Shown piece by piece: positions 1-64,000 of a DNA stretch of 64,000 bases. Source of the stretch: Minisyncoccia bacterium (GTDB lineage: Bacteria; Patescibacteriota; Minisyncoccia; Phycocordibacterales; PALSA-1337). The stretch lies in contig JBEKVT010000002.1 in NCBI GenBank assembly GCA_049997795.1, positions 1,664 through 65,663 on the forward strand, in the 5' to 3' direction. The notes beneath the pieces are model-generated. The model saw nothing but the letters and a program-made list of their open reading frames with translations. It did not search any database and was not told where the DNA came from. Numbering within the stretch: the first letter of the stretch is position 1; the number at the start of each line of letters is the position of its first letter. A program made the translations under genes and the position numbers.

Positions 1-1182
1 GAACGCCTGAGGAAGGCCGGCACGGCGCCCCAATCGTCATCATCGTCCGGCTTCGCCTCCTTCTTCGCCTCCGAACGTTCGGTTTTGTTTGTTCCGGCCT
101 CGCGCTTGCCGTCGCCGATGGCATTGTAGATCTTGCCTTTCTCGGCCGCGCCCCTCATCAACGAAGCGACGGACGGCTCGCTCCCCGAGGCCAGGGACCT
201 CGGCGGCTTGTCGGAGGCCGGATGGCCCTCCGGGAAGCCCGTGGCTATGACGGTGACCTTGACCTCGTTCTTCCGGAGCTTATCGTTCCTGACCGTGCCG
301 AAGATGATCTTGGCCTCCGGATCGATGGATTCGGTGATGACCTTGGCGGCGTCCTGGATCTCGAACATGGTCAGGTCCTCGCCGCCGGCTATCGAGAACA
401 AGACGCCCTTGGCGCCGGCGATGGAGACGTCGAGGAGAGGAGAATTGATGGCGGCCCTGGCGGCCTCGGTGGCGCGGTTCTCGCCGGTCGCCATGCCGAT
501 GCCCATCAGAGCCGAGCCGGCGTTCTCCATGACCGTCCTGATGTCGGCGAAGTCGATGTTGACGAGCCCCGGAGTGGTGATGAGGTCGGCGATGCCCTCG
601 ACGGCGTGCCGTAGGATGTCGTCGCACATGGCGAAGGCGTTCTTGACGGTGGTGGTCTTGTCGATATTCGAGAGCAGGCGGTCATTCGGGATGACGATGA
701 TGGCGTCCACTTCCTTGCGGAGCTCTTCAAGGCCGGCTTCGGCGATCCTCGAGCGTTGGCGGCCTTCGAAGAAGAACGGCTTGGTGACTACGGCTACCGT
801 AAGGCAGCCGAGCTCTTTGGCGATCCTCGCCACTATGGGGCTTGCCGAAGAGCCGGTGCCGCCGCCTTCGCCGCAGGTCAGGAAGACCATATCGGCGCCC
901 TTGACCGCCTCCTGGATCTCGTCGCGGGCTTCCTCGGCGGCCCGGCGGCCGAGGTCCGGATTCATGCCCGTGCCGAGGCCGCGAGTGATGTTTTTGCCCA
1001 TGTGGACGCACTTCTTGGTGAGAGAGCGGTGCAGGTCTTGGGAGTCCGTGTTGAGGGCGATGAAGTCCACGCCTCTCACCTTACAGTTGATCATGTGGTT
1101 CACGGCATTATTGCCGGAACCGCCTATGCCGAGGACTTTGATGCGGGCAAAAGCTTCGATGTCTGGCGAGATCTTTGGCATG
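1..1182 (-). CDS. ftsZ: Cell division GTPase FtsZ (partial; C-terminal codons run off window start)
   Basis: Reverse-strand translation from ATG at 1182: MPKISPDIEAFARIKVLGIGGSGNNAVNHM...GEGGGTGSSASP (tubulin signature GGGTGSG variant)...C-terminal DWGAVPAFLRR typical FtsZ tail; not in ORF track because it runs off the edge. Confidence 0.95.
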
Positions 1183-1249
1183 GATGGGAGATTAGCTCTG
1201 GGTAGATTGTATGCGGTGTATCATAGCAAGTTATCGTCCCGGCGCAAGC

Positions 1250-1795
1250 CTAGTGGAGCGCTACCCAGACGGCGACGAGGATTATCGCTATCTCGAAGTA
1301 GAAAGTGATCTGTCCCGGATACGTCGTGGTGACGAGCGCCCAATAATATGACAAAGTGCCGCTCGGTTTATCGGTCACGAACTCAGGCACTTCCTTCAGG
1401 CAGAAGCGCTTGTTCGTGAACGGCCACAGCCAGCGGATGCCGTATTCCATGGAATCCAGGACGAAATGAGACCAGGAGCCGGCCAGGATAGTCCAGCCGA
1501 CGAGCGCTATAAAGGACGAGCCGGCGATATGGCCGCCAAGGACGATCGCAAGGCAGGCGAGGAGCCAGGCAAAAGGCGCGTGAGTCGGGTAAGAGCGATG
1601 GCTGTCCATCTTCTTCGAGGTCGCGGACCTCTGATTGAAATAGAAGAATATAAGGTCGATGTCCGGTGCTTCGCCGGCGAGCGTCCCTATGGCGAGAAGG
1701 CTAGCTGTTTGAACGGGCGAAAGGACCGCGTTGGCGAAAAACAGCACTGCCCGTGCCGCCAAATAACCTCCAGCCAGATGTCCGGGTAAGACCAT
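1250..1795 (-). CDS. Membrane-bound metal-dependent hydrolase-like protein (YdjM/DUF457-like), multi-TM
   Basis: 181-aa ORF, several hydrophobic helices, conserved His residues; family assignment by pattern memory only. Confidence 0.4.
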   Translation of the reverse strand: MVLPGHLAGGYLAARAVLFFANAVLSPVQTASLLAIGTLAGEAPDIDLIFFYFNQRSATSKKMDSHRSYPTHAPFAWLLACLAIVLGGHIAGSSFIALVGWTILAGSWSHFVLDSMEYGIRWLWPFTNKRFCLKEVPEFVTDKPSGTLSYYWALVTTTYPGQITFYFEIAIILVAVWVALH

Positions 1796-1807
1796 ATCGG
1801 GATATAT

Positions 1808-2989
1808 CTAAGGCAGGAACTGCTTGAACCAGCGGCCGATGGCCCGCCACGACTTCCTCAGGAATTCGACCGACGTGTCGATCTCCGGCCCTTCTTCGGT
1901 ATGATGGCCCCAGATGCACAGGCCGTAGGCCACCGCCCAGGTGGCGTCTTTGAAGGACGATTTGCTGTCCAGGGCTCCGATCGAGCCGATCCTGGAAGGC
2001 AGCTTCAGAGCCGCCTTGGCCAGGGCATCTATCGAATTCAGGCTGGAGCCGCCGCCCGTTATGACGATGCCAGCCGGTAGGAGGCCATTGCGGCCGATCT
2101 TTCGGAGATGCGTCTCGATGAGCTCGAAGATGTCATACAGGCGCGCGGCCACTATCTCCTCCAGCTTCTTCCTCGGGAAGGATGCTCCGGTGATGGCGCC
2201 GATCTTTATCTGCTCGGCCTCTTCCAGGGGCACCTTGAGGCCCAGGGCGATGTCGTTCGTTATGTCGGTCGAGCCGATGGGGAAGACCTCTAGCGAGGTC
2301 GGGACGTTATTCTCGAAGACAGCGATGGAAACGGTCTCGGCGCCGACGTTGGCCAAGATGCAGCCGGCGACTTTCTGGGCCTTGGACAGGGTCACGAAGC
2401 CGGCGGCGATCGGCGCCACCATGACGTCCTCGACTTCGATGCCGGCCTCGTTCACGGCGGCGATCAAGTCCGCCACGTGGTGGTCTAGGCAGGTGATGAA
2501 GAGCGTCTTCTGTTCGATCTTATTGCCGCTCTGGCCCAGAGGATTCCCGAGAGACGGCTCGCCGTCTATCCTATATTCGAGGGGAATGTCGTATATGATC
2601 CGCCGGTTGGCTATGGCGCTACGGGGGATGTCCTTCTCGCACTGTTCCCGGAGCTTTTCCAGATCGAGCCTGGTGATCACGGCGTCGGCCCTGGAAGTCA
2701 TGACGGAGCTCACGACGGTCGTGCTGCCCAGACCGATGCCGCCGACGCCGACGAAGGCCTTCTTGACCTTGAGGCCCGATTTCTCCTCGGCGCCCCGGAC
2801 GGCCCGGCGGATGCTGTCGGCGACGTCGCGGACGTTGGTGACGTAGCCGTGGCGCACGCCGCGGGATTCGGCGATGCCGGCTCCCACGACCCTCGGTAGG
2901 CCCTTCTCGTTCCTTTCCCTGGCATCAGATGTGACGACCTTGACGAAGTCGGTGCCGACGTCGATGCCTGTGATGATGTTTCGGGCCAT
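1808..2989 (-). CDS. ftsA: Cell division protein FtsA
   Basis: 393 aa, actin-like ATPase; ITGIDVGT start motif, VITGGGS phosphate-2 motif; immediately upstream of ftsZ (classic ftsA-ftsZ order). Confidence 0.9.
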   Translation of the reverse strand: MARNIITGIDVGTDFVKVVTSDARERNEKGLPRVVGAGIAESRGVRHGYVTNVRDVADSIRRAVRGAEEKSGLKVKKAFVGVGGIGLGSTTVVSSVMTSRADAVITRLDLEKLREQCEKDIPRSAIANRRIIYDIPLEYRIDGEPSLGNPLGQSGNKIEQKTLFITCLDHHVADLIAAVNEAGIEVEDVMVAPIAAGFVTLSKAQKVAGCILANVGAETVSIAVFENNVPTSLEVFPIGSTDITNDIALGLKVPLEEAEQIKIGAITGASFPRKKLEEIVAARLYDIFELIETHLRKIGRNGLLPAGIVITGGGSSLNSIDALAKAALKLPSRIGSIGALDSKSSFKDATWAVAYGLCIWGHHTEEGPEIDTSVEFLRKSWRAIGRWFKQFLP

Positions 2990-2995
2990 TTGGGC

Positions 2996-3379
2996 TTAGA
3001 CCTTGAATGCCCTGCGGATCCGGGCTTCCATGCGTTCCATTGTAGCGCCATGGGCGTATCCTTTCAAATGGACGCAGCCGTGGATAAAGAGGAGGGCGAC
3101 GAAATTCTCGTATGACCGCCCGAACCTCCTTGCTTCCTTCCGGGCCTCGGTCGGAGAGATGCATATCTCTCCTTCGGTCCTGGATATCGGGAAAGAGAGG
3201 ACGTCCGTCGCTTCGTCCTTGTTCCGGTATGTCAGGTTCAGCTTTCGGATGTCTCCAGAGCCGATGAAAGCGAGATCGAGCCTGTAATCGGAGCCGAGGA
3301 CGGAATCCTTGATGGCGCGAAAGCGCGCCCGAGGGATGCTCGCGCGCGTTCGATTGATGATGTCGAAATGAGCGGACAT
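2996..3379 (-). CDS. ybeY: Endoribonuclease YbeY (rRNA maturation factor)
   Basis: 127 aa, HGCVHLKGYAHG matches YbeY H3xH5xH zinc motif. Confidence 0.85.
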   Translation of the reverse strand: MSAHFDIINRTRASIPRARFRAIKDSVLGSDYRLDLAFIGSGDIRKLNLTYRNKDEATDVLSFPISRTEGEICISPTEARKEARRFGRSYENFVALLFIHGCVHLKGYAHGATMERMEARIRRAFKV

Positions 3380-3385
3380 CTCCGC

Positions 3386-3625
3386 TTACCTCCGCTCCGG
3401 TTTTGCCGGAGCCTTGCCCTGCTTGACCAATTCAGCCATGGCCTTGCGCCTCGAGATCTGCTTCAGAGCCTTCTGTTTGACCTTGTATGGAGACTGCTTG
3501 CGGCTCGAGAAGCGGATGCTCCTCATGCGCGGGATGACCCCGGCCGACTGGACCTTTCGGCTGAAGCGGCGGATGGTGCTGAGGGCGCTCTCGCCGGGAG
3601 CGCGAGTTATCTCCACGTTTATCAT
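3386..3625 (-). CDS. rpsU: 30S ribosomal protein S21
   Basis: MINVEITRAPGESALSTIRRFSRKVQSAGV... typical S21 N-terminus; basic C-terminus; start moved to internal Met of the 91-aa track ORF. Confidence 0.8.
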   Translation of the reverse strand: MINVEITRAPGESALSTIRRFSRKVQSAGVIPRMRSIRFSSRKQSPYKVKQKALKQISRRKAMAELVKQGKAPAKPERR

Positions 3626-3669
3626 GCGGGGAAGATTAACACATGCCGGCGGGACGCGCAACGGACGGC

Positions 3670-4923
3670 CTATTTCTTCCAGTAAGCCCTCTCCGCTCTT
3701 TTCATGTATGACGGCAGGTCTGAGAGAGGAACGATGTCTTGCGAATAGGTGTCGGTGCGCCGGACGATGGCCGTCTTGTCCATGGCCTCTTTTTTGCCCA
3801 TGACGATGACGTAAGGAGTGTGGTACTTCTCGACGGTCGAAACCTGGGCGCCGAGCCGGTCTTTGGAAAGCGACAGATAGAGCGGGATCTTGGCCTGGTG
3901 CAGGCTCTCCACCACCCGAAGGGAGATGAGCTTGGATTCCGTGCCGAGCTGGACGAACGAGGCGATCGGGCGCTTTATCTTCCTCATGTTGTCGCGCAAT
4001 CTCGCGGCCCGGCCCTTGATGAGTAGCGACAGGCCGATCCCCTGGATGTCTTTTTTCATCTCGAGCCGTTTGGCCAGGCCGTTGTAGCGCACGCCGACGC
4101 CGAGGATGTGCTGGCGATCCTTGGCCCGGCCCTTGTCGGCGTCTATCAGGGTGAAGATGGTCTCCGTGCAGTACGAACGGTTGCCTATGAGGCCGTTATT
4201 CAGGACGTAGGGCACCGCCAAGGCTTCCAGGTATTCTAGGACCTCTTCGAGATGCCGCCGGCTGCCTTCGGAGAGGAAATCTATAGAATGCGGGGCGCCG
4301 GCGTTCAGTTCCTTGCACGATCCGTCGTGCGACGATAAGAGCTCGAAGGGATCGCGCTTCAGGATCTGGCGGCACTCCGGCGTCATACCGTTTATATTCT
4401 TCCGGTAGTAGTCGACGAGTTCTCTCGTGAAGCGGGCCAGGGAATCGCGGTCGCCGATCGAGCTTATCTCGACGGCGATGTCTTTGTAACCTTCCTCGGC
4501 GAGCATGGCCCGTCCGGCTTGGATCAGGGTGGCCTCGGCGATCGGCCCGGAATTGCCGAGGATCTCCAAATCGGCGTAGCGGTGGCAGCCGCTCTTCTTC
4601 CCGGCCGCCGGGGCTCCGGCGGCGCGGCGGCAGCGGTCTTTCAGGTAGATCTGGACCGGCTGCGGCCGGTCGCTCCAACCGTCTTCAAGATACGTGCGGA
4701 TCAAGGCGATCTTCTCTTCGACCCGGAGCGGCAGCCTGGCGTGGCGCTCGGTCTCGTCGTCCACGAAATCCGCCCCGGTTATGCTGCGCGCGGCGTCCAA
4801 ATCGGCCTTGGTTATGGCCGGGCTCTTCACCGGGGTGAAGCCGTAATAGACGGCCGTTTCGCCTATCCTGTCGAGATGCTCGACCGGCATGAATTTCGTG
4901 ATCTTATTTGGCGCTTGTCTCAT
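3670..4923 (-). CDS. hisS: Histidine--tRNA ligase (class II aaRS with C-terminal anticodon-binding domain)
   Basis: 417 aa; GVGVRYNGLAKRL...GIGLSL matches HisRS motif 3 region (GGRYDGL...GFAMGLERL); C-terminal YVIVMGKKE anticodon-binding-like; motif 2 looks divergent. Confidence 0.7.
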   Translation of the reverse strand: MRQAPNKITKFMPVEHLDRIGETAVYYGFTPVKSPAITKADLDAARSITGADFVDDETERHARLPLRVEEKIALIRTYLEDGWSDRPQPVQIYLKDRCRRAAGAPAAGKKSGCHRYADLEILGNSGPIAEATLIQAGRAMLAEEGYKDIAVEISSIGDRDSLARFTRELVDYYRKNINGMTPECRQILKRDPFELLSSHDGSCKELNAGAPHSIDFLSEGSRRHLEEVLEYLEALAVPYVLNNGLIGNRSYCTETIFTLIDADKGRAKDRQHILGVGVRYNGLAKRLEMKKDIQGIGLSLLIKGRAARLRDNMRKIKRPIASFVQLGTESKLISLRVVESLHQAKIPLYLSLSKDRLGAQVSTVEKYHTPYVIVMGKKEAMDKTAIVRRTDTYSQDIVPLSDLPSYMKRAERAYWKK

Positions 4924-5485
4924 CGATTTGTCCTGGCATGACGGCGATCTCCGTAAGCGGCATCAGGCGGATGACCGGCCGGCCGATGATGAGATCGGCG
5001 GGAAGCGGCCCCCAGACGCGGGAATCAGAACTCTGGGCGCGGTTGTCTCCCATGACGAAATATTGTGTCGAACCCAAGATGACGGCCGGAGCGGTGTCGT
5101 GCGAGGCGTGAGCGGCTTCGACGTACGGCTCGTCGAGAAAGACGGCCGTCGACGTCCCGGCCGGAGCGATGCCGACCCTGCCGTCCTTCAAGGACACTTT
5201 CTCGCCCGGCAGGCCGACGATGCGCTTGATATAGTAGACCGAGGGGTCGTCCGGATATTCGAAGACGATGACGTCGCCCCTTTTGGGCGGTTCGAAGCGG
5301 TAGGTCAGGCGGTCGACGAGCAGGAATTGGCCGGAAGAGAAGGTCGGATCCATCGAGGCGCCGTTCACCACGAACGGCTCGACGACGAAGAAACGGATGG
5401 GCAGAGCGATGACGAGGGCGATGACGATGATCCTAGCCCATTCACGGACCCCGTTCCAGAATCCGCTTCTTTTCTCGCCATCCAT
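4904..5485 (-). CDS. lepB: Signal peptidase I
   Basis: N-terminal TM, GASMDPTF (Ser box), YIKRIVGLPGE, GDNRAQSSDSR boxes; overlaps hisS start by 20 nt. Confidence 0.9.
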   Translation of the reverse strand: MDGEKRSGFWNGVREWARIIVIALVIALPIRFFVVEPFVVNGASMDPTFSSGQFLLVDRLTYRFEPPKRGDVIVFEYPDDPSVYYIKRIVGLPGEKVSLKDGRVGIAPAGTSTAVFLDEPYVEAAHASHDTAPAVILGSTQYFVMGDNRAQSSDSRVWGPLPADLIIGRPVIRLMPLTEIAVMPGQIDETSAK

Positions 5486-5551
5486 AGTGCGGCCATTCTA
5501 ATACGGCTGGCCGATTGACGCAAGTTTTTCACCCGTTTATAATCATGCGGC

Positions 5552-6145
5552 ATGATGTTCACGATCGCCGGCCTCGGCAATCCCGGAAAGGAATACGAAG
5601 GCACCCGCCACAACAGCGGGCGGATCATCCTCGACCACATCCGCAAAGAGTGGGACGGCGAGTTCGAACCAGATAAGAAGCTGAATGCGCTAGTCTCGGA
5701 AGTAAAGATCGGCAAGGAGAAAGCGACGCTCGTGGCCCCGGACACCTTCATGAACAATTCCGGCAAGGCCATCGGGAAGCTCATCAAGAATGAGAAGGCC
5801 GCCGAGAAGCTCGTCGTCATCTACGATGATTTCCAGTTGCCGCTAGGCCGCATGAAGATATCTTTCAATAAGAGCGCCGGCGGCCATCGCGGCCTCGATT
5901 CGGTCATCAAGGCCGTGAAGACCGAAGCCTTCACGCGCATCCGGATCGGCACGGCTCCCGCGAATTCGAAAGGCGAAGCCAAAGTGCCGCACGGCGACGA
6001 AAAGATCAATAAGTTCATACTGGGTAAGTTCAAGCCGGATGAATTAAAAACCATCAAGAAAGTCGCCAAGAGAGCCGCCGAAGCCGTCGAAATGATCGTC
6101 AAAGAGGGCAGGGAAAAGGCTATGAGCGTGTTCAATCAAGCGTAG
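5552..6145 (+). CDS. pth: Peptidyl-tRNA hydrolase
   Basis: GLGNPGKEYEGTRHNSG N-terminal signature of Pth. Confidence 0.9.
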   Translation: MMFTIAGLGNPGKEYEGTRHNSGRIILDHIRKEWDGEFEPDKKLNALVSEVKIGKEKATLVAPDTFMNNSGKAIGKLIKNEKAAEKLVVIYDDFQLPLGRMKISFNKSAGGHRGLDSVIKAVKTEAFTRIRIGTAPANSKGEAKVPHGDEKINKFILGKFKPDELKTIKKVAKRAAEAVEMIVKEGREKAMSVFNQA

Positions 6146-6153
6146 TCTGATAA

Positions 6154-6264
6154 GAAAACAAACACATACCTAAAAGAACATTCCCAGCGGGAGCCCACTG
6201 GGAATGTTTTTCTTCAGCTAGAACTCTCGCTTAAGTGGGGTTCTTTTAGGTATGTGTTTGTTTC
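6154..6264. repeat. Palindromic intergenic element, family copy a (reverse orientation); probable bidirectional terminator between convergent pth and rpsA
   Basis: Arms GAAAACAAACACATACCTAAAAGAAC / GTTCTTTTAGGTATGTGTTTGTTTCC (about 23 bp perfect); core CCACTTAAGCG...CCCGCTGGGAATGTTC in reverse complement; right arm ends 1 nt from rpsA stop. Confidence 0.7.
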
Positions 6265-7533
6265 CTAGCTCTTCTCCCCAGCGTACGCCAGGGCCATCTT
6301 CTGCTCTTTCGGGTCGAAAAGGGCGATCTTGAAGGGATAGGTCTTGCCGAGCTCCAGGACCTTTCGGAGCTTCTCTTCGGAGCCGAATTCGGAGACGTGC
6401 ACCAGGCCGGCCACGCCCTCCTCGATCGAGGCCAGGGCGCCGTGCTTGTTGAACTTGATGATCACGCCGGAGACAGGCATGTCCTTCTTGTACTTCTTGC
6501 CGGCCTCGATCCAGGGATTGGGCCGGAGCTGCTTGATGGAGAGGGACACCTTGCCGTCCTTGATCTCGATGATCTTGGCCTTGATCTTCTGACCGGTCTT
6601 GACGAAGTTGCGCGGATCGTCCACCAGACCCCAGTCGATCTCCGAGATGTGGACCAGGCCCTCGAGGCCCTCTTCCAGCTTGACGAAGACGCCGAAATCG
6701 ACCGCGCCCGTGACCACGCCCTCGACTTCGTCGCCGATCTCGTATTTGCTGACGATCTTCTCCTTCTCTTTGTGCTCCAGGCCCTTCTCGGAGAAGATGA
6801 GCTTGCCTTCCTTCGGGTCGGCGGTGATGATCGAGACCTGGAGGCGCTCCCCGACCAGTTTCCGGAGCTCTTCCAGGATTTTATCCTTGTCGCCGTCGGA
6901 GACCCGCGGATAATGGTCGGTCTTCAGCTGGGAAGCCGGCAGGAAGCCGACGATGCCCTGCCATTCCATGAGCAGGCCGCCCTTGTTCGCTTCTTTGACG
7001 AGGAGGTCGAGGACGCGCTTCTCCTTGATGGCCGCTTCGGCCTCGCTCCAGATCAGGGCTTGCCTGGCCTCTTTCAAGGACAGCTCGTAATAGCCGTCTT
7101 TGTGGGCGTCATCGACGATCTTGGCGGCCACGACGTCGCCGACATTCACCTTCTTGATGACGTCGCGGGCCACGATGTATTCGCGGCCGTATATGATGCC
7201 GGTGCCGAAAGGCGCGAGGTCCACGTAGACCGAGGCCTTGTCCACCGCGATGACCGGCCCCTCGACGAGGTCGCCCACTTGAGGCGGATTCTTCATGGCC
7301 GTGATGAAAGGCGCCATGGCGCTGGCTTTTTGGGCGTCGGAGAGCTCAAGCTCGCCGTTCTTCTTGCCGATCGTTCCGGCGGCCTTCCCGGCCTTCTTCT
7401 CGGCCTTTTTATTCGTTTGTTCTCCGGCTGTCTCTTCGGGATGCTTCCCGGTCTGTTTCTTCGGGACCAGGCCTTCCGTGTCGGGACCCGGGCTCTTGGT
7501 CCCGGTCAAAGTCTCTTTTAATCTTTTGAACAT
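6265..7533 (-). CDS. rpsA: 30S ribosomal protein S1 (4 S1 domains, short form) with Lys/Ala-rich N-terminal region
   Basis: Repeated S1-domain patterns (GDVVAAKIVD, GDEVEGVVTGAVDFGVFVKL, GQKIKAKIIEI, VSGVIIKFNKHGALASI). Confidence 0.85.
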   Translation of the reverse strand: MFKRLKETLTGTKSPGPDTEGLVPKKQTGKHPEETAGEQTNKKAEKKAGKAAGTIGKKNGELELSDAQKASAMAPFITAMKNPPQVGDLVEGPVIAVDKASVYVDLAPFGTGIIYGREYIVARDVIKKVNVGDVVAAKIVDDAHKDGYYELSLKEARQALIWSEAEAAIKEKRVLDLLVKEANKGGLLMEWQGIVGFLPASQLKTDHYPRVSDGDKDKILEELRKLVGERLQVSIITADPKEGKLIFSEKGLEHKEKEKIVSKYEIGDEVEGVVTGAVDFGVFVKLEEGLEGLVHISEIDWGLVDDPRNFVKTGQKIKAKIIEIKDGKVSLSIKQLRPNPWIEAGKKYKKDMPVSGVIIKFNKHGALASIEEGVAGLVHVSEFGSEEKLRKVLELGKTYPFKIALFDPKEQKMALAYAGEKS

Positions 7534-7711
7534 GACTGGCCTCCGCGCCCCGCTTTTTAGTCTGTTAATGCTCGGCCAAGGGACGGCCCCGGAGCCGGAA
7601 GATTGCGGGATGACGCGGACTTGTTAATCTCACGCTTGGAACTGACTAAAAACGGCCCATGCCGCAGGTTGGTAATATAGCACGCGGTGTGATAAATTAC
7701 CAGCCAAGAGC

Positions 7712-8344
7712 ATGATCATCACTTACCTCGGCGGCGAATTCATGAAGGTCCAATTCGGCGAGATCACGCTGGCCTTCAATCCGATCTCCAAAGACTCGAA
7801 GCTCCCGACGTCCAAGTTCGGCGCGGACATCGTCCTCTCGAGCTTGAATCACCCGGACATGAACGGCATCGACCAGGTCTCGTTCGGGGACAAGAAGGCC
7901 TTCGCCGTGACCGGTCCAGGCGAGTACGAGATAAGGGGAGTGTTCATCAAAGGCCTACCGTCCGAGTCAGGATATGACGGCGAGAAGCGCGTCAATACCG
8001 TCTACACGGTGGCGCTCGAAGGCATGAACATCTGCTATCTCGGCGCTGTCGATCAATCGGAGTTGCCGAAGGAGACCGACGAAGCCATCGACGAGGTGGA
8101 TATCCTATTCGTGCCGATCGGAGGCGGCGGCGTCTTGGACCCGGCCCGGGCTTACAAGCTGGCGGTCTCGATCGGGCCGAAGGTCATGATCCCCATGCAT
8201 TACGGGGATCTGGGTGGCAGGGATTCACTCAAGGCTTTCCTCAAGGAAGCCGGCGAGAGCCCCAAGCCCGAGACCAGGCTGACCCTCAAAAAGAAAGACC
8301 TGGAAGGGAAGGAGGCCGAGGTGGTCGTATTGCAGAAAGAATGA
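7712..8344 (+). CDS. MBL-fold metal-dependent hydrolase (UPF0173-like)
   Basis: 210 aa; DIVLSSLNHPDMNG, HYGDLGG metal-binding-like motifs. Confidence 0.55.
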   Translation: MIITYLGGEFMKVQFGEITLAFNPISKDSKLPTSKFGADIVLSSLNHPDMNGIDQVSFGDKKAFAVTGPGEYEIRGVFIKGLPSESGYDGEKRVNTVYTVALEGMNICYLGAVDQSELPKETDEAIDEVDILFVPIGGGGVLDPARAYKLAVSIGPKVMIPMHYGDLGGRDSLKAFLKEAGESPKPETRLTLKKKDLEGKEAEVVVLQKE

Positions 8345-8397
8345 GAGCTGGCCCTTGCATATATATCATTTGAGTGGTATGCTCCAGAATATCTACC

Positions 8398-8697
8398 ATG
8401 AATCTCCAAGCCTATCTGGAAGAGCTGCGCGCAAGGCCCGAGCATGAGCGCCGGAAGATCGCCCTTTGGTGGTCGGCCGGCCTGACGGCGGTCATATTCC
8501 TTTTCTGGATATCTTCGATGACCATAACCCAGATCTCGGCCAGACAGGCAGTCTCCGCCGCCATCCAAAAGACCAGTTCGCCGGCGCAGTCGCTGGTAGC
8601 CGGCGTCGGTGCCTTCACCGGCGACGTCTGGAACATGATCGTCGGACCGAAGAAGATAACCTATTCGACTGTCGAAGTCCTGCCGGGCAGCAGGTGA
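8398..8697 (+). CDS. Small membrane protein, hypothetical
   Basis: ~99 aa from internal Met, one TM helix (LWWSAGLTAVIFLFWISSM). Confidence 0.35.
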   Translation: MNLQAYLEELRARPEHERRKIALWWSAGLTAVIFLFWISSMTITQISARQAVSAAIQKTSSPAQSLVAGVGAFTGDVWNMIVGPKKITYSTVEVLPGSR

Positions 8698-8727
8698 TTT
8701 TTCCCTCAAATTCGGCCTCAGAAACGG

Positions 8728-8756
8728 TTGCGGAAAAGGCCGATTTTTGCTATACT
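8728..8756 (+). promoter_or_regulatory. Candidate sigma70-type promoter of gyrA: TTGCGG-17-TGcTATACT, about 10 nt before ATG
   Basis: Read from sequence; extended -10 (TGn) present. Confidence 0.4.
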
Positions 8757-8766
8757 ATAAGGACGA

Positions 8767-11235
8767 ATGGCGAAGAGATCCGACCATAACGAGCCCCAAA
8801 ACAAGCCGGTTCCAGCCGGCATTGTCGCTCGCAACATCTCGACCGAGATGCGCGAGTCTTTTCTCGACTACGCCATGTCGGTCATCACCGACCGCGCCCT
8901 GCCCGACGTCCGCGACGGCCTGAAGCCGGTCCATCGCCGCATCCTGTATGCCATGCACGAGAAGGGCCTCACATTCCAGGCCAAATTCCGCAAGTCGGCT
9001 GTCCCTGTCTCCGATACCATGGGCAATTACCACCCGCACGGCGATGCTGCCATATATGAATCCCTGGTCAAGATGGCCCAGGATTTCACCATGCGTTATC
9101 CCTTGATCCAGGGCCAGGGCAATTTCGGCACGGTAGACGGCGACCCGGCCGCGGCTATGCGCTACACCGAGGCTCGCATGTCGCGCCTGTCTTCCGAATT
9201 ACTGCGCGACATAGACAAGGATACCGTCGAATTCAGACCGAACTACGACGGTACCAAGAAGGAGCCGTCGGTCCTGCCGACTTCGGTGCCGAACCTCTTA
9301 TTGAACGGTACCTTAGGCATCGCCGTCGGCATGGCCACCAACATCGCTCCGCACAATTTACGCGAGGTCGTGGATGCCACTGTCCACCTGGTGGACAATA
9401 AGGATGCCGCTACTGAGGATCTACTCCAATTCATCAAAGGCCCCGATTTTCCTTTGGGCGCCGTCATCTATGGCGAGAAAGACATCCATCATGCCTATGC
9501 CACTGGCCGCGGCGGCATGATGGTGCGCGGCGAGGCCGAGATCACCGAAGACAAGAAAGGCCAGTATCAGATCGTCATCACTTCGATCCCGTTCCGGGTG
9601 AACAAGAGCGAGCTCATCATGAAGATCGCCGACCTGGTGCACGGGAAGGTGATCGAAGGCGTCAAAAGCCTGCGCGACGAGTCTGACAAGGAGATGCGCA
9701 TCGTGATCGACCTGAAACAGGGCTCATATCCGGAGAAGGTCCTGAATCTTCTCTACAAGCACACCCAGCTCGAAGAGACTTTCCATATGAACACTGTGGC
9801 CCTGGTCGGCGGCGTGCCGCAGACCCTGGGTCTCAAATCCATCCTCCAGGAATTCATCGCCCACAGGATCGAGGTCATCCGCCGCCGCACCAAGTTCGAT
9901 CTCGCCACGGCGGAAGCGCGCGAGCACATCCTAGTCGGCCTGAAGAAGGCTCTCGACCATATCGATGAGATCATAAAATTGATCCGCGCCGCCAAGGACG
10001 CGACCGAAGCCCACGCCGGGCTCGTGAAGAAGTTCAAATTCAGCGATTTGCAAGCCACGGCCATCCTGGAGATGAAGCTCGTCAAGCTCGCCGGCTTGGA
10101 GCGCAAGAAGGTCCTCGACGAGCTCAAGGAAGTCCAAACGCTGATCGAAGACCTGAAGAGCATCCTCGGCAGCGAAAAACGAGTTCGCACGATCATCAAA
10201 ACAGAGCTTGCCGAGATAAGAGGGAAGTACGGAGACGACCGCCGGACCAAGATAGTGAAGCACGGCGTCAAAGAGTTCAACCCCGAAGACCTGATCGCCG
10301 ACGAGGAATCGGTGCTGGTCCTTACGAAAGGCGGCTATATCAAGCGCACCGACCCTGGCGAATATCGCAAACAGAGGCGCGGCGGCGTCGGGGTGGTTGA
10401 TCTCGACACCAAGGAGGAGGACTTCATCTCGCATCTCATCTTCGCTACCACCCACAACGACTTGCTCTTCTTCACGGACAAAGGCAAGGCCTACCAGATC
10501 AAGATGTACGAGATCCCGGAAGGCAAGCGGGCGACCAAGGGCAAGTCGATCATGAATTTCCTGTCGCTCGCGGACGGTGAGCGCGTGACCTCCATCCTGC
10601 CCATGCCCAAGAACAAGAAAGAAGCCGAGGGACTATCTCTCATGATGGTGACCAAGAACGGCACCGGCAAGAAGACCGCCGCAGAGCATTTCAAGGACGT
10701 CCGCCGCTCGGGGCTCATCGCCATCACTCTCGACAAGGGCGACGAATTGATATCGGCCTCTTTCGTCTCCAAGCCTGACGAGGTCGTGATAGCGACCAAA
10801 GAAGGCCAATCCATCCATTTCAAAGAAAGCGACGTGCGCCAAATGGGCCGCAATGCCGCCGGCGTGCGCGTCGTCCGCCTGGGGAAGAGCGACCGCGTCA
10901 TCTCGGCAGACATCGTCGGGAAAGAAGCCAAGAACCCGTGCCTTTTCGTCATGGGGGCGAACGGCTACGGCAAGAAGACCAAGCTCTCTGAATACAAGGT
11001 CCAGAATCGCGGCGGCTCCGGCATTCTGACCATGAACGTGACGGGGAAGACCGGCTCTCTGATGGCCGCCAAGGTCGTGACCGATCTCGACCAGGAAATC
11101 GTGGCCATGTCCAAGAAGTCCCAAGTCATCCGCGTCGATCTAAAGGAGATACCCACTCTCTCTCGCGCCACCCAGGGTGTCCGGGTCATGAAGCTCCGCG
11201 AGGGCGATTCGCTGGCGAGCTTGATTTGCATATAA
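8767..11235 (+). CDS. gyrA: DNA gyrase subunit A
   Basis: 822 aa; [12 protein letters not shown], catalytic Tyr region [11 protein letters not shown]-terminal beta-pinwheel repeats. Confidence 0.95.
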
Positions 11236-11287
11236 ACGTTAGGCCGCGAGGGTGATTCAGTCCGAGTCCAAACCAGCCAGCTAGCAC

Positions 11288-11695
11288 ATGAATGCAGATG
11301 CGCTTAAAGGAGTAACCATTAAAGATGCCGGAGTGAAAGGCCGCGGAATCTTTGCTCTGCGAGATTTCAAGAAAGGAGAGCTGGTGTTAGGTTGGAATAA
11401 AGAAAATAGATTTCTTTCTGAAGAGGAAATTTCAGATCTGCCAGAGGGAGAAAAAAAGTATGTTGCCTTGTGCAACGGGAAATATCTTCTAATCTCAGAA
11501 CCAGAACGTTACATGAATCATTCTTGTGATCCTAATACTATAAATGAAAACGGTCTTGACTACGCTCTTAGAGATATCAAGAAAGGCGAGGAGATTACAG
11601 GAGATTATGATCGGGGAGGTTCATTGTTAGGATTTGAATGTAAATGCGACAGTAAAAATTGCAGAAAGGTAGTTCGTCCCAGGAAGCTTAATTGA
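11288..11695 (+). CDS. SET-domain protein (putative protein-lysine methyltransferase)
   Basis: 135 aa; NHSCDPN, GEEITGDY and post-SET Cys cluster CKCDSKNCRK; low-GC codon usage. Confidence 0.75.
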   Translation: MNADALKGVTIKDAGVKGRGIFALRDFKKGELVLGWNKENRFLSEEEISDLPEGEKKYVALCNGKYLLISEPERYMNHSCDPNTINENGLDYALRDIKKGEEITGDYDRGGSLLGFECKCDSKNCRKVVRPRKLN

Positions 11696-11715
11696 GTTGT
11701 TTCAGGTCAATTATA

Positions 11716-11746
11716 GTTCCGACATCGTACCACGCAGCCAGCCAAT
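11716..11746 (+). repeat. Direct-repeat motif S1: GTTCCGACATCGTACCACGCAGCCAGCCAAT
   Basis: Near-identical to S2 (12317-12348); related to S3/S4 at 30108/30602. Confidence 0.6.
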
Positions 11747-11749
11747 AAA

Positions 11750-12313
11750 ATGAACAATTATATCTTTGGTTATGGAAGTCTCGTGAACAAAGAAAGTCGC
11801 GGACTTACCGGTAAATCAGCACTGATCGGCCCAGTACGAGTGCGCGGAATAAGACGCGGGTGGAATGTCCAAGTCACTGATAAAACAGTACTTGGCGCCA
11901 CATAAGAGCCGGGCGCTATTTGTAATGGAGTAATCGTGTCTGTGCCAGAGCAGGAATTAGCAAGGTACGATGAAAGGGAGATCCCATCGAAATATAAAAG
12001 AATTGAATTACCAGTGGCGAATGTAAATCTTCTCAATAATAAAAGTTCGAGTGGAACCTTCTGGACATATGTCGCGATTGATCCAAAAGATCCTGACGCT
12101 GAACATCCCATCCCTCAGTCATATATAGATGTAGTACTCACCGGTTTTTTGGATTTTGGGACTGACTTTGCAAAAGAGTTCGTCGATTCTACGGAGGGAT
12201 GGAAATATATTGTGAATGATCGAGATAACCCACTGTACTCGAGAGCATTAAAGAATGTTGAACGTAGAGCTGAAATTGACACCCTCCTTTCCAAGGCAAG
12301 TCTAGTCTCCTAG
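11750..12313 (+). pseudogene. Gamma-glutamyl cyclotransferase-like (GGCT/AIG2/ChaC-like) gene interrupted by in-frame TAA at 11903-11905
   Basis: N-terminal MNNYIFGYGSLVNKESRGL (YGSL motif); downstream same-frame segment ELARYDEREIPSKYKRIELPV fits the LDxxE...YxRxxVxV GGCT pattern; ATG 11750 and track ORF 11936..12313 are in the same frame, separated by TAA. Confidence 0.6.
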
Positions 12314-12316
12314 CAA

Positions 12317-12348
12317 GGTTCCAACATCGTACCACGCAGCCAGCCGAT
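12317..12348 (+). repeat. Direct-repeat motif S2: GGTTCCAACATCGTACCACGCAGCCAGCCGAT
   Basis: Begins 4 nt after stop of the GGCT-like gene. Confidence 0.6.
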
Positions 12349-12413
12349 TGAAGCACAGCATTTTTGTCCCCACCGGCCGAGACAGGCCGGCCCTTCAAAC
12401 GTGGTAAAATGAT

Positions 12414-12938
12414 ATGGTCATGTTTTCGGATCCAGCCGCGAATCTGGCGAAATTAGGCCTTGCGGACGGCATGAAAGTCGTCGATCTGGGGGCCGGCTCC
12501 GGCTTCTATTCCATGGAGGCGGCCAAGATGGTCGGCGCGACCGGCCGGGTCTACGCCGTGGACGTTCAGAAAGAGCTCCTCGAGCGCCTGCGGGGGGTTG
12601 CGGCCTCGCACGGCATCCGCAACATCGAAGTCATCTGGGGCAACGCCGAGAAGATCGGCGGGCTCAGATTGAGGGATGGTCTGGCGGACCGGGTCATCGC
12701 CTCGAACATCCTCTTTCAGATAGCCAAGCCGGACGATTTCGTCTTGGAGATAAAGCGCGCTCTGAAGCCCGGCGGCAAGGTCCTCCTCATCGACTGGAGC
12801 GGGGCCAGCGCCTTGAGCCCCAAGACCATCGTGCCGGCTCAAAAGGCCCAGACGCTTTTCGAGAAGAACGGCTTCGGGCTCGAACAGTCTTTCGGAGCGG
12901 GAGACCACCATTACGGGCTCGTATTTGTCAGGAATTGA
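12414..12938 (+). CDS. Class I SAM-dependent methyltransferase
   Basis: VVDLGAGSGFYS motif I; ALKPGGKVLLID motif; possible alternative start at 12420 six to nine nt after TGgTAAAAT. Confidence 0.8.
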   Translation: MVMFSDPAANLAKLGLADGMKVVDLGAGSGFYSMEAAKMVGATGRVYAVDVQKELLERLRGVAASHGIRNIEVIWGNAEKIGGLRLRDGLADRVIASNILFQIAKPDDFVLEIKRALKPGGKVLLIDWSGASALSPKTIVPAQKAQTLFEKNGFGLEQSFGAGDHHYGLVFVRN

Positions 12939-12941
12939 CCG

Positions 12942-14243
12942 ATGAAAACCTCGAAATTCCAACTCATCATATTCATAGTCTTCATCCTCTTCATCGCGGC
13001 CGGGGTGGCGGCCTTCGCCACCTACAAAGGTTCCAGCTCCGGTAGCCAGCTGCCGACGATCACCGTCTGGGGCACGTTCCCGAAGGACGTCTTCGACCAG
13101 TATGTCATCCAAGTGGGCAACTCTCTATCCTCGCCGATCTCGGTCAAATACGTCCAGGAATCGCCGGACGCCTTCCTGCAGGATTTCATCTCGGCCCTGG
13201 CGCGGGGGGCCGGCCCGGATGCCGTCCTCATACCGGCCGACATGATCCTGCCGGCCGAAGACAAGCTCGTGCCCATCCCGTACTCGGCCCTGCCGCAGGC
13301 TTCGTTCAAGAGCGCCTACATCGACGAGAGCTTCGTCTATCTCGGTTCAAACGGCGTCATGGCCGTGCCGTTCGCCGTCGACCCGATAGTCATGTACTGG
13401 GATCGCGACATGTTCGACGCCGCCGGCATCGCCTCGCCGCCCAAGTACTGGGACGATTTCGCGAACGCCATCAAGAAGATCACCGTTAAGAACGAGAATG
13501 GCACGGTGACGAGGAGCGCCGTGGCCATGGGTGATTTCACCAACGTGGTGAACGCCCGTGAGCTCCTCGGCTCGCTCTTCCTCCAGCTCGGCAATCCCAT
13601 CACGGTCCAGGCGTCGGACGGCAGCGTCTCGAGCGCCCTTAAGACCTCCGCCAAGGCCGATCCGACCCCGGCTCTGCAATTCTTCGCCGGCTTCGTCGAT
13701 CCGACGAGCGATTATTACTCGTGGAATCGGAGCTGGCCGGATTCCAAGACGGCTTTCCTGGCCGGCAGTCTGGCCACTTATTTCGGCTTCGCTTCTGAGC
13801 TCGCGGACATCCGGTCCAAGAATCCCAATCTGAATTTCGACGTGACAGCCCTGCCCGAGGCCCGTTCAGGCGGCACGACGGCGGTCTACGGCAAGCTCTA
13901 CGGCTTCTCCTTGGTCAAGGCCTCGCCCAACAATAATGCCGCATACGAGATCATCTCGACCTTGACGATGCCGCAATATCTGGTCAAGGTCTCCGACGCC
14001 ATGTATCTGCCGTCGGTCTCTCGCGACGTGATCGCCAGCGGCTCGACCGATCAATACATCACCATTTTCAACCAAGCGGCGCTCATCTCGAGGACCTGGC
14101 TCGACGCCGACCCGGCGAAGTCCGGCCAGATCTTCGGCTCCATGGTCCAAGCCGTCGTCTCCGGCCAGAGATCGGCCAGTCAGGCGGTCTCGGACGCGGG
14201 GAACCAGTATGACGCCGTGCTGCGGCAAGCCACCGGACAATAA
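12942..14243 (+). CDS. Membrane-anchored extracellular solute-binding protein (SBP family 1-like), orphan (no permease nearby)
   Basis: 433 aa, N-terminal TM, ITVWGTFP, PKYWDDF, maltose-binding-like fold patterns. Confidence 0.6.
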   Translation: MKTSKFQLIIFIVFILFIAAGVAAFATYKGSSSGSQLPTITVWGTFPKDVFDQYVIQVGNSLSSPISVKYVQESPDAFLQDFISALARGAGPDAVLIPADMILPAEDKLVPIPYSALPQASFKSAYIDESFVYLGSNGVMAVPFAVDPIVMYWDRDMFDAAGIASPPKYWDDFANAIKKITVKNENGTVTRSAVAMGDFTNVVNARELLGSLFLQLGNPITVQASDGSVSSALKTSAKADPTPALQFFAGFVDPTSDYYSWNRSWPDSKTAFLAGSLATYFGFASELADIRSKNPNLNFDVTALPEARSGGTTAVYGKLYGFSLVKASPNNNAAYEIISTLTMPQYLVKVSDAMYLPSVSRDVIASGSTDQYITIFNQAALISRTWLDADPAKSGQIFGSMVQAVVSGQRSASQAVSDAGNQYDAVLRQATGQ

Positions 14244-14254
14244 CGCCTAAAATC

Positions 14255-14692
14255 ATGAAACACGCTCTCTTCATCGCATCGCTTCTCGTCCTTCTCGGTC
14301 CGTTCGCCGCGCCGACCGTCCTGGCCCAGGTGCCGGAAGCCAACATAAACAACGCCAGCTTCCGTCTCGTCATCTGCGATGGACCGGCTCTGCCGGCGAA
14401 CGTCCCGCCGCCGACAACTGACTACGTCCCTTGTGACTTCCAGCATCTCATGATAGAGGCCCAATACCTGATCAACGTCATGATAATCCTCGGCACACTC
14501 GGAGCCTTGATAGGCTTCGCTTACGCCGGCTATCTCTACATAACCGGCACCCAGCCGAATCTGGCCAAGGCCAAGGGCATATTTCCAAAGGTCTTCTGGG
14601 GGTTTATACTGATGCTGACCGCCTGGTTCATCGTCTATCAGATCCTCTCTTGGCTGACCGGGAACGCCGCGACGTATCTCGGCGGCTCGTAA
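14255..14692 (+). CDS. Pilin-like paralog P1: signal peptide + two C-terminal TM helices (VirB2/TrbC-like architecture); 2 Cys in exposed region
   Basis: SP MKHALFIASLLVLLGPFAAPTVLAQV; C-terminal FWGFILMLTAWFIVYQILSWL. Confidence 0.6.
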   Translation: MKHALFIASLLVLLGPFAAPTVLAQVPEANINNASFRLVICDGPALPANVPPPTTDYVPCDFQHLMIEAQYLINVMIILGTLGALIGFAYAGYLYITGTQPNLAKAKGIFPKVFWGFILMLTAWFIVYQILSWLTGNAATYLGGS

Positions 14693-14696
14693 TCAC

Positions 14697-15125
14697 ATGA
14701 AGAACATCCCGATGAAGAATCTCATTTATACCTTGGCTCTGGCCGTTTTGCTCGTCGGGGCTGCTCAATCCGCGAACGCCGATATCCAATCGGGGAACCC
14801 GAGCGGCACCTTCTCCCTTCAAAACCCTCTGCAATTCACGACCGTCGGCGACCTCATCAACGGCTTCCTGCAGATATTCTCATATGTGGCCGTCCTGTTC
14901 GCCGTCCTGATGCTAGTCTGGGTCGGCCTGCAATTCGTCCTGGCCAGGGGCAACCCCGAACGCATGAAAGTGCTGAAAAACTGGCTCCTGTGGATCGTCA
15001 TCGGGGCGGCCATCGTGATCGGCGCCAGGATCATCGTCTCGGTCGTCATAAACACCCTAGGCTCGACAGGCGCGGTCAACCAGAATATCCTGAATAGCGC
15101 CAATAACGCCCTCAATAAGCCGTGA
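14697..15125 (+). CDS. Pilin-like paralog P2 (SP + two TM helices)
   Basis: SP ...LALAVLLVGAAQSANA; helix pair FSYVAVLFAVLMLVWVGLQF / WLLWIVIGAAIVIGARIIV. Confidence 0.6.
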   Translation: MKNIPMKNLIYTLALAVLLVGAAQSANADIQSGNPSGTFSLQNPLQFTTVGDLINGFLQIFSYVAVLFAVLMLVWVGLQFVLARGNPERMKVLKNWLLWIVIGAAIVIGARIIVSVVINTLGSTGAVNQNILNSANNALNKP

Positions 15126-15164
15126 GACCTCTTGGCCGATTAACAGCCGTTTAAAAACATAACC

Positions 15165-15554
15165 ATGAAGAAAAAGCTCATCGTGTTTGCCTCCGTCCTC
15201 CCGTTCATCTTGCCGACCGTGGTTCAAGCTCAAACCCCCGTCGCTCTCAATTGTGATCCGAAGACATTATGCTATGTCGTGAGCCAGGTCATCGCGTACC
15301 TGAACCTGGCCTTGAGCTTGCTGATGGCGGTGGCCATCGTCATGTTCGTGTGGTACGTGATCAAGTATTACATCAGGCCCAACGAGGAGCGCAAACAAGC
15401 CGGACTATACGTCATGTACAGCATCATCGGCTTTTTCGTCATCCTGTCCATCTGGGGCATCATCAACATCCTCGGCAGCACCTTCGGTCTGGGGAACGCC
15501 GGCAACCAGCAAAAGAGCTGGAGCAGCTTCGTCAATCTCTTCCCGCAGCAATGA
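15165..15554 (+). CDS. Pilin-like paralog P3 (SP + two TM helices, Cys pair)
   Basis: C-terminal YSIIGFFVILSIWGIINILGSTFGLGNAGNQ shared with P4. Confidence 0.65.
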   Translation: MKKKLIVFASVLPFILPTVVQAQTPVALNCDPKTLCYVVSQVIAYLNLALSLLMAVAIVMFVWYVIKYYIRPNEERKQAGLYVMYSIIGFFVILSIWGIINILGSTFGLGNAGNQQKSWSSFVNLFPQQ

Positions 15555-15589
15555 AATATTATGATCGACCATAACCGATACACACTATC

Positions 15590-15913
15590 ATGATGCAAGT
15601 CACGGACGTCAATTCACTGTTCTACAAGCTGAATGGGATCGGCAACGCCGTGACCATTCTGCTCGTCTCGCTCGCGGTCATCTGGATAGTCGTCTCCGTC
15701 GTGCGTTTCATCATGGCGAGCGGGGAGAACCGGGCCGTTCACCGGGCTTCCGTCCTTTGGGGCATCGTCGGTCTAGCCGTCATCCTGTCCATCTGGGGCA
15801 TCATCAACATCTTCGGGCGCACTTTTGGACTGGGAAATGCCCAGAATCAATGGCGATCTTCGAGGGACGCGAACAGCCTGATCATGACGCCTCCGGTATC
15901 GCCATTCCAGTAA
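15590..15913 (+). CDS. Pilin-like paralog P4, no signal peptide (possible silent or truncated copy)
   Basis: Starts directly in mature-like region VTDVNSLFYKLNGIGNAV; shares 33-nt identical block gtcatcctgtccatctggggcatcatcaacatc with P3. Confidence 0.5.
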   Translation: MMQVTDVNSLFYKLNGIGNAVTILLVSLAVIWIVVSVVRFIMASGENRAVHRASVLWGIVGLAVILSIWGIINIFGRTFGLGNAQNQWRSSRDANSLIMTPPVSPFQ

Positions 15914-16015
15914 TCCACAGCCAGCGCTTCTTTTTAGAGGCGATATCGGCTATAATCCGGATGGCTACAAGTGATTTTAACAGTCGTCATTAACCAATCA
16001 TCCATCAGCATTATC

Positions 16016-16378
16016 ATGAAAAAGCTCATAGCATCGCTCGCGGTCCTGACCCCGTCGGTCGCCTTCGCCGCCCAGCCGATCACTGACGTCAACTCGCTGA
16101 CCCAGAAGCTGACCGGCATCGGCAATACCGTGATCGGCATCCTGATCTCGCTCGCGGTCATCTGGATCATCTGGAACGTCGTCTCTTTCATCATCCACGC
16201 CGACAATCCGGAGAAGCGCGGCGAGAGCGGCAAGGCCATCCTTTGGGGCGTCGTCGGCCTGTTCGTCATCCTGTCCATCTGGGGCCTGGTCAACATCCTG
16301 ACCGGCACGTTCAGCACCAATACCCAGGCGCCGGTCCAGAACTACCCGGTCAATCCCAATCCGCCGATAGTCCAGTGA
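16016..16378 (+). CDS. Pilin-like paralog P5 (SP + two TM helices)
   Basis: MKKLIASLAVLTPSVAFAAQPITDVNSLTQKLTGIGNTV...; TATAAT at about 15945. Confidence 0.65.
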   Translation: MKKLIASLAVLTPSVAFAAQPITDVNSLTQKLTGIGNTVIGILISLAVIWIIWNVVSFIIHADNPEKRGESGKAILWGVVGLFVILSIWGLVNILTGTFSTNTQAPVQNYPVNPNPPIVQ

Positions 16379-16391
16379 CCGAATAGCCAGC

Positions 16392-16643
16392 GTGGCTTCC
16401 CCGTTCTTCAAGGCCATAAACCCGATCATCACCAACGTGGTCAATCCGCTGGTGTGGCTGGCTTTCGCCGTGGCCTTCGTCGTCTTCGCCTACGGGGTCG
16501 TCCAGATGATCACTCACGAAACGGACGCGGAGGCCCACAAGCGGGGAAGATGGAGCATCTTGAGCGGCATAATCGGCATGTTCATCATGTTCTCGGCCTG
16601 GGGCATCATCAATATCGTCGCCAACACGGTCAAGTCGCTTTGA
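16392..16643 (+). CDS. Pilin-like paralog P6, minimal two-helix unit, GTG start, no signal peptide
   Basis: 83 aa; WSILSGIIGMFIMFSAWGIINIV matches family C-terminal consensus. Confidence 0.5.
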   Translation: MASPFFKAINPIITNVVNPLVWLAFAVAFVVFAYGVVQMITHETDAEAHKRGRWSILSGIIGMFIMFSAWGIINIVANTVKSL

Positions 16644-16671
16644 GCCCAGGCAAGCGAAAACCTGGGAAATA

Positions 16672-16712
16672 AAAAAAGGGCCGCAGGAGAGTTCGTCTCC
16701 GCGGCCCTTGGA
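16672..16712 (-). terminator. Intrinsic terminator for minus-strand SPFH operon (hairpin GGGCCGC...GCGGCCC followed by U-run on minus strand)
   Basis: Seen in sequence: AAAAAAAGGGCCGCAGGAGAGTTCGTCTCCGCGGCCC. Confidence 0.5.
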
Positions 16713-16727
16713 CGTCAAGCGCCGTCC

Positions 16728-17141
16728 TCAGGTGTCATCCTTCTTGAAGGTGCAAGTGACCTCGGCGTATCCGGTTTTTTCCCGGTTGAGCCGATATCCC
16801 TTTTTCCAGATCCCCTTGCCGCGATCCTGATAAGGCCGGGGCAGGATGTATTCGGTCGGAGGGAGCGATCTGTCCGTTCCCCTGTATACCCGAAGGTCGA
16901 CGGGAGCCGAACCCCAATCGTCGGTCATCGTCCAGCCGTCCTTGATCTCGACGTATACCCAAGGGTGATCCGGCATCTCCCTCACCCAGAAGGTCTTGGT
17001 ATAGGAGGTCCGGCCCCGGCTGCCGTCGTCTCCGGCCCTTGGGCCGGATCCGTGCAGCGTCGGTGGGTTGGCCAAGAAGTACAGAACGATGAGCGACCCG
17101 AAGCCTATCAATACAGTCAGCCATTTGCGCTTCTTGTTCAT
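16728..17141 (-). CDS. Membrane-anchored small protein, possible NfeD-like partner of SPFH protein
   Basis: 137 aa, one N-terminal TM then beta-rich domain; 4-nt overlap with upstream SPFH gene. Confidence 0.4.
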   Translation of the reverse strand: MNKKRKWLTVLIGFGSLIVLYFLANPPTLHGSGPRAGDDGSRGRTSYTKTFWVREMPDHPWVYVEIKDGWTMTDDWGSAPVDLRVYRGTDRSLPPTEYILPRPYQDRGKGIWKKGYRLNREKTGYAEVTCTFKKDDT

Positions 17142-18145
17142 GATTTGCCTCCTTTATTGCCCCCTTGGGCCATGTTCACGATGGTGTCGCGAAGGACGAT
17201 TCCGCTGACCGGGTGTTCGCCCTTGCTCTCGATCTGCAGACGGTTGACGTGCTCGTCCCTGACGAGGCGCGCTTCGACCGCGGCATTCCAGGCAGCCTGC
17301 TCGTCGAGGCCGAGCTCCGTCATGAAGAGCTTTGCCGTGGCGATATCGCCCTTGGATTCCGTCGCTCGCGCGTCGGTCTCGTAGACGATGCTGACGGCGT
17401 CGGTCATGCTCTGGTTTATCTTTTCGGGGATGGTGGCTTCGATCTGCACGCCCTGGCATTCGACCCCGAATGATCTTTCCTCGAGCACTCCCTTATGGTC
17501 GCCGTCGCCCTTCAGATGCTTCTCGAGCTCTCTCGAGATCAAGTCGCCGTGCTGGACCAGCTCGATGAAGTTCAGGCCGGCTTTATGGTCCGCGCCTTCC
17601 ATGGTCTTGACCAGCCTTTGGACCTCGCGGTAGGGGATGCCCCCCATGAGTTCCTTGATCTTGTCCAGATCGCGGCCGCTCTGAATGTATGAATTCAGAT
17701 GTTCCTTGTCAGGCCGGGCGGGGATATGGACTCTCACCGGCACCGCCACCGACCGTTGGTTGCCCCTGTCGTCGACCGTGTCCTCCACGGTCAGGATTAT
17801 CATGTTGAAGACCCATTCCTTGCTCGTCATGTCGATGGGCTTGACGCCGATGAAGAACGGGAAGTAATCCGCCAGGATGACCTTGCCGCGCAGGGCTATG
17901 GTCTTCCTGGTGTCTTCCTTCGGAGTCTTCCGGCCGGTCTTCACGGCTCTGCCCCAGCAGGTGAGCATGCCGAGCTCCAACGGATCGGGGGAGAGATTGG
18001 TCCAGCCCAAGGCGATGGCGACGAACCCCAGGCCGCCCACCACGATCCCCGCCCGCGAGTGCAGGACGACGATCATGAAGATGCCGGCCGAGATCAGGGA
18101 TCCGATCCACGACAATATCCCTAACATTATCAGCAGCTTTTTCAT
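17138..18145 (-). CDS. SPFH/band-7 (stomatin/flotillin-like) membrane protein
   Basis: 335 aa; two N-terminal TM helices followed by SPFH-like region; charged coiled C-terminus. Confidence 0.5.
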   Translation of the reverse strand: MKKLLIMLGILSWIGSLISAGIFMIVVLHSRAGIVVGGLGFVAIALGWTNLSPDPLELGMLTCWGRAVKTGRKTPKEDTRKTIALRGKVILADYFPFFIGVKPIDMTSKEWVFNMIILTVEDTVDDRGNQRSVAVPVRVHIPARPDKEHLNSYIQSGRDLDKIKELMGGIPYREVQRLVKTMEGADHKAGLNFIELVQHGDLISRELEKHLKGDGDHKGVLEERSFGVECQGVQIEATIPEKINQSMTDAVSIVYETDARATESKGDIATAKLFMTELGLDEQAAWNAAVEARLVRDEHVNRLQIESKGEHPVSGIVLRDTIVNMAQGGNKGGKS

Positions 18146-18352
18146 AAATCCTTTCAGTTGCGAACCGCCCCCGCAAGCAGGGAAGCTCTGGTTTCTGGTT
18201 AAATTGTCAACGTGCGTCCGAGCGGGCGCACAACAATTCCGCTGCCTGAAATGGTATCATTTTTTGACTGCAATGTCAAGCTAGCCGAGGCCTTCGCTCG
18301 GGTGTTATACTTCCGCCATTATTTGACCGGCAGAATCATCCCAAAAACGAAC

Positions 18353-19078
18353 ATGGACCAGCGCTCCGAGCAGCCGTCGAAATATTCCGTGCCGATCGCC
18401 ATCATCATCGGTTCGTTCGTCATAGCCGGCGCCATCATGCTCTCAGGAGGGAAATACTCGACCGCGCCGACGGCCGCACCGAACAACGCTGTCCAACAAA
18501 GAGTCCAGCCGCCGGTGGATTCTTCCAAGGTCAACGCCCAGGGCGAGCCGTTCATAGGAGAGAAGAGCGCCCCGGTCATCATAGCCTACTGGTACGATTA
18601 TCAGTGCCCGTTCTGCAAGCAGAATGAAGAGACATCCATGACCGAGCTCCTCAAGGATTACGTGGATACGGGCAAGGCCAGGATCATCTTCAAGGATTTC
18701 CAGTTCCTCGGTCCGGACTCACAGACTCTGGGCAAGGTCTCGCGCGCCGTCTGGGAAGCGGCCCCGGATAAGTTCTATGCCTGGCACAAGGCCATCTTCG
18801 ATAACCAAGGACAGGAGGGAAGCGGCTGGGCTACCCAAGCGAAGATCCAGTCGATCACAGTCTCGGTCCTGGGACAGGCCGACGCGGCCAAGGCTCTGGC
18901 CTTGGCGGATCAGAACGCTGCGACGTATCAGAAAGAGATGGATGCCGACAAGACCGAGGCCGCGAGCTTCGGCGTGAACGGCACGCCGGCCATGGTGATA
19001 GGGAAGCTCCTGGTCACGGGAGCGGCGCCGTATGCGGAGATAAAGTCCGACATCGAGACGACGCTCGCGGGGAAATAA
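18353..19078 (+). CDS. DsbA-family thiol:disulfide oxidoreductase, membrane-anchored
   Basis: CPFC active site (WYDYQCPFCKQ), thioredoxin fold, FGVNGTPA near C-terminus; start moved to internal Met after TM-less leader. Confidence 0.7.
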   Translation: MDQRSEQPSKYSVPIAIIIGSFVIAGAIMLSGGKYSTAPTAAPNNAVQQRVQPPVDSSKVNAQGEPFIGEKSAPVIIAYWYDYQCPFCKQNEETSMTELLKDYVDTGKARIIFKDFQFLGPDSQTLGKVSRAVWEAAPDKFYAWHKAIFDNQGQEGSGWATQAKIQSITVSVLGQADAAKALALADQNAATYQKEMDADKTEAASFGVNGTPAMVIGKLLVTGAAPYAEIKSDIETTLAGK

Positions 19079-19090
19079 AAAGGGCCCGGC

Positions 19091-19369
19091 CTAAGCGGGG
19101 CCCTGATGAGAGGTGAGCGGAAGAGAAAGCTGTTTGCCTTCAGACTTGCCGCTGATCGTGCCGGAGCGAAGGTAACGAGCGACCATCCTCCTCATGTCTT
19201 CTCCGAATCGGTTCTGATACCCTTCATTCGTCTTATCGAAAGCGGCATTGAATGGCTTGCCGCACCTCATCCACTGAGCCACCACTCCGCTCAGCCGACG
19301 GACCCTGACCTCCAAAGGGTCTCCGTCGTCGATCCTTACGTAGTCGATTCTTGCGTATGAAGTAGTCAT
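19091..19369 (-). CDS. Hypothetical small protein (92 aa)
   Basis: Strong SD AAGGAGGT 4 nt upstream of ATG at 19369 (reverse strand); track ORF start at 19417 is an upstream TTG. Confidence 0.5.
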   Translation of the reverse strand: MTTSYARIDYVRIDDGDPLEVRVRRLSGVVAQWMRCGKPFNAAFDKTNEGYQNRFGEDMRRMVARYLRSGTISGKSEGKQLSLPLTSHQGPA

Positions 19370-19410
19370 GGTACCTCCTTTGTCTGCGATTGTATCATAT
19401 TTAAAACTTA

Positions 19411-19455
19411 AAGTCAAATAAATAAAACCCCCGCAGGAACCTGGTTCCTGCGGGG
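19411..19455 (-). terminator. Intrinsic terminator for minus-strand gene 19487-20518 (CCCCGCAGGAACC/GGTTCCTGCGGGG hairpin + U-run)
   Basis: Seen in sequence. Confidence 0.6.
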
Positions 19456-19486
19456 TATTCGATCCGTGGCCTGGGTAGGCCTCGGA

Positions 19487-20518
19487 TCATCTGTGGCCTC
19501 GATCGGTCCCGCGACCGTGAGGCGCCTGGCCGGTGTCAGGTCTTCGGCCGATATGGCTTGGCGGCTGGCCGCCGCGATTGCCGTGGAATCCGTTCGGCGC
19601 GCCGTTGCCGCGCCGGACGTAGTGGTTGGACAGACGCCATACGTGGCCCCAGCCGTCCCACCACCAGCCGTATTCGACATATCCGTACGGATCTTCGTAG
19701 TAATAGACCTCCCGGTCTTGTTGCGGATATGACTCCACGTACCATACCGCTTCCGGCGCTTGTGCCGGAGGGTTTTCGGCGCTCGGGACCTTGGGCGACT
19801 CGTCGACGATCGTCACGTTCGTAGTCACTTTCGTCACGGAGGAGGAGGCCTCGGTCTTGGCTGCCGGCTCTTTGTCTCCCCATGTCTTCTTTTCAAGTCC
19901 CTGCTTCGACTGGTTCAGCGCGTCGACGAGCGCCGCCTGACTGGCTTTGTAAGCAGTCTGGATGGAGTTGAGCGTCTCCACGTAAGCCGCCTTGGCGTTA
20001 TCCGCGTCGGCAGCTGCCGATCGTTTGGCGGTCCAGACCTCCAGGCTCTGTTGGACAGGTTGGAACAGCGCTGGCATCTTCGAGGCCATGAAGACGAAGC
20101 CGTAGAGCAGCAGGCCGACTCCGCCGGCGAGGGCGATACGATGCAAGATGCCTTCGTATGTCATATTGTCCTTGAATAGGCTCCGGGTCTTATTGGCCTC
20201 CGGTCTGCCTTCAGGCTCGACCGGAGCAGGCCCCGGAACCACTGCCGCTCCCGCCGCGGCCGGCGTTGCCGCCGGCACTGCCGGTGCCGGAACGGGGGCC
20301 GTTGCTTGCGAGGCTTCCTCGAGCAAAGTCACCCTGCGATTGAGGAACGACCATCTCCAGAAAAGGCTTTTGCAGTCCCTTCCGAGCCTGGTGATCTTGA
20401 CACTGAGCCGGATCAGCCCTCTGGAAAGACTGCCGTCCCTCAGCTTGGACAAGCGCTGGAGGCTTCCCACCTTCCTGAAAAGGTCGCGTAGCGAGATTTT
20501 CTTGGGCGACGTCTGCAT
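19487..20518 (-). CDS. Hypothetical membrane protein: basic N-terminus, Pro/Ala-rich linker, one TM, coiled-coil, aromatic-rich C-terminus (YYYEDPYGYVEYGWWWDGWGHVW)
   Basis: 343 aa; SD AAAGGAGGGG upstream of ATG 20518. Confidence 0.5.
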   Translation of the reverse strand: MQTSPKKISLRDLFRKVGSLQRLSKLRDGSLSRGLIRLSVKITRLGRDCKSLFWRWSFLNRRVTLLEEASQATAPVPAPAVPAATPAAAGAAVVPGPAPVEPEGRPEANKTRSLFKDNMTYEGILHRIALAGGVGLLLYGFVFMASKMPALFQPVQQSLEVWTAKRSAAADADNAKAAYVETLNSIQTAYKASQAALVDALNQSKQGLEKKTWGDKEPAAKTEASSSVTKVTTNVTIVDESPKVPSAENPPAQAPEAVWYVESYPQQDREVYYYEDPYGYVEYGWWWDGWGHVWRLSNHYVRRGNGAPNGFHGNRGGQPPSHIGRRPDTGQAPHGRGTDRGHR

Positions 20519-20663
20519 GACGCCCCTCCTTTCTTGGTTGTGGCCTCCGTTCGGACGGTGGCCATTATTGTTGAGTTTATTCGGTTATCAAAAGGTTGTC
20601 TGACAAAAGACAGCCGAACTATATTTGTCGGGATTATATATCAAGAAGATTGATAAGTCAAGG

Positions 20664-20745
20664 TGCCGGGGAGAGGACTCGAACCTCCATAGATTGCTCC
20701 ACATGCTCCTAAGGCATGCGCGTCTACCAATTTCGCCACCCCGGC
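20664..20745 (-). tRNA. tRNA-Leu (anticodon TAG), long variable arm
   Basis: Cloverleaf by eye: GCCGGGGTGGCGAAATTGGTAGACGC...GGTTCGAGTCCTCTCCCCGGCA. Confidence 0.8.
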
Positions 20746-20779
20746 ATTGACGAAGGACCCAACGCTCGGAACTGCCTTG

Positions 20780-20852
20780 TCCGCCCAGTTGGATTCGAAC
20801 CAACGACCAATCGCTTAAGAGGCGAGTGCTCTACCAGCTGAGCTATGGGCGG
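20780..20852 (-). tRNA. tRNA-Lys (anticodon CTT)
   Basis: CCGCCCATAGCTCAGCTGGTAGAGCACTCGCCTCTTAAGCG...GGTTCGAATCCAACTGGGCGGA. Confidence 0.8.
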
Positions 20853-21262
20853 GCGTCTCAAACGGGGAAAATATATCAGATTTTGGCGATATCGGCAATA
20901 AAAAAGCCTTGCGATCACCGATCGCAAGGCTTCGAACAAAATGCGCGTTCCCGTCAAAATGCCAGACGGGCCCGGACCTTCTTCAGCGTTTCCTGAATGG
21001 ACATCCGGAGGCCCTTCGGGGGAGGGGATGGCTCCGGAGTGATGACCGGATACGCCTCATGGCTCCAATGCTTGAAGACGAATCCGATCCTTTTGAAGAA
21101 CGCGACAACGTCGCCGAAATTCAAACGACGACTGCCGCGAAAAGAAATGACCTCGCCGTTTCTCGTGATCATGGTGAAGGTGCTAGGGGTTCTAGGTTGA
21201 AAGGTGCCAGGCCACACCTTACCAGCTTGAACGGAAACGCGCAATATGGCATACTATCCCGC

Positions 21263-21508
21263 ATGGTGAACCGAATGCGCGCCACGCGCAGCCACCGCGG
21301 CAACAGACGCTCGCATCACGCCCTAGACCGGGCGCGTTTGTCGAAGTGTCAGAATTGCGGAGCGCCGCACAGGAGCCACGTTGTCTGCATGAATTGCGGA
21401 TGGTACAAGGGCCGGAAAGTCCTTGATCTGGCCGCCAAGGCGGCAGCCAAGGCCAAGAAGGCCGTGCCTGCCGGCAAGCAGGCTGGGGCCGCGAAAAGCG
21501 CCGATTAG
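21263..21508 (+). CDS. rpmF: 50S ribosomal protein L32 with Lys/Ala-rich C-terminal extension
   Basis: MVNRMRATRSHRGNRRSHHAL...CQNCGAPHRSHVVCMNCGWYKGRKV; only the last 81 codons of the 199-aa track ORF. Confidence 0.8.
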   Translation: MVNRMRATRSHRGNRRSHHALDRARLSKCQNCGAPHRSHVVCMNCGWYKGRKVLDLAAKAAAKAKKAVPAGKQAGAAKSAD

Positions 21509-21597
21509 GTTCGCCAGACGCGCTGATTTTTGATCAATCCGATCGACCAGTGTTCCAGTCGATCGCGTCGACGAGGAATCAATCACTGCACATTAGC

Positions 21598-22509
21598 ATG
21601 GCCAATCGACATCTCTCCCGTTCCGTCGTCCTGCAGTCCCTTTTTGAATGGGATTTCTGCGGTCAGAAGCCGAAGGCCGTCCCGGCCATCGTCGAGAGGA
21701 ACGTCAAGGAATTCGCTCCCGGCCTCTCCGACATCTCTTTCGTCGGGGACCTCTTGAAAGGCGTCATCGGCAAGAGAAAGGAGATCGACGCCATCATCGA
21801 GAAGGCCGCTCCAGAATGGCCTCTAGACAAGATCTCTCCGGTGGACCGGAACGTCCTTCGATTAGGCCTCTACGAGCTCCTGTTCGCCGACCGCTCCGAA
21901 GTGCCGGCCAAGGTGGCCATCAACGAAGCCATCGAGCTCGGCAAGACTTTCGGCGGCGAGGCTTCCGGTCGTTTCGTGAACGGCGTCCTCGGGGCCGTCT
22001 ACAAGGAGCTCGGCGAGCCGGGCAAGGACGCCACGCCGGCCAAAGACAAGAAGAAAAGGCCGGCCGAAGTGCCGTACGAGAAGATGCCGGTCCAGCATTT
22101 GGGCGGAGCGGTGGTCTACGCAAGGAGCGGCAAGGACATATATCTGGCCTTCGTCCACGACATCTTCGGACACTGGACCCTGTCGAAGGGCAAGATCGCC
22201 GAAGGCATAGATCCGGCCGAGGGCACGATAAGCAAGGTCAAGGAGGAGATTGGCCTTTCCGTCACGATCAAGGCCGACCTCGGCACGAACGAGTACATCG
22301 CCAACGACCCGGAGATCGGCAAGCTCAGGAAACAAGTGCATTATTATCTGGCCGAAGCGCCCTTCGGAGATCTCGCCCTGGCCAAGAAGCCGGGCCTCGA
22401 CGACGCCAAGTGGTTCAAGCTCGCCGATATCCTCGAACTGAATTTCTACAACGACATCCTGCCGATCGTCACCAAGGCCATAACTATCCTGTCCCAGAAG
22501 GAAAAATGA
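21598..22509 (+). CDS. nusB: Transcription antitermination factor NusB fused to a C-terminal Nudix-like domain
   Basis: N-terminal 145 aa canonical NusB (LFEWDF...VDRNVLRLGLYELLF); C-terminal ~150 aa with degenerate Nudix box G-x...SKVKEEIGL. Confidence 0.7.
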   Translation: MANRHLSRSVVLQSLFEWDFCGQKPKAVPAIVERNVKEFAPGLSDISFVGDLLKGVIGKRKEIDAIIEKAAPEWPLDKISPVDRNVLRLGLYELLFADRSEVPAKVAINEAIELGKTFGGEASGRFVNGVLGAVYKELGEPGKDATPAKDKKKRPAEVPYEKMPVQHLGGAVVYARSGKDIYLAFVHDIFGHWTLSKGKIAEGIDPAEGTISKVKEEIGLSVTIKADLGTNEYIANDPEIGKLRKQVHYYLAEAPFGDLALAKKPGLDDAKWFKLADILELNFYNDILPIVTKAITILSQKEK

Positions 22510-22510
22510 C

Positions 22511-23209
22511 ATGAGCGCGAACTTCGAATCATTGGCGGAACATATCGGCGTCGATTTCGACGATATCTCGCTCCTTAGAGCCGCCTGCACCCACCGCTCT
22601 TACTTGAACGAGAACAAAGGCGCCGGCCTGGAGCACAATGAGCGCTTGGAATTCCTGGGCGACGCGGTCCTCGAGCTTGTCACGACAAGCTTCCTCTTCC
22701 GCAAATACCCGAAAAAATCGGAAGGGGAGCTGACCGCCTTCCGCTCGGCCATCGTCAATACGGTCTCTCTTACCAAGGTGGCGGAGCGCATCGGCCTGGA
22801 CGGCTTCATCCTCTTGTCCAAAGGCGAGGCCAAAGACACCGGCCGGGCCCGTTCGGTCATCATCGCCAACGCCGTCGAAGCCGTTATCGGCGCCATATAC
22901 ATCGACAAAGGATACGACGCCGCGGCCAATTTCATCTCCGATCACGTCCTTTACGTCATCGACATCGAGAATATCGTCGAGAACAAGTCCTGGCTCGACG
23001 CCAAGAGCCATTTCCAGGAGGCGGCCCAAGAAAAAGCCGGGGCCACGCCGACCTACCGGACTCTGAAAGAGACCGGCCCTGACCACGACAAGCACTTCGT
23101 CTTGGGCGTGTTCCTCGGCGACGTCCAAATAGCGACGGGGAGCGGCGCTTCGAAGCAGGAAGCCGAGCAGATGGCGGCCAAGAAGGCGCTCGAGGTCAAG
23201 GGTTGGTAG
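22511..23209 (+). CDS. rnc: Ribonuclease III
   Basis: ERLEFLGDAVLELVTT signature, C-terminal dsRBD. Confidence 0.9.
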   Translation: MSANFESLAEHIGVDFDDISLLRAACTHRSYLNENKGAGLEHNERLEFLGDAVLELVTTSFLFRKYPKKSEGELTAFRSAIVNTVSLTKVAERIGLDGFILLSKGEAKDTGRARSVIIANAVEAVIGAIYIDKGYDAAANFISDHVLYVIDIENIVENKSWLDAKSHFQEAAQEKAGATPTYRTLKETGPDHDKHFVLGVFLGDVQIATGSGASKQEAEQMAAKKALEVKGW

Positions 23210-23211
23210 CG

Positions 23212-23324
23212 GAACGGGAGAACATGCCTCTGAATGACATTCCCAGCGGGAGTTCGTCTGGGATATTTTCCTTTAGCCTTGGATCCGAATAAGTGGAGTC
23301 ATTCGGGGGCATGTTCTCCCGTTC
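23212..23324. repeat. Palindromic intergenic element, family copy b (reverse orientation), between rnc and smc
   Basis: Arms GAACGGGAGAACATGCC / GGCATGTTCTCCCGTTC; core in reverse complement TCCACTTATTCGG...CCCGCTGGGAATGT. Confidence 0.7.
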
Positions 23325-23346
23325 TGCGATACGCTATAATTCACTC

Positions 23347-25611
23347 GTGAACCTAAAATCCCTGGAATTGTCTGGCTTCAAGTCGTTCGCCAAGAAGGCG
23401 ACGCTTCATTTTAGCTCGCCGATAACCGGCATCGTTGGGCCCAACGGCTCCGGCAAATCGAACGTGGCCGAAGCCTTCCAGTTCGTCCTGGGCGAGCAAT
23501 CCATCAAGTCCCTGCGGGGCAAGCGCGGCGAAGACCTCATCTGGAACGGCGGCGGGAATGCCCCGGCCGGCACAGGCCGGGCCAACCGGGCCGGGGTCAA
23601 GCTCACCTTCGACAATTCGCGGCGGATGTTCCCGGCCGTGGACTTCGACGAGGTGGCCGTCGAGCGCGTCGTCCACCGCGATAACCTGAACGAATACATA
23701 TTGAACGGCAGCCAGGTTCGCCTGAAAGACATCGTCGAGATCCTCTCCGGCGCCCACATCGGCGCGACGGGCCATCACATCATCTCCCAAGGCGAAGCCG
23801 ACCGCATCCTGTCCGCCTCCATAAGAGAGCGGCGCGAGATGATCGAGGACGCCTTGGGCCTCAAGATCTACCAATGGAAGAAGCTCGAGAGCCTCCGAAA
23901 GCTCGAGCGGACCGACGAGAACATGAAGCAGGTCGAGTCGTTGCGCCGGGAGATCGCTCCTCACCTCAAGTTCCTTAAGAAGCAAGTCGAAAAGATCGAA
24001 AAGGCCGAATCGATGCGCTCAGAGCTCATCTCCCTGTACAAAGAATATTTTGGGAGGGAAGAGCGCCGCCTGAAGGCGGAAAGGGAGAGGCTGGAGCGCG
24101 GCTTGGCTGGGCCGAAGAAGGAACTGGCTGAGCTCGACCACGGCCTGGAGAAAGCCAAAGAAACCTTGACGGCTTCGAAGAACAAGGATCATAAGAGCGA
24201 CGAGATAGTGGCTCTCGAAGGCAAGCTTGCCGGCATCCGCGCCGAGAAAGACGCAGTCACCCGAAAGCTGGGACGCCTCGAAGGCGAGATGAACGCCGAC
24301 AAGAGAGCCATCGAGAAGGAGAAAGAGAGGCAGAAGAGGGACGAGTTCAAGACGGTCTATCTGAAGGATCTCGAGGAAGTCGTGGCCAAGATCGAATCCT
24401 TTGAGTCCATCACCGAAGCCGGCAGATTATTCTCTGAAACCATCGGCCTGCTTAAGGCATTTATCGCCAAGCACCGCGGCGCGCCGGATTCTTCCTTGGT
24501 CGGCGAGGCGGAAAGGGAGATCGAGGCGCTCTCCAAAGAAAGGTCTGGTCACGAAGAGAGGCTCGAAGCTCTCAGCGCTTCCGAATCGGAGGTTTCGGCC
24601 GAGTACGACAGCCTGAAGAAAGCCATCGAGAAAGAGAAAGACACCGACCGGGACGCCGAGAAAGACGTCTTCAGGATCATCGCCAGGCAGAACGAGGTAC
24701 GGGCCGTCGTCTCGAGCCTTTCCACGGAGCTCGACGCCGTCGGACGCGACGAGGCGGCCATGAAACGCGAACTCGGCGAAGCCGGTTCGATAGCCGGGCG
24801 GCAAGCCCTGGATTACGCCGGCACGGCGGCGCCGGCCGGAGAAGCGAAGGAAGTCCAGGAAGAGAGGAAGAAGAGGATCGAGAAGCTCAAGATCCGCCTG
24901 GAGGACGCCGGCGGCGGCGATCTCGAGGTCATGAAGGAATACAAAGAAACCGAGGAGCGGGACGCCTTCCTCGGACGCGAGCTCGGAGATCTCGACAAGG
25001 CCGGCAAGGAATTGAGGCAGCTCGTCGCCGATCTCGAGACGCGGATAGATTCGGAATTCAAGAGCGGCGTATCGAAGATCAACGCCGAGTTCCAGAAGTT
25101 CTTCACGCTGATGTTCGGCGGAGGTAGGGCGGAGCTCTACGTCGTCAAGGAGCCGAAACGCCGCAAGAGGAGCGAGACGGAAGAGCTCGGGGAAGCCCTA
25201 TCCAGCGGCGAGGAGGAACTGGGAAAAGGCGAGGATGAAGACGAAGAAGAAGGCCCTGAAGGCCTGGAGATAGACGTCAGCCTCCCCAGGAAGAAAGTGA
25301 AAGGCCTGATGATGCTCTCCGGCGGCGAACGGGCCCTGACCTCGATCGCCCTTCTCTTCGCCGTCTCCCAAGTCAATCCGCCGCCTTTTATCGTCCTCGA
25401 CGAGACTGACGCGGCCCTCGACGAGGCCAACTCGAGGAAATACGGCGACATGATCAAGGACCTTTCCAAGCGCTCCCAGCTCATCTTGATCACCCACAAT
25501 CGGGAGACGATGTCTCGGGCCGGCGTCCTCTACGGCGTCACTATGGGAAGCGATGGGGCGTCGAAGCTCCTTTCGATCGCCTTCGAAGAGGCGGTACGAG
25601 TGGCGAAGTAA
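23347..25611 (+). CDS. smc: SMC-family ATPase, short (754 aa) hinge-less form in conserved rnc-smc position
   Basis: N-terminal VNLKSLELSGFKSF...GPNGSGKSN Walker A; C-terminal LSGGERALTSIALLFA signature, FIVLDETDAALD Walker B; GTG start 6 nt after TATAAT (23335-23340); start is my choice (the track's 23293 start lies in the palindrome). Confidence 0.8.
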   Translation: MNLKSLELSGFKSFAKKATLHFSSPITGIVGPNGSGKSNVAEAFQFVLGEQSIKSLRGKRGEDLIWNGGGNAPAGTGRANRAGVKLTFDNSRRMFPAVDFDEVAVERVVHRDNLNEYILNGSQVRLKDIVEILSGAHIGATGHHIISQGEADRILSASIRERREMIEDALGLKIYQWKKLESLRKLERTDENMKQVESLRREIAPHLKFLKKQVEKIEKAESMRSELISLYKEYFGREERRLKAERERLERGLAGPKKELAELDHGLEKAKETLTASKNKDHKSDEIVALEGKLAGIRAEKDAVTRKLGRLEGEMNADKRAIEKEKERQKRDEFKTVYLKDLEEVVAKIESFESITEAGRLFSETIGLLKAFIAKHRGAPDSSLVGEAEREIEALSKERSGHEERLEALSASESEVSAEYDSLKKAIEKEKDTDRDAEKDVFRIIARQNEVRAVVSSLSTELDAVGRDEAAMKRELGEAGSIAGRQALDYAGTAAPAGEAKEVQEERKKRIEKLKIRLEDAGGGDLEVMKEYKETEERDAFLGRELGDLDKAGKELRQLVADLETRIDSEFKSGVSKINAEFQKFFTLMFGGGRAELYVVKEPKRRKRSETEELGEALSSGEEELGKGEDEDEEEGPEGLEIDVSLPRKKVKGLMMLSGGERALTSIALLFAVSQVNPPPFIVLDETDAALDEANSRKYGDMIKDLSKRSQLILITHNRETMSRAGVLYGVTMGSDGASKLLSIAFEEAVRVAK

Positions 25612-25674
25612 GGAACGCTTCAAGAGCCGGAACGGCCTTTACATTTGGGCCGTTTCCTTTTAGACTGCAGATAT

Positions 25675-26433
25675 ATGGAGTCTCTCTCGAAACAGCAAAT
25701 GATACTCCTTGCCCTCTTGGTGTCTTTCGTGACCTCTCTCGCCACGGGCATCACCACGGTCTCGCTCATGGACCAGTCGCCCAATATGACGAGGACCATC
25801 ACCCAGGTCATACAGCAGACCGTTTCAGGGCTATCGACCGGCGGGGCATCTTCGACAGCCGCCGTGGCCATAGCCGTGAATGACGAAGTTGCTGACGCCA
25901 CTGCCTCGATCGAGCCTTCCATCGTCCGCTTGCGCGACGGAGACAGCGGTCCGGTCGTGGGCTTGGGCCTCATCGTCTCCGGATCGGGGGCCATCATGTC
26001 CGACAAGGATCTGACCGATACCCTCAATTCGCCGGAGGCGGTCTTCCCGAACGGTACTTCCGTGCCGATCGCCGTGGCCCGCTTCCAGATAAACGGCGAC
26101 GTGGCCTTCCTCGTCCCGACCAGGTCCATCTCGATCTCCATGAGGCCGATCGTCTTCGGCTCCGCGGCCCGTCTCGGCGCCTCGCTTTGGTCCTTGACCG
26201 GCACATCCACTTATACCTTGTCGCAAGGCATCGTGACCGAGCTCGTCCCGATCTCCGGATCCGAGCTTTCGTCGATACGCACCTCGATCGTCGCTCCCAA
26301 GATGCTTCCTGGCACGCCGCTCTTCGACGCCACGGGCGCAGTCATAGGCATGGCTACCACCGGTTCGCTTTCAGGCAGCCAAGGCGCTTCATTCTATCCG
26401 ATCCAGGAAGTTAGGACCGCCGTGCCGAGATGA
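25675..26433 (+). CDS. Membrane-anchored trypsin-like (HtrA/S1-family-like) protein, catalytic Ser apparently absent
   Basis: PGTPLFDATGAVIGMATTG aligns to HtrA NPGNSGGPLVNxxGEVIGINT but lacks GNSGG Ser. Confidence 0.5.
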   Translation: MESLSKQQMILLALLVSFVTSLATGITTVSLMDQSPNMTRTITQVIQQTVSGLSTGGASSTAAVAIAVNDEVADATASIEPSIVRLRDGDSGPVVGLGLIVSGSGAIMSDKDLTDTLNSPEAVFPNGTSVPIAVARFQINGDVAFLVPTRSISISMRPIVFGSAARLGASLWSLTGTSTYTLSQGIVTELVPISGSELSSIRTSIVAPKMLPGTPLFDATGAVIGMATTGSLSGSQGASFYPIQEVRTAVPR

Positions 26434-26440
26434 GCCGAAA

Positions 26441-26541
26441 AGGATATGTCTTGAAAGAACTCCACTTATTCGGCTTTTGTGCCTAAAGAAAGCGTCTCAA
26501 CCTACTGATCCCGCTGGGAATGTTCTTTCAAGGCATATCCT
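26441..26541. repeat. Palindromic intergenic element, family copy c (forward)
   Basis: Arms AGGATATGTCTTGAAAGAAC / GTTCTTTCAAGGCATATCCT (20 bp perfect); core TCCACTTATTCGG...ATCCCGCTGGGAATGTTC. Confidence 0.7.
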
Positions 26542-26580
26542 TGTCGGCTCTTCATTCACGGCCGTCCCGCACCGCCGGAT

Positions 26581-26609
26581 TTGATTCCGGCGTATTTTTG
26601 TAGTAATAT
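26581..26609 (+). promoter_or_regulatory. Candidate clpB promoter TTGATT-17-TAATAT, 13 nt before ATG
   Basis: Seen in sequence; no CIRCE element recognised. Confidence 0.4.
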
Positions 26610-26622
26610 ATGGCCGAAATCG

Positions 26623-29325
26623 ATGCCTCCTATCAATAAACTCACCACAAAGGCCAGGGAAGCCCTTAAAAAGGCCCACGAATTGGCCATAGAACGCGGC
26701 CAGAACCACGTCAACCCCGTGCACCTTTTATGCGCTCTCATCCTCCAGGAAGAGAGCATGGTGGCTTCGATCCTGGACAAGCTGGAAGTCGACACGCCGA
26801 TGCTCTCGGACATCGTCCTGGAGCACATCGAGGCGCCCGAAGGCTCGAGCGTCCTGTCGCCGTCATATCAGATCTACCTCACCCCGGACCTGGCTCAGAT
26901 CCTGGACAATTCGCTCCGAGTGGCCGGACTCTTGAAGGATGAGTTCATCTCCACCGAGCACCTCTTCCTGTCGATCTTCGACATCCCGTGCACGGCCCGT
27001 GACATCCTCGGCCGTTTCAAGATAGAGCGCGACGCCGTGACCAAGGTCATTGAAGAACTCAAGGCCAACCCGCCTTCCCGCGACACCGAGCCGAAGAAAT
27101 TCCGCACTCTCTACAAATACGCCAGATCGCTCACTAGGCTTGCCCGCGAGAACAAGCTCGATCCGGTCATAGGCCGCGATAACGAGATCATGCGCATCAT
27201 CCAAATCCTGTCGCGCCGGACCAAGAACAACCCGATCCTGATCGGCGAGGCCGGCGTGGGCAAGACCGCCATCGTGGAAGGCTTGGCTCTTCGCATGTCC
27301 CAAGGCGACGTGCCGGAATCGATCAAAGACAAGGAGCTGGTATCGCTCGACCTCGGCCAATTGATCGCCGGCACCAAGTACCGCGGCGAATTCGAAGAAC
27401 GCCTGAAGAACATCCTGAAGGAAGTCGAACGAGCCGAAGGCAAGATCATCCTCTTCGTCGACGAGATCCACACCCTGGTCGGCGCCGGCGCCTCCGAGGG
27501 TTCGATGGACGCCTCCAACATGCTGAAGCCGGCCCTCTCCCGGGGTGAACTCCGGGCCATCGGCGCCACCACCATAAAGGAATACCAGAAATACATCGAG
27601 CGCGACCCGGCCCTGACCCGCCGCTTCCAGCCAGTCTATGTCTCCGAGCCCTCCGTCGAAGATGCCATCTCCATCCTGCGCGGCCTCAAGGAGAAATACG
27701 AGATGTTCCACGGCGTACGGATCACCGACGACGCCATCGTGGCGGCCGTCAACCTGGCCAGCCGCTACATCACCGATCGCTTCCTGCCGGACAAAGTTGT
27801 CGACCTCGTGGATGAAGCCGCCTCCTCGCTCAGGATCTCGCTCGAGAACATGCCGCCCAAGCTGGAAGAGACCAGGAGGAAGATCATGCGGCTCGGGATA
27901 GAGCGCGAAGCCCTGAAGAAAGAGACGGAGAAAGCCGCCAGGATGCGCATGACGAAGATCGATCACGAAATAGCGGATCTCAAAGAATCGACTTCGGAGC
28001 TTGAGCTCAAATGGAAGAACGAGAAGGAGACCATCACCGACCTGAAGCGCATCAAGAGGGAACTAGAGGCCATGCGCATCGAGGCCGACATGGCCGAAGC
28101 CAGGTCCGACCTCTCGAAGGCCGCTGAATTGCGCTACGGACGCATCCCGGCTCTGGAAAAAGACCTCGAATCAAAGAATCGCCGCCTGAAGAAGCTGCAG
28201 TCCTCGAGGCGCATCCTGAAGGAAGAGATCACCGCCGAAGACATCGCCGGCGTGGTCTCTCGCTGGACCGGCATCCCGGTCTCGCGGATGCTGGAGTCCG
28301 AGGCCTCGAAGTTGACGCGCATGGAGATCGAATTGAAGAAGCGCATCGTGGGCCAGGACGAGGCCGTCACGAAGATATCCGACACGGTCAGGCGCTCCAG
28401 AGCCGGCATCGCCGACCCGGCCCGGCCGATCGGCTCGTTCATCTTCCTGGGCCCGACCGGCGTCGGCAAGACGGAGCTCACCAAGGCCCTGGCCGAATTC
28501 CTGTTCAACGACGAAAAGGCCCTGATCCGGGTGGACATGTCCGAATTCATGGAGAAGCACAGTGTCTCGAAGTTGATCGGCGCCCCTCCGGGCTACGTGG
28601 GCTACGACGAGGCCGGCAGCCTGACCGAGGCAGTCCGCCACCGTCCGTACGCGGTCATCCTCTTCGACGAGATAGAGAAAGCCCATCCGGAAGTCTTCAA
28701 CATCCTCTTGCAGGTCCTCGACAACGGCCGGCTGACCGACTCCAAGGGCCGGGTGGTCAACTTCAGGAACACGGTCATCATCATGACCTCGAACATCGGC
28801 GCCCAACACATCGAGCGCATGGAGAAGCTCGGCTTCTCGAAGGACCAAGGCAACCGCGACCGCGACAATTACGCCGAGGCCAAGGAGAAGATCAACGCCG
28901 CCCTCAAGGATTATTTCCGTCCCGAATTCCTGAACCGCATAGACGACATCATCATCTTCGACATCCTGTCGCCGGAAGCGGTCAGGGAGATAGTCAGGAT
29001 CCAAGTCGGGGAAGTGACGAAGCGCCTCGCCGAGAAGTCAGTCGAGCTCATCCTCTCGCCGGCCGCTCTGGATTATCTGGCCAAGGAGGGCTACAACCCG
29101 CAGTACGGCGCCCGGCCCTTGAAGCGCCTGATCCAATCGAGGATACTCACCCCGGTGGCGAACCTGCTTATCGGCCAGGAAGTGGCGAAGGGCGGTCAGG
29201 TCCTGGTCGGCGTGAAAGACGTCGCCGGCAAGGAGGGCGTCAAGGAATTCACTTTCGAAGTCAAGAAGAAGCACAAAGGCGAGAGCCCGATCATCGCGCG
29301 CGAAACGGCGGCAGAGAAACGCTAG
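26623..29325 (+). CDS. clpB: Chaperone ClpB (AAA+ disaggregase with long middle coiled-coil)
   Basis: 900 aa; two Walker A ([20 protein letters not shown]), N-domain repeats, M-domain coiled coil. Confidence 0.9.
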
Positions 29326-29374
29326 ATTGCGGATTCTCCGAAATCGTATTAAAATCAACGCGTTCCCTAAAAAC

Positions 29375-29458
29375 GCGCAGGTGGCAGAGTGGTCAATTGC
29401 AATGGACTGTAAATCCATCGCCCTATGGGCTACGGGGGTTCAAATCCCTCCCTGCGCA
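29375..29458 (+). tRNA. tRNA-Tyr (anticodon GTA), long variable arm
   Basis: GCGCAGGTGGCAGAGTGG...ACTGTAAATCC...GGGGGTTCAAATCCCTCCCTGCGCA. Confidence 0.85.
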
Positions 29459-29475
29459 CAAATCTTTTGTGATAT

Positions 29476-29507
29476 GGTAAAGAAAAAAGCCCGCGTCGAT
29501 GGCGCGG
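29476..29507 (-). terminator. Intrinsic terminator for minus-strand gene 29521-29937 (GCCCGCG...CGCGGGC hairpin + U-run)
   Basis: Seen in sequence. Confidence 0.5.
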
Positions 29508-29520
29508 GCTCACAAAACAT

Positions 29521-29937
29521 TCACGGATAGCCCAGTTGCTGGAAAGCCGCGTAGAAAGCGGCTGCGTCTCTGGCTGATTTATCTGCCGCTTCTTGGGTGG
29601 CTGTCCATCGCCTGTCGATCCTGACGACATCTCCGACCTTGATAACTGCGCTTAGGGGAGCATAGGTTGACATTGAATGAAGGCGGACACTGACCTCATC
29701 TCCTGTGGGGAAAGAAGTCTTACCGTCCTTGTCGCAGTCGAGGTAACGGATCATGATAAAGCTGTTGCCCACTACATTATTGTCGACCGCTACCACCTTG
29801 CCGTAGGACACAGGATTCAGTTGACCACGAGATCCTTTGTATATCACTACGCCGGCTAAGACAGCCAAGACAACAACCCCGAGATAGAGGAATACAAGGG
29901 GAGGATATTCCTTGAAAAATAGAAATAGTTTTTTCAT
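29521..29937 (-). CDS. Hypothetical membrane-anchored protein (138 aa), island cargo
   Basis: N-terminal TM LVFLYLGVVVLAVLAGVVI then ~100-aa domain; lower GC than flanks. Confidence 0.45.
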   Translation of the reverse strand: MKKLFLFFKEYPPLVFLYLGVVVLAVLAGVVIYKGSRGQLNPVSYGKVVAVDNNVVGNSFIMIRYLDCDKDGKTSFPTGDEVSVRLHSMSTYAPLSAVIKVGDVVRIDRRWTATQEAADKSARDAAAFYAAFQQLGYP

Positions 29938-30107
29938 AGCTGAAGTTTGGTTGAAAGACGCGACAGAATTGTCTCGCCTTCGTTCCCAAACTCCAACTCA
30001 TTTCAATGATCCTAACTACCTAACATTATATAGCATTTAATATCTATTTGTCAAGCTCTATTAATTCCATCGGAACGCTGTTTTAGTGACTTAAGTTCAT
30101 TAAAAAG

Positions 30108-30140
30108 GTTCTAACTTCGTCCCACGCAGCGCACAAATCC
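30108..30140 (+). repeat. Direct-repeat motif S3: GGTTCTAACTTCGTCCCACGCAGCGCACAAATC
   Basis: 17/20 nt identity to tRNA-Tyr 3' end plus trailer; T-loop-like GGTTC start. Confidence 0.6.
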
Positions 30141-30226
30141 TTCCAACAACAATCAGTAATACAAAAAGCCGCTCGGAATGGTACGAGCGGCCGATAACAC
30201 ATCATTGACGAGATTCGATCGTGACA

Positions 30227-30490
30227 TTATCCGCCGTCCTCGACAAGTTCTTCCGGCTTGACCGGTTCTCCATATCTGGGAGCTTTCCAGTCTGGCTGAC
30301 AGCTTGGACAATGCAGATGCCCAACTTGTATCACCTTGCCGCTCCCCGAAAGCGGAAATGGTCCATCGTGGAGTGAACGGCCTGTCTGGGTGCACAGAAT
30401 GTCGACTCCCGTCTTTTTGCAAGTCCAACCATTGGGTCCGTGAACAGCGTGTTCCTGGAGCCATTTTGCATCTGTTGCGAGAATAGTCAC
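30227..30490 (-). CDS. Small Cys-containing hypothetical protein (87 aa; CxxxxxxxxC ... CPSC), island cargo
   Basis: Flanked by S3 and S4; followed by hairpin GCCGCTCGGAATGGTACGAGCGGC. Confidence 0.4.
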   Translation of the reverse strand: MTILATDAKWLQEHAVHGPNGWTCKKTGVDILCTQTGRSLHDGPFPLSGSGKVIQVGHLHCPSCQPDWKAPRYGEPVKPEELVEDGG

Positions 30491-30601
30491 GGCTTACCTT
30501 TCTATATTTGAATGACCACCGAGATAAGTATCCGGGACTGACATTACTACTTAAACCACTACTGTCAAGATAATGATTTAACGGCTCAGACTCATCAAAG
30601 A

Positions 30602-30635
30602 GGTTTCAACTTCATCCTACGCAGCGCACGATTCA
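30602..30635 (+). repeat. Direct-repeat motif S4: GGTTTCAACTTCATCCTACGCAGCGCACGATTCA, abutting alr stop
   Basis: Near-identical to S3. Confidence 0.6.
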
Positions 30636-31781
30636 ATCGACCACGACCCGCTTGAGGTGTGCCGGGATCTTCACGGCGACTTCGTAAGTGATGGTGCCGC
30701 AGAGCTTGGCCACGGCCTTGATGGAATTGAGATCGACGACCTCGCGGCTGAAAACGACGGCTTGCATGCCTATCTTGGAGTCAGGGACCTTCGAGACGTC
30801 TATGGTGGCGATATTCATGCTGACCCGGCCGACGATGGGACAGAGGATGCGATCCGGACCGACCTGGATGAAGCCGCTCCCGGAAAGCCGGCGGTCGAGA
30901 CCTTCGAAATAGCCGACGGGGATGGTGGCTATCGTCATGTCCTTGTCGGCCCTGAAGGTATTACCGTAGCCGACGGTCTCTCCGGCCGTGAGCTTCTTGA
31001 CGCCGGTTATGATCGTCCTCATCTCCAATACTGGCCGGAGCTTCAGGCTTGAATACAGGGCGGAATTCTCGGACAAGCCGTATAGGCCGATGCCGAGCCG
31101 GATGACGTTGCCGTTTATGTCCTTGGAGAAGCGCGAGCCGTCGGTGGCGGCGGCGTGGAAGTATTTGAGGCGCGGAAATGAGGCCTTGAACTGATTGACT
31201 ATCCGATTCCAGGCGCTTATCTGGCTCTCGGTGAATGATCCATCGGGGTTATCGGCGCTCGAGAAGTGGGTGCAGATCCCTTCCAGGACGATGCAAGGAT
31301 TTGCTTTGATTACATCGATCGTTGTCGGGATCTCCTCGGGCAATATGCCTTGCCGGCGCATGCCCGTGTCGATCTTTAGATGGATAGGGATGTAATGCCG
31401 GGCGCCCATCAATCCCTCGAGAGTTTCCAAGCTGGTCACGGCGAAAGCCGTCTTCTTCAAGCTGGATTTTCTGATGGTCTCGGGCCTGGTGTAGCCGATG
31501 ACGAGCAGGGGAGCCCTGAATCGGCGGGCCCGCAGAGCCACGGCTTCGAAATACGAATCGACGATGAAGAAAGGCATATCGTCTCGAGATTTGAGGACGC
31601 TGGCGACTTCGGCTAGGCCGTGGCCGTAGGCGTTGGACTTCAAGACAGAGGCGATGCCCGCGCCGGGCGCCAGTTTCTTGAATTCATCCAGATTTTCGAG
31701 CAGGCGGCTCTTCGATATCTCGACCGTGATGAGCGGCTCGTAGGGGAACCGGCGGCGCGAAAGCCAGGTCAGGAGTCTCAT
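30633..31781 (-). CDS. alr: Alanine racemase
   Basis: 382 aa; VLKSNAYGHG PLP-lysine motif. Confidence 0.9.
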   Translation of the reverse strand: MRLLTWLSRRRFPYEPLITVEISKSRLLENLDEFKKLAPGAGIASVLKSNAYGHGLAEVASVLKSRDDMPFFIVDSYFEAVALRARRFRAPLLVIGYTRPETIRKSSLKKTAFAVTSLETLEGLMGARHYIPIHLKIDTGMRRQGILPEEIPTTIDVIKANPCIVLEGICTHFSSADNPDGSFTESQISAWNRIVNQFKASFPRLKYFHAAATDGSRFSKDINGNVIRLGIGLYGLSENSALYSSLKLRPVLEMRTIITGVKKLTAGETVGYGNTFRADKDMTIATIPVGYFEGLDRRLSGSGFIQVGPDRILCPIVGRVSMNIATIDVSKVPDSKIGMQAVVFSREVVDLNSIKAVAKLCGTITYEVAVKIPAHLKRVVVD

Positions 31782-31832
31782 GTTTGCATTATGTCTTAGC
31801 CTGGGTTATATTACAACCTCACTCGAATCATC

Positions 31833-31988
31833 ATGTCGCAGGACCAACTCATCCAATTGCGAAACAAGGAGACCGGCGAGGTCTATTGGACGCGCAAGAA
31901 CAAGAAGAAGGTGGAGCGCAAGATCGAGCTCAAGAAATATTCGGCCAGGCTCCGTAAGCACGTCGTCTTCAAAGAATCCAAGAAATAA
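31833..31988 (+). CDS. rpmG: 50S ribosomal protein L33
   Basis: MSQDQLIQLRNKETGEVYWTRKNKKKVERKIELKKYSARLRKHVVFKESKK; below track length cutoff. Confidence 0.8.
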   Translation: MSQDQLIQLRNKETGEVYWTRKNKKKVERKIELKKYSARLRKHVVFKESKK

Positions 31989-31990
31989 TC

Positions 31991-32105
31991 GCAGGAAAGG
32001 AAGTGCTTCTGAAGAACTCCTCTTTACATCCCGCTTTAGGCTGAAGGCAAGGGTCATCGGACGTATCCCGCTGGGAATGTTCTTCAGAAGCACTTCCTTT
32101 CCTGC
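31991..32105. repeat. Palindromic intergenic element, family copy d (forward), 27-bp perfect arms
   Basis: GCAGGAAAGGAAGTGCTTCTGAAGAAC ... GTTCTTCAGAAGCACTTCCTTTCCTGC; core ends ATCCCGCTGGGAATGTTC. Confidence 0.7.
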
Positions 32106-32128
32106 TATACTTCTCGTGTTCCTTAGAT

Positions 32129-32199
32129 GGGCGATTAGTTAAGTGGCATAACTGCGGTCTCCAAAACCGCTGTCGGGGGTTCGATTCCCTCATCGCCCG
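32129..32199 (+). tRNA. tRNA-Trp (anticodon CCA)
   Basis: GGGCGATTAGTTAAGTGGCATAACTGCGGTCTCCAAAACCGC...GGGGGTTCGATTCCCTCATCGCCCG. Confidence 0.8.
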
Positions 32200-32204
32200 C
32201 AATA

Positions 32205-32231
32205 AAAAGAGCGGACAGAAGTCCGCTCCAT
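32205..32231 (-). terminator. Terminator for minus-strand PRTase gene (GAGCGGAC...GTCCGCTC hairpin + U-run on minus strand)
   Basis: Seen in sequence. Confidence 0.45.
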
Positions 32232-32238
32232 AGTGACG

Positions 32239-32940
32239 CTATCCGGCGTCAGAAACCGGTTCTTTGCGCGACGTCAGAGCGTTTAGACCCCGTCGCTCCA
32301 GGAATTCGCGGCCCTTGCCGACATGCGGGTTGACGGGAATCCCTTGTTTGCACAGAGGGCACTCGGATTCAGGCCAGTGGGCGGAACTCAACTTGACGTT
32401 CGCCAGCGAGACCAGCTCCGGCACGTCGCCAATGTCTGCGGCCGTGATACCGCCGGAATTCACCAGAGCCGCGGCGCCGATGACATGGCCGCCCCTCCGT
32501 CTCACGGCTTCGACGACCGTTCTGACGATATTGCGGCCGTCGGACAGGATATCCTCGACCACCAACACCTGCTTATTCCGGATCAACTTGTCATAATCGA
32601 GCCCGGGAATGAACAGATCTTGATCGATTTTTTCGGTGTGCATGGCTAAAACCTGGTGCTTCGTAAGCTCGCTCAAGTGGAATGCTGTCCACTGCGCGAG
32701 GATAGAGCCGTCGGTGCCATGGCCGATGACTACCCAGACGTTATCGCCCATGAACTTCTTGGCGATCTCCATGCACAGGCTGGAGGTTTGGATGGGGTGC
32801 GAGTATATCGCATCCCTGTTAACGTAAGAGTTTTCATGCAGGCGAGGGGAACTGACGATGTGATCGTCGATGATCATGGCGTTGAGCCATTTGAGGGTAG
32901 CGATCACCCTCTGTTCCAATTCAGGATCGTGTAGCTTCAT
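32239..32940 (-). CDS. Type I phosphoribosyltransferase (OPRT/PyrE-like)
   Basis: VLVVEDILSDGRNIVRTV PRPP-binding motif; start taken at MKLHD. Confidence 0.6.
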   Translation of the reverse strand: MKLHDPELEQRVIATLKWLNAMIIDDHIVSSPRLHENSYVNRDAIYSHPIQTSSLCMEIAKKFMGDNVWVVIGHGTDGSILAQWTAFHLSELTKHQVLAMHTEKIDQDLFIPGLDYDKLIRNKQVLVVEDILSDGRNIVRTVVEAVRRRGGHVIGAAALVNSGGITAADIGDVPELVSLANVKLSSAHWPESECPLCKQGIPVNPHVGKGREFLERRGLNALTSRKEPVSDAG

Positions 32941-33181
32941 GATTCCGTCCCTTTCAAGGCAAATACTGACGTTGGACTGACAAAGTAGCTGTTCGGTTGC
33001 CATACTACCGCCCGGCGCCTGTTTGTCAACGCGTTGACTTTCGGCACGCCCGGAAATTGAAAGACACACAGACCAATCATCTTGCATTAGTCATAGATAT
33101 ATGTTATTATATGCGCCGGTTTCAGTCTTTGACAGAACAAACTCACACAGCAAACTCAGCCAAGAAAAAGAGAGGATACCC

Positions 33182-33751
33182 ATGAAAGCAGGCAATTTGT
33201 TGCTGGCTCTCGGTGCTCTGGTCACGGCGCTCATGCTGGTCGGATGCACGGAGGAACATCACGTGCGCCGTCATCACAAGAAGCATTATGGTCTCATCTA
33301 TCACGGGACCGACGGCCACTATTACACCAGGAGCCACGAAGGCAACCGGTTTCTTTGCTGGAGACTGGTCAACGACACCTTGTCCGGCCTGTCTCCCGAC
33401 ATGGCCGACTGGAGCAAGAGCTCGTCGATCTCCGGTAACTGGGTGCGGACGTCTACGCTCCCGACCGGGCTCGTGCCGACCTCCAAGGTCGTGGTCGAGG
33501 AAGAAGGCAAACCCACCTCGGAGATCGAAGAAGAGTCCCCGGCCACGGAGCAGGAAACGGTCACAGAATCGACCACCGAATCTCAAGCCGAAAGCGCCGA
33601 AGCCGGTTCGGATGATTCCGGAAGCGATTCATCGTCAAGCGGAGACGGCGACAGTTCCGGCGGAGACGCCGGGGGCGGTGGCGATAGCGGTGGCGGCGGA
33701 GACAGCGGCGGTGGCGACGGTGGTGGTGATGGCGGCGGAGGCGGGGATTGA
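33182..33751 (+). CDS. Lipoprotein with His-rich segment and extreme Gly/Asp/Ser-rich repetitive C-terminus
   Basis: Lipobox LMLVGC; SD AAGAGAGGA; tail ...GDSGGGGDSGGGDGGGDGGGGGD. Confidence 0.55.
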   Translation: MKAGNLLLALGALVTALMLVGCTEEHHVRRHHKKHYGLIYHGTDGHYYTRSHEGNRFLCWRLVNDTLSGLSPDMADWSKSSSISGNWVRTSTLPTGLVPTSKVVVEEEGKPTSEIEEESPATEQETVTESTTESQAESAEAGSDDSGSDSSSSGDGDSSGGDAGGGGDSGGGGDSGGGDGGGDGGGGGD

Positions 33752-33768
33752 TCCCGCGAGACGCTTAC

Positions 33769-33803
33769 AAGGGCAGGCAGTGATCACTCGCTTGCCCTTT
33801 TTT
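33769..33803 (+). terminator. Intrinsic terminator after lipoprotein gene
   Basis: AAGGGCAGGCAGTGATCACTCGCTTGCCCTTTTTTATT. Confidence 0.5.
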
Positions 33804-33872
33804 ATTGAACGGATAGTTATATCCTTGATAGAAGAGTGATGCCTCTGAACTATCTGAAACCTGATCTTCTTT

Positions 33873-33900
33873 TTGCTTATGAAATCAACAGGCGTATACT
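33873..33900 (+). promoter_or_regulatory. Candidate rarA promoter TTGCTT-16-TATACT, 6 nt before ATG (leaderless)
   Basis: Seen in sequence. Confidence 0.45.
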
Positions 33901-33906
33901 ACGCCT

Positions 33907-35067
33907 ATGGAACCTCTCGCCAACAAAATACGGCCGCAGAACCTGAAAGAGTTCATGGGCCAGGAGCACCTGGTGGGGCCGAAGGGGCCTTTGCGCCAGG
34001 CGATACGGGATAAGCATCTCTTCTCGTTCATCCTCTGGGGCCCGCCGGGCTCGGGCAAGACGACCCTAGCCCGAATCTACGCCAAAGCTCTCGACGTCAA
34101 GCTCTACGAGCTCTCGGCTGTGAACGCCGGCAAGGACGACATCAAGAGGATCATCGACGACCCGGCTCTCCTCGACCAGCGGCCCAAGCTCCTATTCCTC
34201 GATGAGATCCACAGGTTCAACAAGGCCCAGCAAGATTTCCTTCTGCCGTTCGTGGAGACCGGGACGCTCACCTTGATCGGCGCCACCACCGAGAACCCGA
34301 GCTTCGAGGTCATCTCGCCCTTACTCTCGCGCTGCCGCGTTTTCACCTTGAACGCCTTGTCGGAGAAAGATTTGAGGAAGATCATCGAGCGCACCAAGAT
34401 AAAAGTGCCCAAGGACGCCCTGGATTGGTTGGTGACTCTGGCGAACGGCGACGCCCGCATCGCCATCACCGCTCTCGAGAACACCAAGCGCGTCTACGGC
34501 TCCGTCACGGTGGGGACCTTGAAGAACGCCTTCGAGCACGCCTTTATCCGCTTTGACAAGAAAGGCGACGAACATTACGACACCATTTCCGCGTACATAA
34601 AGAGCCTGCGGGCCGGAGACGCCGATGCGGCGCTCTACTACCTGGCCCGCATGATAGAAGGCGGCGAAGACCCCAAGTTCATCGCCCGCCGGATGGTCAT
34701 ATTCGCCTCCGAAGATATCGGTTTGGCTCAACCTACCGCATTGGTCGTGGCTAATGCAGTTTTTGCCGCCGTTGATGTCATAGGCATGCCCGAGGCTCAG
34801 ATCAATCTGGCGCACGGCACCGCCTATCTAGCTCTGGCCGCAAAAGACCGCAGCGCCTACAATGCCTATTTTGAAGCTCTTGATGACGTCAAGAAGACGG
34901 GGAACTTGCCCATTCCGCTCAAGATCCGCAATGCGCCCACCAAGCTCATGAAAGAGCTCGGCTATCACGAAGGCTATGAGATGTACGACAAGACCGGCTA
35001 TTTGCCTGAAAAGCTGAAAGGGAAGAAGTATTTAAAAGCGAAGAAAGGGAGGAATGCAGGGAAATAA
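33907..35067 (+). CDS. rarA: Replication-associated recombination protein A (AAA+)
   Basis: WGPPGSGKTTLA Walker A, FLDEIHRFNK Walker B, MgsA C-terminal domain. Confidence 0.85.
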   Translation: MEPLANKIRPQNLKEFMGQEHLVGPKGPLRQAIRDKHLFSFILWGPPGSGKTTLARIYAKALDVKLYELSAVNAGKDDIKRIIDDPALLDQRPKLLFLDEIHRFNKAQQDFLLPFVETGTLTLIGATTENPSFEVISPLLSRCRVFTLNALSEKDLRKIIERTKIKVPKDALDWLVTLANGDARIAITALENTKRVYGSVTVGTLKNAFEHAFIRFDKKGDEHYDTISAYIKSLRAGDADAALYYLARMIEGGEDPKFIARRMVIFASEDIGLAQPTALVVANAVFAAVDVIGMPEAQINLAHGTAYLALAAKDRSAYNAYFEALDDVKKTGNLPIPLKIRNAPTKLMKELGYHEGYEMYDKTGYLPEKLKGKKYLKAKKGRNAGK

Positions 35068-35129
35068 AAACGGCTAGCGAGACCTCGGAGGTCTGCTAGC
35101 CGTGGAAGGAGAGGAGTCGGGAATGACCG

Positions 35130-35645
35130 TCAATCTGGCAGGAATTCCTTGGGAAACCTGCGTTTGAGCCAGTCGAGGATCAGAAGGTCGGTGGAACCCG
35201 AGGGGATCAGACGCGTTGGACATGATGGGCACTGGTCTGCGATCTCCAGCACGATGAACTCCAGATGGTTGGCGGCCATCTCTGACGCCGTCATCGTCTG
35301 GTAGATGCACACGTACCCCCTGACATTCCGATTGGTCCTGACCGTCTCCGCCAAGGGGATTCCCCGGGCGTACAGGCTGACGAGGATGACCCGTTGGCCG
35401 TAATTCTTCAGGAAGGCCGATGCATCCTTGCCGCCGACCTCGTAACATTCGAACCCGACGGAGCTCAAGGTCAGCATGACCCTGCGGAACGAATGGACGC
35501 CGTTCTCCGATTCGTCAACAAAGACGAGCGGATATGCGAAGCCATGCTTTGCAGGGACGGAGCGCTTGACGCTTCTCCCGCCGATCTCGACCGTCTCAAA
35601 GACTGCTGTGGTCAATGTATTCATTAGTGGATATGAAATTGTCAA
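35130..35645 (-). CDS. Hypothetical protein
   Basis: 171-aa ORF, no family recognised; terminator hairpin at 35076-35103. Confidence 0.35.
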   Translation of the reverse strand: MTISYPLMNTLTTAVFETVEIGGRSVKRSVPAKHGFAYPLVFVDESENGVHSFRRVMLTLSSVGFECYEVGGKDASAFLKNYGQRVILVSLYARGIPLAETVRTNRNVRGYVCIYQTMTASEMAANHLEFIVLEIADQCPSCPTRLIPSGSTDLLILDWLKRRFPKEFLPD

Positions 35646-35744
35646 ACTGCCATTTCACTGCCTGCATCCGGATCTCGTACGGCCGTCTGAAGACGGACAC
35701 CCCGGATGGTTCGGCCATAATTATAGTACTTTTGACAAGTTTTG

Positions 35745-36653
35745 TCAAATCCTGGTGTAGTGCAGGAGATCGGCTGTCAGGGCGCTTATTTCCGCCAGAT
35801 TCACAGGCTGTTCAAACCATCGTATCCTTGCGTCGCGCTTGAACCAGGTCTTCTGTCGACGCGCGTACTGCCAGATCCTCGTCAAAAGGAGCTCGATCAT
35901 CGGTTCTCTGGCGATCTTACCTTCCAGATATTGCGCCAGATAGCGGTATTCGAGGCCGAGCTCATCCATGCGTTCATATGAGAGGCCGTTCTCGTGCAAC
36001 TGTTCCACCTCTTTGATCATGCCGGCATCCAAGCGTTTAGTCAGGCGGTCACGGATGCGATCCCTTAACACATGGTCGGGGATGGCGACACCGATTATGA
36101 TGGCGTCATATTTCGGCTCCGCAGGCTGGGCGATCGGCGGCACGGCGCCCAATTCGCGGGCGATAAGGATGGCGCGGGCCATGCGACGCTTGTTCTTGAG
36201 ATCGATGGTGGCGGCGCGATTCGGGTCAAGTTTTTTCAATTCTTCGAATAGTTCCTCGGCAGTCTTCGATTCAAGGGCTTTCTGTTCCTCCGTATCAGCC
36301 TTGACATCCGGAAATCCAAGATCGTCTATCAGAGCGGAGATATAAAAACCAGTGCCGCCGCATATTATCGGTAATTTACCGCGAGACACGATATCGGCGA
36401 CAGCTGTTTCGGCGGCTTTCTTCCAATCCATGGCCGTGAAGCGCTCTTTCGGATCGGCGATGTCGAGGCACCAGTGCCGCACGCTCTTCATCTCGGCGGC
36501 AGTGATCTTACCAGTGCCGATGTCGAGGCCTTTGTAGACCTGTCTCGAGTCGGCGGATATGACCTCGCCGTTCAACTTCAATGCCAATTCTACGGCTAGA
36601 TCGCTCTTGCCGGACGCGGTAGGGCCTAGTATGACCAGGACTTTCGGTTTCAT
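35745..36653 (-). CDS. miaA: tRNA dimethylallyltransferase
   Basis: MKPKVLVILGPTASGKSDLA P-loop; the track ORF N-terminal extension (MAELVDAHDSKS) is the translated tRNA-Leu. Confidence 0.85.
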   Translation of the reverse strand: MKPKVLVILGPTASGKSDLAVELALKLNGEVISADSRQVYKGLDIGTGKITAAEMKSVRHWCLDIADPKERFTAMDWKKAAETAVADIVSRGKLPIICGGTGFYISALIDDLGFPDVKADTEEQKALESKTAEELFEELKKLDPNRAATIDLKNKRRMARAILIARELGAVPPIAQPAEPKYDAIIIGVAIPDHVLRDRIRDRLTKRLDAGMIKEVEQLHENGLSYERMDELGLEYRYLAQYLEGKIAREPMIELLLTRIWQYARRQKTWFKRDARIRWFEQPVNLAEISALTADLLHYTRI

Positions 36654-36655
36654 TG

Positions 36656-36737
36656 TGCCGGGAGGGAGAATCGAACTCCCATGGATTACTCCGCACGATT
36701 TTGAGTCGTGTGCGTCTACCAATTCCGCCATCCCGGC
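36656..36737 (-). tRNA. tRNA-Leu (anticodon CAA), long variable arm; 2 nt upstream of miaA start
   Basis: GCCGGGATGGCGGAATTGGTAGACGC...ACTCAAAATCGT...GGAGTTCGATTCTCCCTCCCGGCA. Confidence 0.8.
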
Positions 36738-36796
36738 GCGGTGCCCAAAGTGTACATCGCTTTTTCGGTAAATCAAAGAGGTGATACAATATCTCC

Positions 36797-37765
36797 ATGT
36801 CCTCGCCTTACGTCGACAACGCCGTCTTCCTGATAGAAGTCGGGAAGATCAGCTCGAACCCGTATCAGCCGCGGCGCGACTTCGACGAAGCTAAGATGAA
36901 GGACCTCTCGGAATCCATCCGCATGTACGGCATCCTCCAGCCATTGATCGTCACCAGGAAGGAAGTCTTCCGCGACGACGGCGGCATGAGCGTCGAATAT
37001 GAGCTCATCTCCGGCGAACGGCGCCTGCGGGCCGCCCGGCTTGCCGGCCTATCCCAAGTGCCGGTCCTCATCCGGAGCGGCGAAGAAAGCGCCCAATTGA
37101 AGCTCGAGATGGCCATCATCGAGAACCTCCAGCGCGAGGACCTGAATCCCGTCGACCGGGCCAGGTCGTTCGAACGGCTGACCAAGGAGTTCAAGCTGAA
37201 GCAGTCCGAGATCGCCGACAAGGTCGGCAAGAGCCGGGAATACGTCTCGAACTCCATGCGCATCCTGTCCTTGCCGGACGAGATGATAAACGCCCTTTCG
37301 GACGGCAAGATATCCGAAGGACATACCAGGCCCTTGCTCATGCTCGTCGACCGGCCGGAAGAGCAGGCCGTCCTCTTCAAGGAGATCATGACGAAGAAGC
37401 TGACGGTGCGCGAGGCCGAATCGCTCTCGAGACGGGTGGCAACTGAAAGGATCAGGAATAAGACCAAATACCTTGACCCGGCCATCATAGAGATGGAGAA
37501 GACTTTCACGGAATCGCTCGGCACCAGAGTGAGGATCGAAAAGAACAAGGATGGCGGCACGGTCGTCATCGATTTCTTCTCGCCGGACGACTTGCGCCAG
37601 ATATTCGAGAGATTGAACACCGGAGCCGCCGAGAAGCCGGCTACGATCGGAGATCCGAAACCATCATCGCCTAACACGTCTCCCATCGACGACCGCGCGC
37701 CGGCGGAAGCGGCGAAGGAAGAGAATGACGAAGGCTTGTATTCGCTGAAAGACTTCTCGATCTAA
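36797..37765 (+). CDS. parB: Chromosome partitioning protein ParB/Spo0J
   Basis: GERRLRAARLAG box, HTH region; extended -10 TGaTACAAT 6 nt before ATG. Confidence 0.85.
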   Translation: MSSPYVDNAVFLIEVGKISSNPYQPRRDFDEAKMKDLSESIRMYGILQPLIVTRKEVFRDDGGMSVEYELISGERRLRAARLAGLSQVPVLIRSGEESAQLKLEMAIIENLQREDLNPVDRARSFERLTKEFKLKQSEIADKVGKSREYVSNSMRILSLPDEMINALSDGKISEGHTRPLLMLVDRPEEQAVLFKEIMTKKLTVREAESLSRRVATERIRNKTKYLDPAIIEMEKTFTESLGTRVRIEKNKDGGTVVIDFFSPDDLRQIFERLNTGAAEKPATIGDPKPSSPNTSPIDDRAPAEAAKEENDEGLYSLKDFSI

Positions 37766-39987
37766 GCGGCCTTTTTCTTTGATCTGAATCCGCGTTTGGC
37801 TTTCGGCTGGGCCAGGAGCTCCAATGCCCGTTCCAAGGTGATGGCGTAGACGTCGTCCGGCGCTTTCAGAGAACGGAAGTCGCTGTCGCGGACTATATAT
37901 GGGCCGAAACGGCCGACGGAAGCGGTGACGACGAGGCCTGTCGCGGGATCGGTGCCTAGAGCTCGCGGAAGGCTCAAGTATTTGAGAGCGTCGGCCACGG
38001 TTATTTTCGCCGGATCCATCGCCTTGGGAATGGAAGCCATCCGAGGTTTTGCCGGCTTCGGTTCGCCCTTCTCGGGCTTTTCCGGCTTCATGCCGAGCTG
38101 GACATATGGCCCGAAGCGGCCGGTCAAGACGAAGATCGGCAGGCCAGTCGTCGGATCGGTCCCAATCGGCTCATCTTTCTTGAATTCATGGCCATCCATG
38201 GTCAAGGCGCCGTCGCAATCAGGATAGCGAGAGCAGGACAGGAATTTGCCGTTCCGGCCGAGCTTGACGTCCATCTTGCTGCCGCATTTCGGGCACTTGA
38301 ATCTCGAGTCGGCCGCGCCTAGGTTCGTGGCCTTGGCCAAAGTCTCTTTCGATTTCACGTCTTTGGCGAATGGCTTGTAGAAGTCGGATAAGGTCTTCAG
38401 GTAAGTACGATCGCCGTTCGCGATCTCGTCGAGCTCGTCCTCCATCTCGGCGGTGAACGAATCGCTGATGTAGGTCGGGAAATATTCCTCGAGGAAAGAC
38501 GAGACGACGTCGCCGGTGTCCGTCGGCCGGAGCGAGCGGTTCTCCTTCTCGACGTAGCCGCGGTCCTCGATGGTCTTCACTATGGAAGCATAGGTCGAGG
38601 GCCGGCCGATGCCGCGCTTCTCGAGCTCCTTGATGAGGCCGGCTTCGGTATAGCGCTGAGGCGGCTCGGTCTGTTTCTCCGTCGGCTCCATGGACAGGAG
38701 CTCCAGCTTCTCGCCCTTCCCGCATTTCGGCAGGGTCACTTCATCGCCGTTCGATTCCGGATCGGCCTTGAGCCAGCCGTCGAAGACGACGCGGGCGCCG
38801 TTGGCCTCGAAATCCGGTATCTTGGGCGTGACGGGCGCGATCACGTTCGCCGTGATCTTCGTCCGGCCTATGCGCGCGTCAGCCATCTGGGAAGCCACGG
38901 CTCTCTGCCATATCAGGCGATAAAGCCTCTTCTGCTCGTCGTTATGGCCGGCGTTCATCTTGTCGAAATGCGAGGGGCGGATGGCCTCGTGGGCTTCCTG
39001 GGCGTTCTTCGACTTCCCGGCGTACGTCCGGAACTGCAGATACTCCTTGCCGAACTCCTTTTCGACGGTCCCGGCGATCGCCCCGAGGGCCTGCTTGCCG
39101 AGGTTGGTCGAATCGGTGCGCATGTAGGTGATGTAGCCGGCTTCGTAGAGCTTCTGGGCGATACCCATGGTCCGGGCCGGCGTGAAGCCGTAGCGGGTGC
39201 TCGCCGCTTGCTGGAGGGTGGAGGTGATGAAGGGCGGCCGGGGCGAACGCTTGACTTCGGACTCTTCGACGCCGACCACGCGCCAGTTCTCTCTTTTGGC
39301 GGCCTCCAGTATCGAATCCACTTCCTTCTTGTCGCGCGGCTCTTTCGAAGAGACGAGGACGAGCGTCTCGCCCTTGGCGGTCTTCCATTTGCCGGAGATC
39401 GTCCAGTATGTCTCCGGCTTGAAGGCCCTTATCTCGCGTTCGCGCTCCATGATTATCCGGAGAGCCGGCGATTGGACGCGGCCGGCGGAGAGACCGTAGC
39501 GGACCTTCTTCCAGATGAGCCCGGACAAGTCGTAGCCCACGATGCGGTCGAGGACGCGCCGCGCTTCCTGGGCTTCGCGCAAATGCTGGTCGATCGGCCG
39601 CGGATGCTCCAGGGCCTCGTCCACGGCTTCCTTGGTTATCTCATGGAAAGCGATGCGCTCTATCTTCTTGTCTATGCCGGCGCCGAGGCGATCCTTCAGG
39701 ACTTCGGCGATGTGCCAGGCGATGGCTTCGCCTTCGCGGTCCGGGTCGGTGGCCAAGATGACCTCGTCCGCCTTGCCGGCCGCGCGCACGATATCGCTTA
39801 TGACGGCCTCTTTCTTCGGCACGATCTCGTAATGGGGGACGAAGCCGCCTTCGATGTCTACCGCCTTCTTGTTCGATTTCGGCAGGTCCCGGACGTGGCC
39901 GATCGAAGCGCGCACGACGAAACCGTCTCCGAGATACTTGGAGATGGTCTTCGATTTCGACGGAGATTCAACGATCACCAATTTCAT
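37762..39987 (-). CDS. topA: DNA topoisomerase I
   Basis: MKLVIVESPSKSKTISKYLG TOPRIM start; C-terminal zinc ribbons CPKCGSKM...CSRYPDC. Confidence 0.9.
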   Translation of the reverse strand: MKLVIVESPSKSKTISKYLGDGFVVRASIGHVRDLPKSNKKAVDIEGGFVPHYEIVPKKEAVISDIVRAAGKADEVILATDPDREGEAIAWHIAEVLKDRLGAGIDKKIERIAFHEITKEAVDEALEHPRPIDQHLREAQEARRVLDRIVGYDLSGLIWKKVRYGLSAGRVQSPALRIIMEREREIRAFKPETYWTISGKWKTAKGETLVLVSSKEPRDKKEVDSILEAAKRENWRVVGVEESEVKRSPRPPFITSTLQQAASTRYGFTPARTMGIAQKLYEAGYITYMRTDSTNLGKQALGAIAGTVEKEFGKEYLQFRTYAGKSKNAQEAHEAIRPSHFDKMNAGHNDEQKRLYRLIWQRAVASQMADARIGRTKITANVIAPVTPKIPDFEANGARVVFDGWLKADPESNGDEVTLPKCGKGEKLELLSMEPTEKQTEPPQRYTEAGLIKELEKRGIGRPSTYASIVKTIEDRGYVEKENRSLRPTDTGDVVSSFLEEYFPTYISDSFTAEMEDELDEIANGDRTYLKTLSDFYKPFAKDVKSKETLAKATNLGAADSRFKCPKCGSKMDVKLGRNGKFLSCSRYPDCDGALTMDGHEFKKDEPIGTDPTTGLPIFVLTGRFGPYVQLGMKPEKPEKGEPKPAKPRMASIPKAMDPAKITVADALKYLSLPRALGTDPATGLVVTASVGRFGPYIVRDSDFRSLKAPDDVYAITLERALELLAQPKAKRGFRSKKKAA

Positions 39988-40007
39988 TGCCGGTAAGTAT
40001 TACACTA

Positions 40008-40886
40008 TTACGGAGAAAGCCGCAACAAGGCGCAGTCTGCCTCGATCAATCCTTCGAGCTCGAGGGACGACAATCTGGCGCTCGCTTCCTGCGGTTCTAC
40101 GCCGAGGGTTTCGATGAGGGCGTCGGATGAGATCTCGCCGCGGCGAAGGACGTCTATGATCCGCCTAGAGAGCGGATCCAAGGCCTCCAAGCGGCGCTTT
40201 GCGATTGTCTCATGCGCGGGTGGGACGAAGCCGAGCGCCTCCAAAAGGTCGTCCGACGAGGCGACCAGTCCCGCCCCGCGGTGAAGGAGCATGTGCGCGC
40301 CGTACGAGTGATCGGCGAATATCGAACCCGGCACGGCCAGGACGTCGCGATCGAAATCCTCGGCATATCTGGCGGTCATGAGCGAGCCTGAGCCGTGGCC
40401 GGCTTCGACGATCAAGGTGGCGTGAGATATGCCGGCCATCAGGCGATTACGGGTAGGGAACATGAACTCAGCGGTCCGGCATTCAGGAGCGTATTCGGAA
40501 AGGAGCGCTCCGCCGGCCTCTATGATCTTCCGCGCAAGCGGCTCGTTCGAATATGGATACACGACATCCCAATCAAGGCCTGATCCGGGGAACGCGACGC
40601 AATGTAAACCAGCTTCTAGAGCTGCTTCATGGGCCATGCCGTCTATGCCGATCGCCAATCCCGAAACGATCGAGATAGGATAGCCCTTGAGGCCCAAGAC
40701 GAGCTTGGCCACGGCTTCTTCGCCGTACCGGCTCGGATGGCGGGAACCAACCACGCATAAAAATTTCAGGCCATCTGGATCTGGCCATTTACCCCGCATC
40801 CAGAGCTTCTTCGGCGGCCTGTGCATGTTCTGCATTGTTATAGGATAAGAATCCGGAAAGATCACTCTGATTTGATTATTTTCCAT
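40008..40886 (-). CDS. dprA: DNA processing protein DprA (Smf)
   Basis: Rossmann-like DprA core (VVGSRHPSRYGEEAV...GIDGMAHEAAL) + C-terminal winged helix; adjacent to topA. Confidence 0.8.
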   Translation of the reverse strand: MENNQIRVIFPDSYPITMQNMHRPPKKLWMRGKWPDPDGLKFLCVVGSRHPSRYGEEAVAKLVLGLKGYPISIVSGLAIGIDGMAHEAALEAGLHCVAFPGSGLDWDVVYPYSNEPLARKIIEAGGALLSEYAPECRTAEFMFPTRNRLMAGISHATLIVEAGHGSGSLMTARYAEDFDRDVLAVPGSIFADHSYGAHMLLHRGAGLVASSDDLLEALGFVPPAHETIAKRRLEALDPLSRRIIDVLRRGEISSDALIETLGVEPQEASARLSSLELEGLIEADCALLRLSP

Positions 40887-41014
40887 GGTTGTTCGACGAT
40901 TAAGCTTCATAAACTAGATGCGGCGTAATAAAAAAGGCGCCTCGCGGGCCTCGTGACGCGGCCATTATAACACTTTTTTCTTATGTCAAAGATTGCTATG
41001 ATGTAAGGGCTTCC

Positions 41015-42280
41015 ATGCTCGACATAAGATTCATCCGCGAGAACAGGGATATCGTCGCCGCGGCGGCCAAGAAGAAGCGCCTGCCATTCAAGGTGGACGA
41101 GCTCATCGCCGTGGACGACAAAAGGAAGAGCCTGCTCATGGGCGTCGAGAAGAAGCGGGCCGAACAAAATGCCGCTAACAATAAGATAGCGAGCGCTATC
41201 GCCGCGTCAGACCGGGCCGAGCTCATTGCCAGGATGAAGGTCGTCAAGGCCGATCTCGAGAAAGCCGAAGCCGAATTGAAGGACGTCATGAAGGCCTGGC
41301 AGGACCTGATGCTCCAAGTGCCGAACATCCCCGACATGGCCGTCCCAGACGGCGCTTCCGAGGCTGATAACAAGGAAGTCAAGGTCTGGGGGACCAAGCC
41401 GAAGTTCGCCTTCGAGCCCAAAGACCACGTCGAGCTCATGACTTCGCTCGGCATGGCTGATCTAGAGCGCGGCGCCAAGGTCCACGGCTTCCGCGGATAT
41501 TTCCTGACAGGCGACGGGGCCCGCCTTTCCTTTGCCATCTGGAATTTCGCCCTGGATTTCTTCTCAAGCAAGGGCTTCACGCCGGTTCTGCCGCCCGCAG
41601 TCGTCCGCAAACTGAATCTATACGGCACCGGCTATCTGCCGGGCGGCGAAGAGGACTTGTACAAGACCCAGGATGGCGATTATCTCGCCGGCACGGCTGA
41701 AGTGCCGCTCATGGGCTTCCATGGAGGCGAAGTCCTGGCTCTCGAAGACCTGCCGAAGCGGTATCTCGGCTTCTCGCCGTGTTATCGCCGGGAAGCGGGC
41801 GCCCATGGCAAGGATATGCGGGGCCTGGTCCGGGTCAACGAATTCTTCAAATTCGAACAGCTCATCCTCTGCGAGGCCGACCATCAGGTCTCCGTCAAGT
41901 TCCACGAGGAATTGAACCGCAACACCGAAGAGTTCATCGAAGCTCTCGGCATCCCGTACCACACTATAATCAATTGCGGAGCGGATCTCGGTTTGGGCCA
42001 GGTCAAGAAATACGACATCGAGCTCTGGGTGCCGAAAGAGAATAGATATCGGGAGATCGGCTCGGCATCTTATTTCCATGATTTCCAGTGCCGACGCCTC
42101 GACATCCGCTACAAGGACGCGGAAGGCAAGCTCAAGTATTGCCATTCGCTGAACGCCACGGCCATCCCCACGCCGCGCATCCTGGTCTCGCTCGTCGAGA
42201 ATCTCCAGCAGGCGGACGGCACGATCAGATTGCCTGAAACTCTGATCAAGTATTTCGGCAAAGGCACTATCGGGAAATGA
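41015..42280 (+). CDS. serS: Serine--tRNA ligase
   Basis: 421 aa; N-terminal coiled coil, class II motifs (FRRE-like YRREAGAHGKDMRGLVRVNEF). Confidence 0.9.
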   Translation: MLDIRFIRENRDIVAAAAKKKRLPFKVDELIAVDDKRKSLLMGVEKKRAEQNAANNKIASAIAASDRAELIARMKVVKADLEKAEAELKDVMKAWQDLMLQVPNIPDMAVPDGASEADNKEVKVWGTKPKFAFEPKDHVELMTSLGMADLERGAKVHGFRGYFLTGDGARLSFAIWNFALDFFSSKGFTPVLPPAVVRKLNLYGTGYLPGGEEDLYKTQDGDYLAGTAEVPLMGFHGGEVLALEDLPKRYLGFSPCYRREAGAHGKDMRGLVRVNEFFKFEQLILCEADHQVSVKFHEELNRNTEEFIEALGIPYHTIINCGADLGLGQVKKYDIELWVPKENRYREIGSASYFHDFQCRRLDIRYKDAEGKLKYCHSLNATAIPTPRILVSLVENLQQADGTIRLPETLIKYFGKGTIGK

Positions 42281-43189
42281 ATGCCAGGACAGCGCTCAAA
42301 ACTCCGCTCGCACCAATCGAGGCCGTTCAATGAGCGCCGGCGACGGCGCGTCGTCCTCGGCTACGCGGCCGCCATCACGGCCGCCGTCTCGTTTCTGTTC
42401 GTCTCCTCCCGCTTGAGTTTCCTGCCGGCTCTTTCCATCGAGACCGTGGAAGTGTACGGCGCTGACGCCAGCATCACTCCGGCCATGGAAACGGCCGCTT
42501 ACGGCGCCATCCAAGGCTCGTATCTCGGCCTTTTCTCCAAGTCGAACGCTCTCATATATCCGGGTTCGGCCGTGGCCGCGGCCGTGGCTTCGTTGTCGCC
42601 GAAAGTCGAGACGGTCAGCGTCGAGCTCTCCGGCATGCGCTCGCTCGCCGTGTCGGTCTCGGAAAAGGCGCCGGCGGCCGTCGTTTGCGCCGACCTGCCG
42701 AATTGGGACGAGAACGGCGCGCTTCTGCCGGAGAGCGGCTGCTATTTCGCCGACGAGGACGGCCTGATCTTCGACCAAGCGCCGGAAGACGCGGGAGATC
42801 TTTATAATCGCTATTACGTCCCGGGCCTCTCCGGCAGCGATCGCGTGATAGGCCTTTTCGCCACTTCGACGGCCGAATTCAAGAGCCTCCAGGGATTCAT
42901 GGACAGCGTCAAGGCCGCCGGCATCAGAACGGAAGCGATGCTCATGGAGGACGGCGGCGAGTACGAGCTTTACGCACATAATCCGCCGGCCGTCTCGACC
43001 ACGTCTTCCGAAGGGAGCGTCGTCGTCATCCATTTCAACGACGCGGCGGGCCTCAGGACGGAGCGCGACAACCTCGTGTTGTTCTGGAGCTCGATGACCG
43101 ATAAGGCCAAGGCCGCCGGCGCCGCGCCGGAATGGAGCGACATCAAGCTTCAATATCCGCCGAATATCGACTACACTGAAACGAAATGA
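42281..43189 (+). CDS. Hypothetical membrane-anchored protein (basic N-terminus + one TM + periplasmic domain)
   Basis: 302 aa; no family recognised. Confidence 0.35.
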   Translation: MPGQRSKLRSHQSRPFNERRRRRVVLGYAAAITAAVSFLFVSSRLSFLPALSIETVEVYGADASITPAMETAAYGAIQGSYLGLFSKSNALIYPGSAVAAAVASLSPKVETVSVELSGMRSLAVSVSEKAPAAVVCADLPNWDENGALLPESGCYFADEDGLIFDQAPEDAGDLYNRYYVPGLSGSDRVIGLFATSTAEFKSLQGFMDSVKAAGIRTEAMLMEDGGEYELYAHNPPAVSTTSSEGSVVVIHFNDAAGLRTERDNLVLFWSSMTDKAKAAGAAPEWSDIKLQYPPNIDYTETK

Positions 43190-44157
43190 GGGATTTCCTG
43201 TATATCGTCTTCGGCGGGCTAGTGGCCATCTTCTTCGGCGTAACCGTCGTCTGGGGCGCGATCCGCGCCGTCGTCTTCTTCTTGCCGCCTTCCTCGAGCC
43301 GCAATCCGTCCTCGGCTACCGATACGGCTCTTCCCCAGCCGGCCCAACTGGTTTCTTCGGACGAGACCGCCAGTTCGACTCCGATCATTCGATATACCGC
43401 TCTGGAGGAAGAAGACCTCATCAACGAGGCGGCGCAGGCCCTGCCGTCAGGCGCCGACAACAAGATATCGGCGAAGGCGTACCTCGTGAAAGACCTCGTG
43501 ACCGGCGCCATATCGGCCGAATACGCCGAGACCAGGCTCCTGCCCATCGCCTCGCTCACCAAGCTCGTCACGGCCGAGATTGCCCGCCGATTCATCCCGC
43601 CGGACATGAAGATCACGCTCACCAAGGAAGTCATGGCCACGTACGGCAATACCGCCGACTTCAAGGTAGGGGAGACCTTCACGGCTAGCGATCTCCTGTA
43701 TCCGCTCCTCATGGTCTCGTCGAATGACGCCGCCGAGGCTTACGCCAGAGCCTACGGCCGCGACCAATTCATCTCGGAGATGAACGCTTTCAGCCAGTCG
43801 ATCGGCGCTTATCGCACCTATTTTGCCGATCCGTCCGGCCTGTCGCCCTTGAATGAATCGACGGCCACCGACTTAGGCCTGATTATCGACTGGATCAGGA
43901 AGAACGATCCGGCGATCATAGACACGACCGCCCTCAAGATAAAGACCGTGCGCGACCACACCTGGGTCGATCCGACGCATTTCCTGTCGTGGTCTTACTA
44001 TCTCGGCGGCAAGGACGGCTACACCGACGAGGCCGACCGCACCGCCGTATCGCTCTTCGCCATGGGACCGCGCAAGGACGTCTATGCCGTGGTGGTCTTG
44101 GGAAGCGCGAGCCGGGACGCCGACATCGTCAAGCTCCTGAGGAAGATCAAGGATTAG
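43186..44157 (+). CDS. D-alanyl-D-alanine carboxypeptidase (S11 family, PBP5-like), membrane-anchored
   Basis: SLTKL (SxxK), SSND (SxN), KDG (KTG-like) active-site triad motifs. Confidence 0.75.
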   Translation: MRDFLYIVFGGLVAIFFGVTVVWGAIRAVVFFLPPSSSRNPSSATDTALPQPAQLVSSDETASSTPIIRYTALEEEDLINEAAQALPSGADNKISAKAYLVKDLVTGAISAEYAETRLLPIASLTKLVTAEIARRFIPPDMKITLTKEVMATYGNTADFKVGETFTASDLLYPLLMVSSNDAAEAYARAYGRDQFISEMNAFSQSIGAYRTYFADPSGLSPLNESTATDLGLIIDWIRKNDPAIIDTTALKIKTVRDHTWVDPTHFLSWSYYLGGKDGYTDEADRTAVSLFAMGPRKDVYAVVVLGSASRDADIVKLLRKIKD

Positions 44158-44159
44158 AC

Positions 44160-45188
44160 ATGACAAGATCGGCCAAAAACCGCATGTCCGGATCCGCCGG
44201 CAGAAGAGCCGCCGGTTTCTGGAGCCGCCTGCCACGGCCCATCTTCGCCATGGCACCGATGGCCAACGTCACCGACTGCGCCATGAGGAAGCTCATCGCG
44301 AAGTACGGCAAACCGGATGTCATGTGGACAGAATTCGTCTCGGCGGACGGCCTCGTATCTGTAGGCGGCAAGAAGTTGCTTGTCGATCTCGAATACTCGC
44401 CGAAAGAAAGGCCGATCGTGGCCCAGCTCTTCACCGGCCATCCCGAAGCCATGAAAAAAGCCGCCGCCATCGCCCGCAAGCTCGGCTTCGACGGATTGGA
44501 CGTCAACATGGGCTGTCCGGACCGCGCCGTTGAAAGGCAGGGCGGGGGAGCAGCCATGATGAAGGACCAGAAGGCAGCTATTGAAGTGCTGGCGGCGGCG
44601 CGCGAAGGATTCAAGACCGGCCCGGTCTCGGTCAAAACCCGCCTGGGATATAAAGCCATCGACTTGGATTGGATCAAATTACTTTTAGAACAAAAGTTGG
44701 CGGCCTTGACTGTTCATTTAAGGACACGCAAGGAGATGTCGGATGTTCCGGCCCATTGGGAATCGATGCCGGCCATTATCAAGCTTCGAAATCAAATCAG
44801 TCCAGAGACTTTGATCATCGGCAATGGCGATGTCGAGAATGTAAAAGACGGCCTGGCCAAGATCGAGAGATACGGCTGTGACGGCGTGATGATCGGGCGC
44901 GGCATCTTCGGCAAGCCGTGGCTGTTCGAGAACGTGAGAAAGGGCCGCGACGCCAAAGAGAGGACTCCGGAAGAGCGGCTTAAGATAATGCTCGAGCACG
45001 CCAAGCTATTCGAGAGAGAGTTCTGCGGCAGGAGACGTTTGAAAAATTTCGCCATCATGCGTAAGCATTTCAAGGCCTACGTCTCAGGATGGGACGGCGC
45101 CAAAGAGCTTCGGGTCAAGCTGATGAAGGCCGAGAACGCCAAGGAAGTGCAAAAAGTGATTAAGGATTATCTTAAGGGTCCATGCTAA
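44160..45188 (+). CDS. dus: tRNA-dihydrouridine synthase
   Basis: FAMAPMANVTD signature, TIM-barrel flavoenzyme pattern; ATG overlaps upstream stop. Confidence 0.8.
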   Translation: MTRSAKNRMSGSAGRRAAGFWSRLPRPIFAMAPMANVTDCAMRKLIAKYGKPDVMWTEFVSADGLVSVGGKKLLVDLEYSPKERPIVAQLFTGHPEAMKKAAAIARKLGFDGLDVNMGCPDRAVERQGGGAAMMKDQKAAIEVLAAAREGFKTGPVSVKTRLGYKAIDLDWIKLLLEQKLAALTVHLRTRKEMSDVPAHWESMPAIIKLRNQISPETLIIGNGDVENVKDGLAKIERYGCDGVMIGRGIFGKPWLFENVRKGRDAKERTPEERLKIMLEHAKLFEREFCGRRRLKNFAIMRKHFKAYVSGWDGAKELRVKLMKAENAKEVQKVIKDYLKGPC

Positions 45189-45199
45189 AATAACCAATC

Positions 45200-46216
45200 A
45201 TGCCCGTCCTCTACCGCACCTATCGCCCGCAGAAATGGTCCGAAGTCATGGGCCAGGACCACATCGTGGAAGCTCTGAAAGATGCCGTTGCGAATAAGCG
45301 GGTGTCTCACGCCTACCTTTTTTCCGGCTCGCGCGGCACCGGCAAGACCACGGTGGCCCGCATCCTGGCCAAATCGGTCGAGACGGCCGACGAGGACGTC
45401 TACGAGATAGACGCGGCCTCGAATCGCGGCATCGACGACATCCGCGAGCTCCGCGAGCATGTCTCGGTCCTGCCGTTCTCCTCGCCTTTCAAGGTCTATA
45501 TCATCGACGAGGTGCACATGCTCTCCAAGGACGCTTGGAACGCTCTCCTGAAGACCCTGGAAGAGCCGCCGAAGCACGTCATCTTCATCCTGGCCACTAC
45601 GGAGATAGAGAAGGTGCCGGAGACCATAGTCTCGCGCTGCCAGACATTCGCTTTCAGGAAACCCGGCAGAGAAATCATAAGGAAATTGGTGCTCGCGGTA
45701 GCCAAGAAAGAGGGTTGCGACCTCGACGCCGGCGCTTCCGATCTGATCGCGCTCCTCGGCGACGGCTCGTTCAGGGACGCCCTGGGCATGCTCGAGAAGG
45801 TCATGGCTGCCTCGGCGGATAAGAAGCTGACTCGGCAAGAAGTGGAATCCATCACCGGAGCGCCGAGGGCCGGCTTGGTCAATCGTTTCATCGAGGATCT
45901 GGCCGCCAAGAACGGGGACGCCGCTCTGGCGGTCATCGCGGAAACGGAGAAGGCCGGCATCTCCATGAATATCTTCGCCACCCTAGTCCTCGAGAAGATG
46001 CGCTTCATCCTGCTCGTGGAGCATTCGAAGGCCTCCGAAGCGGCCATACGCGAGCGCGTCTCGCCTGACGACTGGGAATTCATTTCAGCGGAAGCAGGGA
46101 AGAGGAGCATGGCTCCGGAGACGCTCATCGCCATGCTCGAAGCCGTCGAGGCCGTCCCTCGCGCCAGGATCGAGCAGCTGCCCCTCGAGTTGGCTGTCGT
46201 CAAGATCTGTGGTTAA
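45200..46216 (+). CDS. dnaX: DNA polymerase III gamma subunit, short form without tau C-terminal domains
   Basis: 338 aa; GSRGTGKTT Walker A, DEVHML Walker B, SRC motif. Confidence 0.8.
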   Translation: MPVLYRTYRPQKWSEVMGQDHIVEALKDAVANKRVSHAYLFSGSRGTGKTTVARILAKSVETADEDVYEIDAASNRGIDDIRELREHVSVLPFSSPFKVYIIDEVHMLSKDAWNALLKTLEEPPKHVIFILATTEIEKVPETIVSRCQTFAFRKPGREIIRKLVLAVAKKEGCDLDAGASDLIALLGDGSFRDALGMLEKVMAASADKKLTRQEVESITGAPRAGLVNRFIEDLAAKNGDAALAVIAETEKAGISMNIFATLVLEKMRFILLVEHSKASEAAIRERVSPDDWEFISAEAGKRSMAPETLIAMLEAVEAVPRARIEQLPLELAVVKICG

Positions 46217-46230
46217 ATGACGGTGCCATT

Positions 46231-46301
46231 TGCGGGATCGTCTAATGGTAGGACACGAGCCTTTGAAGCTCGCTATCTTGGTTCGACTCCAAGTCCCGCA
46301 G
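46231..46301 (+). tRNA. tRNA-Gln (anticodon TTG)
   Basis: TGCGGGATCGTCTAATGGTAGGACACGAGCCTTTGAAGCTCG...GGTTCGACTCCAAGTCCCGCAG. Confidence 0.8.
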
Positions 46302-46405
46302 CAGACAAAAAATTGTTTATCCTAGACAAGCCAAACGTTCCGTGGTAGATTCTCCACGATTTCGAACGTTCTTTTCCCAACCATCCAACCAACCCAGTCC
46401 GAATC

Positions 46406-46693
46406 ATGAAAAAGGTAGTCAGCCCGGAAGTCGCTAAGGCAGAACGCAGAGGTAATAAAGATACGAATCATCCGTGGAAGATCGTTTATCTCTCCGCGGA
46501 TGGCGTTCCCATCAAAAAGAAGGAGGATGCCTGCTGTGGGTTCTCGTGCGCCCTGAAGAAGGCCCGCCACGCTCTCAACGGCAAGAGTTCGCCGCCGGTC
46601 AAGGAAGTCCGCATCTACGGGGACAGCAATAAAGCTCCGGCGAAATTCCGGGACGGATTCAAGAACGGGTATTTCACTGTCATCGCCGCCTGA
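46406..46693 (+). CDS. Hypothetical small protein (95 aa, CCGFSC motif)
   Basis: Followed by a strong terminator; near-palindrome with two GAACGTTC cores 35-70 nt upstream. Confidence 0.45.
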   Translation: MKKVVSPEVAKAERRGNKDTNHPWKIVYLSADGVPIKKKEDACCGFSCALKKARHALNGKSSPPVKEVRIYGDSNKAPAKFRDGFKNGYFTVIAA

Positions 46694-46716
46694 ATCGATT
46701 GTGAGCTAGCTATTTC

Positions 46717-46742
46717 GGCCGCAGGATTCCCTGCGGTTTTTT
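46717..46742 (+). terminator. Intrinsic terminator (CCGCAGGATTCCCTGCGG + TTTTTTATT)
   Basis: Seen in sequence. Confidence 0.6.
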
Positions 46743-46777
46743 ATTGAAGAACGGGCGCGTATGTTAGACTATACCCC

Positions 46778-47890
46778 ATGCTCGCCATCAGTTTGTTCCT
46801 GATCATAGGGACCCTCATCATCGGTCTGATCCACGCGGTCATATACAAGGCCGTGGTAGTGGCTTTCGCCGTTTCATCCTCTGTCTGGCTCCTGGCTCTT
46901 AGGATCGTCTTCGCGATCCTCACCGTCAGTTTCGTGCTGGCCCTGTTCCTCGTCCGTTCTTTTGACACTGCCGTTGTCCAGATGTTCTACAAAGCTGCTG
47001 CCGTCTGGATGGGCTTCGCCGTATACCTATTCTTCGCCGCCTGCCTGTACGGCCTTGCCGTCGGCATCTTGGCGATAGTCCGACCAGGGACAAATCTCAT
47101 GTGGCTCGCCGTCGTCCTCTTCGCCGTCGCCATCGGCACCGGTATCTATGGCCTCATCCACGCCGCTGATCTGAAAACCAAGGAAGTGACCGTATCGTTG
47201 TCGAATCTGCCTACGGCTTGGCAAGGCAGGCGCGCCGTCTGGGTGAGTGACATGCACTTGGGTGCCATTTACGGAGCCGACTTCAGCCGCGAGGTGACCG
47301 ACGCCGTTAATGCTCTCCATCCAGACATCGTCTGGATCGGCGGCGACCTGTACGATGGCGTCAAGGTTGACGATGATGCCATCATCGCTCCGCTCGCTGG
47401 TTTGAAAGCGCCTCTCGGTATATATTTCGTCACCGGCAATCATGAGGAGTTCGGGGATTCCGGGCCCTTCATCACGGCCATAAAGAAGATCGGCATCCGC
47501 GTTCTCAATAACGAATCCGTGGGCATCAATGGATTGCAGCTCGTCGGCGTCGACGACCGCGATTCAACAGATCAGGTCAAGTTCGCCGCCATATTGTCCG
47601 GGCTCAACATCGACAAGAGTCGGCCGTCGATCCTTCTCAAACATCAGCCATCACAGCTAGATATGGCCGAGAAGGCCGGCATATCGCTCCAGATCTCCGG
47701 CCATACCCACCGCGCCCAGATATGGCCCTTTTCTCTGATCACTCATTGGATATTCCACGGCTACGATTACGGCCTGAATGAATGGGGGACCATGAAAGTC
47801 TTGTCTTCGAGCGGAGCCGGCACCTGGGGACCGCCCATGCGCGTCGGCACCGATGCCGAGATCGTCGTTATCACCTTCGATTTACGCTGA
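46778..47890 (+). CDS. Membrane-bound metallophosphoesterase (calcineurin-like)
   Basis: N-terminal multi-TM region, then GGDLYDG, GNHE, SGHTH phosphoesterase motifs. Confidence 0.75.
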   Translation: MLAISLFLIIGTLIIGLIHAVIYKAVVVAFAVSSSVWLLALRIVFAILTVSFVLALFLVRSFDTAVVQMFYKAAAVWMGFAVYLFFAACLYGLAVGILAIVRPGTNLMWLAVVLFAVAIGTGIYGLIHAADLKTKEVTVSLSNLPTAWQGRRAVWVSDMHLGAIYGADFSREVTDAVNALHPDIVWIGGDLYDGVKVDDDAIIAPLAGLKAPLGIYFVTGNHEEFGDSGPFITAIKKIGIRVLNNESVGINGLQLVGVDDRDSTDQVKFAAILSGLNIDKSRPSILLKHQPSQLDMAEKAGISLQISGHTHRAQIWPFSLITHWIFHGYDYGLNEWGTMKVLSSSGAGTWGPPMRVGTDAEIVVITFDLR

Positions 47891-47927
47891 AAGCCTTTCT
47901 TCTGGTATAATATCCGCTCCAGAGGCC

Positions 47928-48605
47928 ATGCAATTCATCCAAGCGAAAGATCCGAGCGGGGGCGCCGCGGCCGTGGCGGACCGCATCGCCCGAACGCTCC
48001 GACAGGGAAAAAAGGTCCTGTGGTTCGTCTGTGGCGGTTCCAACATCCCGATCTCAGTAGAGATCCTGGCGGTGATCCGGCGGGAGGTCTCCAAGAGATC
48101 GATAAGCAATCTGACGGTAGCCCAGACCGACGAGCGCTACGACCATGTCGGCCATCCCGAATCAAACTGGCAGATGCTCATCGACGCCGGCTTCAATCAG
48201 GCGAACCTCAGCGTCTTGCCGATCCTGACCGGCAAATCAGTCAAAGACACCGTGACCGACTACTCCAGGAAAGTGGAGGCGGCGATGATGACCTCGGCAG
48301 GCGAAGGAGATCTCGTCATCGGCCAATTCGGCATGGGTGAGGATGGGCATATCGCCGGCATCATGCCGCATTCGCCGGCCATTTCAGATCCGGGACCGAT
48401 ATCGGCTTACGAGGCCGGCCCGTTAGTCCGGATAACTGTGTCGCCAGCCATGATCGAGAGGATCCCCGTCGCTTACGCTTTCGTTTTCGGCTCCCCCAAG
48501 AAAGAAGCCGTGCGGCGCCTGCGCGAAGAGAATCTCTCCATCCAAGACCAGCCTGCCCAGGTATTGAAAAGGCTGAAAGAAGCCTATGTATACAGCGACC
48601 AATGA
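47928..48605 (+). CDS. pgl: 6-phosphogluconolactonase (NagB/Pgl/DevB family)
   Basis: GMGEDGHIAG signature; start taken at MQFIQ. Confidence 0.7.
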   Translation: MQFIQAKDPSGGAAAVADRIARTLRQGKKVLWFVCGGSNIPISVEILAVIRREVSKRSISNLTVAQTDERYDHVGHPESNWQMLIDAGFNQANLSVLPILTGKSVKDTVTDYSRKVEAAMMTSAGEGDLVIGQFGMGEDGHIAGIMPHSPAISDPGPISAYEAGPLVRITVSPAMIERIPVAYAFVFGSPKKEAVRRLREENLSIQDQPAQVLKRLKEAYVYSDQ

Positions 48606-48689
48606 AGGCTGCAGGCACCACCATTCATCCATCCGTCGTATGTGTAGTATAATGATGTCCATCTCATTATCAGCCATAATCATCAGTGC

Positions 48690-49010
48690 ATGCATCAAAA
48701 ACATATGTCAAGCATGACTAAAACGGCTATCGCCCTTATCGTCCTGATCGTGGTCATCCTTGTCGGCTGGCTCTGGTACGTTAATTCTTCCGGCGGCATG
48801 CCGACAGCGGGACAATCTGCGCCGATCACGCCGATCCCTCCGACGCCGAACGGCCAAGGGGCGACTCCCATCGGCGGCGTGACCGCTCCTTCCGACTCGT
48901 CGGACGCGGCCATAGACCAAGACATGACGTCAATCGGCGGCCAGGTGAACGGCCTTAACGCCGATTCGGCCAATGCCGGTCAGAACTCAGCGGTTCCGCA
49001 GCTGCAGTGA
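48690..49010 (+). CDS. Hypothetical membrane-anchored Pro/Gly-rich small protein
   Basis: TM AIALIVLIVVILVGWLWYV then low-complexity tail. Confidence 0.4.
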   Translation: MHQKHMSSMTKTAIALIVLIVVILVGWLWYVNSSGGMPTAGQSAPITPIPPTPNGQGATPIGGVTAPSDSSDAAIDQDMTSIGGQVNGLNADSANAGQNSAVPQLQ

Positions 49011-49044
49011 GGCGGCCAGTCTATCTATCAGAACTTAATCGCAC

Positions 49045-49890
49045 ATGCATCACATCATGAAATCACGCATCATATACACAGCCGCCTCTCTGGCATTATG
49101 CGCTTCGTTTGCGGCGGTTCTGCCGGCCTTCGCCCAAACGGGCGAGAATGCGGCGACGGCCGGTCCGACGAACCCTCCTGGCGCGCCGGCGATAACGGCT
49201 AGGAGCGCCGCCTTGGCAGGACGGATAGACAGCCTAGAGAACCGCGCCGAACAGGCTGTCACTGATCGCATCGACAGCCTGAACATGATGGTAGGCCGGA
49301 TCACAGGCATGAAGAACCTCTCCGACAGTCAGAAGACGGCGCTCTCGACGACCATCCAAGCCGAGATCGCGGACATGAACGCCCTCAAGACGAAGCTCCA
49401 AGCCGACGCTTCCACCACCAGCCTGAGGACCGATATCAAATCGATCACTTCGGACTATCGCATATATATGGTGGTCGAACCGCAGATCTCCATCTTGGCG
49501 GCGGCCGACAGGACAAGCACGATCGTTGGCTTGCTCACCACGCTTTCCGGCAAACTCGAGACGCGGTTGTCCCAGGCTGCCAACGCGTCTAACCTTGCCT
49601 CTCTCCAGGCAGACCTCGCCGACATGAGCGCCAAGCTGACCGACGCTGCGGCGCAAGCCACGGCCGCCGCAAGCGAAGTGGCAGGCCTGCAGCCTGATAA
49701 AGGCGATCAGACGGTCATGCAGTCGAACAACGCCGCCCTTAAAGACGCCCGCTCGAAGATCCAGGCTGCCAATAAGGACATCCAAGCCGCCTACAAGGAC
49801 GCCCAAGCGATCGTCGCCGGCATGAGAGGCAATAAGCCGCCGGCAGCCTCGGTAGTGCCTACGACGACGCCTCCTACGACTAACCAATAA
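49045..49890 (+). CDS. Secreted coiled-coil protein, hypothetical
   Basis: Signal peptide ...LALCASFAAVLPAFAQ; Ala/Gln-rich heptad-like repeats. Confidence 0.45.
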   Translation: MHHIMKSRIIYTAASLALCASFAAVLPAFAQTGENAATAGPTNPPGAPAITARSAALAGRIDSLENRAEQAVTDRIDSLNMMVGRITGMKNLSDSQKTALSTTIQAEIADMNALKTKLQADASTTSLRTDIKSITSDYRIYMVVEPQISILAAADRTSTIVGLLTTLSGKLETRLSQAANASNLASLQADLADMSAKLTDAAAQATAAASEVAGLQPDKGDQTVMQSNNAALKDARSKIQAANKDIQAAYKDAQAIVAGMRGNKPPAASVVPTTTPPTTNQ

Positions 49891-49919
49891 GCCCTATCAC
49901 CGTTCCCATGAAGACCGCC

Positions 49920-50624
49920 CTATTTCTGGGGCGGTTTTCTCTTCATGAAGATCTGTTTGAAGAAATGCAGGATGTATCTGCTTTCAAGCCTAATGATGCC
50001 TTCCTTTTTGAACCGGCGGGCCGATGTCTTCATGACCAGACCGGAATCGAAGACGACTTTGCCGTGGCGGGCCAGGCGCTTGGCGGTATCCGTGTCGTCG
50101 CCGTAGAAGGTCAGGGCGGTATCGAAGCCGCCTTCGGCCGCGAGAGCCGAGGCACGCATGAAGCTATTGCCGCCGATCATGACCGCGCCGCTGCCGAGCG
50201 CTTGGGCAAGCCGATTGAACCGATGATACAACGAGCTTTGAAAGACTAGGGCGAACCATCGGAAGGCCGCGTGGCTATCATGGTAGTCATACGGGCCGCT
50301 CGCGCCGGAAACGTCCGGGTCGCTGAAATGCGCCAGACCGCGAGAGAGCCAGCTTCTGTCCGGCAGACAATCGGCGTCCATCCTGACGATGATCTGGCCC
50401 GACGCCTCGAGGCGGCCGCGCTCGCAGGCCCACATCGTACCCCTGCGCTCCTCGCGCACGATCTTCACCGGGAATCCGCCGGCGACCGCGGCGGTCCGGT
50501 CGGTGCTCCCGTTGTCGACGATGATGACTTCGAAGTCCGGGTGGTCCTGGTCCAGGACCGCCCGCAGGGCCTCGGCCAAGAGGGCCTCTTCATTGCGAGC
50601 CGGTATTATGATCGACGCTCTCAT
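49920..50624 (-). CDS. Glycosyltransferase family 2
   Basis: IIIPARNEE...DNGSTD...DAD GT-A fold motifs. Confidence 0.75.
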   Translation of the reverse strand: MRASIIIPARNEEALLAEALRAVLDQDHPDFEVIIVDNGSTDRTAAVAGGFPVKIVREERRGTMWACERGRLEASGQIIVRMDADCLPDRSWLSRGLAHFSDPDVSGASGPYDYHDSHAAFRWFALVFQSSLYHRFNRLAQALGSGAVMIGGNSFMRASALAAEGGFDTALTFYGDDTDTAKRLARHGKVVFDSGLVMKTSARRFKKEGIIRLESRYILHFFKQIFMKRKPPQK

Positions 50625-50630
50625 CGCGGA

Positions 50631-51353
50631 TCACCTTATGGGTTCCCACTCCTTGACGAAAGCTCTGCCTTTCACGACCATGAAGACCGAATTCAGGAAC
50701 CAGAGCGATAAGAGGCGGAGCCAGCCGATCTTATGGGCTCGGCGGCCGGTATGATATATCACAAGGCCTTTCTCGTAGCGGACGTGGCCGGCCTTGGCGA
50801 GCCTGGAGAACAACTCAATGTCTTCGCTCGCCGCCAGCCGCCCGTTATAGCCCCCGAGCCGGTCGAAGGCGTCCTTGCGGATCATCTGGAATTCTCCGGC
50901 GGACATGCCGAAATGGAGGATATCGTTCACGAACCAGAGGTAATCATTGAACAGGTTGAAGATGACCCAATCGGTCAGCGTCTCGAACTCCGGCAGGACC
51001 CGGATGGCGACGTTCACGGCCACGAGCTTCGGGTCTCTCCCGAAATGCTTCATGATCTTGTTGAAGAAAGAATCCGGCTCTTTGATGGTGCAATCAGCGT
51101 CCATAAATACCAGGAATTCTCCCCGGGCGGCTTTGGCGCCGTCGTTCCGGCCTTCGGCGATGGTCTGGCGCTTCTTCCCGGAGTAGACGATGACTTTGTC
51201 TGCGTATCTTCCGGCGATCTCCGCCGTGCGATCCGAGCTCCGGCCGTCGGAGATGATGATCTCGTAAGGGATCGAGAGCTTTGATTTCAAAGACGTCAGC
51301 GTCTTCTCGATGACGCTCTCCTCATTCAAGGTTGGGATGATGATCGAAAGCAT
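50631..51353 (-). CDS. Glycosyltransferase family 2 (polyprenol-phosphate sugar transferase-like)
   Basis: IIIPTLNEE...SDGRSSDRT...FMDADC motifs. Confidence 0.75.
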   Translation of the reverse strand: MLSIIIPTLNEESVIEKTLTSLKSKLSIPYEIIISDGRSSDRTAEIAGRYADKVIVYSGKKRQTIAEGRNDGAKAARGEFLVFMDADCTIKEPDSFFNKIMKHFGRDPKLVAVNVAIRVLPEFETLTDWVIFNLFNDYLWFVNDILHFGMSAGEFQMIRKDAFDRLGGYNGRLAASEDIELFSRLAKAGHVRYEKGLVIYHTGRRAHKIGWLRLLSLWFLNSVFMVVKGRAFVKEWEPIR

Positions 51354-51363
51354 GGCAGTCGCG

Positions 51364-51987
51364 TCATATCTCTATCTCCTCGGCCCGCTTGCGCAGGTAT
51401 TGGACATATCGGAAAAGGGCGAAACATACGAGGACGATGCCGACTATCAAGGAGATCCGGCCGGCCCAGTTGTTGACCTGGATGTAGGCGCTCGAGAAGA
51501 AATAGCCGACGGCGAGCAGAATGCCAGTCCAGACGAATTGCCCGAGCAGGTTGACAGAGAGGTATTCGCCGAAGGGGATGCGGACCACGCCGGCAGTCAT
51601 CAAGGTGACGAGCGAGAAGCCGAAGCCGTTCGAGATCTTGGAGATGAACAGTACGGCGTGCTTGTATTTGTGGAACAATCTGGTCATCTTCCCGACCTTC
51701 TCTTCGGTGACGCCGAAATATTTGCCCCAGCGCGCGATGAAGCCGTGGCCGTAGACCCGGCCGATCCGATACCAGATGCCGTCTCCGATCAAGTCGCCGA
51801 GCATGAGACAGGCATAAATCGGGATGAAGTGCAGATAGCCGAGGCGGAGCAGGACGCCGAAGACGACGGAAAGGATCGGGCCCTCGGCGCAGGCCAGGAT
51901 GATGATCAGAAAATATATGAGCAGATTGTGGTCGAGGGCGAAGCCGATAGTCCACTGCAGCATAAGCCATATTCTACACGCTTTCAT
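51364..51987 (-). CDS. DedA/SNARE-associated (VTT domain) membrane protein
   Basis: Multi-TM with G-x-x-x-G rich DedA core; start may be internal Met at 51963. Confidence 0.65.
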   Translation of the reverse strand: MKACRIWLMLQWTIGFALDHNLLIYFLIIILACAEGPILSVVFGVLLRLGYLHFIPIYACLMLGDLIGDGIWYRIGRVYGHGFIARWGKYFGVTEEKVGKMTRLFHKYKHAVLFISKISNGFGFSLVTLMTAGVVRIPFGEYLSVNLLGQFVWTGILLAVGYFFSSAYIQVNNWAGRISLIVGIVLVCFALFRYVQYLRKRAEEIEI

Positions 51988-52001
51988 GTTATATTGAAAT
52001 C

Positions 52002-53048
52002 ATGTTTTACGAAAAGGTCCTGAAACCGATACTGTTCCGCCGCGATCCGGAGTCGGTCCACGATCTCTTCACGCGCATAGGTGAATCCCTGGGCAAGCGC
52101 GGCCTTGGCCGCGGCGCCGTTGAAGCCGTGTACGGCTATCATGGCGCCGACATCTCCAAGACCTTGGACGGCATAAGATATCGTACGCCGTTCCTTCTGG
52201 CGGCCGGCTTCGATTACAACGCTAGGCTGACGAGGATATTGCCGCACATCGGCCTCGGCGGGGAAGAGATCGGCTCGATCACCGCTCGAGCCTGCGAAGG
52301 CAATCCCAAGCCGCGCCTCTCGCGCCTGTCGAGATCCAAGAGTATCTTGGTAAATAAAGGGCTTAGAAACGACGGCGTAGAGGCTATTATCGAACGGCTG
52401 AAAGCCGCGCCGCGCGAGAAAGATTTCGTCCTCGGCGTCTCTATCGCCAGGACCAACGATCGGACGTCGGCGCCGATCCAGGCCGGCATAGACGATTACG
52501 TCCAGTCGTTCAGGCGCTTGAATGAAGAGAAGATCGGCGATTATTACACCATCAACATATCCTGTCCAAACGCTTTCGGCGGCGAAGCCTTCACCACGCC
52601 GGAGCTCCTGGACCGTTTGCTCCAAGCCATAAGGGCCGTGCCGTCGAAGAAGCCGGCTTACGTCAAGATGCCCATCAACTTGCCCTGGGACCGCTTCGAC
52701 GCCTTGCTCAAGGTGATCGACCGTCGGAATCTTAACGGCGTGGTCATCGGCAATCTGAACAAAGATTACGATTCTCTCGATTTCCGCGACGAGGCCCCGG
52801 CCGTCTATAAGGGCGGCTTATCCGGAAAGCCATGCATGCATCCGTCGACCGACCTCATATACAAGACCCGCGAGCTCTACGGCCGCCGTTTCACCATCTT
52901 CGGCGTAGGGGGAGTGATGTCGCCGGAGACCGCCAAGGAAAAATTCGACGCCGGCGCCGATCTAATCCAGCTCATCACTGGGCTCATCTTCAAAGGGCCC
53001 GGCCTCGTCAGGAGGATGTGCGCGGCCCGCGCCCTGCCGCTCAAATAA
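52002..53048 (+). CDS. pyrD: Dihydroorotate dehydrogenase (class 2, quinone-dependent type)
   Basis: GLGGEEIGSITA (FMN-binding region), N-terminal amphipathic segment; extended -10 TGtTATATT 6 nt before ATG. Confidence 0.85.
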   Translation: MFYEKVLKPILFRRDPESVHDLFTRIGESLGKRGLGRGAVEAVYGYHGADISKTLDGIRYRTPFLLAAGFDYNARLTRILPHIGLGGEEIGSITARACEGNPKPRLSRLSRSKSILVNKGLRNDGVEAIIERLKAAPREKDFVLGVSIARTNDRTSAPIQAGIDDYVQSFRRLNEEKIGDYYTINISCPNAFGGEAFTTPELLDRLLQAIRAVPSKKPAYVKMPINLPWDRFDALLKVIDRRNLNGVVIGNLNKDYDSLDFRDEAPAVYKGGLSGKPCMHPSTDLIYKTRELYGRRFTIFGVGGVMSPETAKEKFDAGADLIQLITGLIFKGPGLVRRMCAARALPLK

Positions 53049-53104
53049 AAAGCGGCCCCGCGAGCGGGCCGCCGAAAGTAAAGAACAGTGGACGAAGAGT
53101 CCGA

Positions 53105-53476
53105 TCAGACGCACGCGGCGCTTGCCGCAGATCGCAAGCAGCCGAGACGATGATTCCTGTCCAGGCCGAGCTTGAGGCATTCCGCGACCTTGCGCTTCAC
53201 GGTATGGAACGTGTCGCGAATGTAGAGGAGGAGGGTCAAGACGCCATTGTCTCGCAGCAGTCTTTTGAACTCGCTCTTCTTCGGCCGCGACGGCAGGACC
53301 ACGATGCGCAACCTGAATCCCAAGCTCCTTCTGCCGGTGCCTTGGACGACCGTCCGGAAATCAGCGAGCTGCTCGGGGGTACGCTTCACTCGACAGAAGC
53401 GCACTACGGGGTATCTGAGGCCGTATGCCGGCTTCTCGGTCAAGGCAAGGAGAGCTAATTCGACTTTCGTCATCAT
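53105..53476 (-). CDS. Hypothetical protein (124 aa)
   Basis: Balanced composition; terminator-like hairpin GCGGCCCCGCGAGCGGGCCGC at 53055-53075 with U-run on minus strand. Confidence 0.35.
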   Translation of the reverse strand: MMTKVELALLALTEKPAYGLRYPVVRFCRVKRTPEQLADFRTVVQGTGRRSLGFRLRIVVLPSRPKKSEFKRLLRDNGVLTLLLYIRDTFHTVKRKVAECLKLGLDRNHRLGCLRSAASAACV

Positions 53477-53634
53477 CTCTCCGATGACATTGCGGTGACA
53501 AGCGAATGATTCAGTGGACATACTGCCCATCAATATAACATGCTTATCCAGGCCGGCTATTCACATGCCGGAGCGCCACTCCCGTATGATACAATGTAAG
53601 CGCTATCTTTAACCGTCCTCGGACGGAAAACACC

Positions 53635-54666
53635 ATGAAAAAAATCCGCGTCGCCATCAACGGTTTCGGCAGGATCGGCCGGGCCTTCCTCCGGGTCGCC
53701 AAGGAGCGCCAGGAGATAGAGGTCGTGGCCGTGAACGACCTCGGCGACATCGAGAATTTCGCCTATCTCCTGAAGCACGACAGCGTCTACGGCACGAGCC
53801 CATTCGACGTCTCCGTGAACGAGAAGAACGGCTCGCTCATGGTCGACGGCCAGGAGATCCTGTTCGTAAGCGAGAAGGACCCGACCATGCTGCCGTGGAA
53901 GAAATTGGATATCGACGTAGTCGTCGAGTCCACTGGGCTGTTCACCTCCGCAGAGAAGGCTAACCATCACATCGATGCCGGCGCCAAGCGGGTGGTCATC
54001 TCCGCGCCGATTAAAGATGCTCCGGATGCCGCAGTAAAAGGCGAGACCGTCCTCATGGCCATGAACGAGGTTAAGCTCGAATCATGCCCGATCTCTTCCA
54101 ACGCCTCCTGCACCACCAATGCCGGCTCGCCCCTGATCGCCATCCTCGACGAAGCTATCGGCATAGAGAAGGCGCTCCTCAACACCGTGCATGCCTACAC
54201 CGCGAGCCAATCGATAGTTGACGGACCATCCAAGAAAGACCTGCGTGAAGGCCGGGCCGGCGCCGAGAACATCGTGCCCTCATCGACCGGAGCGGCCATA
54301 GCAGTCACCAAGGTCATCACCCAATTGAGCGGCAAGTTCGACGGCATCTCCATCAGGGTGCCAGTCGTGGCGGGCTCGATCGTCGACGTCACTTTCGTCG
54401 GGAAGCGCGACACGACCGCCGAAGAGGTGAATTCCATCCTGAAGAAAGCCGCCGAGAGCCCGCGCTGGCGGGGTATCTTCGCTGTAACGGAGGAGCCGCT
54501 TGTCTCGCGAGACATCATCGGCAACCGCCACGCCTCCATCGCCGATCTCAATTTCACCCGCGTGGTAGGCGGCAATCTGGTCAAGGTCTTGGCTTGGTAT
54601 GACAATGAGATGGGATACACCTATACCCTGGTGGATCATGTGATCAAGGCCGGCAGGCTCGTATAA
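53635..54666 (+). CDS. gap: Glyceraldehyde-3-phosphate dehydrogenase
   Basis: INGFGRIGR NAD-binding, SNASCTTN catalytic Cys motif. Confidence 0.9.
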   Translation: MKKIRVAINGFGRIGRAFLRVAKERQEIEVVAVNDLGDIENFAYLLKHDSVYGTSPFDVSVNEKNGSLMVDGQEILFVSEKDPTMLPWKKLDIDVVVESTGLFTSAEKANHHIDAGAKRVVISAPIKDAPDAAVKGETVLMAMNEVKLESCPISSNASCTTNAGSPLIAILDEAIGIEKALLNTVHAYTASQSIVDGPSKKDLREGRAGAENIVPSSTGAAIAVTKVITQLSGKFDGISIRVPVVAGSIVDVTFVGKRDTTAEEVNSILKKAAESPRWRGIFAVTEEPLVSRDIIGNRHASIADLNFTRVVGGNLVKVLAWYDNEMGYTYTLVDHVIKAGRLV

Positions 54667-54672
54667 TCAAAG

Positions 54673-54975
54673 ATGGGAAGCTACAACAAATTGGTCAGGG
54701 ATAAAATCCCTGAAATCCTCGATAAGAAAGGCGTTGCATACGAGAAGAGGGCTGCTTCTCCTGAAGAATACAAGGCTGAGCTCGTAAAGAAGCTCGGTGA
54801 AGAGGCCGGGGAATTATCTGAGACTGGAGATCCGGAAGAATTAGCTGATATTGCGGAAGTCATCGAAGCCCTTAAGAAGCTCCCTGAATATAAAAATATC
54901 GAGGAACTAAGACGGAAAAAGCACGCGGAACGTGGGGGTTTTGACAAAAAGATCATCCTTAGGGGCGAGAAGTGA
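54673..54975 (+). CDS. MazG-like nucleotide pyrophosphohydrolase, small form
   Basis: 100 aa; EExxEL...DxEELxDxxDV pattern; AT-richer than neighbours. Confidence 0.55.
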   Translation: MGSYNKLVRDKIPEILDKKGVAYEKRAASPEEYKAELVKKLGEEAGELSETGDPEELADIAEVIEALKKLPEYKNIEELRRKKHAERGGFDKKIILRGEK

Positions 54976-54987
54976 TAATATGGCAAT

Positions 54988-55161
54988 ATGTCAGCATCCG
55001 GCAATTTTTTCCAAGTCATCGCCAAAACGGCTTTTGAATGGGCGTATGGGGGATTGAGAACTATAGCAGTCGCGCACGGCTTGGCGATATTGGAAGTGCT
55101 TGTCTTATTGGTCGTCATCGTCATCCTTATTAAAATATACCACCGCATAAAGATAAAATGA
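54988..55161 (+). CDS. Possible small hydrophobic protein (57 aa), low confidence
   Basis: ORF MSASGNFFQVIAKTAFEWAYGGLRTIAVAHGLAILEVLVLLVVIVILIKIYHRIKIK overlapping rpiB start by 4 nt. Confidence 0.25.
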   Translation: MSASGNFFQVIAKTAFEWAYGGLRTIAVAHGLAILEVLVLLVVIVILIKIYHRIKIK

Positions 55162-55625
55162 GCAAAGACGCAAAAACGATCATTCTCGCCGCCGACCATG
55201 CGGGCTTCAAGCTGAAGGAAGCAGTTAAATCGTTCTTGGAAGCGAAGAAGTTCCGGGTCCTGGACGTCGGCGCTCATGAATATACGGAAGACGACGATTA
55301 TCCGGTTTACATGACGGCTGCGGCCATGAAAGTGGCGGAAGATCTAAGCGGGGAGACGAAGGCGGTGATCTTCGGCGGCTCGGGGGCAGGGGAAGCCATC
55401 GTGGCCAATAGATTCCCAGGCGTCCGGGCTCTGGTCTGGTACGGCGGCAATAAGGAAATCTTGAAGCTGTCTCGCGAGCACAATAACGCAAATGTCCTGT
55501 CGATGGGCGCCAGATTCGTGGACGAAAGTACTGCCAAGGAAGCAATCGAATTGTGGTTTTCCACGCCATTCTCGAACGAAGAGCGGCACAAGCGCAGGAT
55601 CCAGGAGATAGACAACATCGAGTGA
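55158..55625 (+). CDS. rpiB: Ribose-5-phosphate isomerase B
   Basis: RpiB/LacA family patterns (AADHAGF..., GGSGAGEAIVANR). Confidence 0.85.
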   Translation: MSKDAKTIILAADHAGFKLKEAVKSFLEAKKFRVLDVGAHEYTEDDDYPVYMTAAAMKVAEDLSGETKAVIFGGSGAGEAIVANRFPGVRALVWYGGNKEILKLSREHNNANVLSMGARFVDESTAKEAIELWFSTPFSNEERHKRRIQEIDNIE

Positions 55626-56311
55626 TGAGCAAGATCGAGATAATCCCGGCGATCCTTCCCAAGGACTTCAAAGAGATTGAAGACAAGGCCGTCATGGTGA
55701 AGGGCCTGGTGAAGACCGTGCAGATCGACATCTGCGACGGTCATTTCGTGCCTTCATTCACTTGGCCCTACAAGAAGCATGACGATTCTTTCGAGAAGAT
55801 AGTCCATGAGGAAGAAGGCCTGCCGTGCTGGCAAGATCTTGATTACGAATTCGATCTGATGGTCGATAGTCCGGAGAAAGTCGTCGACGAATGGGTGGAG
55901 GCCGGCGGGAGCAGGATCATCGTCCACGCGGAGTCGAAGGGCAACGTCGGTAAAGCGATCGATATCTTGCAAGACCGCGTCGAGATCGGGTTGGCCCTGA
56001 ATGAAGACACGCCGCTCGACGCCATCAATCCCTACCGTGAGAAGATAAACTTCGTCCAGCTCATGGGCATAGATAAGATCGGCTTCCAAGGCCAGGCTTT
56101 TGACGAGAAGGTGGACGGCAGGATAAAGGAAGCCAGGATAAAGTTCCCGGGCTTACCGATCTCGATCGACGGCGGAGTCTCATTAGAGACAGCGCCGGAG
56201 CTCGTTGCCGCAGGCGCTGACAGGCTGGTGGCAGGATCAGCCATATTCAGTTCCGACAACGTGGTGGAAGCCTTGGAGAAGTTCAAACGGCTCTCTTCAC
56301 GGCCGAAGTGA
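55625..56311 (+). CDS. rpe: Ribulose-phosphate 3-epimerase
   Basis: MSKIEIIPAILPKDF...DICDGHFVP signature; ATG overlaps rpiB stop. Confidence 0.85.
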   Translation: MSKIEIIPAILPKDFKEIEDKAVMVKGLVKTVQIDICDGHFVPSFTWPYKKHDDSFEKIVHEEEGLPCWQDLDYEFDLMVDSPEKVVDEWVEAGGSRIIVHAESKGNVGKAIDILQDRVEIGLALNEDTPLDAINPYREKINFVQLMGIDKIGFQGQAFDEKVDGRIKEARIKFPGLPISIDGGVSLETAPELVAAGADRLVAGSAIFSSDNVVEALEKFKRLSSRPK

Positions 56312-56326
56312 TATAATAAAGGCGAG

Positions 56327-57208
56327 ATGCCTCTCACCGACGAAAAAGTCAAGTTCTTGGAAGGCAAGGCCGCGGACATCCGCCGATCTATCATCGAGTC
56401 ATTGATCGAGGCCAAGTCAGGCCACACCGCCGGACCGCTCGACATGGCGGATATCTTCACATATTTATATTTCCACGCCTTGAAGCACGATCCGAAGAAG
56501 CCAGACTGGGAGTATCGCGATCGCTTGGTATTGTCTAACGGCCATATATGTCCTGTCTTGTACGCTACCATGGCTCACGCTGGCTATTTCCCAGTGTCCG
56601 AATTGAAGACCTTGCGCAAGCTGGGAAGCCGCCTGCAGGGCCATCCGCATCGCGATTGGCTGCCCATGCTCGAGACCTCTTCAGGACCTCTCGGATCGGG
56701 CCTATCCCAGGCCGTTGGCATGGCTCTGGCCGACCGCATCGACAACGGCAGGTCCTCCGGCCGTCAGATCTATTGCCTGATGAGCGACGGCGAGCTGGAT
56801 GCCGGCAATTCATGGGAAGGGGCGATGTTGGGCGGCAAAGAAAGGCTCCAGAACCTGACCGCCATAGTGGACAGGAATAACATCCAGATCGACGGCTTCA
56901 CGGAGGACATCATGCCTTTGAACCCGCTCCTCGATAAATGGCGGGCCTGGAATTGGCACGTCCAGGAGATAAACGGCAATGATTTCCGCGACATAGACCG
57001 GGCGGTGGGTGAAGCTCATGCCGTCTTTGACAAACCTTCCGTCATCATCGCCAACACCATCCCTTCGAAAGGCATCCCTGAATTCGAGCGCAAATTCGAA
57101 TGGCACGGCAAGCCGCCGACCACGCCGGAGGAGATAGAGACGGCGCGCAAGGCCTTGAGGGAGGTGCGCACAATGGGCGGCAAGGTCGAAGCGCCGCACA
57201 ACGATTGA
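56327..57208 (+). CDS. tktA: Transketolase, N-terminal (TPP-binding) subunit
   Basis: SGHTAGPLDMADIF, GDGELDAGNSWEG TPP motif; separate ORF from C-terminal half. Confidence 0.85.
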   Translation: MPLTDEKVKFLEGKAADIRRSIIESLIEAKSGHTAGPLDMADIFTYLYFHALKHDPKKPDWEYRDRLVLSNGHICPVLYATMAHAGYFPVSELKTLRKLGSRLQGHPHRDWLPMLETSSGPLGSGLSQAVGMALADRIDNGRSSGRQIYCLMSDGELDAGNSWEGAMLGGKERLQNLTAIVDRNNIQIDGFTEDIMPLNPLLDKWRAWNWHVQEINGNDFRDIDRAVGEAHAVFDKPSVIIANTIPSKGIPEFERKFEWHGKPPTTPEEIETARKALREVRTMGGKVEAPHND

Positions 57209-57226
57209 TCCATACCGACGATCATC

Positions 57227-58228
57227 ATGCTCAATCCAGACCTAAAACTGAATCTTAAGCTCTTCGATGCCGATGTCGATCAGATACCTATCCGCCAGGG
57301 TTTCGGCGAGGGCTTGTTGAAAGCGGCCGAGATGGATAAGCGCGTCGTGGGGTTGTGCGCCGACCTGACTGAGTCCACGCATATGCTGGCTTTCAAACAG
57401 AAATTCCCGGACAGATTCGTAGAGATCGGGGTGGCAGAACAGAATCTGGCGACTGTGGCTTCCGGTATGGCGGCCATGGGCAAGATCCCGTTCATCTCCT
57501 CGTACGCCATGTTCAGCCCGGGCAGGAATTGGGAGCAGATCCGGACTACCGTCGCCTACAACAACCGGCCGGTGAAGATAGCCGGTTCGCACGCCGGTGT
57601 GTCGGTTGGACCGGACGGCGGTACACATCAGGCCATAGAAGACCTGGCCATCACCCGAGTCATCCCGCGTATGGTCGTCATTTCGCCATGCGATGCCATT
57701 GAAGCCAGGAAAGCTACCTTGGCGGCGGCTAAGACCGACTCACCGACCTACATCCGTCTAGCCCGCGAGAAGACGCCGATAATGACAACGGATGACACGC
57801 CATTTTCCATAGGCAAGGCTGCCATCTTCTTCATGCCTGAAAATGGCAAGAAGGCCGACGTGGCTATCATCGCTACAGGCGCTCTCCTCCATAGGGCTTT
57901 GAAGACCGCCAAAGAATTGGAAGGGAACGGCAAAAACGTCACAGTGATGAACCTTTCGACCATAAAGCCCCTGGACGCCGACGCCGTCATCAATCTAGCT
58001 CATGAAGCCGGGGCCGTCGTCACGGTAGAAGAACATCAGGTCGCCGGGGGCATGGGTTCGGCCGTGGCGGAATGCCTGGCGGCGCATTATCCCGTTCCCA
58101 TCGAATTCATAGGCATCAAGGACAGATTCGGCCAGTCTGGAAGACCGGATGAGCTGATCGAACTCTATGGCATGGGAGAGAAAGATATATTGGATGCGGC
58201 CAGGAAGGCCATGGTCAGGAAGAAATAA
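57227..58228 (+). CDS. tktB: Transketolase, C-terminal (pyrimidine-binding + C-domain) subunit
   Basis: FVEIGVAEQNLATVASGMA, GPDGGTHQAIEDLA motifs. Confidence 0.85.
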   Translation: MLNPDLKLNLKLFDADVDQIPIRQGFGEGLLKAAEMDKRVVGLCADLTESTHMLAFKQKFPDRFVEIGVAEQNLATVASGMAAMGKIPFISSYAMFSPGRNWEQIRTTVAYNNRPVKIAGSHAGVSVGPDGGTHQAIEDLAITRVIPRMVVISPCDAIEARKATLAAAKTDSPTYIRLAREKTPIMTTDDTPFSIGKAAIFFMPENGKKADVAIIATGALLHRALKTAKELEGNGKNVTVMNLSTIKPLDADAVINLAHEAGAVVTVEEHQVAGGMGSAVAECLAAHYPVPIEFIGIKDRFGQSGRPDELIELYGMGEKDILDAARKAMVRKK

Positions 58229-58406
58229 GCCCTTAAGCGCTCTCCACATCCTGCCTTTACAGGATGCGTCAGGGTGATAAAATATCGCCATCATGGATTT
58301 CCGAGTTATCGAGGCCGTCAAGCTCGCCTGCCTTAGCGTCGTCATCGACGCCTTGGTTGGAAGCCGGCCTTTGTAACGAATCTCCCAAAATTGGTTACAG
58401 GAACGG

Positions 58407-58442
58407 GCTTCCAACCGGAAGCCCGTTTTGTTCATCCTGCCG
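58407..58442 (+). terminator. Intrinsic terminator (11-bp stem AACGGGCTTCC/GGAAGCCCGTT + TTTTGTT)
   Basis: Seen in sequence, ~180 nt after tkt stop. Confidence 0.5.
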
Positions 58443-58700
58443 CAAGTGCGGACAGGAACGAGAACAGATTTGCACCTTAAACGATCGAAATATCACGCCT
58501 ATGAACGACGGAATTGATTACGACAAGATGTGCGATGAGATCGTGGAACAGATGAGAAGAGACAGCCAAACGACCATATTGATCACTCTTCCGCCGCCGA
58601 TATCAGTCACATTCCCGATCTCGGATCAACCGGCGCCGGCCGTAGCCGATGCCGGCATCGGCGGACATGAATTCATGGACTGATAATGGGAGATCGGTCC

Positions 58701-58732
58701 GCGAGCCGCTGCGAACACCAGCGGCTTTTTTA
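58701..58732 (+). terminator. Intrinsic terminator (AGCCGCTG...CAGCGGCT + TTTTTTA)
   Basis: Seen in sequence, 25 nt before uvrB -10. Confidence 0.6.
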
Positions 58733-58755
58733 TCCCCTTATGCTATAGTCTTGCC

Positions 58756-60795
58756 ATGCCGTTATTCAAGCTATCCACGAAGATGAAGCCGGCCGGCGAC
58801 CAGCCAGGGGCCATAGAGGCCCTGGTCGGCGGCCTCAAAAAAGGTCTCGACAGAGAGACGCTCTTCGGTGTGACCGGCTCGGGCAAGACCTTCACCATGG
58901 CCAACGTCATAGCCGCATACGGAAGGCCGACCCTGGTCATCGCCCACAACAAGACTCTAGCCGCCCAGTTGGCCCAGGAGTATCGCGAGTTCTTCCCAGA
59001 AAATGCCGTCCAATATTTCGTCTCTTACTATGATTACTATCAGCCTGAGGCTTACATACCGGCTTCCGATACTTACATCGAGAAAGAGGCCATGATCAAC
59101 GAGGAGATCGAGCGCCTGCGGCACGCTTCCACCCAGGCTCTTTTGACCAGGAAAGACGTGATAATCGTGGCTTCGGTCTCTTGCATCTACGGCTTGGGCA
59201 GTCCCGAAGAATACGAAAGGGTTAATCTGAAACTGTCGGCCGGTATGGAACTGTCCCGCGCCGAACTGATCCGCAAACTCATAAACATCCACTTTGAGCG
59301 AACCAACGCCGACATCAACCCGGGCCGATTCAGGGCCGTCGGCAACGTTCTGGAGATCATGCCGGTCAACGAGAAAACCGTCTATCGGATCGAATACGAT
59401 GCCGGCAAGATAAGCGATATCATCGAGCTCGACCCGGTGACTATGAGGATCAGAAAGCGCCACAAGACCGTCTTCGTCTTCCCGGCCAAGCATTTCATAT
59501 CGAGCGAAGATCAGGCGAAGAAAGCCCTGGAGACCATCCAGACCGAGCTTGCGGATCGTCTGAAGACCCTCGAGAAAGAGGGCAAGGCCCTCGAGGCGGA
59601 AAGGCTGAAGAGGCGCGTCAAATACGACCTGTCCATGATCCGCGAGATCGGCTACACGAACGGCATCGAGAACTATTCACGGCATTTCTCCGGAAAGATG
59701 CCCGGGGAGCCGCCGGATACGCTTTTGTCGTATTTCCCGCACAAAGCCGACGGCAGGGCGGATTTTCTGACTATTATCGACGAGTCGCACGTCACCGTGC
59801 CCCAATTGAACGGCATGTACGCCGGCGATGCTTCACGCAAGGAGACTCTGGTCGAGCACGGCTTCCGCCTGCCCTCGGCCAAGGATAACCGCCCGCTCAA
59901 GTTCCCGGAATTCCTAGAGAAGGTCGGGCCGATCGTCTACACGTCGGCCACGCCGGGCGATTACGAGAGGAAGACGAGTGGGCTCATAGTCGAACAGGTC
60001 ATCCGACCGACCGGCCTGGTCGACCCTGAGATCGACATCAAGCCTCTCGCGGAAAAAGGGAAGCATAAGGGCCAAGTCTTCGATTTCATAGACGAAGCCG
60101 CGGCCGTCATCAAGAAGGGCGACAGGGTCTTGGCTACGACCCTGACCAAGAAGATGGCCGAGGATCTGGCCGAATTCTTGAAGGAGAAGGGCACCAGGGC
60201 GAACTATCTACACAGCGGCGTGAAGACCATCGACCGGATAGGCGTCCTCACCGATTTCAGGAAGGGCAAGTTCGATTGCTTGGTGGGCGTCAACCTGCTC
60301 CGCGAAGGGCTAGACCTGCCGGAAGTCTCCCTGATCGGCATCCTCGACGCCGACAAAGAGGGTTTCCTCCGTTCCGAGACCGCTCTCATCCAGACCATCG
60401 GCCGAGCTGCCAGGAATGCCGCCGGCCGCGTCATCCTCTATGCCGATACCGTGACGGACTCGCTCCGGACAGCGGCAAGCGAGACGGAGCGCCGCCGCGC
60501 TATCCAGACCGCCTATAATGCCGAGCACGGCATCACCCCGGAGACCATCCAAAAGCACGTCCACGACATCACCGAGGGCCTCCGGACCGGGCATGATAAG
60601 GCCGTGGACGAACTCGTCAGGCTGGACGAAGAGCTCTTGCGCCTCGACCCGAAGCTCCTCGTCCGCCAAAAAGAGGCGCAGATGACGGAGGCAGCCAGAG
60701 ACCTGGATTTCGAGACCGCCGCTCTTCTCCGCGACGAGCTCATCGTCCTCAAGGAGAGGCTGGGGATTGTACGCCCTAGCAGACGCCGGAAATAG
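58756..60795 (+). CDS. uvrB: Excinuclease ABC subunit B
   Basis: GVTGSGKTFTMA Walker A, helicase motifs, C-terminal UVR domain; extended -10 TGcTATAGT 6 nt before ATG. Confidence 0.95.
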   Translation: MPLFKLSTKMKPAGDQPGAIEALVGGLKKGLDRETLFGVTGSGKTFTMANVIAAYGRPTLVIAHNKTLAAQLAQEYREFFPENAVQYFVSYYDYYQPEAYIPASDTYIEKEAMINEEIERLRHASTQALLTRKDVIIVASVSCIYGLGSPEEYERVNLKLSAGMELSRAELIRKLINIHFERTNADINPGRFRAVGNVLEIMPVNEKTVYRIEYDAGKISDIIELDPVTMRIRKRHKTVFVFPAKHFISSEDQAKKALETIQTELADRLKTLEKEGKALEAERLKRRVKYDLSMIREIGYTNGIENYSRHFSGKMPGEPPDTLLSYFPHKADGRADFLTIIDESHVTVPQLNGMYAGDASRKETLVEHGFRLPSAKDNRPLKFPEFLEKVGPIVYTSATPGDYERKTSGLIVEQVIRPTGLVDPEIDIKPLAEKGKHKGQVFDFIDEAAAVIKKGDRVLATTLTKKMAEDLAEFLKEKGTRANYLHSGVKTIDRIGVLTDFRKGKFDCLVGVNLLREGLDLPEVSLIGILDADKEGFLRSETALIQTIGRAARNAAGRVILYADTVTDSLRTAASETERRRAIQTAYNAEHGITPETIQKHVHDITEGLRTGHDKAVDELVRLDEELLRLDPKLLVRQKEAQMTEAARDLDFETAALLRDELIVLKERLGIVRPSRRRK

Positions 60796-60813
60796 TCTGG
60801 TATAATGTCTTCC

Positions 60814-61461
60814 ATGCCTTCCGACGCCGCCAAAGAAAAGGTCCTGATAATCGAGAGCAACGGGACTTTCTGCGAACAGATCGGGGACGCTCTTAGGAAG
60901 AGCGGCTACATGACCATCCTGGTCAAGAACGGCCAGGAAGGCCTGAAAAGCATATACGACCTGTCGCCGCAGCTGGTCCTTCTCGACGTCGTCACGACGG
61001 GCGCTGACAGCTACGAGATCCTGGAAAAGAAACAGGCCGACCAAAAGCTCGCGGCTATACCGGTCTTCCTGATGTCATCCGAGGGCGTGCCGATAAATAT
61101 GCGCCGGGTCCCGCCAGGCAGCGTGGCCGAATTCATGATGGCCCTGCATCTCGATCCGGCCGACATCGTCGAAAAGGTTGATCGGTATTTCGGGCACGAA
61201 GCCGCGCCGGCGGCCGTCAATCCGGCGGTTGAGGCGGCTAAAAAGAAGATACTGTGGGTCGAAGATGACAAGCTAATCGGCACGATCCTGTCAAAGAAGC
61301 TCATCGCTTCAGGCTTCGATCTGTTCCACGCCAAGAACGGGGAAGAGGCCATGGAAGCCCTGAAGCAGGTGATCCCGGACGCTACCCAGAAATTCCTTGT
61401 GAAAGCGGCAGTCTCCCTGGACCAGATCGTCGAGGAGATAAGGAGCCTTTGCAGACAATAG
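60814..61461 (+). CDS. Response regulator with receiver domain(s), no output domain
   Basis: KVLIIE...LVLLDVVTTGADSYE and second ILWVEDD receiver-like segment; extended -10 TGgTATAAT 7 nt before ATG. Confidence 0.6.
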   Translation: MPSDAAKEKVLIIESNGTFCEQIGDALRKSGYMTILVKNGQEGLKSIYDLSPQLVLLDVVTTGADSYEILEKKQADQKLAAIPVFLMSSEGVPINMRRVPPGSVAEFMMALHLDPADIVEKVDRYFGHEAAPAAVNPAVEAAKKKILWVEDDKLIGTILSKKLIASGFDLFHAKNGEEAMEALKQVIPDATQKFLVKAAVSLDQIVEEIRSLCRQ

Positions 61462-61521
61462 CCGGTAAATATAGGGGGTGATTTGCCCGAAAGCCGAAAA
61501 TATGCTAGTATCCGCGCCACT

Positions 61522-64000
61522 ATGGCCGGAATCGCTAAGAAGCCGACGCGCGACGGCGATAAGATCGTCGTCAAGGGCGCACGCACCCATAACTTGAAGA
61601 ACATAACGGTCGAGATGCCGCGGAACGCCATGATCGCCGTGACCGGCTTGTCCGGCTCCGGCAAATCGTCGCTCGCGTTCGACACCATCTTCGCCGAAGG
61701 CCAGCGCCGCTACGTGGAATCGCTGTCCGCTTACGCCCGCCAGTTCCTGCATAAGCTCCAGAAGCCGGACGTCGACGAGATCTCCGGCCTGTCGCCGGCC
61801 ATCTCCATAGACCAGAAGTCCCGGTCGAACAACCCGCGCTCGACCGTGGCCACCATCACGGAGATCTACGATTACCTGCGAGTCCTTTTCGCCAGGGTCG
61901 GCAAGCCTCACTGCCTCGTCTGCGGCAGAGAGATCCACCGGATCTCGAAGGAAGAGATACTCGAGACGGTCCTCCATACGGTCACGGCCCAATCCACGCG
62001 GGCCAAGAAAGTCTTCGGGGTCGGCATCGACAGCGCTAAGGTCAGAGTCTACGCGCCCGTGGTGGTCGGCCGGAAAGGGGAGTATTACCAGCTGCTCTAC
62101 GACCTTCTCGGCAAGGGCTACGACCGGGTGCGCATAGACGGCAAGATCCACCGCCTGCGCGACCGGATAATCCTCGAGAAGAACAAGAAACACTCGATAG
62201 ATGTCCTGGTCGACGAGCTTTTTATAAGCGAGTTCAACGACAAGAAGCAGTCCGACAACGCCCGCGAGCGCCTGTCCGAGGCCTTGGAGCAGGCCATTCA
62301 TGAGGCCGACGGCCTGATTCGGCTGGAATACCCCGGGGAAGAGAAGCTTCTGTCTGTCAGATTCATGTGCCCTTACGACGGCTTCTCCTATCCGGACGTC
62401 GAACCGCGCCTATTCTCGTTCAATTCCCCTTACGGGGCCTGTCCGGCCTGCAACGGCCTAGGCACGGAGAGCATATGGAGCGACAAGCCGTGCCCGGTCT
62501 GCAAGGGCGGGCGCCTGCGCGAAGAGGCTCTGCACGTCATCGTGGACGGCAAGAACATCGTCGACGTGGCAGCCCTGTCCATAGAACGCGCCGTCGATTT
62601 CTTCAAGGACATCAAGCTCTCCGACGCAGAGAAGGAAATAGCCAAAGTGGTCTTGAAGGAGATCGACGCCCGCCTCTCGTTCATGGTCAACGTCGGCATA
62701 GAATACCTGACCCTGGACCGCCGGGCCGGCACTCTCTCGGGCGGGGAAGCCCAGCGCATCAGGCTGGCTTCCCAATTGGGTTCCGGCCTGGTCGGCGCTC
62801 TTTACGTCCTGGACGAGCCGACCATCGGCCTCCATCAGAAGGACAACAGCAGGTTGATCGGGACGTTGCTCCATCTCAGGGATCTCGGTAACACCATCCT
62901 CATCGTCGAGCACGACGAAGACACCATGTTCTCGTCCGATTATATCGTTGACATCGGGCCTGGAGCCGGCATCCATGGCGGCAGAGTGGTCGTCTCCGGC
63001 TGGCTCGACGAATTGCTGACGGCCAAGAAGAATCCGTCGGGCTCGCTCACCCTGGCCTATCTGCGCGGCGAGAAGAAGATAGATATGCCGGAGAAGCGCC
63101 GCGAGCCGAAAGGTAAGCTTATGATCCGCGGCGGCCGAGTCTTCAACATCAAAGATATGGACGTGGACGTGCCGCTCGGGTCGTTCAACGTCATCACCGG
63201 CGTCTCCGGCTCCGGCAAATCGTCTCTCATGCATGAGATCATATACCGGAACCTTGAAGCCAGGTTGGGCTTGCGGTACCGCTCGGCCGAGACGGTCAAT
63301 TGCCGGTCCTTCACCGGCAGCGAATATCTCGGCCGGGCCGTTTTCATAGACCAATCGCCGATCGGCCGGACCCCGCGCTCCAATCCAGTGACTTACACCG
63401 GCGCCTGGACGCATATCCGGGACCTCTTCGCGGCCGAACCGGAAGCTCGCGCCAGGGGCTGGGGTCCCGGCCGTTTCTCTTTCAACCGCCCCGGCGGCCG
63501 CTGCGAGGCCTGCGAGGGGAACGGCGAGATAGCCGTGGAGATGCATTTCCTGCCGACCGTCTACGTGACCTGCGACGTCTGCGGCGGCAAGCGCTTCACC
63601 AAGGAGACGCTCGACATACGGTACCGCAAGAAGAGCATCCATGACGTCCTGGAGATGACCATCGAGGAGGCCCTCGGCTTCTTCGAGGACATCCCGGCGG
63701 TCTATGACCGCCTACGGACGCTCTACGAGGTCGGCCTCGGCTACCTGAAGCTCAGCCAATCGGCCACCACTCTCTCCGGCGGCGAAGCCCAGCGCGTCAA
63801 GATCTCGGCGGAACTCTATCGGGCCCACGTCCAGAAGACCATATACCTCCTCGACGAGCCGACGGTCGGCCTGCATTACGAGGACGTCAAGAAGCTCCTC
63901 GACATCCTGCAGAGGCTCGTCGACAAGGGCAACACCGTTGTGGTCATCGAGCACAACCTGGACGTCATCAAGAACGCCGACCACGTCATCGACGTCGGAC
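61522..64000 (+). CDS. uvrA: Excinuclease ABC subunit A (partial; runs off window end)
   Basis: MAGIAKKP...GLSGSGKSSLAFDTIFAEGQRRYVESLSAYARQFL; zinc-finger CxxC pairs; second ABC module GVSGSGKSSL. Confidence 0.9.
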   Translation, partial: MAGIAKKPTRDGDKIVVKGARTHNLKNITVEMPRNAMIAVTGLSGSGKSSLAFDTIFAEGQRRYVESLSAYARQFLHKLQKPDVDEISGLSPAISIDQKSRSNNPRSTVATITEIYDYLRVLFARVGKPHCLVCGREIHRISKEEILETVLHTVTAQSTRAKKVFGVGIDSAKVRVYAPVVVGRKGEYYQLLYDLLGKGYDRVRIDGKIHRLRDRIILEKNKKHSIDVLVDELFISEFNDKKQSDNARERLSEALEQAIHEADGLIRLEYPGEEKLLSVRFMCPYDGFSYPDVEPRLFSFNSPYGACPACNGLGTESIWSDKPCPVCKGGRLREEALHVIVDGKNIVDVAALSIERAVDFFKDIKLSDAEKEIAKVVLKEIDARLSFMVNVGIEYLTLDRRAGTLSGGEAQRIRLASQLGSGLVGALYVLDEPTIGLHQKDNSRLIGTLLHLRDLGNTILIVEHDEDTMFSSDYIVDIGPGAGIHGGRVVVSGWLDELLTAKKNPSGSLTLAYLRGEKKIDMPEKRREPKGKLMIRGGRVFNIKDMDVDVPLGSFNVITGVSGSGKSSLMHEIIYRNLEARLGLRYRSAETVNCRSFTGSEYLGRAVFIDQSPIGRTPRSNPVTYTGAWTHIRDLFAAEPEARARGWGPGRFSFNRPGGRCEACEGNGEIAVEMHFLPTVYVTCDVCGGKRFTKETLDIRYRKKSIHDVLEMTIEEALGFFEDIPAVYDRLRTLYEVGLGYLKLSQSATTLSGGEAQRVKISAELYRAHVQKTIYLLDEPTVGLHYEDVKKLLDILQRLVDKGNTVVVIEHNLDVIKNADHVIDVG

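What the first reader, a model, noticed from the sequence alone, without database searches (positions are those of the whole stretch)
15590..16643. Signal-peptide-less pilin paralogs and long identical nucleotide blocks between copies suggest gene conversion or silent cassettes
P4 (15590-15913) and P6 (16392-16643) begin directly in the mature-like region, for example P4 VTDVNSLFYKLNGIGNAV versus P5 ...AAQPITDVNSLTQKLTGIGNTV after its signal peptide. They lack any N-terminal signal peptide, and P6 starts with GTG immediately after the P5 stop. P3 and P4 share a 33-nt perfectly identical block (gtcatcctgtccatctggggcatcatcaacatc). P4 and P5 share tcgctcgcggtcatctggat and gtcatcctgtccatctggggc despite divergent flanks. 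This mosaic identity is what recombination between expressed and silent copies produces in antigenic-variation systems such as Neisseria pilE/pilS.
Basis: partly seen in the sequence, partly recalled or inferred. Interest (0 to 1): 0.6.

Follow-up and report, generated by a model that had tools for sequence, protein, structure and literature searches.

The report
Conserved six-gene VirB2-like pilin operon
This is a conserved operon of six different VirB2-like (type IV secretion) pilin genes in an ultrasmall CPR bacterium; two copies do lack a signal peptide and neighbouring copies have swapped short DNA stretches, but nothing supports a silent-cassette antigenic-variation system.

Summary
P4 (15590-15913) and P6 (16392-16643) have no room for a leader. 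The identical blocks exist: 34 nt in P3/P4, 20 nt in P4/P5, and a 21-mer in P3/P4/P5.

All six genes (14255-16643) are VirB2/TrbC-like T4SS_pilin proteins (PF18895) of a Minisyncoccia (CPR) bacterium, not type IV pilins. The unit gyrA–methyltransferase–solute-binding protein–P1 P2 P3 (P4) P5 P6 recurs in the same order in 48 species-level genomes. Each position is its own orthologous family.

Leaderless position-4 genes occur in about half of the 23 six-gene arrays examined. Leaderless P6 occurs in 4 of about 48. dN/dS is below 1 for both.

The 34-nt block exceeds a codon-resampling null (p≈0.001) and all 462 between-genome controls (maximum 20 nt). P4–P5 blocks of 33-123 nt occur in six other genomes. 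So short-tract gene conversion is recurrent, but it is confined to the conserved TM2 helix.

Ten independent contigs are 99.94-100% identical, and no P4 variant above 68% identity exists in 5.8 billion proteins.

Verdict: gene conversion supported; silent cassettes and antigenic variation not supported. This is a new member of the published Patescibacterial VirB2 pilin arrays.

The parts
12414..12938 (+). SAM-dependent methyltransferase, first gene of the tightly packed unit (3-nt gap to the next gene)
   Evidence: Pfam Methyltransf_31/11/25. Found immediately upstream of the SBP gene and pilin array in 42 of 44 species loci.
12942..14243 (+). 433-aa extracellular solute-binding-protein-like gene; its stop is 11 nt before the P1 start
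   Evidence: Pfam SBP_bac_8/SBP_bac_1. Present directly upstream of P1 in 44 of 44 species arrays at 45-63% identity.
14255..14692 (+). P1, 145 aa: leader plus Cys-containing N-tail plus two-TM hairpin; most divergent array member
   Evidence: PF18895 E=4e-4, 20.8 bits, below the 26.6 cutoff. Positional orthologs in 48 genomes. VICDGP...CDF is conserved in L011, L013 and L015. Three hydrophobic segments.
14697..15125 (+). P2, 142 aa: VirB2/TrbC-like pilin with leader
   Evidence: PF18895 45.2 bits and PF04956 TrbC 33.6 bits. Orthologs in other genomes carry long N-terminal extensions (163-285 aa).
15165..15554 (+). P3, 129 aa: VirB2-like pilin with leader; partner in the 34-nt tract
   Evidence: PF18895 36.2 bits. 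Three hydrophobic segments.
15590..15913 (+). P4, 107 aa: leaderless VirB2-like pilin occupying the optional 'position 4' of the array
   Evidence: PF18895 26.9 bits against a 26.6 cutoff. No room for a leader. AF2 model has helices 6-42, 48-78 and 81-98, pLDDT 73. Leaderless orthologs P0005, P0022, P0067, P0112 and about 12 of 23 position-4 genes. dN/dS 0.30-0.47.
15437..15470 (+). 34-nt block in P3 (codes VILSIWGIINI), identical to 15778-15811 in P4; its first 22 nt are also shared with P5 (16264-16285)
   Evidence: Codon-resampling p = 0.0005-0.002.
15778..15811 (+). 34-nt block in P4, identical to the P3 copy; inferred short gene-conversion tract
   Evidence: WGII is unique among 22 position-4 orthologs.
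15668..15687 (+). 20-nt block in P4 (TM1, SLAVIWI), identical to 16148-16167 in P5
   Evidence: Only borderline significance.
15914..15956 (+). Conserved promoter-like module upstream of P5: TCCACA (15914-15919), 31 nt, TATAAT (15951-15956), lying in the only long intra-array gap (102 nt)
   Evidence: The gap before P5 has a median of 95 nt, against 10 nt for other intra-array gaps. TCCACA-N29-33-TAnAAT is present in 43 of 48 arrays. It occurs only twice in the window, against 0.04 expected.
16016..16378 (+). P5, 120 aa: VirB2-like pilin with leader; the most widely conserved family and the inferred major subunit
   Evidence: PF18895 43.9 bits. More than 100 homologs of about 118-124 aa. Own promoter-like module.
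16392..16643 (+). P6, 83 aa, GTG start: leaderless VirB2-like hairpin, 13 nt after the P5 stop
   Evidence: PF18895 38.4 bits. Orthologs are 49-74% identical and nearly all carry a short M-x(5-12)-AxA leader; the leader is absent in W, L039, L051 and L065. AF2 model has helices 4-41 and 46-82, pLDDT 74. dN/dS 0.18-0.29.
16676..16709 (.). GC-rich hairpin between the array and the convergent minus-strand gene (16728-17141); marks the end of the operon
   Evidence: The 86-nt region folds at -40.3 kcal/mol, z = -4.6. An A-run precedes it, which is a T-run on the minus strand.

Best explanation
The region is a chromosomal, vertically inherited operon of a Minisyncoccia/Paceibacteria (CPR) bacterium. 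It encodes six non-redundant VirB2/TrbC-like two-helix membrane hairpin proteins (T4SS_pilin family), packed directly behind a methyltransferase gene and a solute-binding-protein-like gene.

Each array position is a separate orthologous family, so the copies are different subunits rather than interchangeable alleles. The inferred arrangement is a major subunit, P5, with its own promoter-like module, plus accessory or minor subunits P1-P4 and P6. Together they would build the pilus or membrane assembly linked to the Patescibacterial type IV secretion apparatus.

P4 and P6 are functional leaderless versions. Their short, nearly uncharged N-tails are inferred to cross the membrane without a cleavable signal peptide, driven by the first TM helix, as with Pf3-coat-type N-tail insertion. 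Lineages have lost the leader repeatedly.

The identical nucleotide blocks are footprints of short-tract ectopic gene conversion between adjacent paralogs. It is seeded in, and confined to, the conserved second TM helix (…ILSIWG…). It homogenises that helix rather than creating surface diversity.

Shown here: family assignment, synteny and orthology, absence of leaders, purifying selection, excess nucleotide identity, and absence of population variants. Inferred: pilus formation, subunit roles, insertion route, and transcription units.
For: Family: all six hit PF18895, and P2 also hits TrbC. All have a two-TM hairpin.

Organism and context: NCBI names the exact P4 sequence as a Minisyncoccia bacterium MAG protein. 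The window is housekeeping chromosome, with gyrA, SMC, ClpB, TopA and UvrB.

Synteny: the same gene order is found in L011, L013 and L015 and in 48 species-level genomes, 22 with six genes and 26 with five. The MTase-SBP pair is upstream in 42-44 of 44.

Leaderless orthologs.

Purifying selection: dN/dS is 0.10-0.47 for all six genes.

Conversion:
- The 34-nt run has p≈0.001.
- Within-genome runs exceed between-genome runs: P3-P4 is 34 nt in W against a maximum of 20; P4-P5 is 123, 82, 53, 50, 41 and 33 nt in other genomes against a maximum of 22.
- In those genomes the same-codon fraction is 15/16 to 18/18 in TM2 but about 0.5 in the flanks.
- The block carries foreign character states.
- Max-chi-square mosaic test gives p = 0.001.

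No variation: 10 contigs are 99.94-100% identical, with SNPs only at 13956, 15023 and 16716. The P4 cluster is a singleton.

Transcription units: a conserved TCCACA-N31-TATAAT module lies before P5 and a hairpin follows P6.

Literature: VirB2-like arrays of 2-11 genes were found in 383 Patescibacteria assemblies, with mean identity 25% and maximum 54% (PMC12102498). A six-pilin array is essential in Southlakia epibionticum (PMC10633639, PMC12857230).
Against: - No VirB4 or other T4SS gene lies in the 64-kb window; every ORF of at least 600 aa is a housekeeping gene. The link to a T4SS therefore rests on family membership and literature.
- P1 is below the Pfam cutoff and P4 is barely above it.
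- Fold searches gave no significant match: the best for P6 was the Aeropyrum conjugation pilus 8dfu at E=1.1, and nothing relevant appeared for P4.
- No signal-peptide predictor was available; leaders were judged by hydropathy and by eye.
- There are no expression data.
- dS is near saturation, so dN/dS values are rough.
- Between-genome controls differ in codon usage, which inflates the within/between contrast. The codon-resampling null addresses this only for the window.
- Assemblies are consensus sequences, so rare recombinant subpopulations would be invisible.
Confidence: 0.72

Rival explanations
1. Programmed antigenic or phase variation. One expressed pilin locus would be diversified by recombination with promoter-less, leader-less silent cassettes (P4, P6), as in Neisseria pilE/pilS.
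For: P4 and P6 lack leaders. Identical blocks lie within divergent flanks. P4 is mosaic, P5-like at the 5' end and P3-like at the 3' end. The literature speculates about antigenic variation or host-range adaptation for VirB2 arrays (PMC12102498).
Against: - These are not type IV pilins.
- P4 and P6 are complete ORFs with start codons and both helices.
- Each is a conserved ortholog at a fixed position in 22-48 species, with dN/dS below 1.
- The window has no G4 motif.
- Ten contigs show 0-1 SNP and no rearrangement.
- No P4 variant between 68% and 100% identity exists in 5.8 billion proteins.
- Converted tracts lie in the conserved TM2 helix, not in the exposed tails.
- P6 is 13 nt behind P5, downstream of a conserved promoter-like module.
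Confidence: 0.04
2. No gene conversion occurred. The identical blocks would be residual shared ancestry plus strong codon bias, or nucleotide-level selection, on a highly conserved peptide motif (VILSIWG).
For: - Codon bias is strong (ATC 79% of Ile, GTC dominant for Val).
- The same 21-mer occurs as a single copy in arrays of three other species.
- The P4/P5 blocks of 20-22 nt are only borderline.
- P4 and P5 are generally closer to each other (same-codon 30/46).
Against: - The 34-nt run has p = 0.0005-0.002 under a codon-bias-aware null.
- Flanking identical amino acids (TFGLGNA) use different codons: 9/27 the same outside the block against 10/10 inside it.
- None of 462 between-genome P3/P4 pairs exceeds 20 nt.
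- Block-specific amino-acid states are atypical for the family of the gene that carries them.
- Tracts of 41-123 nt in other genomes, with diverged flanks, cannot be ancestry.
Confidence: 0.12
3. P4 and/or P6 are decaying, non-functional remnants. They would be N-terminally truncated duplicates that can no longer be exported and are on the way to loss.
For: - Position 4 is dispensable in 26 of 48 arrays.
- P4 has the highest dN/dS (0.30-0.47) and the weakest Pfam score.
- Nearly all P6 orthologs keep a short leader that the window copy lacks.
Against: - Both ORFs are intact, with both helices.
- dN/dS is below 1, and for P6 it is 0.18-0.29, like its neighbours.
- Leaderless forms recur independently in distant species while the rest of the protein stays conserved.
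- The sequence is identical across 10 contigs.
- CPR genomes are small, and established knowledge is that they rarely retain dead genes.
Confidence: 0.08

Closest known systems
VirB2-like pilin arrays of Patescibacteria (Quiñonero-Coronel et al. 2025, PMC12102498); the essential six-pilin array of Southlakia epibionticum ML1 (Wang et al. 2023, PMC10633639; review PMC12857230)
   Same: Same Pfam families (PF18895 and PF04956). Tandem array of six sequence-divergent but structurally similar two-helix pilins in a CPR chromosome. Pairwise identity is 18-53% here, against the published mean of 25% and maximum of 54%.
   Different: Here the array is not next to virB4 or other T4SS genes within 64 kb. 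It is instead fused into a unit with a methyltransferase gene and a solute-binding-protein-like gene near gyrA. The points below were found here and did not come up in the passages of these papers that I searched:
- fixed positional orthology across 48 Paceibacteria species;
- recurrent leader loss;
- TM2-restricted gene conversion;
- a conserved promoter-like module before P5.
Tandem virB2 paralogs of Anaplasma phagocytophilum and Bartonella T4SS loci (as cited in PMC12102498; PMC3556328)
   Same: Multiple VirB2 paralogs in tandem on the chromosome. They have been proposed to provide surface diversity or host adaptation.
   Different: Those belong to diderm, VirB/D4-type systems of intracellular pathogens. 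They sit in or near T4SS loci, and from general knowledge they carry signal peptides. No orthology to the present families was tested.
Neisseria gonorrhoeae pilE/pilS antigenic variation
   Same: Several related 'pilin' sequences are clustered, with short identical blocks between otherwise divergent copies, and there is evidence of non-reciprocal sequence transfer.
   Different: - The protein superfamily is different (type IV pilin versus VirB2-like).
- pilS copies lack a start codon, a promoter and the conserved 5' coding region, whereas P4 and P6 are complete genes that lack only the leader.
- There is no G4 element here.
- There is no population variation.
- Here conversion hits the conserved helix, not the variable exposed regions.
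Minor-pilin / pseudopilin gene sets of type IV pili and type II secretion (functional analogy only, from established knowledge)
   Same: A fixed, conserved set of several non-interchangeable paralogous subunits is encoded in one operon alongside a major subunit.
   Different: The fold and the assembly machinery are unrelated. The analogy is an inference about division of labour, not homology.
Pf3 coat protein-type leaderless N-out membrane insertion (established knowledge; analogy for P4 and P6)
   Same: A small protein with a short, weakly charged N-tail followed by a TM helix and no cleavable signal peptide.
   Different: Pf3 coat has a single span and is a phage protein. The insertion route of P4 and P6 is untested.

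Membership tests
T4SS_pilin (PF18895) / TrbC-VirB2 (PF04956) superfamily | Significant match to the family profile at or above Pfam's gathering score | tested here: met
   Against the 26.6-bit cutoff, P2 scores 45.2, P3 36.2, P4 26.9, P5 43.9 and P6 38.4 bits. P2 also scores 33.6 bits on TrbC (cutoff 27.9). P1 scores only 20.8 bits, below the cutoff, and is assigned by position and orthology.
T4SS_pilin (PF18895) / TrbC-VirB2 (PF04956) superfamily | Small protein forming a hairpin of two hydrophobic helices joined by a short polar or basic loop | tested here: met
   Hydropathy shows two TM segments in the mature part of all six. AF2 models give P6 helices 4-41 and 46-82, and P4 helices 6-42 and 48-78. 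Foldseek against PDB was not significant; the top P6 hit was the A. pernix conjugation pilus at E=1.1.
T4SS_pilin (PF18895) / TrbC-VirB2 (PF04956) superfamily | N-terminal cleavable leader peptide on the propilin | tested here: not met
   This row is marked 'not met' because of P4 and P6, which have no leader and no room for one. P1, P2, P3 and P5 do have a leader-like hydrophobic N-terminus ending in an AxA-type site (heuristic). Leaderless orthologs exist in other species. No SignalP-type predictor was available.
T4SS_pilin (PF18895) / TrbC-VirB2 (PF04956) superfamily | Genetic association with the T4SS core (VirB4, VirB6, VirB3/8) | tested here: not met
   No such gene lies in the 64-kb window; all ORFs of at least 600 aa are gyrA, SMC, ClpB, TopA or UvrB. 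Whether the genome encodes VirB4 elsewhere could not be tested. Published data place pilin genes near virB4 in only 1135 of 1948 assemblies (PMC12102498).
T4SS_pilin (PF18895) / TrbC-VirB2 (PF04956) superfamily | Polymerises into an extracellular conjugative-type pilus | not testable with these tools
   This needs cryo-EM, cryo-ET or biochemistry.
Patescibacterial VirB2 pilin array (PMC12102498) | 2-11 VirB2-like genes in tandem, or separated by one gene, in a Patescibacteria genome, with low within-array identity | tested here: met
   Six tandem genes with pairwise amino-acid identity of 18-53%. NCBI names the source a Minisyncoccia bacterium.
Neisseria-type pilE/pilS silent-cassette antigenic variation | Type IV pilin (class III leader, N-methylated hydrophobic α1 helix) | tested here: not met
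   Pfam returns only the VirB2-like families; no type IV pilin or N-methylation family appears.
Neisseria-type pilE/pilS silent-cassette antigenic variation | Silent copies lack a start codon, a promoter and the conserved 5' coding part, and are not conserved as genes | tested here: not met
   P4 and P6 have ATG and GTG starts and a full two-helix domain. They are positional orthologs across species under purifying selection.
Neisseria-type pilE/pilS silent-cassette antigenic variation | Guanine-quadruplex recombination initiator near the expressed locus | tested here: not met
   No G3+N1-7 x4 motif occurs on either strand anywhere in the window.
Neisseria-type pilE/pilS silent-cassette antigenic variation | Population-level sequence variants of the expressed copy carrying cassette-derived segments | tested here: not met
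   Ten contigs from several samples are 99.94-100% identical over 12901-18200, with no SNP in P3-P6. The P4 90%-identity cluster has one member and the next hit is 68% identical. Caveat: these are consensus assemblies, not reads.

The most novel reading that the evidence does not exclude
The conserved gyrA-linked unit of methyltransferase, solute-binding protein and five or six VirB2-like hairpin proteins may be a dedicated heteromeric surface filament or conduit of Paceibacteria, encoded apart from the T4SS ATPase locus. P5 would be the separately promoted major subunit. The leaderless P4 and P6 would be specialised subunits, for example base, initiator or cap. Recurrent gene conversion restricted to the TM2 helix would keep the subunit-subunit packing interface compatible, a form of concerted evolution of an assembly interface. 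The invariant solute-binding-protein partner hints at a role in capturing host-derived nutrients rather than in conjugation.
Probability: 0.25. Interest if true: 0.6.

Novelty: new member of a known kind. Interest (0 to 1): 0.33.

Why it matters
VirB2-like pilin arrays are among the few essential and unexplained surface systems of CPR/Patescibacteria. They were essential in the only Tn-seq study (PMC10633639), and their role is described as completely unknown (PMC11665869).

This locus shows that in Paceibacteria the array is a fixed set of five or six distinct orthologous subunits, not a pool of variable copies. That argues for a heteromeric structure and against the antigenic-variation idea floated in the literature.

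It also gives testable leads:
- leaderless subunits;
- a conserved promoter-like module marking P5 as the probable major subunit;
- an invariant solute-binding-protein partner;
- gene conversion focused on one helix.

For the scan itself, the main result is that the silent-cassette reading can be set aside.

Tried and rejected
- Better start prediction for P4 and P6: rejected. In-frame stops lie 5-7 codons upstream and the gaps are only 35 and 13 nt.
- Shine-Dalgarno comparison to separate 'expressed' from 'silent' copies: uninformative. None of the six genes, and few housekeeping genes in the window, has an SD motif.
- G-quadruplex search: none in the window. An earlier tool call with this pattern failed on syntax.
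- Foldseek of AF2 models against PDB: no significant hits, since small helical hairpins are non-specific. A PDB sequence-profile search found nothing relevant.
- Rfam scan: only six tRNAs, and nothing in the array or the P5 leader.
- Metagenome scan for the 21-mer, intended to find strain variants: it returned only three arrays of other species, each with one copy, plus one unrelated high-GC contig. The window's own population is not in that collection.
- First longest-common-substring pass: invalid, because stop-to-stop ORFs physically overlap. It was redone with trimmed genes.
- Assembly artefact as the cause of the blocks: rejected. The sequence is identical in 10 independent assemblies, and the repeats are far shorter than the assemblers' k-mer, as inferred from the k141 contig names.
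- The simple promoter/terminator scan gave nothing decisive.
- The max-chi-square mosaic signal is real. However, most of it reflects old family relationships: the P3-like tail TFGLGN is shared by position-4 orthologs in other species. It is therefore not evidence for recent recombination beyond the 34-nt tract.
Full report
**1. What is in the sequence**

Window 14255-16643 carries six tandem + strand ORFs:
- P1 14255-14692
- P2 14697-15125
- P3 15165-15554
- P4 15590-15913
- P5 16016-16378 (the ATG; the mechanical ORF starts at GTG 15971)
- P6 16392-16643 (GTG start)

Gaps within the array are 4-39 nt, except for 102 nt before P5. A strong GC-rich hairpin at 16676-16709 separates P6 from a convergent minus-strand gene.

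- P4 begins 35 nt after the P3 stop and P6 begins 13 nt after the P5 stop. In-frame stops lie just upstream, so no alternative start can supply a leader.
- Hydropathy finds three hydrophobic segments in P1, P2, P3 and P5 (leader plus two TM helices) but only two in P4 and P6.
- All quoted identical blocks are exact. The '33-nt' block is actually 34 nt, at 15437-15470 and 15778-15811.

**2. What the genes are**

All six match Pfam PF18895 (T4SS_pilin). P2 also matches PF04956 (TrbC/VirB2). P1 is below the curated cutoff and P4 is just above it. These are therefore VirB2-like pilins of type IV secretion systems, not type IV pilus pilins like Neisseria PilE.

AlphaFold2 models of P6 and P4 are helical hairpins with pLDDT 73-74. 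Fold and sequence searches against PDB were not significant, as expected for so simple a fold.

The exact P4 protein is recorded by NCBI from a 'Minisyncoccia bacterium' MAG, that is, CPR/Patescibacteria. The rest of the window is ordinary chromosome: gyrA, S1 protein, SMC, ClpB, TopA, SerRS, UvrB and tRNAs. No VirB4-sized gene is unaccounted for.

**3. Comparative genomics**

I looked up contigs that encode homologs and scanned one genome per species for P6 relatives. This gave 48 species-level Paceibacteria/Taylorbacteria-type genomes with the same array in the same order: P1-P2-P3-(P4)-P5-P6. Twenty-two have six genes and 26 have five, the latter lacking position 4.

In 44 of 44 loci with enough upstream sequence, the 433-aa solute-binding-protein-like gene directly precedes P1. 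The methyltransferase precedes the SBP gene in 42 of 44, and gyrA lies further upstream.

Proteins group by position, not by genome. The six copies are thus old, distinct orthologous families. W-versus-ortholog dN/dS is 0.10-0.47 for all six, with P4 at 0.30-0.47 and P6 at 0.18-0.29. dS is near saturation, so these values are rough, but the direction is clear.

**4. The leaderless copies**

Among the 23 position-4 genes I examined (22 other species plus the window), about 12 have no signal-peptide-like N-terminus. Examples are MITDANSL…, MNSAAVTNAG…, MPPINQINNAN… and MNQTVFNTINNAN…. The rest begin MKK… followed by a hydrophobic stretch and AxA or AQ. Database homologs P0005, P0022, P0067 and P0112 are likewise leaderless, and they share P4's C-terminal tail motif.

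P6 orthologs (49-74% identity) nearly all carry a very short leader, M-x(5-12)-A-x-A. This leader is missing in the window and, independently, in L039, L051 and L065.

Leader loss is therefore recurrent and tolerated in otherwise conserved genes. I infer that the hairpins insert without a cleavable leader. The N-tails are short and nearly uncharged, while the inter-helix loops carry three K/R residues each. This fits an N-out/loop-in topology, as known for VirB2/TraA pilins (established knowledge).

Two observations fit an extracytoplasmic N-terminus:
- a conserved Cys pair in the N-tail of P1;
- long N-terminal extensions in P2 orthologs, up to 285 aa with a repeat-rich or FN3-like segment in L013.

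**5. The identical blocks**

I resampled synonymous codons with the amino-acid sequences held fixed. A 34-nt run or longer between any pair occurs with p = 0.0005-0.002.

For P3/P4 the overall same-codon fraction at identical residues is at background (19/37). It is 10/10 inside the block and 9/27 outside it. The conserved TFGLGNA just downstream uses different codons in 5 of 7 positions.

Empirically, the longest exact match between P3 of one genome and P4 of another never exceeds 20 nt in 462 pairs. Within genomes, the window's 34 nt is the outlier, and the next highest is 16.

The block also carries 'foreign' residues:
- W_P4 has WGII, whereas 21 of 22 position-4 orthologs have WGLV. II is a P3/P6 state.
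- W_P3 has I before WG, a state found in 47/48 P5 orthologs and 13/22 position-4 orthologs but only 5/48 P3 orthologs.

This points to at least two short exchanges, or one patchy heteroduplex, among P3, P4 and P5.

The phenomenon is general for the P4/P5 pair. Identical tracts of 123, 82, 53, 50, 41 and 33 nt occur in six other genomes, against a between-genome maximum of 22. In the four or five genomes with tracts of 41 nt or more, the TM2 segment has 13/18 to 18/18 identical codons, while the N-terminal flanks are near 0.5.

The window's own P4/P5 blocks of 20-22 nt are only borderline. The 21-mer also exists as a single copy in arrays of three other species, so by itself it proves little.

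A max-chi-square test confirms that P4 is mosaic: P5-like at the 5' end (57:14 informative sites) and P3-like at the 3' end (15:8), p = 0.001. Most of the 3' signal is an old family trait, however, because the tail TFGLGN is shared by position-4 orthologs elsewhere.

**6. Is it an antigenic-variation system?**

The evidence says no.
- The copies are complete, conserved and position-specific.
- The converted tracts lie in the most conserved membrane helix. The variable N- and C-terminal tails are the parts exposed on known conjugative pili (established knowledge).
- The window has no G4 motif.
- The exact P4 sequence is found on 22 contigs. The ten retrieved, from at least nine samples and two assembly pipelines, are 99.94-100% identical to the window over 5.3 kb. 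Single SNPs fall at 13956, 15023 and 16716, none in P3-P6, and there are no rearrangements.
- In a 5.8-billion-protein database the P4 cluster at 90% identity has one member, and the next relative is 68% identical.

Caveat: assemblies are consensus sequences, so low-frequency variants cannot be excluded.

**7. Expression signals**

No gene of the array, and few housekeeping genes in the window, has a Shine-Dalgarno motif. Its absence before P4 and P6 therefore means nothing.

The one long gap, before P5, is conserved in length: median 95 nt, against 10 nt for the other gaps. In 43 of 48 arrays it contains (T)AATCCACA(G) followed 29-33 nt later by a TAnAAT box, about 40 nt before the ATG. The pattern occurs only twice in the window, against 0.04 expected.

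I infer that P5-P6 form a separately promoted unit and that P5 is the major subunit. P1-P4 would be co-transcribed with the methyltransferase and SBP genes. If so, P6 is expressed whenever P5 is.

**8. Relation to what is known**

Quiñonero-Coronel et al. (PMC12102498) report 441 VirB2 arrays of 2-11 genes in 383 Patescibacteria assemblies, with a mean within-array identity of 25% and a maximum of 54%. They speculate about antigenic variation or adaptation to different host strains.

Wang et al. (PMC10633639) and a 2025 review (PMC12857230) describe an essential array of six sequence-divergent VirB2-like pilins inside the T4SS locus of Southlakia epibionticum.

The present array, with pairwise identity 18-53%, is a new member of that known kind. 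The following were observed here and did not appear in the passages of those papers that I searched:
- its location away from any VirB4, in a unit with an SBP-like gene;
- strict positional orthology over 48 species;
- recurrent leader loss;
- TM2-limited gene conversion;
- the promoter-like module before P5.

These are incremental and unverified experimentally.

**9. Verdict**

The most novel reading still open is that this is a dedicated SBP-linked heteromeric filament or conduit whose packing helix is kept uniform by conversion. I give that a probability of about 0.25.

Noticed in passing
window 15914-15956; loci L011-L081, upstream of the P5 ortholog: A conserved module, (T)AATCCACA(G)-N29-33-TAnAAT, lies about 40 nt before the P5 start in 43 of 48 species arrays, in the only long intra-array gap. 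The 30-31 nt spacing does not fit a standard -35/-10 promoter. It may be an activator site plus a -10 box, or an unknown CPR promoter type.
   Followed up: partly
window 58243-58283 (+): This is the only other TCCACA-N27-34-TAWAAT match in the window (TCCACATCCTGCC…GATAAAAT). It sits just after the ORF ending at 58228 and about 470 nt upstream of uvrB (58756). The stretch between them has no convincing ORF or Rfam hit, so it could hold an unannotated small gene or RNA under the same control.
   Followed up: partly
window 12414-14243; loci L017-L081: A methyltransferase gene and a 433-aa solute-binding-protein-like gene (45-63% identical across species) are packed directly in front of P1, with 3-nt and 11-nt gaps, in every array examined (42-44 of 44). 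This suggests a functional link between an SBP-like protein and the VirB2-like array.
   Followed up: partly
L013 4749-5606 (P2 ortholog, 285 aa); L015 4631-5323 (230 aa): P2 orthologs in other species carry long N-terminal insertions between the leader and the pilin hairpin. These are Ser/Thr/Pro-rich repeats, and in L013 an FN3-like stretch judged by eye (…FDVNWTFVTGAQRYMVFWKA…). They look like a pilin with an adhesin-like decoration.
   Followed up: no
window 14255-14692 (P1), 15165-15554 (P3), 18212-19078: P1 has a conserved Cys pair in its N-tail (VICDGP…CDF), kept in L011, L013 and L015. P3 has LNCDPKTLC. A membrane-anchored DsbA-like thioredoxin gene lies 1.6 kb downstream and is syntenic in L015. 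Together these suggest disulfide-bonded extracellular tails.
   Followed up: no
P6 orthologs in L011-L081 and P0122-P0142: Nearly all P6-family proteins have an unusually short leader (M plus 5-12 residues ending A-x-A) with no positively charged n-region. It is too short for a canonical Sec signal peptide. Its processing route is unclear.
   Followed up: partly
window, upstream of gyrA (8767), uvrB (58756), the MgsA-like gene (33907), the metallophosphatase (46778) and topA (39987, minus strand): Several housekeeping genes have TATACT, TATAGT or TAGACT-type boxes only about 5-15 nt before the start codon, and no Shine-Dalgarno motif. This hints at widespread leaderless or very short-leader mRNAs in this organism.
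   Followed up: no
window 16728-18145 (minus strand): Two convergent genes of 137 aa and 335 aa have no Pfam hit here. An ortholog of the 335-aa protein in L015 has a faint Band_7 hit, and the protein is found downstream of the array in at least 13 species at 21-35% identity. It may be part of the same conserved neighbourhood.
   Followed up: partly

What the first reader, a model, noticed from the sequence alone, without database searches (positions are those of the whole stretch)
23347..25611. Unusually short, apparently hinge-less SMC homolog in the conserved rnc-smc position
The gene after rnc encodes only about 754 aa, where typical bacterial SMC is about 1100-1200 aa. It has the canonical SMC N-terminal head (Walker A GPNGSGKSN) and C-terminal head (LSGGERALTSIALLFA signature, Walker B FIVLDETDAALD, H-loop ITHN). 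The middle is a long coiled coil of Glu/Lys/Arg-rich heptads. It has no recognisable ~150-aa hinge domain and no Rad50-like CxxC zinc hook; only a short non-helical stretch near residues ~370-420 (ESFESITEAGRLFSETIGLLKAFIAKHRGAPDSS). This may be a minimal SMC with a novel dimerisation element, or a RecN-like or SMC-like paralog that has taken the syntenic slot.
Basis: partly seen in the sequence, partly recalled or inferred. Interest (0 to 1): 0.55.

Follow-up and report, generated by a model that had tools for sequence, protein, structure and literature searches.

The report
Hinge-less, half-length bacterial SMC protein
The gene after rnc encodes this uncultured bacterium's chromosome-organising SMC ATPase in a naturally shortened form, shared by hundreds of related candidate-phylum bacteria, that lacks the hinge domain through which well-studied SMC proteins pair up.

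Summary
Window 23347-25611 (+) is an intact 754-aa ORF directly after rnc, with a complete SMC ATPase head, no Pfam SMC hinge and no cysteine, so no zinc hook. It is not an artefact: the identical protein is on 19 contigs from independent assemblies. At least 150 clusters at 50% identity, from Minisyncoccia/Paceibacteria (Taylorbacteria, Zambryskibacteria), align end to end at 717-780 aa.

It derives from SMC, not RecN or Rad50: TIGR02168 scores 527 bits against 50 or less for the others. Residues 3-355 and 387-744 match model positions 2-352 and 858-1179, so about 505 central positions (distal arms plus hinge) are replaced by a roughly 49-residue helix-loop-helix tip. AlphaFold2 gives head, neck, joint and an arm about half the normal length. 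Strand lengths are nearly invariant across the family, but the tip sequence is poorly conserved.

How two protomers are held together is unresolved. I could not test for ScpA/ScpB or a second SMC, because only 64 kb of the genome is readable. I found no paper describing this in Patescibacteria; a 2025 paper reports hinge-less SMCs in marine Actinobacteria. Verdict: a real new variant of a known kind, of moderate to high interest.

The parts
22511..23209 (+). rnc (RNase III), immediately upstream; conserved neighbour
   Evidence: Pfam Ribonucleas_3_3 3e-38 plus dsrm. The order L32-nusB-rnc-smc is kept in 22-27 of 31 loci.
23347..25611 (+). Short hinge-less smc CDS (754 aa, GTG start, stop 25609-25611)
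   Evidence: ORF list. 100% identical to P0001 'Minisyncoccia bacterium'. TIGR02168 527.5 bits.
23347..23841 (+). N-terminal half of the ATPase head (aa 1-165), with Walker A GPNGSGKSN at 23437-23463 and Q-loop Q148
   Evidence: 42% identity to B. subtilis Smc 1-208 (hhalign). PDB phmmer 7e-82 to Bs Smc head. Motifs verified.
23842..24345 (+). N-terminal arm strand (aa 166-333): neck, joint-facing part, predicted break at 277-281 (SKNKD), distal segment 282-333
   Evidence: AF2 helices 173-276 and 282-333. Length of 166-320 is nearly invariant (median 155, sd 2.5) in 85 relatives.
24262..24285 (+). RKLGRLEG (aa 306-313), the most conserved element of the distal arm; R306, G309, R310 and G313 fall on exposed b/c/f heptad positions
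   Evidence: G309 is kept in 74/85 and G313 in 76/85 diverse relatives. The second Gly aligns with G302 of B. subtilis 'KLEG'.
24346..24492 (+). Tip (aa 334-382): helix 339-350, variable loop 351-357 (the chain reversal), helix 358-376; it replaces distal arms plus hinge
   Evidence: AF2 pLDDT 68-81. Indels cluster in the loops. F372 is essentially invariant and the hydrophobic a/d(+e/g) pattern is kept. No NCBIfam or PDB match beyond chance.
24493..25116 (+). C-terminal arm strand (aa 383-590): distal 382-429, break 430-432 inside the conserved IEKEKDTDRDAEKDVFRIIARQNE, 433-483, variable joint loop 484-500 (24796-24846), joint/neck helices 501-521 and 525-590
   Evidence: AF2. Residues 387-744 match TIGR02168 positions 858-1179. 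Residues 506-599 align to B. subtilis Smc ~968-1061.
25117..25608 (+). C-terminal half of the head (aa 591-754): signature LSGGERALT 25315-25341, Walker B/D-loop FIVLDETDAALD 25387-25422, H-loop ITHN 25489-25500
   Evidence: This is the most conserved part of the family (conservation 0.79-0.95).
25144..25257 (+). Family-specific basic-then-acidic low-complexity insert in the C-head (aa 600-637)
   Evidence: Absent from the B. subtilis Smc alignment, which jumps from 599 to 638. pLDDT <50. Length 14-41 aa across the family.

Best explanation
This is the lineage's SMC (condensin) ATPase in a naturally truncated form.

Shown: it keeps the canonical Smc head, neck and joint. It keeps only the head-proximal ~165-190 residues of each arm strand. 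The region that in standard Smc holds the distal arms and the hinge (about 505 of 1181 model positions) is replaced by a ~49-residue, cysteine-free helix-loop-helix tip. The form is conserved, with almost fixed strand lengths, in hundreds of Minisyncoccia/Paceibacteria sequences, in the conserved position after rnc.

Inferred: it binds and hydrolyses ATP by head engagement like Smc, because all catalytic motifs are intact. It acts as a dimer on chromosomal DNA, probably with a kleisin, as a rod or ring with arms of roughly 25-28 nm, about half the usual ~47-50 nm. The two protomers are most likely held together at the distal end by packing of the helical tips and distal arm segments (a small helical bundle, loosely RecN-like), possibly reinforced by kleisin bridging of the heads. 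The mode of dimerisation is the weakest step and is not demonstrated.
For: - Identity as SMC: TIGR02168 scores 527.5 bits, against 50 for Rad50, 42 for RecN and 38 for RecF. PDB phmmer gives 7e-82 to B. subtilis Smc head constructs. The Foldseek top hits are prokaryotic Smc head+coiled coil+joint 5xei and Smc-ScpA complexes 5xns, 5xg3 and 4i99, with TM(target) 0.67-0.86.
- In-register internal deletion: residues 3-355 match model positions 2-352 and residues 387-744 match 858-1179. With the B. subtilis arm pairing taken from PDB construct boundaries (245-380 with 792-929, sum ~1173), the retained ends (~Bs 322 and ~860) lie within about one heptad of being partners.
- Genuine and selected: the identical protein is on 19 contigs from independent assemblies. 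The best 150 clusters at 50% identity are all about 640-780 aa, apart from three shorter partial matches; most align over nearly the whole query at 41-58% identity. A further 240 clusters at 90% identity are all about 740-860 aa, the excess being miscalled starts or loop inserts, and none has a hinge Pfam.
- Constrained architecture: strand lengths have sd 1-2.5 residues, indels are confined to loops, and N and C halves co-vary with r=0.57.
- Synteny L32-nusB-rnc-smc.
- Structure: AF2 with mean pLDDT 80.8 gives an antiparallel arm capped by two short helices.
- Tip: higher hydrophobic density than the mid-arm and an invariant F372.
- Arm length of about 160-175 residues by Burmann-type boundaries falls near the minor natural mode of 163 aa and fits the ~91-aa periodicity reported for functional Smc arms (PMC5344682).
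- The same paper shows the B. subtilis hinge can be replaced by a Rad50 zinc hook, so a non-hinge dimeriser can in principle suffice.
Against: - The whole-protein score is below NCBI's equivalog cutoff (527.5 < 567.35).
- The tip is the least conserved part of the protein across the wide family (conservation 0.26, 14% identity to the window protein). A canonical hinge is expected, from general knowledge, to be well conserved. The tip may therefore be only a turn.
- No dimer model could be computed.
- No ScpA or ScpB was found among the 44 window ORFs scanned, nor a ScpA N-terminal motif in 560 kb of related loci. These cover only a small part of each genome, so partner presence is unknown.
- A canonical smc elsewhere in the genome is not excluded.
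- The second Gly of the conserved RxLGRxEG motif is shared with B. subtilis Smc, so the motif is not clearly a new interface.
Confidence: 0.7

Rival explanations
1. Same protein, different mechanics: the tip is only a chain reversal and does not dimerise. Two protomers would be joined only by ATP-dependent head engagement and by a kleisin bridging neck and cap. The complex would then clamp DNA in a kleisin/head compartment while the short arms stay free or serve as binding platforms.
For: The tip has the lowest sequence conservation in the protein and variable loops. There is no hinge, no hook and no conserved polar or Cys motif at the apex. The neck and joint are much more conserved than the distal arm (0.51-0.55 against 0.26-0.33).
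Against: Strand lengths and the lengths of both tip helices are almost invariant over 41-100% identity, which is hard to explain for arms with no distal function. The hydrophobic stripe of tip helix 358-376 is wider (a, d plus e/g) than a two-helix hairpin needs. The truncation keeps the arm in register and near the ~91-aa periodic length rule.
Confidence: 0.2
2. A specialised SMC paralogue that coexists with a canonical full-length Smc-ScpAB (or MukBEF/MksBEF) encoded elsewhere in the genome.
For: The rest of the genome could not be read. The whole-protein score is below the TIGR02168 equivalog cutoff. PGAP names it only 'AAA family ATPase'.
Against: It occupies the conserved rnc-smc position in 26-27 of 31 loci. 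Its head is 42% identical to B. subtilis Smc over the first ~208 residues. No second SMC-like ORF lies in the 64-kb window. General knowledge, also stated in PMC12153180, is that prokaryotes almost always have a single smc.
Confidence: 0.12
3. A RecN- or SbcC/Rad50-type DNA-repair ATPase rather than an SMC.
For: The overall size and short coiled coil resemble RecN or SbcC. Weak NCBIfam hits: Rad50 50 bits, RecN 42 bits.
Against: Those scores are an order of magnitude below the SMC score and far below their cutoffs of 408-1087. There is no CxxC and no Cys at all. The Foldseek top hits are Smc heads with the joint, and no RecN is in the top 50. No mre11/sbcD-like neighbour was seen.
Confidence: 0.02
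4. Assembly artefact, internal deletion in one MAG, or a pseudogene.
For: None beyond the unusual length.
Against: The ORF is intact and the window has no N bases. The identical protein is in 19 contigs from independent samples and assemblers. Hundreds of diverged relatives have the same length and architecture, with catalytic motifs invariant.
Confidence: 0.01

Closest known systems
Canonical bacterial Smc of Smc-ScpAB condensin (NCBIfam TIGR02168; B. subtilis Smc, 1186 aa)
   Same: The ATPase head has all motifs. The neck and joint architecture match. The gene sits after rnc. The head-proximal arm is collinear with model positions 2-352 and 858-1179.
   Different: There is no hinge domain (PF06470). 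About 505 central model positions are missing. Arm strands are ~165-190 aa instead of ~344. The C-head carries an extra charged low-complexity insert. The score is below the equivalog cutoff.
Engineered B. subtilis Mini-Smc and Smc(Zn-hook) chimeras (Burmann et al. 2017, PMC5344682)
   Same: Shortened arms, and in Smc(Zh) a non-hinge dimeriser that was reported as functional. Function depended on arm length following a ~91-aa period, and the natural protein's ~160-175-aa arm lies near two periods below 344 (my estimate).
   Different: The window protein is natural and conserved. It is shorter than the functional lengths I read for the hinge-containing Mini-Smc series (253-267 aa; zinc-hook series lengths not read). 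It has neither hinge nor zinc hook.
'Hinge-less' SMC variants of marine Actinobacteria (PMC12153180, 2025)
   Same: SMC-type head, antiparallel coiled coil, no hinge, no CxxC. That paper interprets them as divergent SMC rather than Rad50/SbcC.
   Different: A different phylum, so presumably an independent loss. Those were retrieved under an 80%-coverage rule from ~1200-aa seeds, so they are probably longer.
RecN
   Same: A short SMC-superfamily ATPase without a hinge. From general knowledge it dimerises through the distal end of its coiled coil, which makes it a plausible mechanical analogue for a tip-tip dimer.
   Different: The head is not RecN-type (42 bits against a cutoff of 408). RecN has no joint or kleisin-type neck. 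The genomic context differs.
Rad50/SbcC and the archaeal ASRP/ClsN family (PMC9389158)
   Same: SMC-superfamily proteins with a coiled coil and no SMC hinge. A weak NCBIfam ASRP hit of 35 bits.
   Different: These dimerise through a CxxC zinc hook. The window protein and its family have no conserved cysteine.

Membership tests
Bacterial Smc (TIGR02168 / COG1196) | Split ABC-type head with Walker A, Q-loop, signature LSGGE, Walker B/D-loop and H-loop | tested here: met
   All motifs are present and invariant in the family.
Bacterial Smc (TIGR02168 / COG1196) | Head closer to Smc than to RecN, Rad50/SbcC, RecF or MukB | tested here: met
   527.5 bits against 50 or less. PDB 7e-82 to Bs Smc. Foldseek top hits are Smc, with MukB at rank 47.
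Bacterial Smc (TIGR02168 / COG1196) | Whole-protein score at or above the curated equivalog cutoff | tested here: not met
   527.5 < 567.35.
Bacterial Smc (TIGR02168 / COG1196) | Central hinge dimerisation domain (Pfam PF06470) | tested here: not met
   No hit at E<=0.1. None in 240 relatives' precomputed Pfam. Model positions 353-857 are unmatched. The tip has no family or PDB match.
Bacterial Smc (TIGR02168 / COG1196) | Long antiparallel arm (~340 aa per strand, ~47-50 nm) | tested here: not met
   About 165-190 aa per strand.
Bacterial Smc (TIGR02168 / COG1196) | Neck and joint next to the head | tested here: met
   AF2 helices 173-276 and 501-590 with the joint loop. Best Foldseek hit is 5xei 'head with coiled coil and joint'.
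Bacterial Smc (TIGR02168 / COG1196) | Conserved gene position downstream of rnc | tested here: met
Bacterial Smc (TIGR02168 / COG1196) | Partner kleisin ScpA and KITE protein ScpB in the genome | not testable with these tools
   None among the 44 window ORFs scanned or in 560 kb of related loci by ScpA motif. Less than 10% of the genome is readable.
Bacterial Smc (TIGR02168 / COG1196) | Stable homodimer | not testable with these tools
Only monomer AF2 is available.
RecN (TIGR00634) | RecN-type head scoring above the cutoff | tested here: not met
   42 bits against 407.85.
Rad50/SbcC and ASRP/ClsN | CxxC zinc hook at the coiled-coil apex | tested here: not met
   Zero Cys in the protein, and no column with >10% Cys in 85 relatives.
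Hinge-less actinobacterial SMC clade (PMC12153180) | Monophyly with that environmental clade | not tested
   Only the description was read. The taxon differs (Actinomycetes against Minisyncoccia).

The most novel reading that the evidence does not exclude
A major bacterial lineage (Minisyncoccia/Paceibacteria) may run its chromosome with a single SMC that has no hinge and no zinc hook. Its protomers would be held together by a new cysteine-free helical tip, or only through heads and kleisin. This would be a natural half-size SMC motor, showing that the hinge is dispensable for SMC function in vivo.
Probability: 0.4. Interest if true: 0.78.

Novelty: new variant of a known kind. Interest (0 to 1): 0.62.

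Why it matters
The hinge is treated as a defining and functionally important part of SMC complexes, serving as the dimerisation site, a DNA-binding site and a proposed gate. A listed abstract (PMC12647877) describes obstacle bypass by an SMC complex, and its title calls the hinge a selective gate.

If this protein is the sole SMC in a large clade, three things follow:
- It would show what minimal architecture supports SMC function.
- It would provide a natural test of the arm-length periodicity rule from Mini-Smc engineering (PMC5344682).
- It would offer a much smaller complex for structural work on a whole SMC holocomplex.

It may also reflect scaling of the machine to ultra-small cells and ~0.7-1 Mb genomes, which is speculation. 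In practice, annotation pipelines currently label these proteins only 'AAA family ATPase', so SMC presence or absence in Patescibacteria surveys may be misjudged.

Tried and rejected
- Homodimer modelling: I concatenated two copies of the distal arm plus tip with a Gly/Ser linker in a paired alignment.
- PDB sequence searches with the arm or tip alone gave only chance hits: coronavirus spike HR1 at E=0.07, and designed coiled coils and TIM barrels.
- hhalign of the family profile against B. subtilis Smc returned only the N-head. A local hmmsearch aligned the arms collinearly but with low confidence.
- I rebuilt the B. subtilis Smc sequence from memory. It is identical to PDB chains 5nnv, 5nmo and 5xg3 over the arm segments they cover. 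The remainder is not validated. The hinge part matched only the Geobacillus homologue.
- Looking for ScpA/ScpB: Pfam or NCBIfam on 44 window ORFs, a ScpA N-terminal motif regex on 560 kb of loci, and neighbour clustering in 31 loci. All were negative, and all are uninformative for the whole genome.
- A paper that seemed to show ScpA/B in a CPR organism (TM7x) actually refers to host genes, so I discarded it.
- Cluster look-up for taxon names of distant relatives gave almost no names.
- Literature searches for a prior description in Patescibacteria/CPR/Parcubacteria found nothing. The library covers open-access papers only.
- I left the third large protein search unused, because no query would have surfaced CPR ScpA/ScpB or hinge-bearing CPR SMCs among the top 120 hits.
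Full report
**1. Observation**

Window 23293/23347-25611 (+) is a single open reading frame. Every homologue begins at the residue encoded by GTG 23347 (MYLKSLE...), so the product is 754 aa. The window contains no N bases.

The upstream gene (22511-23209) is RNase III, and before it lies a NusB-NUDIX fusion. Pfam reports only SMC_N spanning residues 3-739 and no SMC_hinge.

The protein has no cysteine, and no alignment column reaches 10% Cys in 85 diverse relatives, so a Rad50-type hook is excluded. The 'non-helical' middle stretch is residues 350-383 in 754-aa numbering. AlphaFold2 predicts it as two short helices with loops.

**2. Not an artefact**

- The identical protein is called on 19 contigs from JGI, Logan, ENA and NCBI assemblies of different samples, including a 657-kb contig.
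- The best 120 clusters at 90% identity are 66-100% identical and 736-863 aa. The few above ~800 aa are explained by miscalled upstream starts or loop inserts.
- An exhaustive HMMER scan of 1.84 billion cluster representatives put 150 clusters at 50% identity at the top. All are about 640-780 aa, apart from three shorter partial matches. Most align over nearly the whole query at 41-58% identity.
- A profile search gave another 120 clusters of 744-795 aa.
- None of these 240 clusters has a hinge Pfam on record.
- Named sources are Minisyncoccia, Paceibacterota, Parcubacteria, Taylorbacteria and Zambryskibacteria.

**3. What it is**

NCBIfam TIGR02168 (bacterial SMC) scores 527.5 bits. Rad50 scores 50, RecN 42 and RecF 38. 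The SMC score is nevertheless below the curated cutoff of 567.35.

The match is in two blocks. Residues 3-355 match model positions 2-352, and residues 387-744 match positions 858-1179. About 505 central positions of the 1181-position model, covering the distal arms and the hinge, therefore have no counterpart. They are replaced by about 31-49 residues.

PDB sequence search gives 7e-82 to B. subtilis Smc head constructs. hhalign gives 42% identity over B. subtilis residues 1-208.

AlphaFold2 with a 139-sequence alignment (mean pLDDT 80.8) predicts:
- the head;
- arm helices 173-276 and 282-333;
- tip helices 339-350 and 358-376;
- arm helices 382-429 and 433-483;
- a variable loop at 484-500;
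- joint and neck helices 501-521 and 525-590.

Foldseek against the PDB ranks prokaryotic Smc 'head with coiled coil and joint' (5xei) and Smc-ScpA complexes first, with TM(target) 0.67-0.86. RecN is not in the top 50.

**4. The truncation is in register**

I rebuilt the B. subtilis Smc sequence from memory. It is identical to PDB chains 5nnv, 5nmo and 5xg3 over the arm segments they cover. The remainder, including the hinge, is not validated.

The construct boundaries (245-380 fused to 792-929, and 210-254 with 921-1011) imply that paired arm residues sum to about 1173. A local hmmsearch of the family profile aligns family G313 with B. subtilis G302 of 'KLEG'. The family's N strand therefore ends near B. 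subtilis residue 322, and its C strand restarts near 860. That sum is 1182, within about one heptad of being partners.

By Burmann-type boundaries the retained arm is about 160-175 residues. PMC5344682 reports natural prokaryotic arm-length modes at 238, 341 and 515 aa, with possible minor modes at 163 and 423. It also reports a ~91-aa period for function and a functional Smc in which a Rad50 zinc hook replaces the hinge. The present arm lies near 344 minus two periods. This estimate depends on where boundaries are drawn and is approximate.

**5. Family-level constraints**

In 85 relatives at 41-58% identity:
- the N strand 166-320 has median length 155 (sd 2.5);
- the C strand 391-483 has median length 93 (sd 1.2);
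- the two tip helices have median lengths 13 and 20 (sd 0.5 and 1.6).

Indels are confined to the pre-tip, tip loop, post-tip, joint loop and a head insert. The N and C halves co-vary in length with r=0.57.

Sequence conservation is high in the heads (0.72-0.79), intermediate in the neck and joint (0.51-0.55), and lowest in the distal arm and tip (0.26-0.33).

The tip keeps its hydrophobic pattern. Positions 342, 345, 349, 358, 362, 365, 369 and 372 are hydrophobic in at least 82% of relatives, and F372 is essentially invariant. Partly hydrophobic e/g positions widen the stripe of helix 358-376. The hydrophobic density of the tip exceeds that of the mid-arm.

The best-conserved distal element is R306-x-L-G309-R-x-E-G313. 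Its conserved R and G residues sit on exposed b/c/f heptad positions. Its second Gly is shared with B. subtilis, so it may be an ancestral arm feature.

**6. Surroundings**

The order L32-nusB(-NUDIX)-rnc-smc is kept in 22-27 of 31 loci. Downstream genes vary: a membrane-anchored trypsin-like protein and clpB in the window's relatives, and mreBCD-PBP2-like genes in others. No conserved candidate partner gene flanks smc.

No ScpA, ScpB or second SMC-like protein was found among the 44 window ORFs scanned. A ScpA N-terminal motif was absent from 560 kb of loci. These negatives cover under 10% of any genome and do not show absence.

**7. Mechanism**

Shown: an intact Smc-type ATPase head, neck and joint on a half-length arm capped by a small helical tip.

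Inferred from established Smc biology: ATP-dependent head engagement, action as a dimer on DNA, and probable use of a kleisin. The neck, joint and extreme C-terminus are strongly conserved, which is consistent with partner binding.

The dimerisation mode is open. I favour distal contact through the tip and distal arm, at roughly even odds, for three reasons:
- the lengths of the arm and tip helices are tightly constrained;
- the arm is truncated in phase;
- the tip has a broader hydrophobic face than a two-helix hairpin needs.

The main rival is that the tip is merely a turn and the dimer is held by the heads and kleisin only. The tip's poor sequence conservation supports this rival.

**8. Comparison and novelty**

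The protein works like, and descends from, bacterial Smc. It fails three defining tests: the hinge, the arm length and the equivalog cutoff. It is not RecN, Rad50/SbcC or ASRP/ClsN; the last was read to use a zinc hook, and Rad50/SbcC use one by general knowledge.

[quoted passage not shown] I found no description for Patescibacteria in the searchable open-access literature.

Databases hold hundreds of these sequences, labelled 'AAA family ATPase' or 'chromosome segregation protein'. I rate it a new variant of a known kind, with interest about 0.6. The decisive missing facts are whether it is the only SMC in these genomes, whether ScpAB is present, and how it dimerises.

Noticed in passing
window 21550-22509 (+): NusB (aa 23-152) is fused to a NUDIX hydrolase domain (aa 188-301). 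The same fusion is called in independent JGI copies, and a ~300-aa homologue precedes rnc in 27 of 31 related loci.
   Followed up: partly
window 25144-25257 (+), SMC aa 600-637: A basic-then-acidic low-complexity insert (KRRKRSE...EDEDEEE) lies inside the C-terminal head. It is absent from B. subtilis Smc, predicted disordered, and 14-41 aa long across the family. Its function is unknown.
   Followed up: partly
window 24175-24189 and 24625-24702 (+), SMC aa 277-281 and 427-452: AF2 predicts facing breaks in the two arm strands (277-281 SKNKD; 430-432 inside IEKEKDTDRDAEKDVFRIIARQNE). Both segments are near-invariant in the close subfamily but not in the wider family. They could be an elbow or a partner site.
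   Followed up: partly
window 25645-26433 (+): The gene downstream of smc encodes a 262-aa protein with an N-terminal hydrophobic segment and a sub-threshold Trypsin_2 match (23.4 bits against a cutoff of 27.6). The usual GNSGGP-like serine motif reads PGTPLF by eye. It is conserved in 9 loci.
   Followed up: no
L030 13168-15948 versus window 26581-29325: clpB is one 914-aa ORF in the window but is called as two genes (370 and 368 aa, with small reverse-strand ORFs between) in the 72%-identical relative on an 876-kb contig.
   Followed up: no
L002, L003, L004, L013, L015, L025 downstream of smc: In six related loci smc is followed by genes that look like mreB, mreC, mreD, a PBP2-type transpeptidase, greA and lysS. 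These were identified by eye from sequence motifs and were not Pfam-tested.
   Followed up: no
window 24019-24861 (+), SMC aa 225-505: The best PDB sequence match of the distal arm plus tip is the HR1/central-helix region of a coronavirus spike protein (E=0.07). I judge it a chance resemblance between helical hairpins.
   Followed up: yes
L030 5718-7283: A serine recombinase (Resolvase/Recombinase Pfam) sits just upstream of the L32-nusB-rnc-smc block in one relative but not in the window.
   Followed up: no
window 20662-20852, 29375-29459, 32129-32200, 36655-36737, 46231-46302: There are six tRNA genes (Leu-tag, Lys-ctt, Tyr-gta, Trp-cca, Leu-caa, Gln-ttg). Several spurious long ORFs overlap them.
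   Followed up: no

What the first reader, a model, noticed from the sequence alone, without database searches (positions are those of the whole stretch)
29459..30635. Island 2: two small cargo genes between tRNA-Tyr and alr, each followed by a tRNA-Tyr-like repeat
Ordered on the + strand: tRNA-Tyr (29375-29458), a terminator, gene 29521-29937 (membrane-anchored 138 aa), an AT-rich spacer, S3, a hairpin, gene 30227-30490 (87 aa, 4 Cys: CKKTGVDILC...CPSC), S4, then the alr stop. GC is lower than in the flanks by eye. S4 directly abuts the alr stop codon. This is a compact tRNA-associated genomic islet with unknown cargo, possibly a membrane or zinc-binding pair with immunity, toxin or defence function.
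Basis: partly seen in the sequence, partly recalled or inferred. Interest (0 to 1): 0.65.

Follow-up and report, generated by a model that had tools for sequence, protein, structure and literature searches.

The report
Serine-integrase cassette remnants at tRNA-Tyr
Two small foreign genes wedged between a tRNA gene and a housekeeping gene of a tiny uncultured bacterium are most likely leftovers of mobile elements that a serine integrase inserts into the ends of tRNA genes, and the same footprints mark strings of single-gene cassettes in related bacteria.

Summary
tRNA-Tyr, two small minus-strand genes and two 70-nt direct repeats (S3, S4) lie at the stated coordinates in a low-GC 1.17-kb insert that relatives lack. 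S3 and S4 are not simple copies of the tRNA-Tyr end. Each is a conserved 24-nt arm followed by GCAC, the last four bases of tRNA-Tyr. The same arm occurs in other Patescibacteria contigs. There it is the right end of 6-9 kb elements that encode a large serine recombinase (LSR) and a rolling-circle Rep, inserted in the 3' end of tRNA-Gln (junction CAGC) or tRNA-Tyr (junction GCAC). One such element sits at the same clpB-tRNA-Tyr site. Many LSR homologues end in a peptide (..AVWDDIRT) that is the antisense translation of the arm; S3 still reads CAAWDEVRT. The arm is 5 nt longer than the matching tRNA arm, as published for serine-integrase attP versus attB. Elsewhere the arms separate up to six single-gene cassettes downstream of tRNA-Gln. 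The 87-aa gene recurs at 77% identity as a cassette in such an array. The 138-aa gene has no homologue anywhere. No recombinase lies in the window. The cargo functions stay unknown, and nothing supports a toxin, immunity or defence pair.

The parts
29375..29459 (+). tRNA-Tyr(GTA), the attachment target. The attB-like arm GGTTCAAATCCCTCCCTGC is 29437-29455 and the junction tetranucleotide GCAC is 29456-29459.
   Evidence: ARAGORN and Rfam; coordinates. In L135 and L137 the same tRNA end carries a full LSR element.
29454..29464 (+). 11-nt GCGCACAAATC, repeated exactly at 30129-30139 in S3. The crossover is inferred to lie within this identity block at the proximal junction.
29487..29511 (-). Rho-independent terminator of the 138-aa gene.
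29521..29937 (-). Cassette 1 cargo: 138-aa protein with no homologue, an N-terminal transmembrane helix and a C-terminal domain that could not be modelled.
30025..30054 (-). Promoter of the 138-aa gene, TTGACA-18-TATAAT, 12 of 12 matches.
30107..30134 (+). S3 core: 24-nt attP-type arm GGTTCTAACTTCGTCCCACGCAGC plus GCAC. Its antisense reads CAAWDEVRT. The extended repeat is 30079-30148.
   Evidence: (E 1.7e-6 with a model built only from other contigs)
30167..30192 (-). Rho-independent terminator of the 87-aa gene.
30227..30490 (-). Cassette 2 cargo: 87-aa Cys/His-rich protein. Invariant residues include C24, H41, H58, H60, C61 and C64. It is not called in the public annotation of the source contig.
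30541..30568 (-). Promoter of the 87-aa gene, TTGACA-16-TAATGT, conserved in the homologous cassettes of L112, L115 and L116.
30602..30629 (+). S4 core: decayed arm GGTTTCAACTTCATCCTACGCAGC plus GCAC. Its antisense reads CAA*DEVET. The extended repeat is 30574-30643. It ends 3 nt before the alr stop codon at 30633-30635.
   Evidence: (E 0.14 alone)
11259..11281 (+). Island 1 anchor: a 23-nt remnant of a tRNA-Gln 3' end (AGTCCGAGTCCAAACCAGC+CAGC) directly after gyrA, with attB-type spacing of 19 nt.
   Evidence: Read directly from the sequence against the tRNA-Gln sequences.
11288..11742 (+). Island 1 cassette: SET-domain gene (11288-11695) followed by site S1 (arm 11715-11738 plus CAGC).
   Evidence: (E 1.5e-9)
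11750..12344 (+). Island 1 cassette: gene interrupted by an in-frame stop (11750-12313; looks like a gamma-glutamylcyclotransferase by eye, no Pfam hit for its C-terminal part), followed by site S2 (arm 12317-12340 plus CAGC).
   Evidence: (E 4.7e-11)

Best explanation
The islet is a two-unit array of integrase-less cassettes left at the 3' end of tRNA-Tyr by a family of small integrative elements of Patescibacteria. These elements encode a large serine recombinase (LSR) and a rolling-circle Rep protein.

In the free element, attP lies across the 3' end of the LSR gene. One half of it is a conserved 24-nt 'P arm', whose antisense strand encodes the LSR C-terminal peptide (..A-[A/V]-W-D-D-I-R-T). 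Integration recombines attP with the last bases of a tRNA gene. The tRNA stays intact. The LSR gene then reads into the tRNA on the antisense strand. The P arm ends up at the far end of the insert, fused to the tRNA's terminal tetranucleotide: CAGC for tRNA-Gln, GCAC for tRNA-Tyr.

S3 and S4 are two such far-end junctions in tandem. They record at least two insertion events, the newer one next to the tRNA. The LSR and Rep cores are gone. They were lost either by excision that used an inner P arm or by deletion. What remains is two self-contained transcription units (promoter, gene, terminator).

Shown by the data: the sites, their family, the physical link between LSR genes and P arms, the tRNA specificity, and the empty site in relatives.

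Inferred: that the LSR catalyses the reaction, the exact crossover position, how the cores were lost, and what the cargo does. My best guess for the cargo is one membrane-anchored protein whose C-terminal domain lies outside the cytoplasm, and one small cytosolic Cys/His metal-binding protein. Both guesses have low confidence.
For: 1. The insert is foreign. GC is 0.47 against 0.58. Relatives have alr and tRNA-Tyr about 18-45 nt apart (L019, L022, L031).

2. The arms belong to a family found outside this genome.
- A 23-nt degenerate pattern hits S1-S4 in the window and 13 metagenome contigs.
- A model built from 9 other contigs alone finds S2, S1 and S3 at E 5e-11, 1.5e-9 and 1.7e-6.

3. The arms separate cassettes downstream of tRNA-Gln.
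- L104/L119 has six sites, L109 four, L103 two, L112 three.
- The cargo is diverse: NUDIX, HD, SET, HAD-like, ClpP-like, unknown.

4. Strain pair L118 and L119 share flanks at 97-99% identity. Between the same tRNA-Gln and the same distal site, one strain has the cassette array. The other has a 6.3-kb element starting with a 504-aa LSR and ending in P arm + CCGCCAGCAAT, which is the tRNA's own end.

5. All further LSR loci examined show the same layout: the LSR on the strand opposite the tRNA or P arm, and a P arm 3-9 kb away in tRNA orientation. These are L105, L120, L122 and L123.

6. Of the 120 best LSR homologues, 64 end in the antisense translation of a tRNA (attL state). Another 18 end in ..WDDIRT.., the antisense translation of the P arm (attP state). 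In that frame S3 reads CAAWDEVRT and S4 reads CAA*DEVET.

7. A prediction was made and met. LSRs with Cys at the junction codon (TGC, antisense of GCA) should sit in tRNA-Tyr.
- P0062 (L135) overlaps tRNA-Tyr directly beside clpB, the same chromosomal site as here. Its element ends in CGTTCGGATATCGTCCCAAGCAGA|GCAC.
- P0090 (L137) also overlaps tRNA-Tyr and ends in ..GGC|GCAC.

8. The GGTTC motif starts 19 nt before the junction in every tRNA and 24 nt before it in every site. This equals the 5-bp inward shift of the zinc-ribbon-domain motif in attB relative to attP, described for serine integrases (PMC3783163).

9. The 87-aa gene is itself a cassette in a tRNA-Gln array. P0003 is 77% identical and has the same layout of site, promoter, coding sequence, terminator, site. 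That array's site tails match that host's tRNA end.

10. The distal site is the more decayed one both here (S4) and in L119.
Against: - No LSR or other recombinase lies in the 64-kb window. The rest of the 657-kb contig could not be read.
- S4 alone is weak against the external model (E 0.14).
- The sequences to the right of the junctions are not conserved, and no P/P' dyad symmetry is evident. The cassettes therefore do not carry an obvious complete attP.
- The central dinucleotide was not located.
- Nothing shows recombination directly. All ten same-species contigs have the identical layout, so no polymorphism was seen.
- Other relatives have different, apparently ordinary genes in the alr to tRNA-Tyr gap without any arms, for example L021 with murE-like and FemAB-like genes. 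Not all variation at this locus is due to these elements.
Confidence: 0.8

Rival explanations
1. Integron-like capture: each unit is a self-contained mini-element. A serine integrase encoded elsewhere excises it as a circle and inserts it one at a time at the tRNA end. The array is then an active cassette platform, not debris.
For: - Cassettes are compact and complete, and each carries its own promoter and terminator.
- The same cassette recurs between different neighbours in different genomes. The 87-aa gene is in L112 and in the window. A kinase-like gene is in L101 and L104.
- Arrays reach six units.
- Strains of one species differ completely in array content.
Against: - The left ends of the cassettes are not conserved beyond the junction tetranucleotide. 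Only 5 of 24 show AATTGAC. A circularised cassette would therefore lack a recognisable P' half-site.
- Serine integrases normally need both attP halves, and they do not recombine attL-type or attR-type sites without a directionality factor (PMC3783163).
- No free circular cassette was seen.
Confidence: 0.12
2. Remnants of classical tyrosine-integrase prophages or islands that insert in tRNA genes and duplicate the tRNA 3' end.
For: - The location at a tRNA 3' end and the direct repeats that share the tRNA's terminal bases fit the general pattern.
- Tandem integrations with degenerate remnants are described for tycheposons, most of which use tyrosine recombinases (10.1101/2020.12.28.424599).
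Against: - Only 4-11 nt of the tRNA are duplicated. The rest of the repeat is a conserved element arm.
- The recombinase linked to the arm in every locus examined is an LSR.
- The arm is the antisense of the LSR's own C-terminal coding sequence.
- Tyrosine-recombinase probes found nothing in the window or the array loci.
Confidence: 0.03
3. Local duplication of the tRNA 3' end together with downstream DNA, as in the tRNA-linked repeats after E. coli tyrT. No mobile element would be involved.
For: The repeats follow a tRNA-Tyr gene and share its last bases. S3 and S4 resemble each other over 70 nt.
Against: - The arms match sites in unrelated contigs of 35-49% GC better than they match tRNA-Tyr.
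- The two units carry unrelated genes.
- The same arm type occurs after gyrA in this window with a different tail.
Confidence: 0.02
4. The repeat is a shared cis-regulatory element (operator, UP element or leader) of the two minus-strand genes.
For: On the minus strand each repeat lies about 35-55 nt upstream of the -35 box of its gene.
Against: In other arrays the same site, in the same orientation relative to the tRNA, lies just after the stop codon of the preceding gene. Its other end faces the next promoter. Its position relative to genes therefore follows cassette borders, not promoters. There is no Rfam hit.
Confidence: 0.03

Closest known systems
Serine-integrase (large serine recombinase) attP x attB integration, e.g. 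Listeria phage A118/LI integrase, phiC31, Bxb1
   Same: - The recombinase has the Resolvase, Recombinase and Zn_ribbon_recom domains.
- The sites are short and the identical core is very short.
- The attP arm is 5 nt longer than the attB arm, with the same distal motif.
- The products are hybrid attL and attR sites.
   Different: - The target is the extreme 3' end of tRNA genes.
- attP overlaps the integrase's own stop-proximal codons, so the protein's C-terminus changes on integration.
- No clear P/P' symmetry was seen.
- The elements are 6-9 kb with a rolling-circle Rep rather than phage genomes.
- The window has only attR-type footprints and no integrase.
Tycheposons and tRNA-linked genomic islands of Prochlorococcus (10.1101/2020.12.28.424599)
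   Same: Both involve integration beside tRNA genes. Repeated integrations push older elements outward. Degenerate remnants and partial-tRNA repeats are scattered through the island. Both occur in streamlined genomes, and a minority of tycheposons use LSRs.
   Different: - Here the repeat is mostly an element-encoded arm, with only 4-11 nt of tRNA sequence.
- The host is Patescibacteria.
- The units are single genes with their own promoter and terminator.
- Most tycheposons use tyrosine recombinases.
SCC elements of staphylococci (Ccr serine recombinases at the 3' end of rlmH/orfX). From my own knowledge, not tested here.
   Same: A serine recombinase inserts elements at the 3' end of a conserved gene without inactivating it. 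Tandem composite arrays are bounded by direct repeats. These include units that lack the recombinase genes and are thought to be moved by Ccr supplied in trans.
   Different: - The target is a protein-coding gene, not a tRNA.
- The elements are much larger.
- The recombinase gene does not overlap attP.
Integron cassette arrays
   Same: Arrays of single, functionally unrelated genes are separated by a recurring recombination site and anchored at one fixed site. The same cassette occurs in different arrays.
   Different: - There is no IntI tyrosine recombinase.
- The site is a conserved, asymmetric 24-nt sequence, not a folded attC palindrome.
- The cassettes carry their own promoters and terminators and occur in either orientation.
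Accretion and cis-mobilisable elements (CIMEs) at ICE attachment sites, e.g. ICESt1/ICESt3. From my own knowledge.
   Same: Integrase-less units flanked by att sites sit in tandem with, or are left behind by, an integrase-carrying element. In principle they can be moved when the integrase uses an alternative att site.
   Different: Those systems use tyrosine integrases and much larger units. Mobilisation is not shown here.

Membership tests
Attachment-site footprint (attR-type P-B' junction) of a large-serine-recombinase element | A cognate LSR gene is physically linked to the same site type in intact elements. | tested here: met
   L118, L105, L122, L123, L120, L135 and L137 all show the layout LSR, then 3-9 kb, then a P arm in tRNA orientation. 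No LSR lies in the window itself.
Attachment-site footprint (attR-type P-B' junction) of a large-serine-recombinase element | The attP half-site is about 5 bp longer than the attB half-site, with the distal (ZD) motif shifted accordingly. | tested here: met
   GGTTC lies 19 nt from the junction in 5 tRNA-Gln genes and in tRNA-Tyr. It lies 24 nt from the junction in all 8 sites measured, including S3 and S4. The rule is from PMC3783163.
Attachment-site footprint (attR-type P-B' junction) of a large-serine-recombinase element | A short core is identical in attB, attL and attR. | tested here: met
   GCGCAC is shared by the tRNA-Tyr end, S3 and S4, and the tRNA and S3 share 11 nt. The tetranucleotide is GCAC in L135 and L137 and CAGC in the Gln-type sites.
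Attachment-site footprint (attR-type P-B' junction) of a large-serine-recombinase element | Imperfect dyad symmetry of attP (P versus P'). | tested here: inconclusive
   No inverted copy of the arm was found to the right of the junctions. The attP of a free element was not reconstructed at the DNA level.
Attachment-site footprint (attR-type P-B' junction) of a large-serine-recombinase element | The LSR catalyses recombination between these sites. | not testable with these tools
   This needs an in vivo or in vitro recombination assay.
Integron (IntI plus attI plus attC cassettes) | An IntI-type tyrosine recombinase lies next to the array. | tested here: not met
   XerD-type probes found nothing in the window or the array loci. 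Genes upstream of the arrays are housekeeping genes.
Integron (IntI plus attI plus attC cassettes) | attC sites are imperfect palindromes (R''-L''...L'-R') conserved in structure rather than sequence. | tested here: not met
   The sites are conserved in primary sequence over 24 nt. No reverse-complement partner was found on either strand.
Integron (IntI plus attI plus attC cassettes) | Cassettes are mostly promoterless, in one orientation, and expressed from Pc. | tested here: not met
   Both window cassettes have their own promoter and terminator and are antisense to the tRNA.
tRNA-targeting tyrosine-integrase islands / tycheposons | A direct repeat of a partial tRNA flanks the element beside a tRNA gene, with tandem accretion and remnants. 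| tested here: met
   Only the last 4-11 nt of the tRNA are repeated. Tandem units and a more decayed distal site were seen.
tRNA-targeting tyrosine-integrase islands / tycheposons | A tyrosine recombinase acts as the integrase. | tested here: not met
   Only LSRs are linked to the arms. No tyrosine recombinase was detected.
tRNA-linked tandem repeats (E. coli tyrT type) | The repeat unit starts with an exact copy of the tRNA 3' segment and arises by local duplication. | tested here: not met
   The tRNA against S4 is not significant. The tRNA against S3 gives 23 nt with 4 mismatches. The arms match external contigs better.
Zinc-ribbon / treble-clef type small metal-binding protein (87-aa cargo) | Four conserved metal ligands arranged as two knuckles. 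| tested here: inconclusive
   C24, C61-x2-C64 and several His residues are invariant, but C33 is not. The model is confident (pLDDT 86.8) but has no Foldseek match in the PDB or BFVD and no Pfam or NCBIfam hit.

The most novel reading that the evidence does not exclude
Patescibacteria have an integron-like gene-capture platform that runs on a serine integrase instead of IntI.

- tRNA-Gln and tRNA-Tyr 3' ends act as the fixed docking sites.
- Single self-expressed genes, each ending in the 24-nt P arm, are the cassettes.
- Visiting 6-9 kb elements carrying the LSR and Rep genes pick up and drop off cassettes by choosing among alternative P arms when they excise.

The window's two islets would be small, currently recombinase-less arrays of this platform. 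The integrase's attP lies inside its own coding end, so its C-terminus switches between the free and integrated states. That switch could itself control directionality.
Probability: 0.3. Interest if true: 0.8.

Novelty: new variant of a known kind. Interest (0 to 1): 0.6.

Why it matters
Patescibacteria (CPR) have very small genomes, and how they acquire accessory genes is poorly understood.

- **A route for gene gain.** This locus, read together with its relatives, points to a concrete route. A large family of serine integrases has more than 2000 homologues at E <= 1e-30. Those examined insert small replicon-like elements into the ends of tRNA-Gln or tRNA-Tyr. They leave strings of single accessory genes marked by a recognisable 24-nt footprint.
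- **A search key.** The footprint can be used to find recently acquired genes in these genomes. In the window it flags two islets.
- **A built-in readout.** The junction codon of each integrase (Leu or Cys) predicts its tRNA target. This was tested here and held.
- **Possible tools.** tRNA-specific serine integrases with defined short sites may also interest genome engineers.

No paper describing these sites or elements was found in the searchable library. That library is incomplete.

Tried and rejected
- **Rfam, window 29000-32400, permissive threshold.** Only the two tRNAs scored; there is no structured RNA in the repeats.
- **Integron attC reading.** No palindromic partner and no IntI.
- **Promoter or operator reading of the repeat.** Rejected because the site's position follows cassette borders in either gene orientation.
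- **dif/Xer-type site.** No two-arm symmetry by eye, and several sites occur per contig.
- **Protein family searches for both cargo proteins (Pfam, NCBIfam, PADLOC).** Nothing above noise.
- **138-aa protein.** It has no homologue in the 5.8-billion-protein search or in the exhaustive HMMER scan of 1.84 billion representatives. The single-sequence AlphaFold model is unusable beyond the transmembrane helix (pLDDT 51.6).
- **Site model against the relatives' alr-tRNA-Tyr loci.** No hits.
- **Viral contigs.** The site pattern is absent. There are no close LSR relatives, only distant ones at 42% identity or less, several of which abut tRNA-Gly or tRNA-Thr.
- **Three of the 13 metagenome pattern hits (L099, L106, L111).** Judged to be chance. 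They have odd tails, two lie inside unrelated ORFs, and by my own rough estimate a database of that size should give a few chance matches.
Full report
**1. What is in the window**

The window comes from a Minisyncoccia (Patescibacteria/CPR) genome bin, on a 657-kb contig. The features, in plus-strand order, are:

- clpB, 26581-29325, plus strand.
- tRNA-Tyr(GTA), 29375-29459.
- A minus-strand terminator, 29487-29511.
- A 138-aa ORF, 29521-29937, minus strand.
- Its promoter, a 12/12 consensus TTGACA-18-TATAAT at 30054..30025.
- Repeat S3.
- A second minus-strand terminator, 30167-30192.
- An 87-aa ORF, 30227-30490, minus strand, GTG start.
- Its promoter, TTGACA-16-TAATGT at 30568..30541.
- Repeat S4.
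- The stop codon of alr (gene 30633-31781, minus strand).

S3 and S4 are a real 70-nt direct repeat: 71% identity overall and 84% over a 38-nt core. No shuffle out of 500 reached the observed score. The 1173-nt insert has 47% GC, against 58-60% for its flanks and the whole window.

One correction matters: both cargo genes are on the minus strand, so each forms its own unit of promoter, gene and terminator.

**2. The insert is foreign**

Relatives with alr at 45-64% identity keep the order tRNA-Trp, rpmG, alr, tRNA-Tyr, clpB. The gap between alr and tRNA-Tyr varies widely:

| Locus | Gap |
|---|---|
| L019 | about 18 nt |
| L022 | about 26 nt |
| L031 | about 45 nt |
| L021 | 3.5 kb |

- The 138-aa protein has no homologue other than itself, even in an exhaustive scan of 1.84 billion representatives.
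- The 87-aa protein has seven homologues at 58-79% identity, all in unrelated neighbourhoods.

**3. What S3 and S4 are**

Similarity to tRNA-Tyr itself is modest. For S3 it is 23 nt with an exact 11-mer, GCGCACAAATC, that runs past the tRNA end. For S4 alone it is not significant.

A profile of S3 and S4 found two more copies in the window, S1 and S2. They follow a SET-domain gene and an interrupted gene just downstream of gyrA.

The four copies share GGTTCYAACWTCGTMCCACGCAGC. After that come island-specific tails: CAGC in island 1 and GCAC in island 2.

A scan of metagenome contigs with the degenerate 23-mer returned 13 contigs of 29-49% GC.

- Ten carry the extended consensus (A)AGGTTCCAACATCGTACCACGCAGCCAGC. 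One of these ten, L110, is the window's own island 1.
- Three are probably chance matches.

A model built from the nine other contigs alone recovers the window copies at these E-values:

| Copy | E-value |
|---|---|
| S2 | 5e-11 |
| S1 | 1.5e-9 |
| S3 | 1.7e-6 |
| S4 | 0.14 |

**4. Arrays**

In several contigs the site recurs downstream of a tRNA-Gln gene, in the tRNA's orientation, with one or two genes between successive copies:

- six sites in L104/L119
- four in L109
- two in L103
- one each in L102 and L107

The cargo is diverse: NUDIX, HD, HAD-like, ClpP-like, unknowns.

The closest characterised homologue of the 87-aa gene is P0003, at 77% identity. It is itself a cassette in a tRNA-Gln array (L112). 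It is antisense to the tRNA, as in the window, and has the same order: site, promoter, 5' UTR, coding sequence, terminator, site. In that array the site tails (..CAACAAA) match that host's tRNA-Gln end (..GGCAACCA).

The tail of the site therefore tracks the host tRNA, while the 24-nt arm is conserved across hosts.

**5. The recombinase**

L118 and L119 are strain variants with 97-99% identical flanks.

- Between the same tRNA-Gln and the same decayed distal site, L119 has the cassette array.
- L118 instead has a 6.3-kb element. It begins with a 504-aa large serine recombinase (Resolvase, Recombinase and Zn_ribbon_recom domains). The gene's last codons run antisense into the tRNA.
- That element ends in TTGGTTCTAATGTCGTCCCAGA + CCGCCAGCAAT, which is a P arm plus the tRNA's own terminal bases.

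L105, L120, L122 and L123 show the same layout. Usually a REP_ORF2-G2P rolling-circle Rep gene lies beside the LSR gene. The LSR family is large: more than 2000 proteins at E <= 1e-30. The few that carry names are named as Patescibacteria.

**6. The arm is the coding end of the integrase gene**

Among the 120 best LSR homologues:

- 64 end in the antisense translation of a tRNA (..LL-A-DRESNPD.. or ..DLDSNQD..SYH). This is the integrated state.
- 18 end in ..LL-A-VWDDIRT... This is exactly the antisense translation of the P arm. For example, GGTTCGAATATCGTCCCAGACGGC|CAGC gives LAVWDDIRT. This is the attP state.

In the same frame the window sites read:

| Site | Antisense reading |
|---|---|
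| S1, S2 | LAAWYDVGT |
| S3 | CAAWDEVRT |
| S4 | CAA*DEVET |

This explains why the arm is so conserved across hosts. It also places the crossover at or beside the junction tetranucleotide.

**7. A prediction tested**

The junction codon is Leu (CTG, antisense of CAG) for tRNA-Gln. S3 and S4 have Cys (TGC, antisense of GCA). I predicted that the few LSRs with Cys at that position sit in tRNA-Tyr. Both that could be looked up do.

- P0062 (L135/L136) overlaps tRNA-Tyr(GTA) directly beside clpB, the same chromosomal site as the window islet. Its roughly 7.4-kb element ends in CGTTCGGATATCGTCCCAAGCAGA|GCAC.
- P0090 (L137/L138) overlaps tRNA-Tyr. Its roughly 8.9-kb element ends in CGTTCTAATCTCGTTCCAGACGGC|GCAC.

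**8. Geometry**

GGTTC starts 19 nt before the junction in all tRNA-Gln genes examined and in tRNA-Tyr. It starts 24 nt before the junction in every site, including S3 and S4. Rutherford et al. showed that the zinc-ribbon-domain motif of a serine integrase is shifted 5 bp toward the centre in attB relative to attP (PMC3783163). The match supports reading the tRNA end as attB and the arm as the P half of attP.

**9. Mechanism proposed**

Shown by the data:
- The sites and their family.
- The physical link between LSR genes and P arms.
- The two states of the LSR C-terminus.
- tRNA-specific junctions.
- Occupied versus cassette-only alleles of one locus.

Inferred:
- The LSR recombines attP (P arm, core, P') with the tRNA end.
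- Repeated events add units next to the tRNA. This fits the distal site being the more decayed one in both the window and L119.
- The LSR and Rep cores are lost by excision using an inner P arm or by deletion, which leaves cargo plus arm.

Whether cassettes can move again, by alternative arm choice or as mini-circles, is open. The sequences to the right of the junctions are not conserved. That argues against each cassette carrying a full attP.

**10. Cargo**

- **The 138-aa protein.** It has a confidently predicted N-terminal helix (residues 2-38) and a C-terminal part that could not be modelled.
- **The 87-aa family.** Invariant residues include W10, H14, W22, C24, the motif RSLHDG, SGSG, and HLHC-x2-C. 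The model is confident (pLDDT 86.8), but no structural or family match was found. A Cys3-His metal site is plausible but untested.
- **The pair.** Nothing links the two genes functionally, and nothing points to toxin, immunity or defence. Intact elements of the family do carry defence-type genes: an OLD-family nuclease, an R-M system with AIPR, and CBASS-like genes nearby.

**11. Limits**

- No recombinase lies in the 64-kb window, and the rest of the genome could not be read.
- No population polymorphism was seen in ten same-species contigs.
- No recombination was observed.
- The central dinucleotide and the P' half-site are undefined.
- Literature searches found no description of these sites or elements. 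The library is partial.

**12. Verdict**

The finding is real, and its 'tRNA-associated islet' reading is right. The repeats are attP-derived footprints of tRNA-Tyr-targeting serine-integrase elements, not tRNA copies. The cargo functions remain unknown.

The kind of feature is known: tRNA-linked integrative elements with tandem remnants. The serine-integrase version is, as far as I could find, a new variant. Its distinguishing traits are an attP inside the integrase's own coding end and arrays of single-gene cassettes in Patescibacteria.

Noticed in passing
window 11236-12344: A second islet directly after gyrA. It holds a SET-domain gene and an interrupted gene (in-frame stop; looks like a gamma-glutamylcyclotransferase by eye), each followed by a canonical tRNA-Gln-type P arm + CAGC. 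It is anchored on a 23-nt remnant of a tRNA-Gln 3' end (11259-11281). GC is 0.43.
   Followed up: yes
window 46231-46302 and downstream to about 48500: The window's intact tRNA-Gln(TTG) has no P arm downstream, so its attB looks empty. Yet Gln-type arms occur at the gyrA remnant site.
   Followed up: partly
window 31988-32017 / 32079-32108: A 30-nt inverted repeat, 97% complementary, with a 61-nt loop, between rpmG and tRNA-Trp.
   Followed up: no
window 32239-33751: The region after tRNA-Trp holds a phosphoribosyltransferase-like gene on the minus strand and a Gly/Asp/Ser-rich 216-aa ORF. It is variable among relatives: the tRNA-Trp to mgsA gap is 1.7 kb here, 0.84 kb in L020 and 4.3 kb in L022. 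No P-arm hit was found there.
   Followed up: partly
L105 2132-2244; L120 19454-19573; L123 19853-19967: LOOT RNA (Rfam RF03000, 70-73 bits) lies in three independent loci that contain LSR elements. It may be a component of these elements.
   Followed up: no
L001 317-438, 2002-2120, 5888-6005: Three genes, including a homologue of the 87-aa protein, share a leader of about 100 nt. It has a perfect palindrome (AAGAACGTGGTATTAATACCACGTTCTT) over the promoter and a conserved hairpin-containing 5' UTR. There is no Rfam hit at gathering threshold.
   Followed up: no
L030, about 40-100 nt downstream of tRNA-Tyr (c[2162-2246]): An inverted copy of the tRNA-Tyr 3' end (..gtgcgtag...ggagggattcgaa) lies after a terminator hairpin.
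   Followed up: no
window 30227-30490 (L009 4448-4708): The 87-aa gene is not called in the public annotation of the source contig, although it has seven homologues under clear purifying constraint.
   Followed up: yes
P0020-P0139 (LSR homologues): The integrase's last 10-25 residues are encoded by whatever lies across the att site. The protein therefore has different C-termini in the free state (..AVWDDIRT..) and the integrated state (..ADRESNPD..). The junction codon (Leu, Cys or Arg) appears to report the target tRNA. The Arg class was not examined.
   Followed up: partly
L127, L128, L130, L132, L133 (IMG/VR contigs): Distant LSR relatives (24-32% identity) end about 100-300 nt before a tRNA-Gly or tRNA-Thr gene on the opposite strand. 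tRNA-end targeting may be a wider trait of this LSR clade.
   Followed up: no
L118 7034-8851; L137 2622-7901; L120 12028-13868; L123 12028-13537: Intact elements or their immediate neighbours carry defence-type genes: an OLD-family ATPase/TOPRIM nuclease, NgoPII restriction-modification plus AIPR, and SMODS/CD-NTase with Cap15.
   Followed up: no
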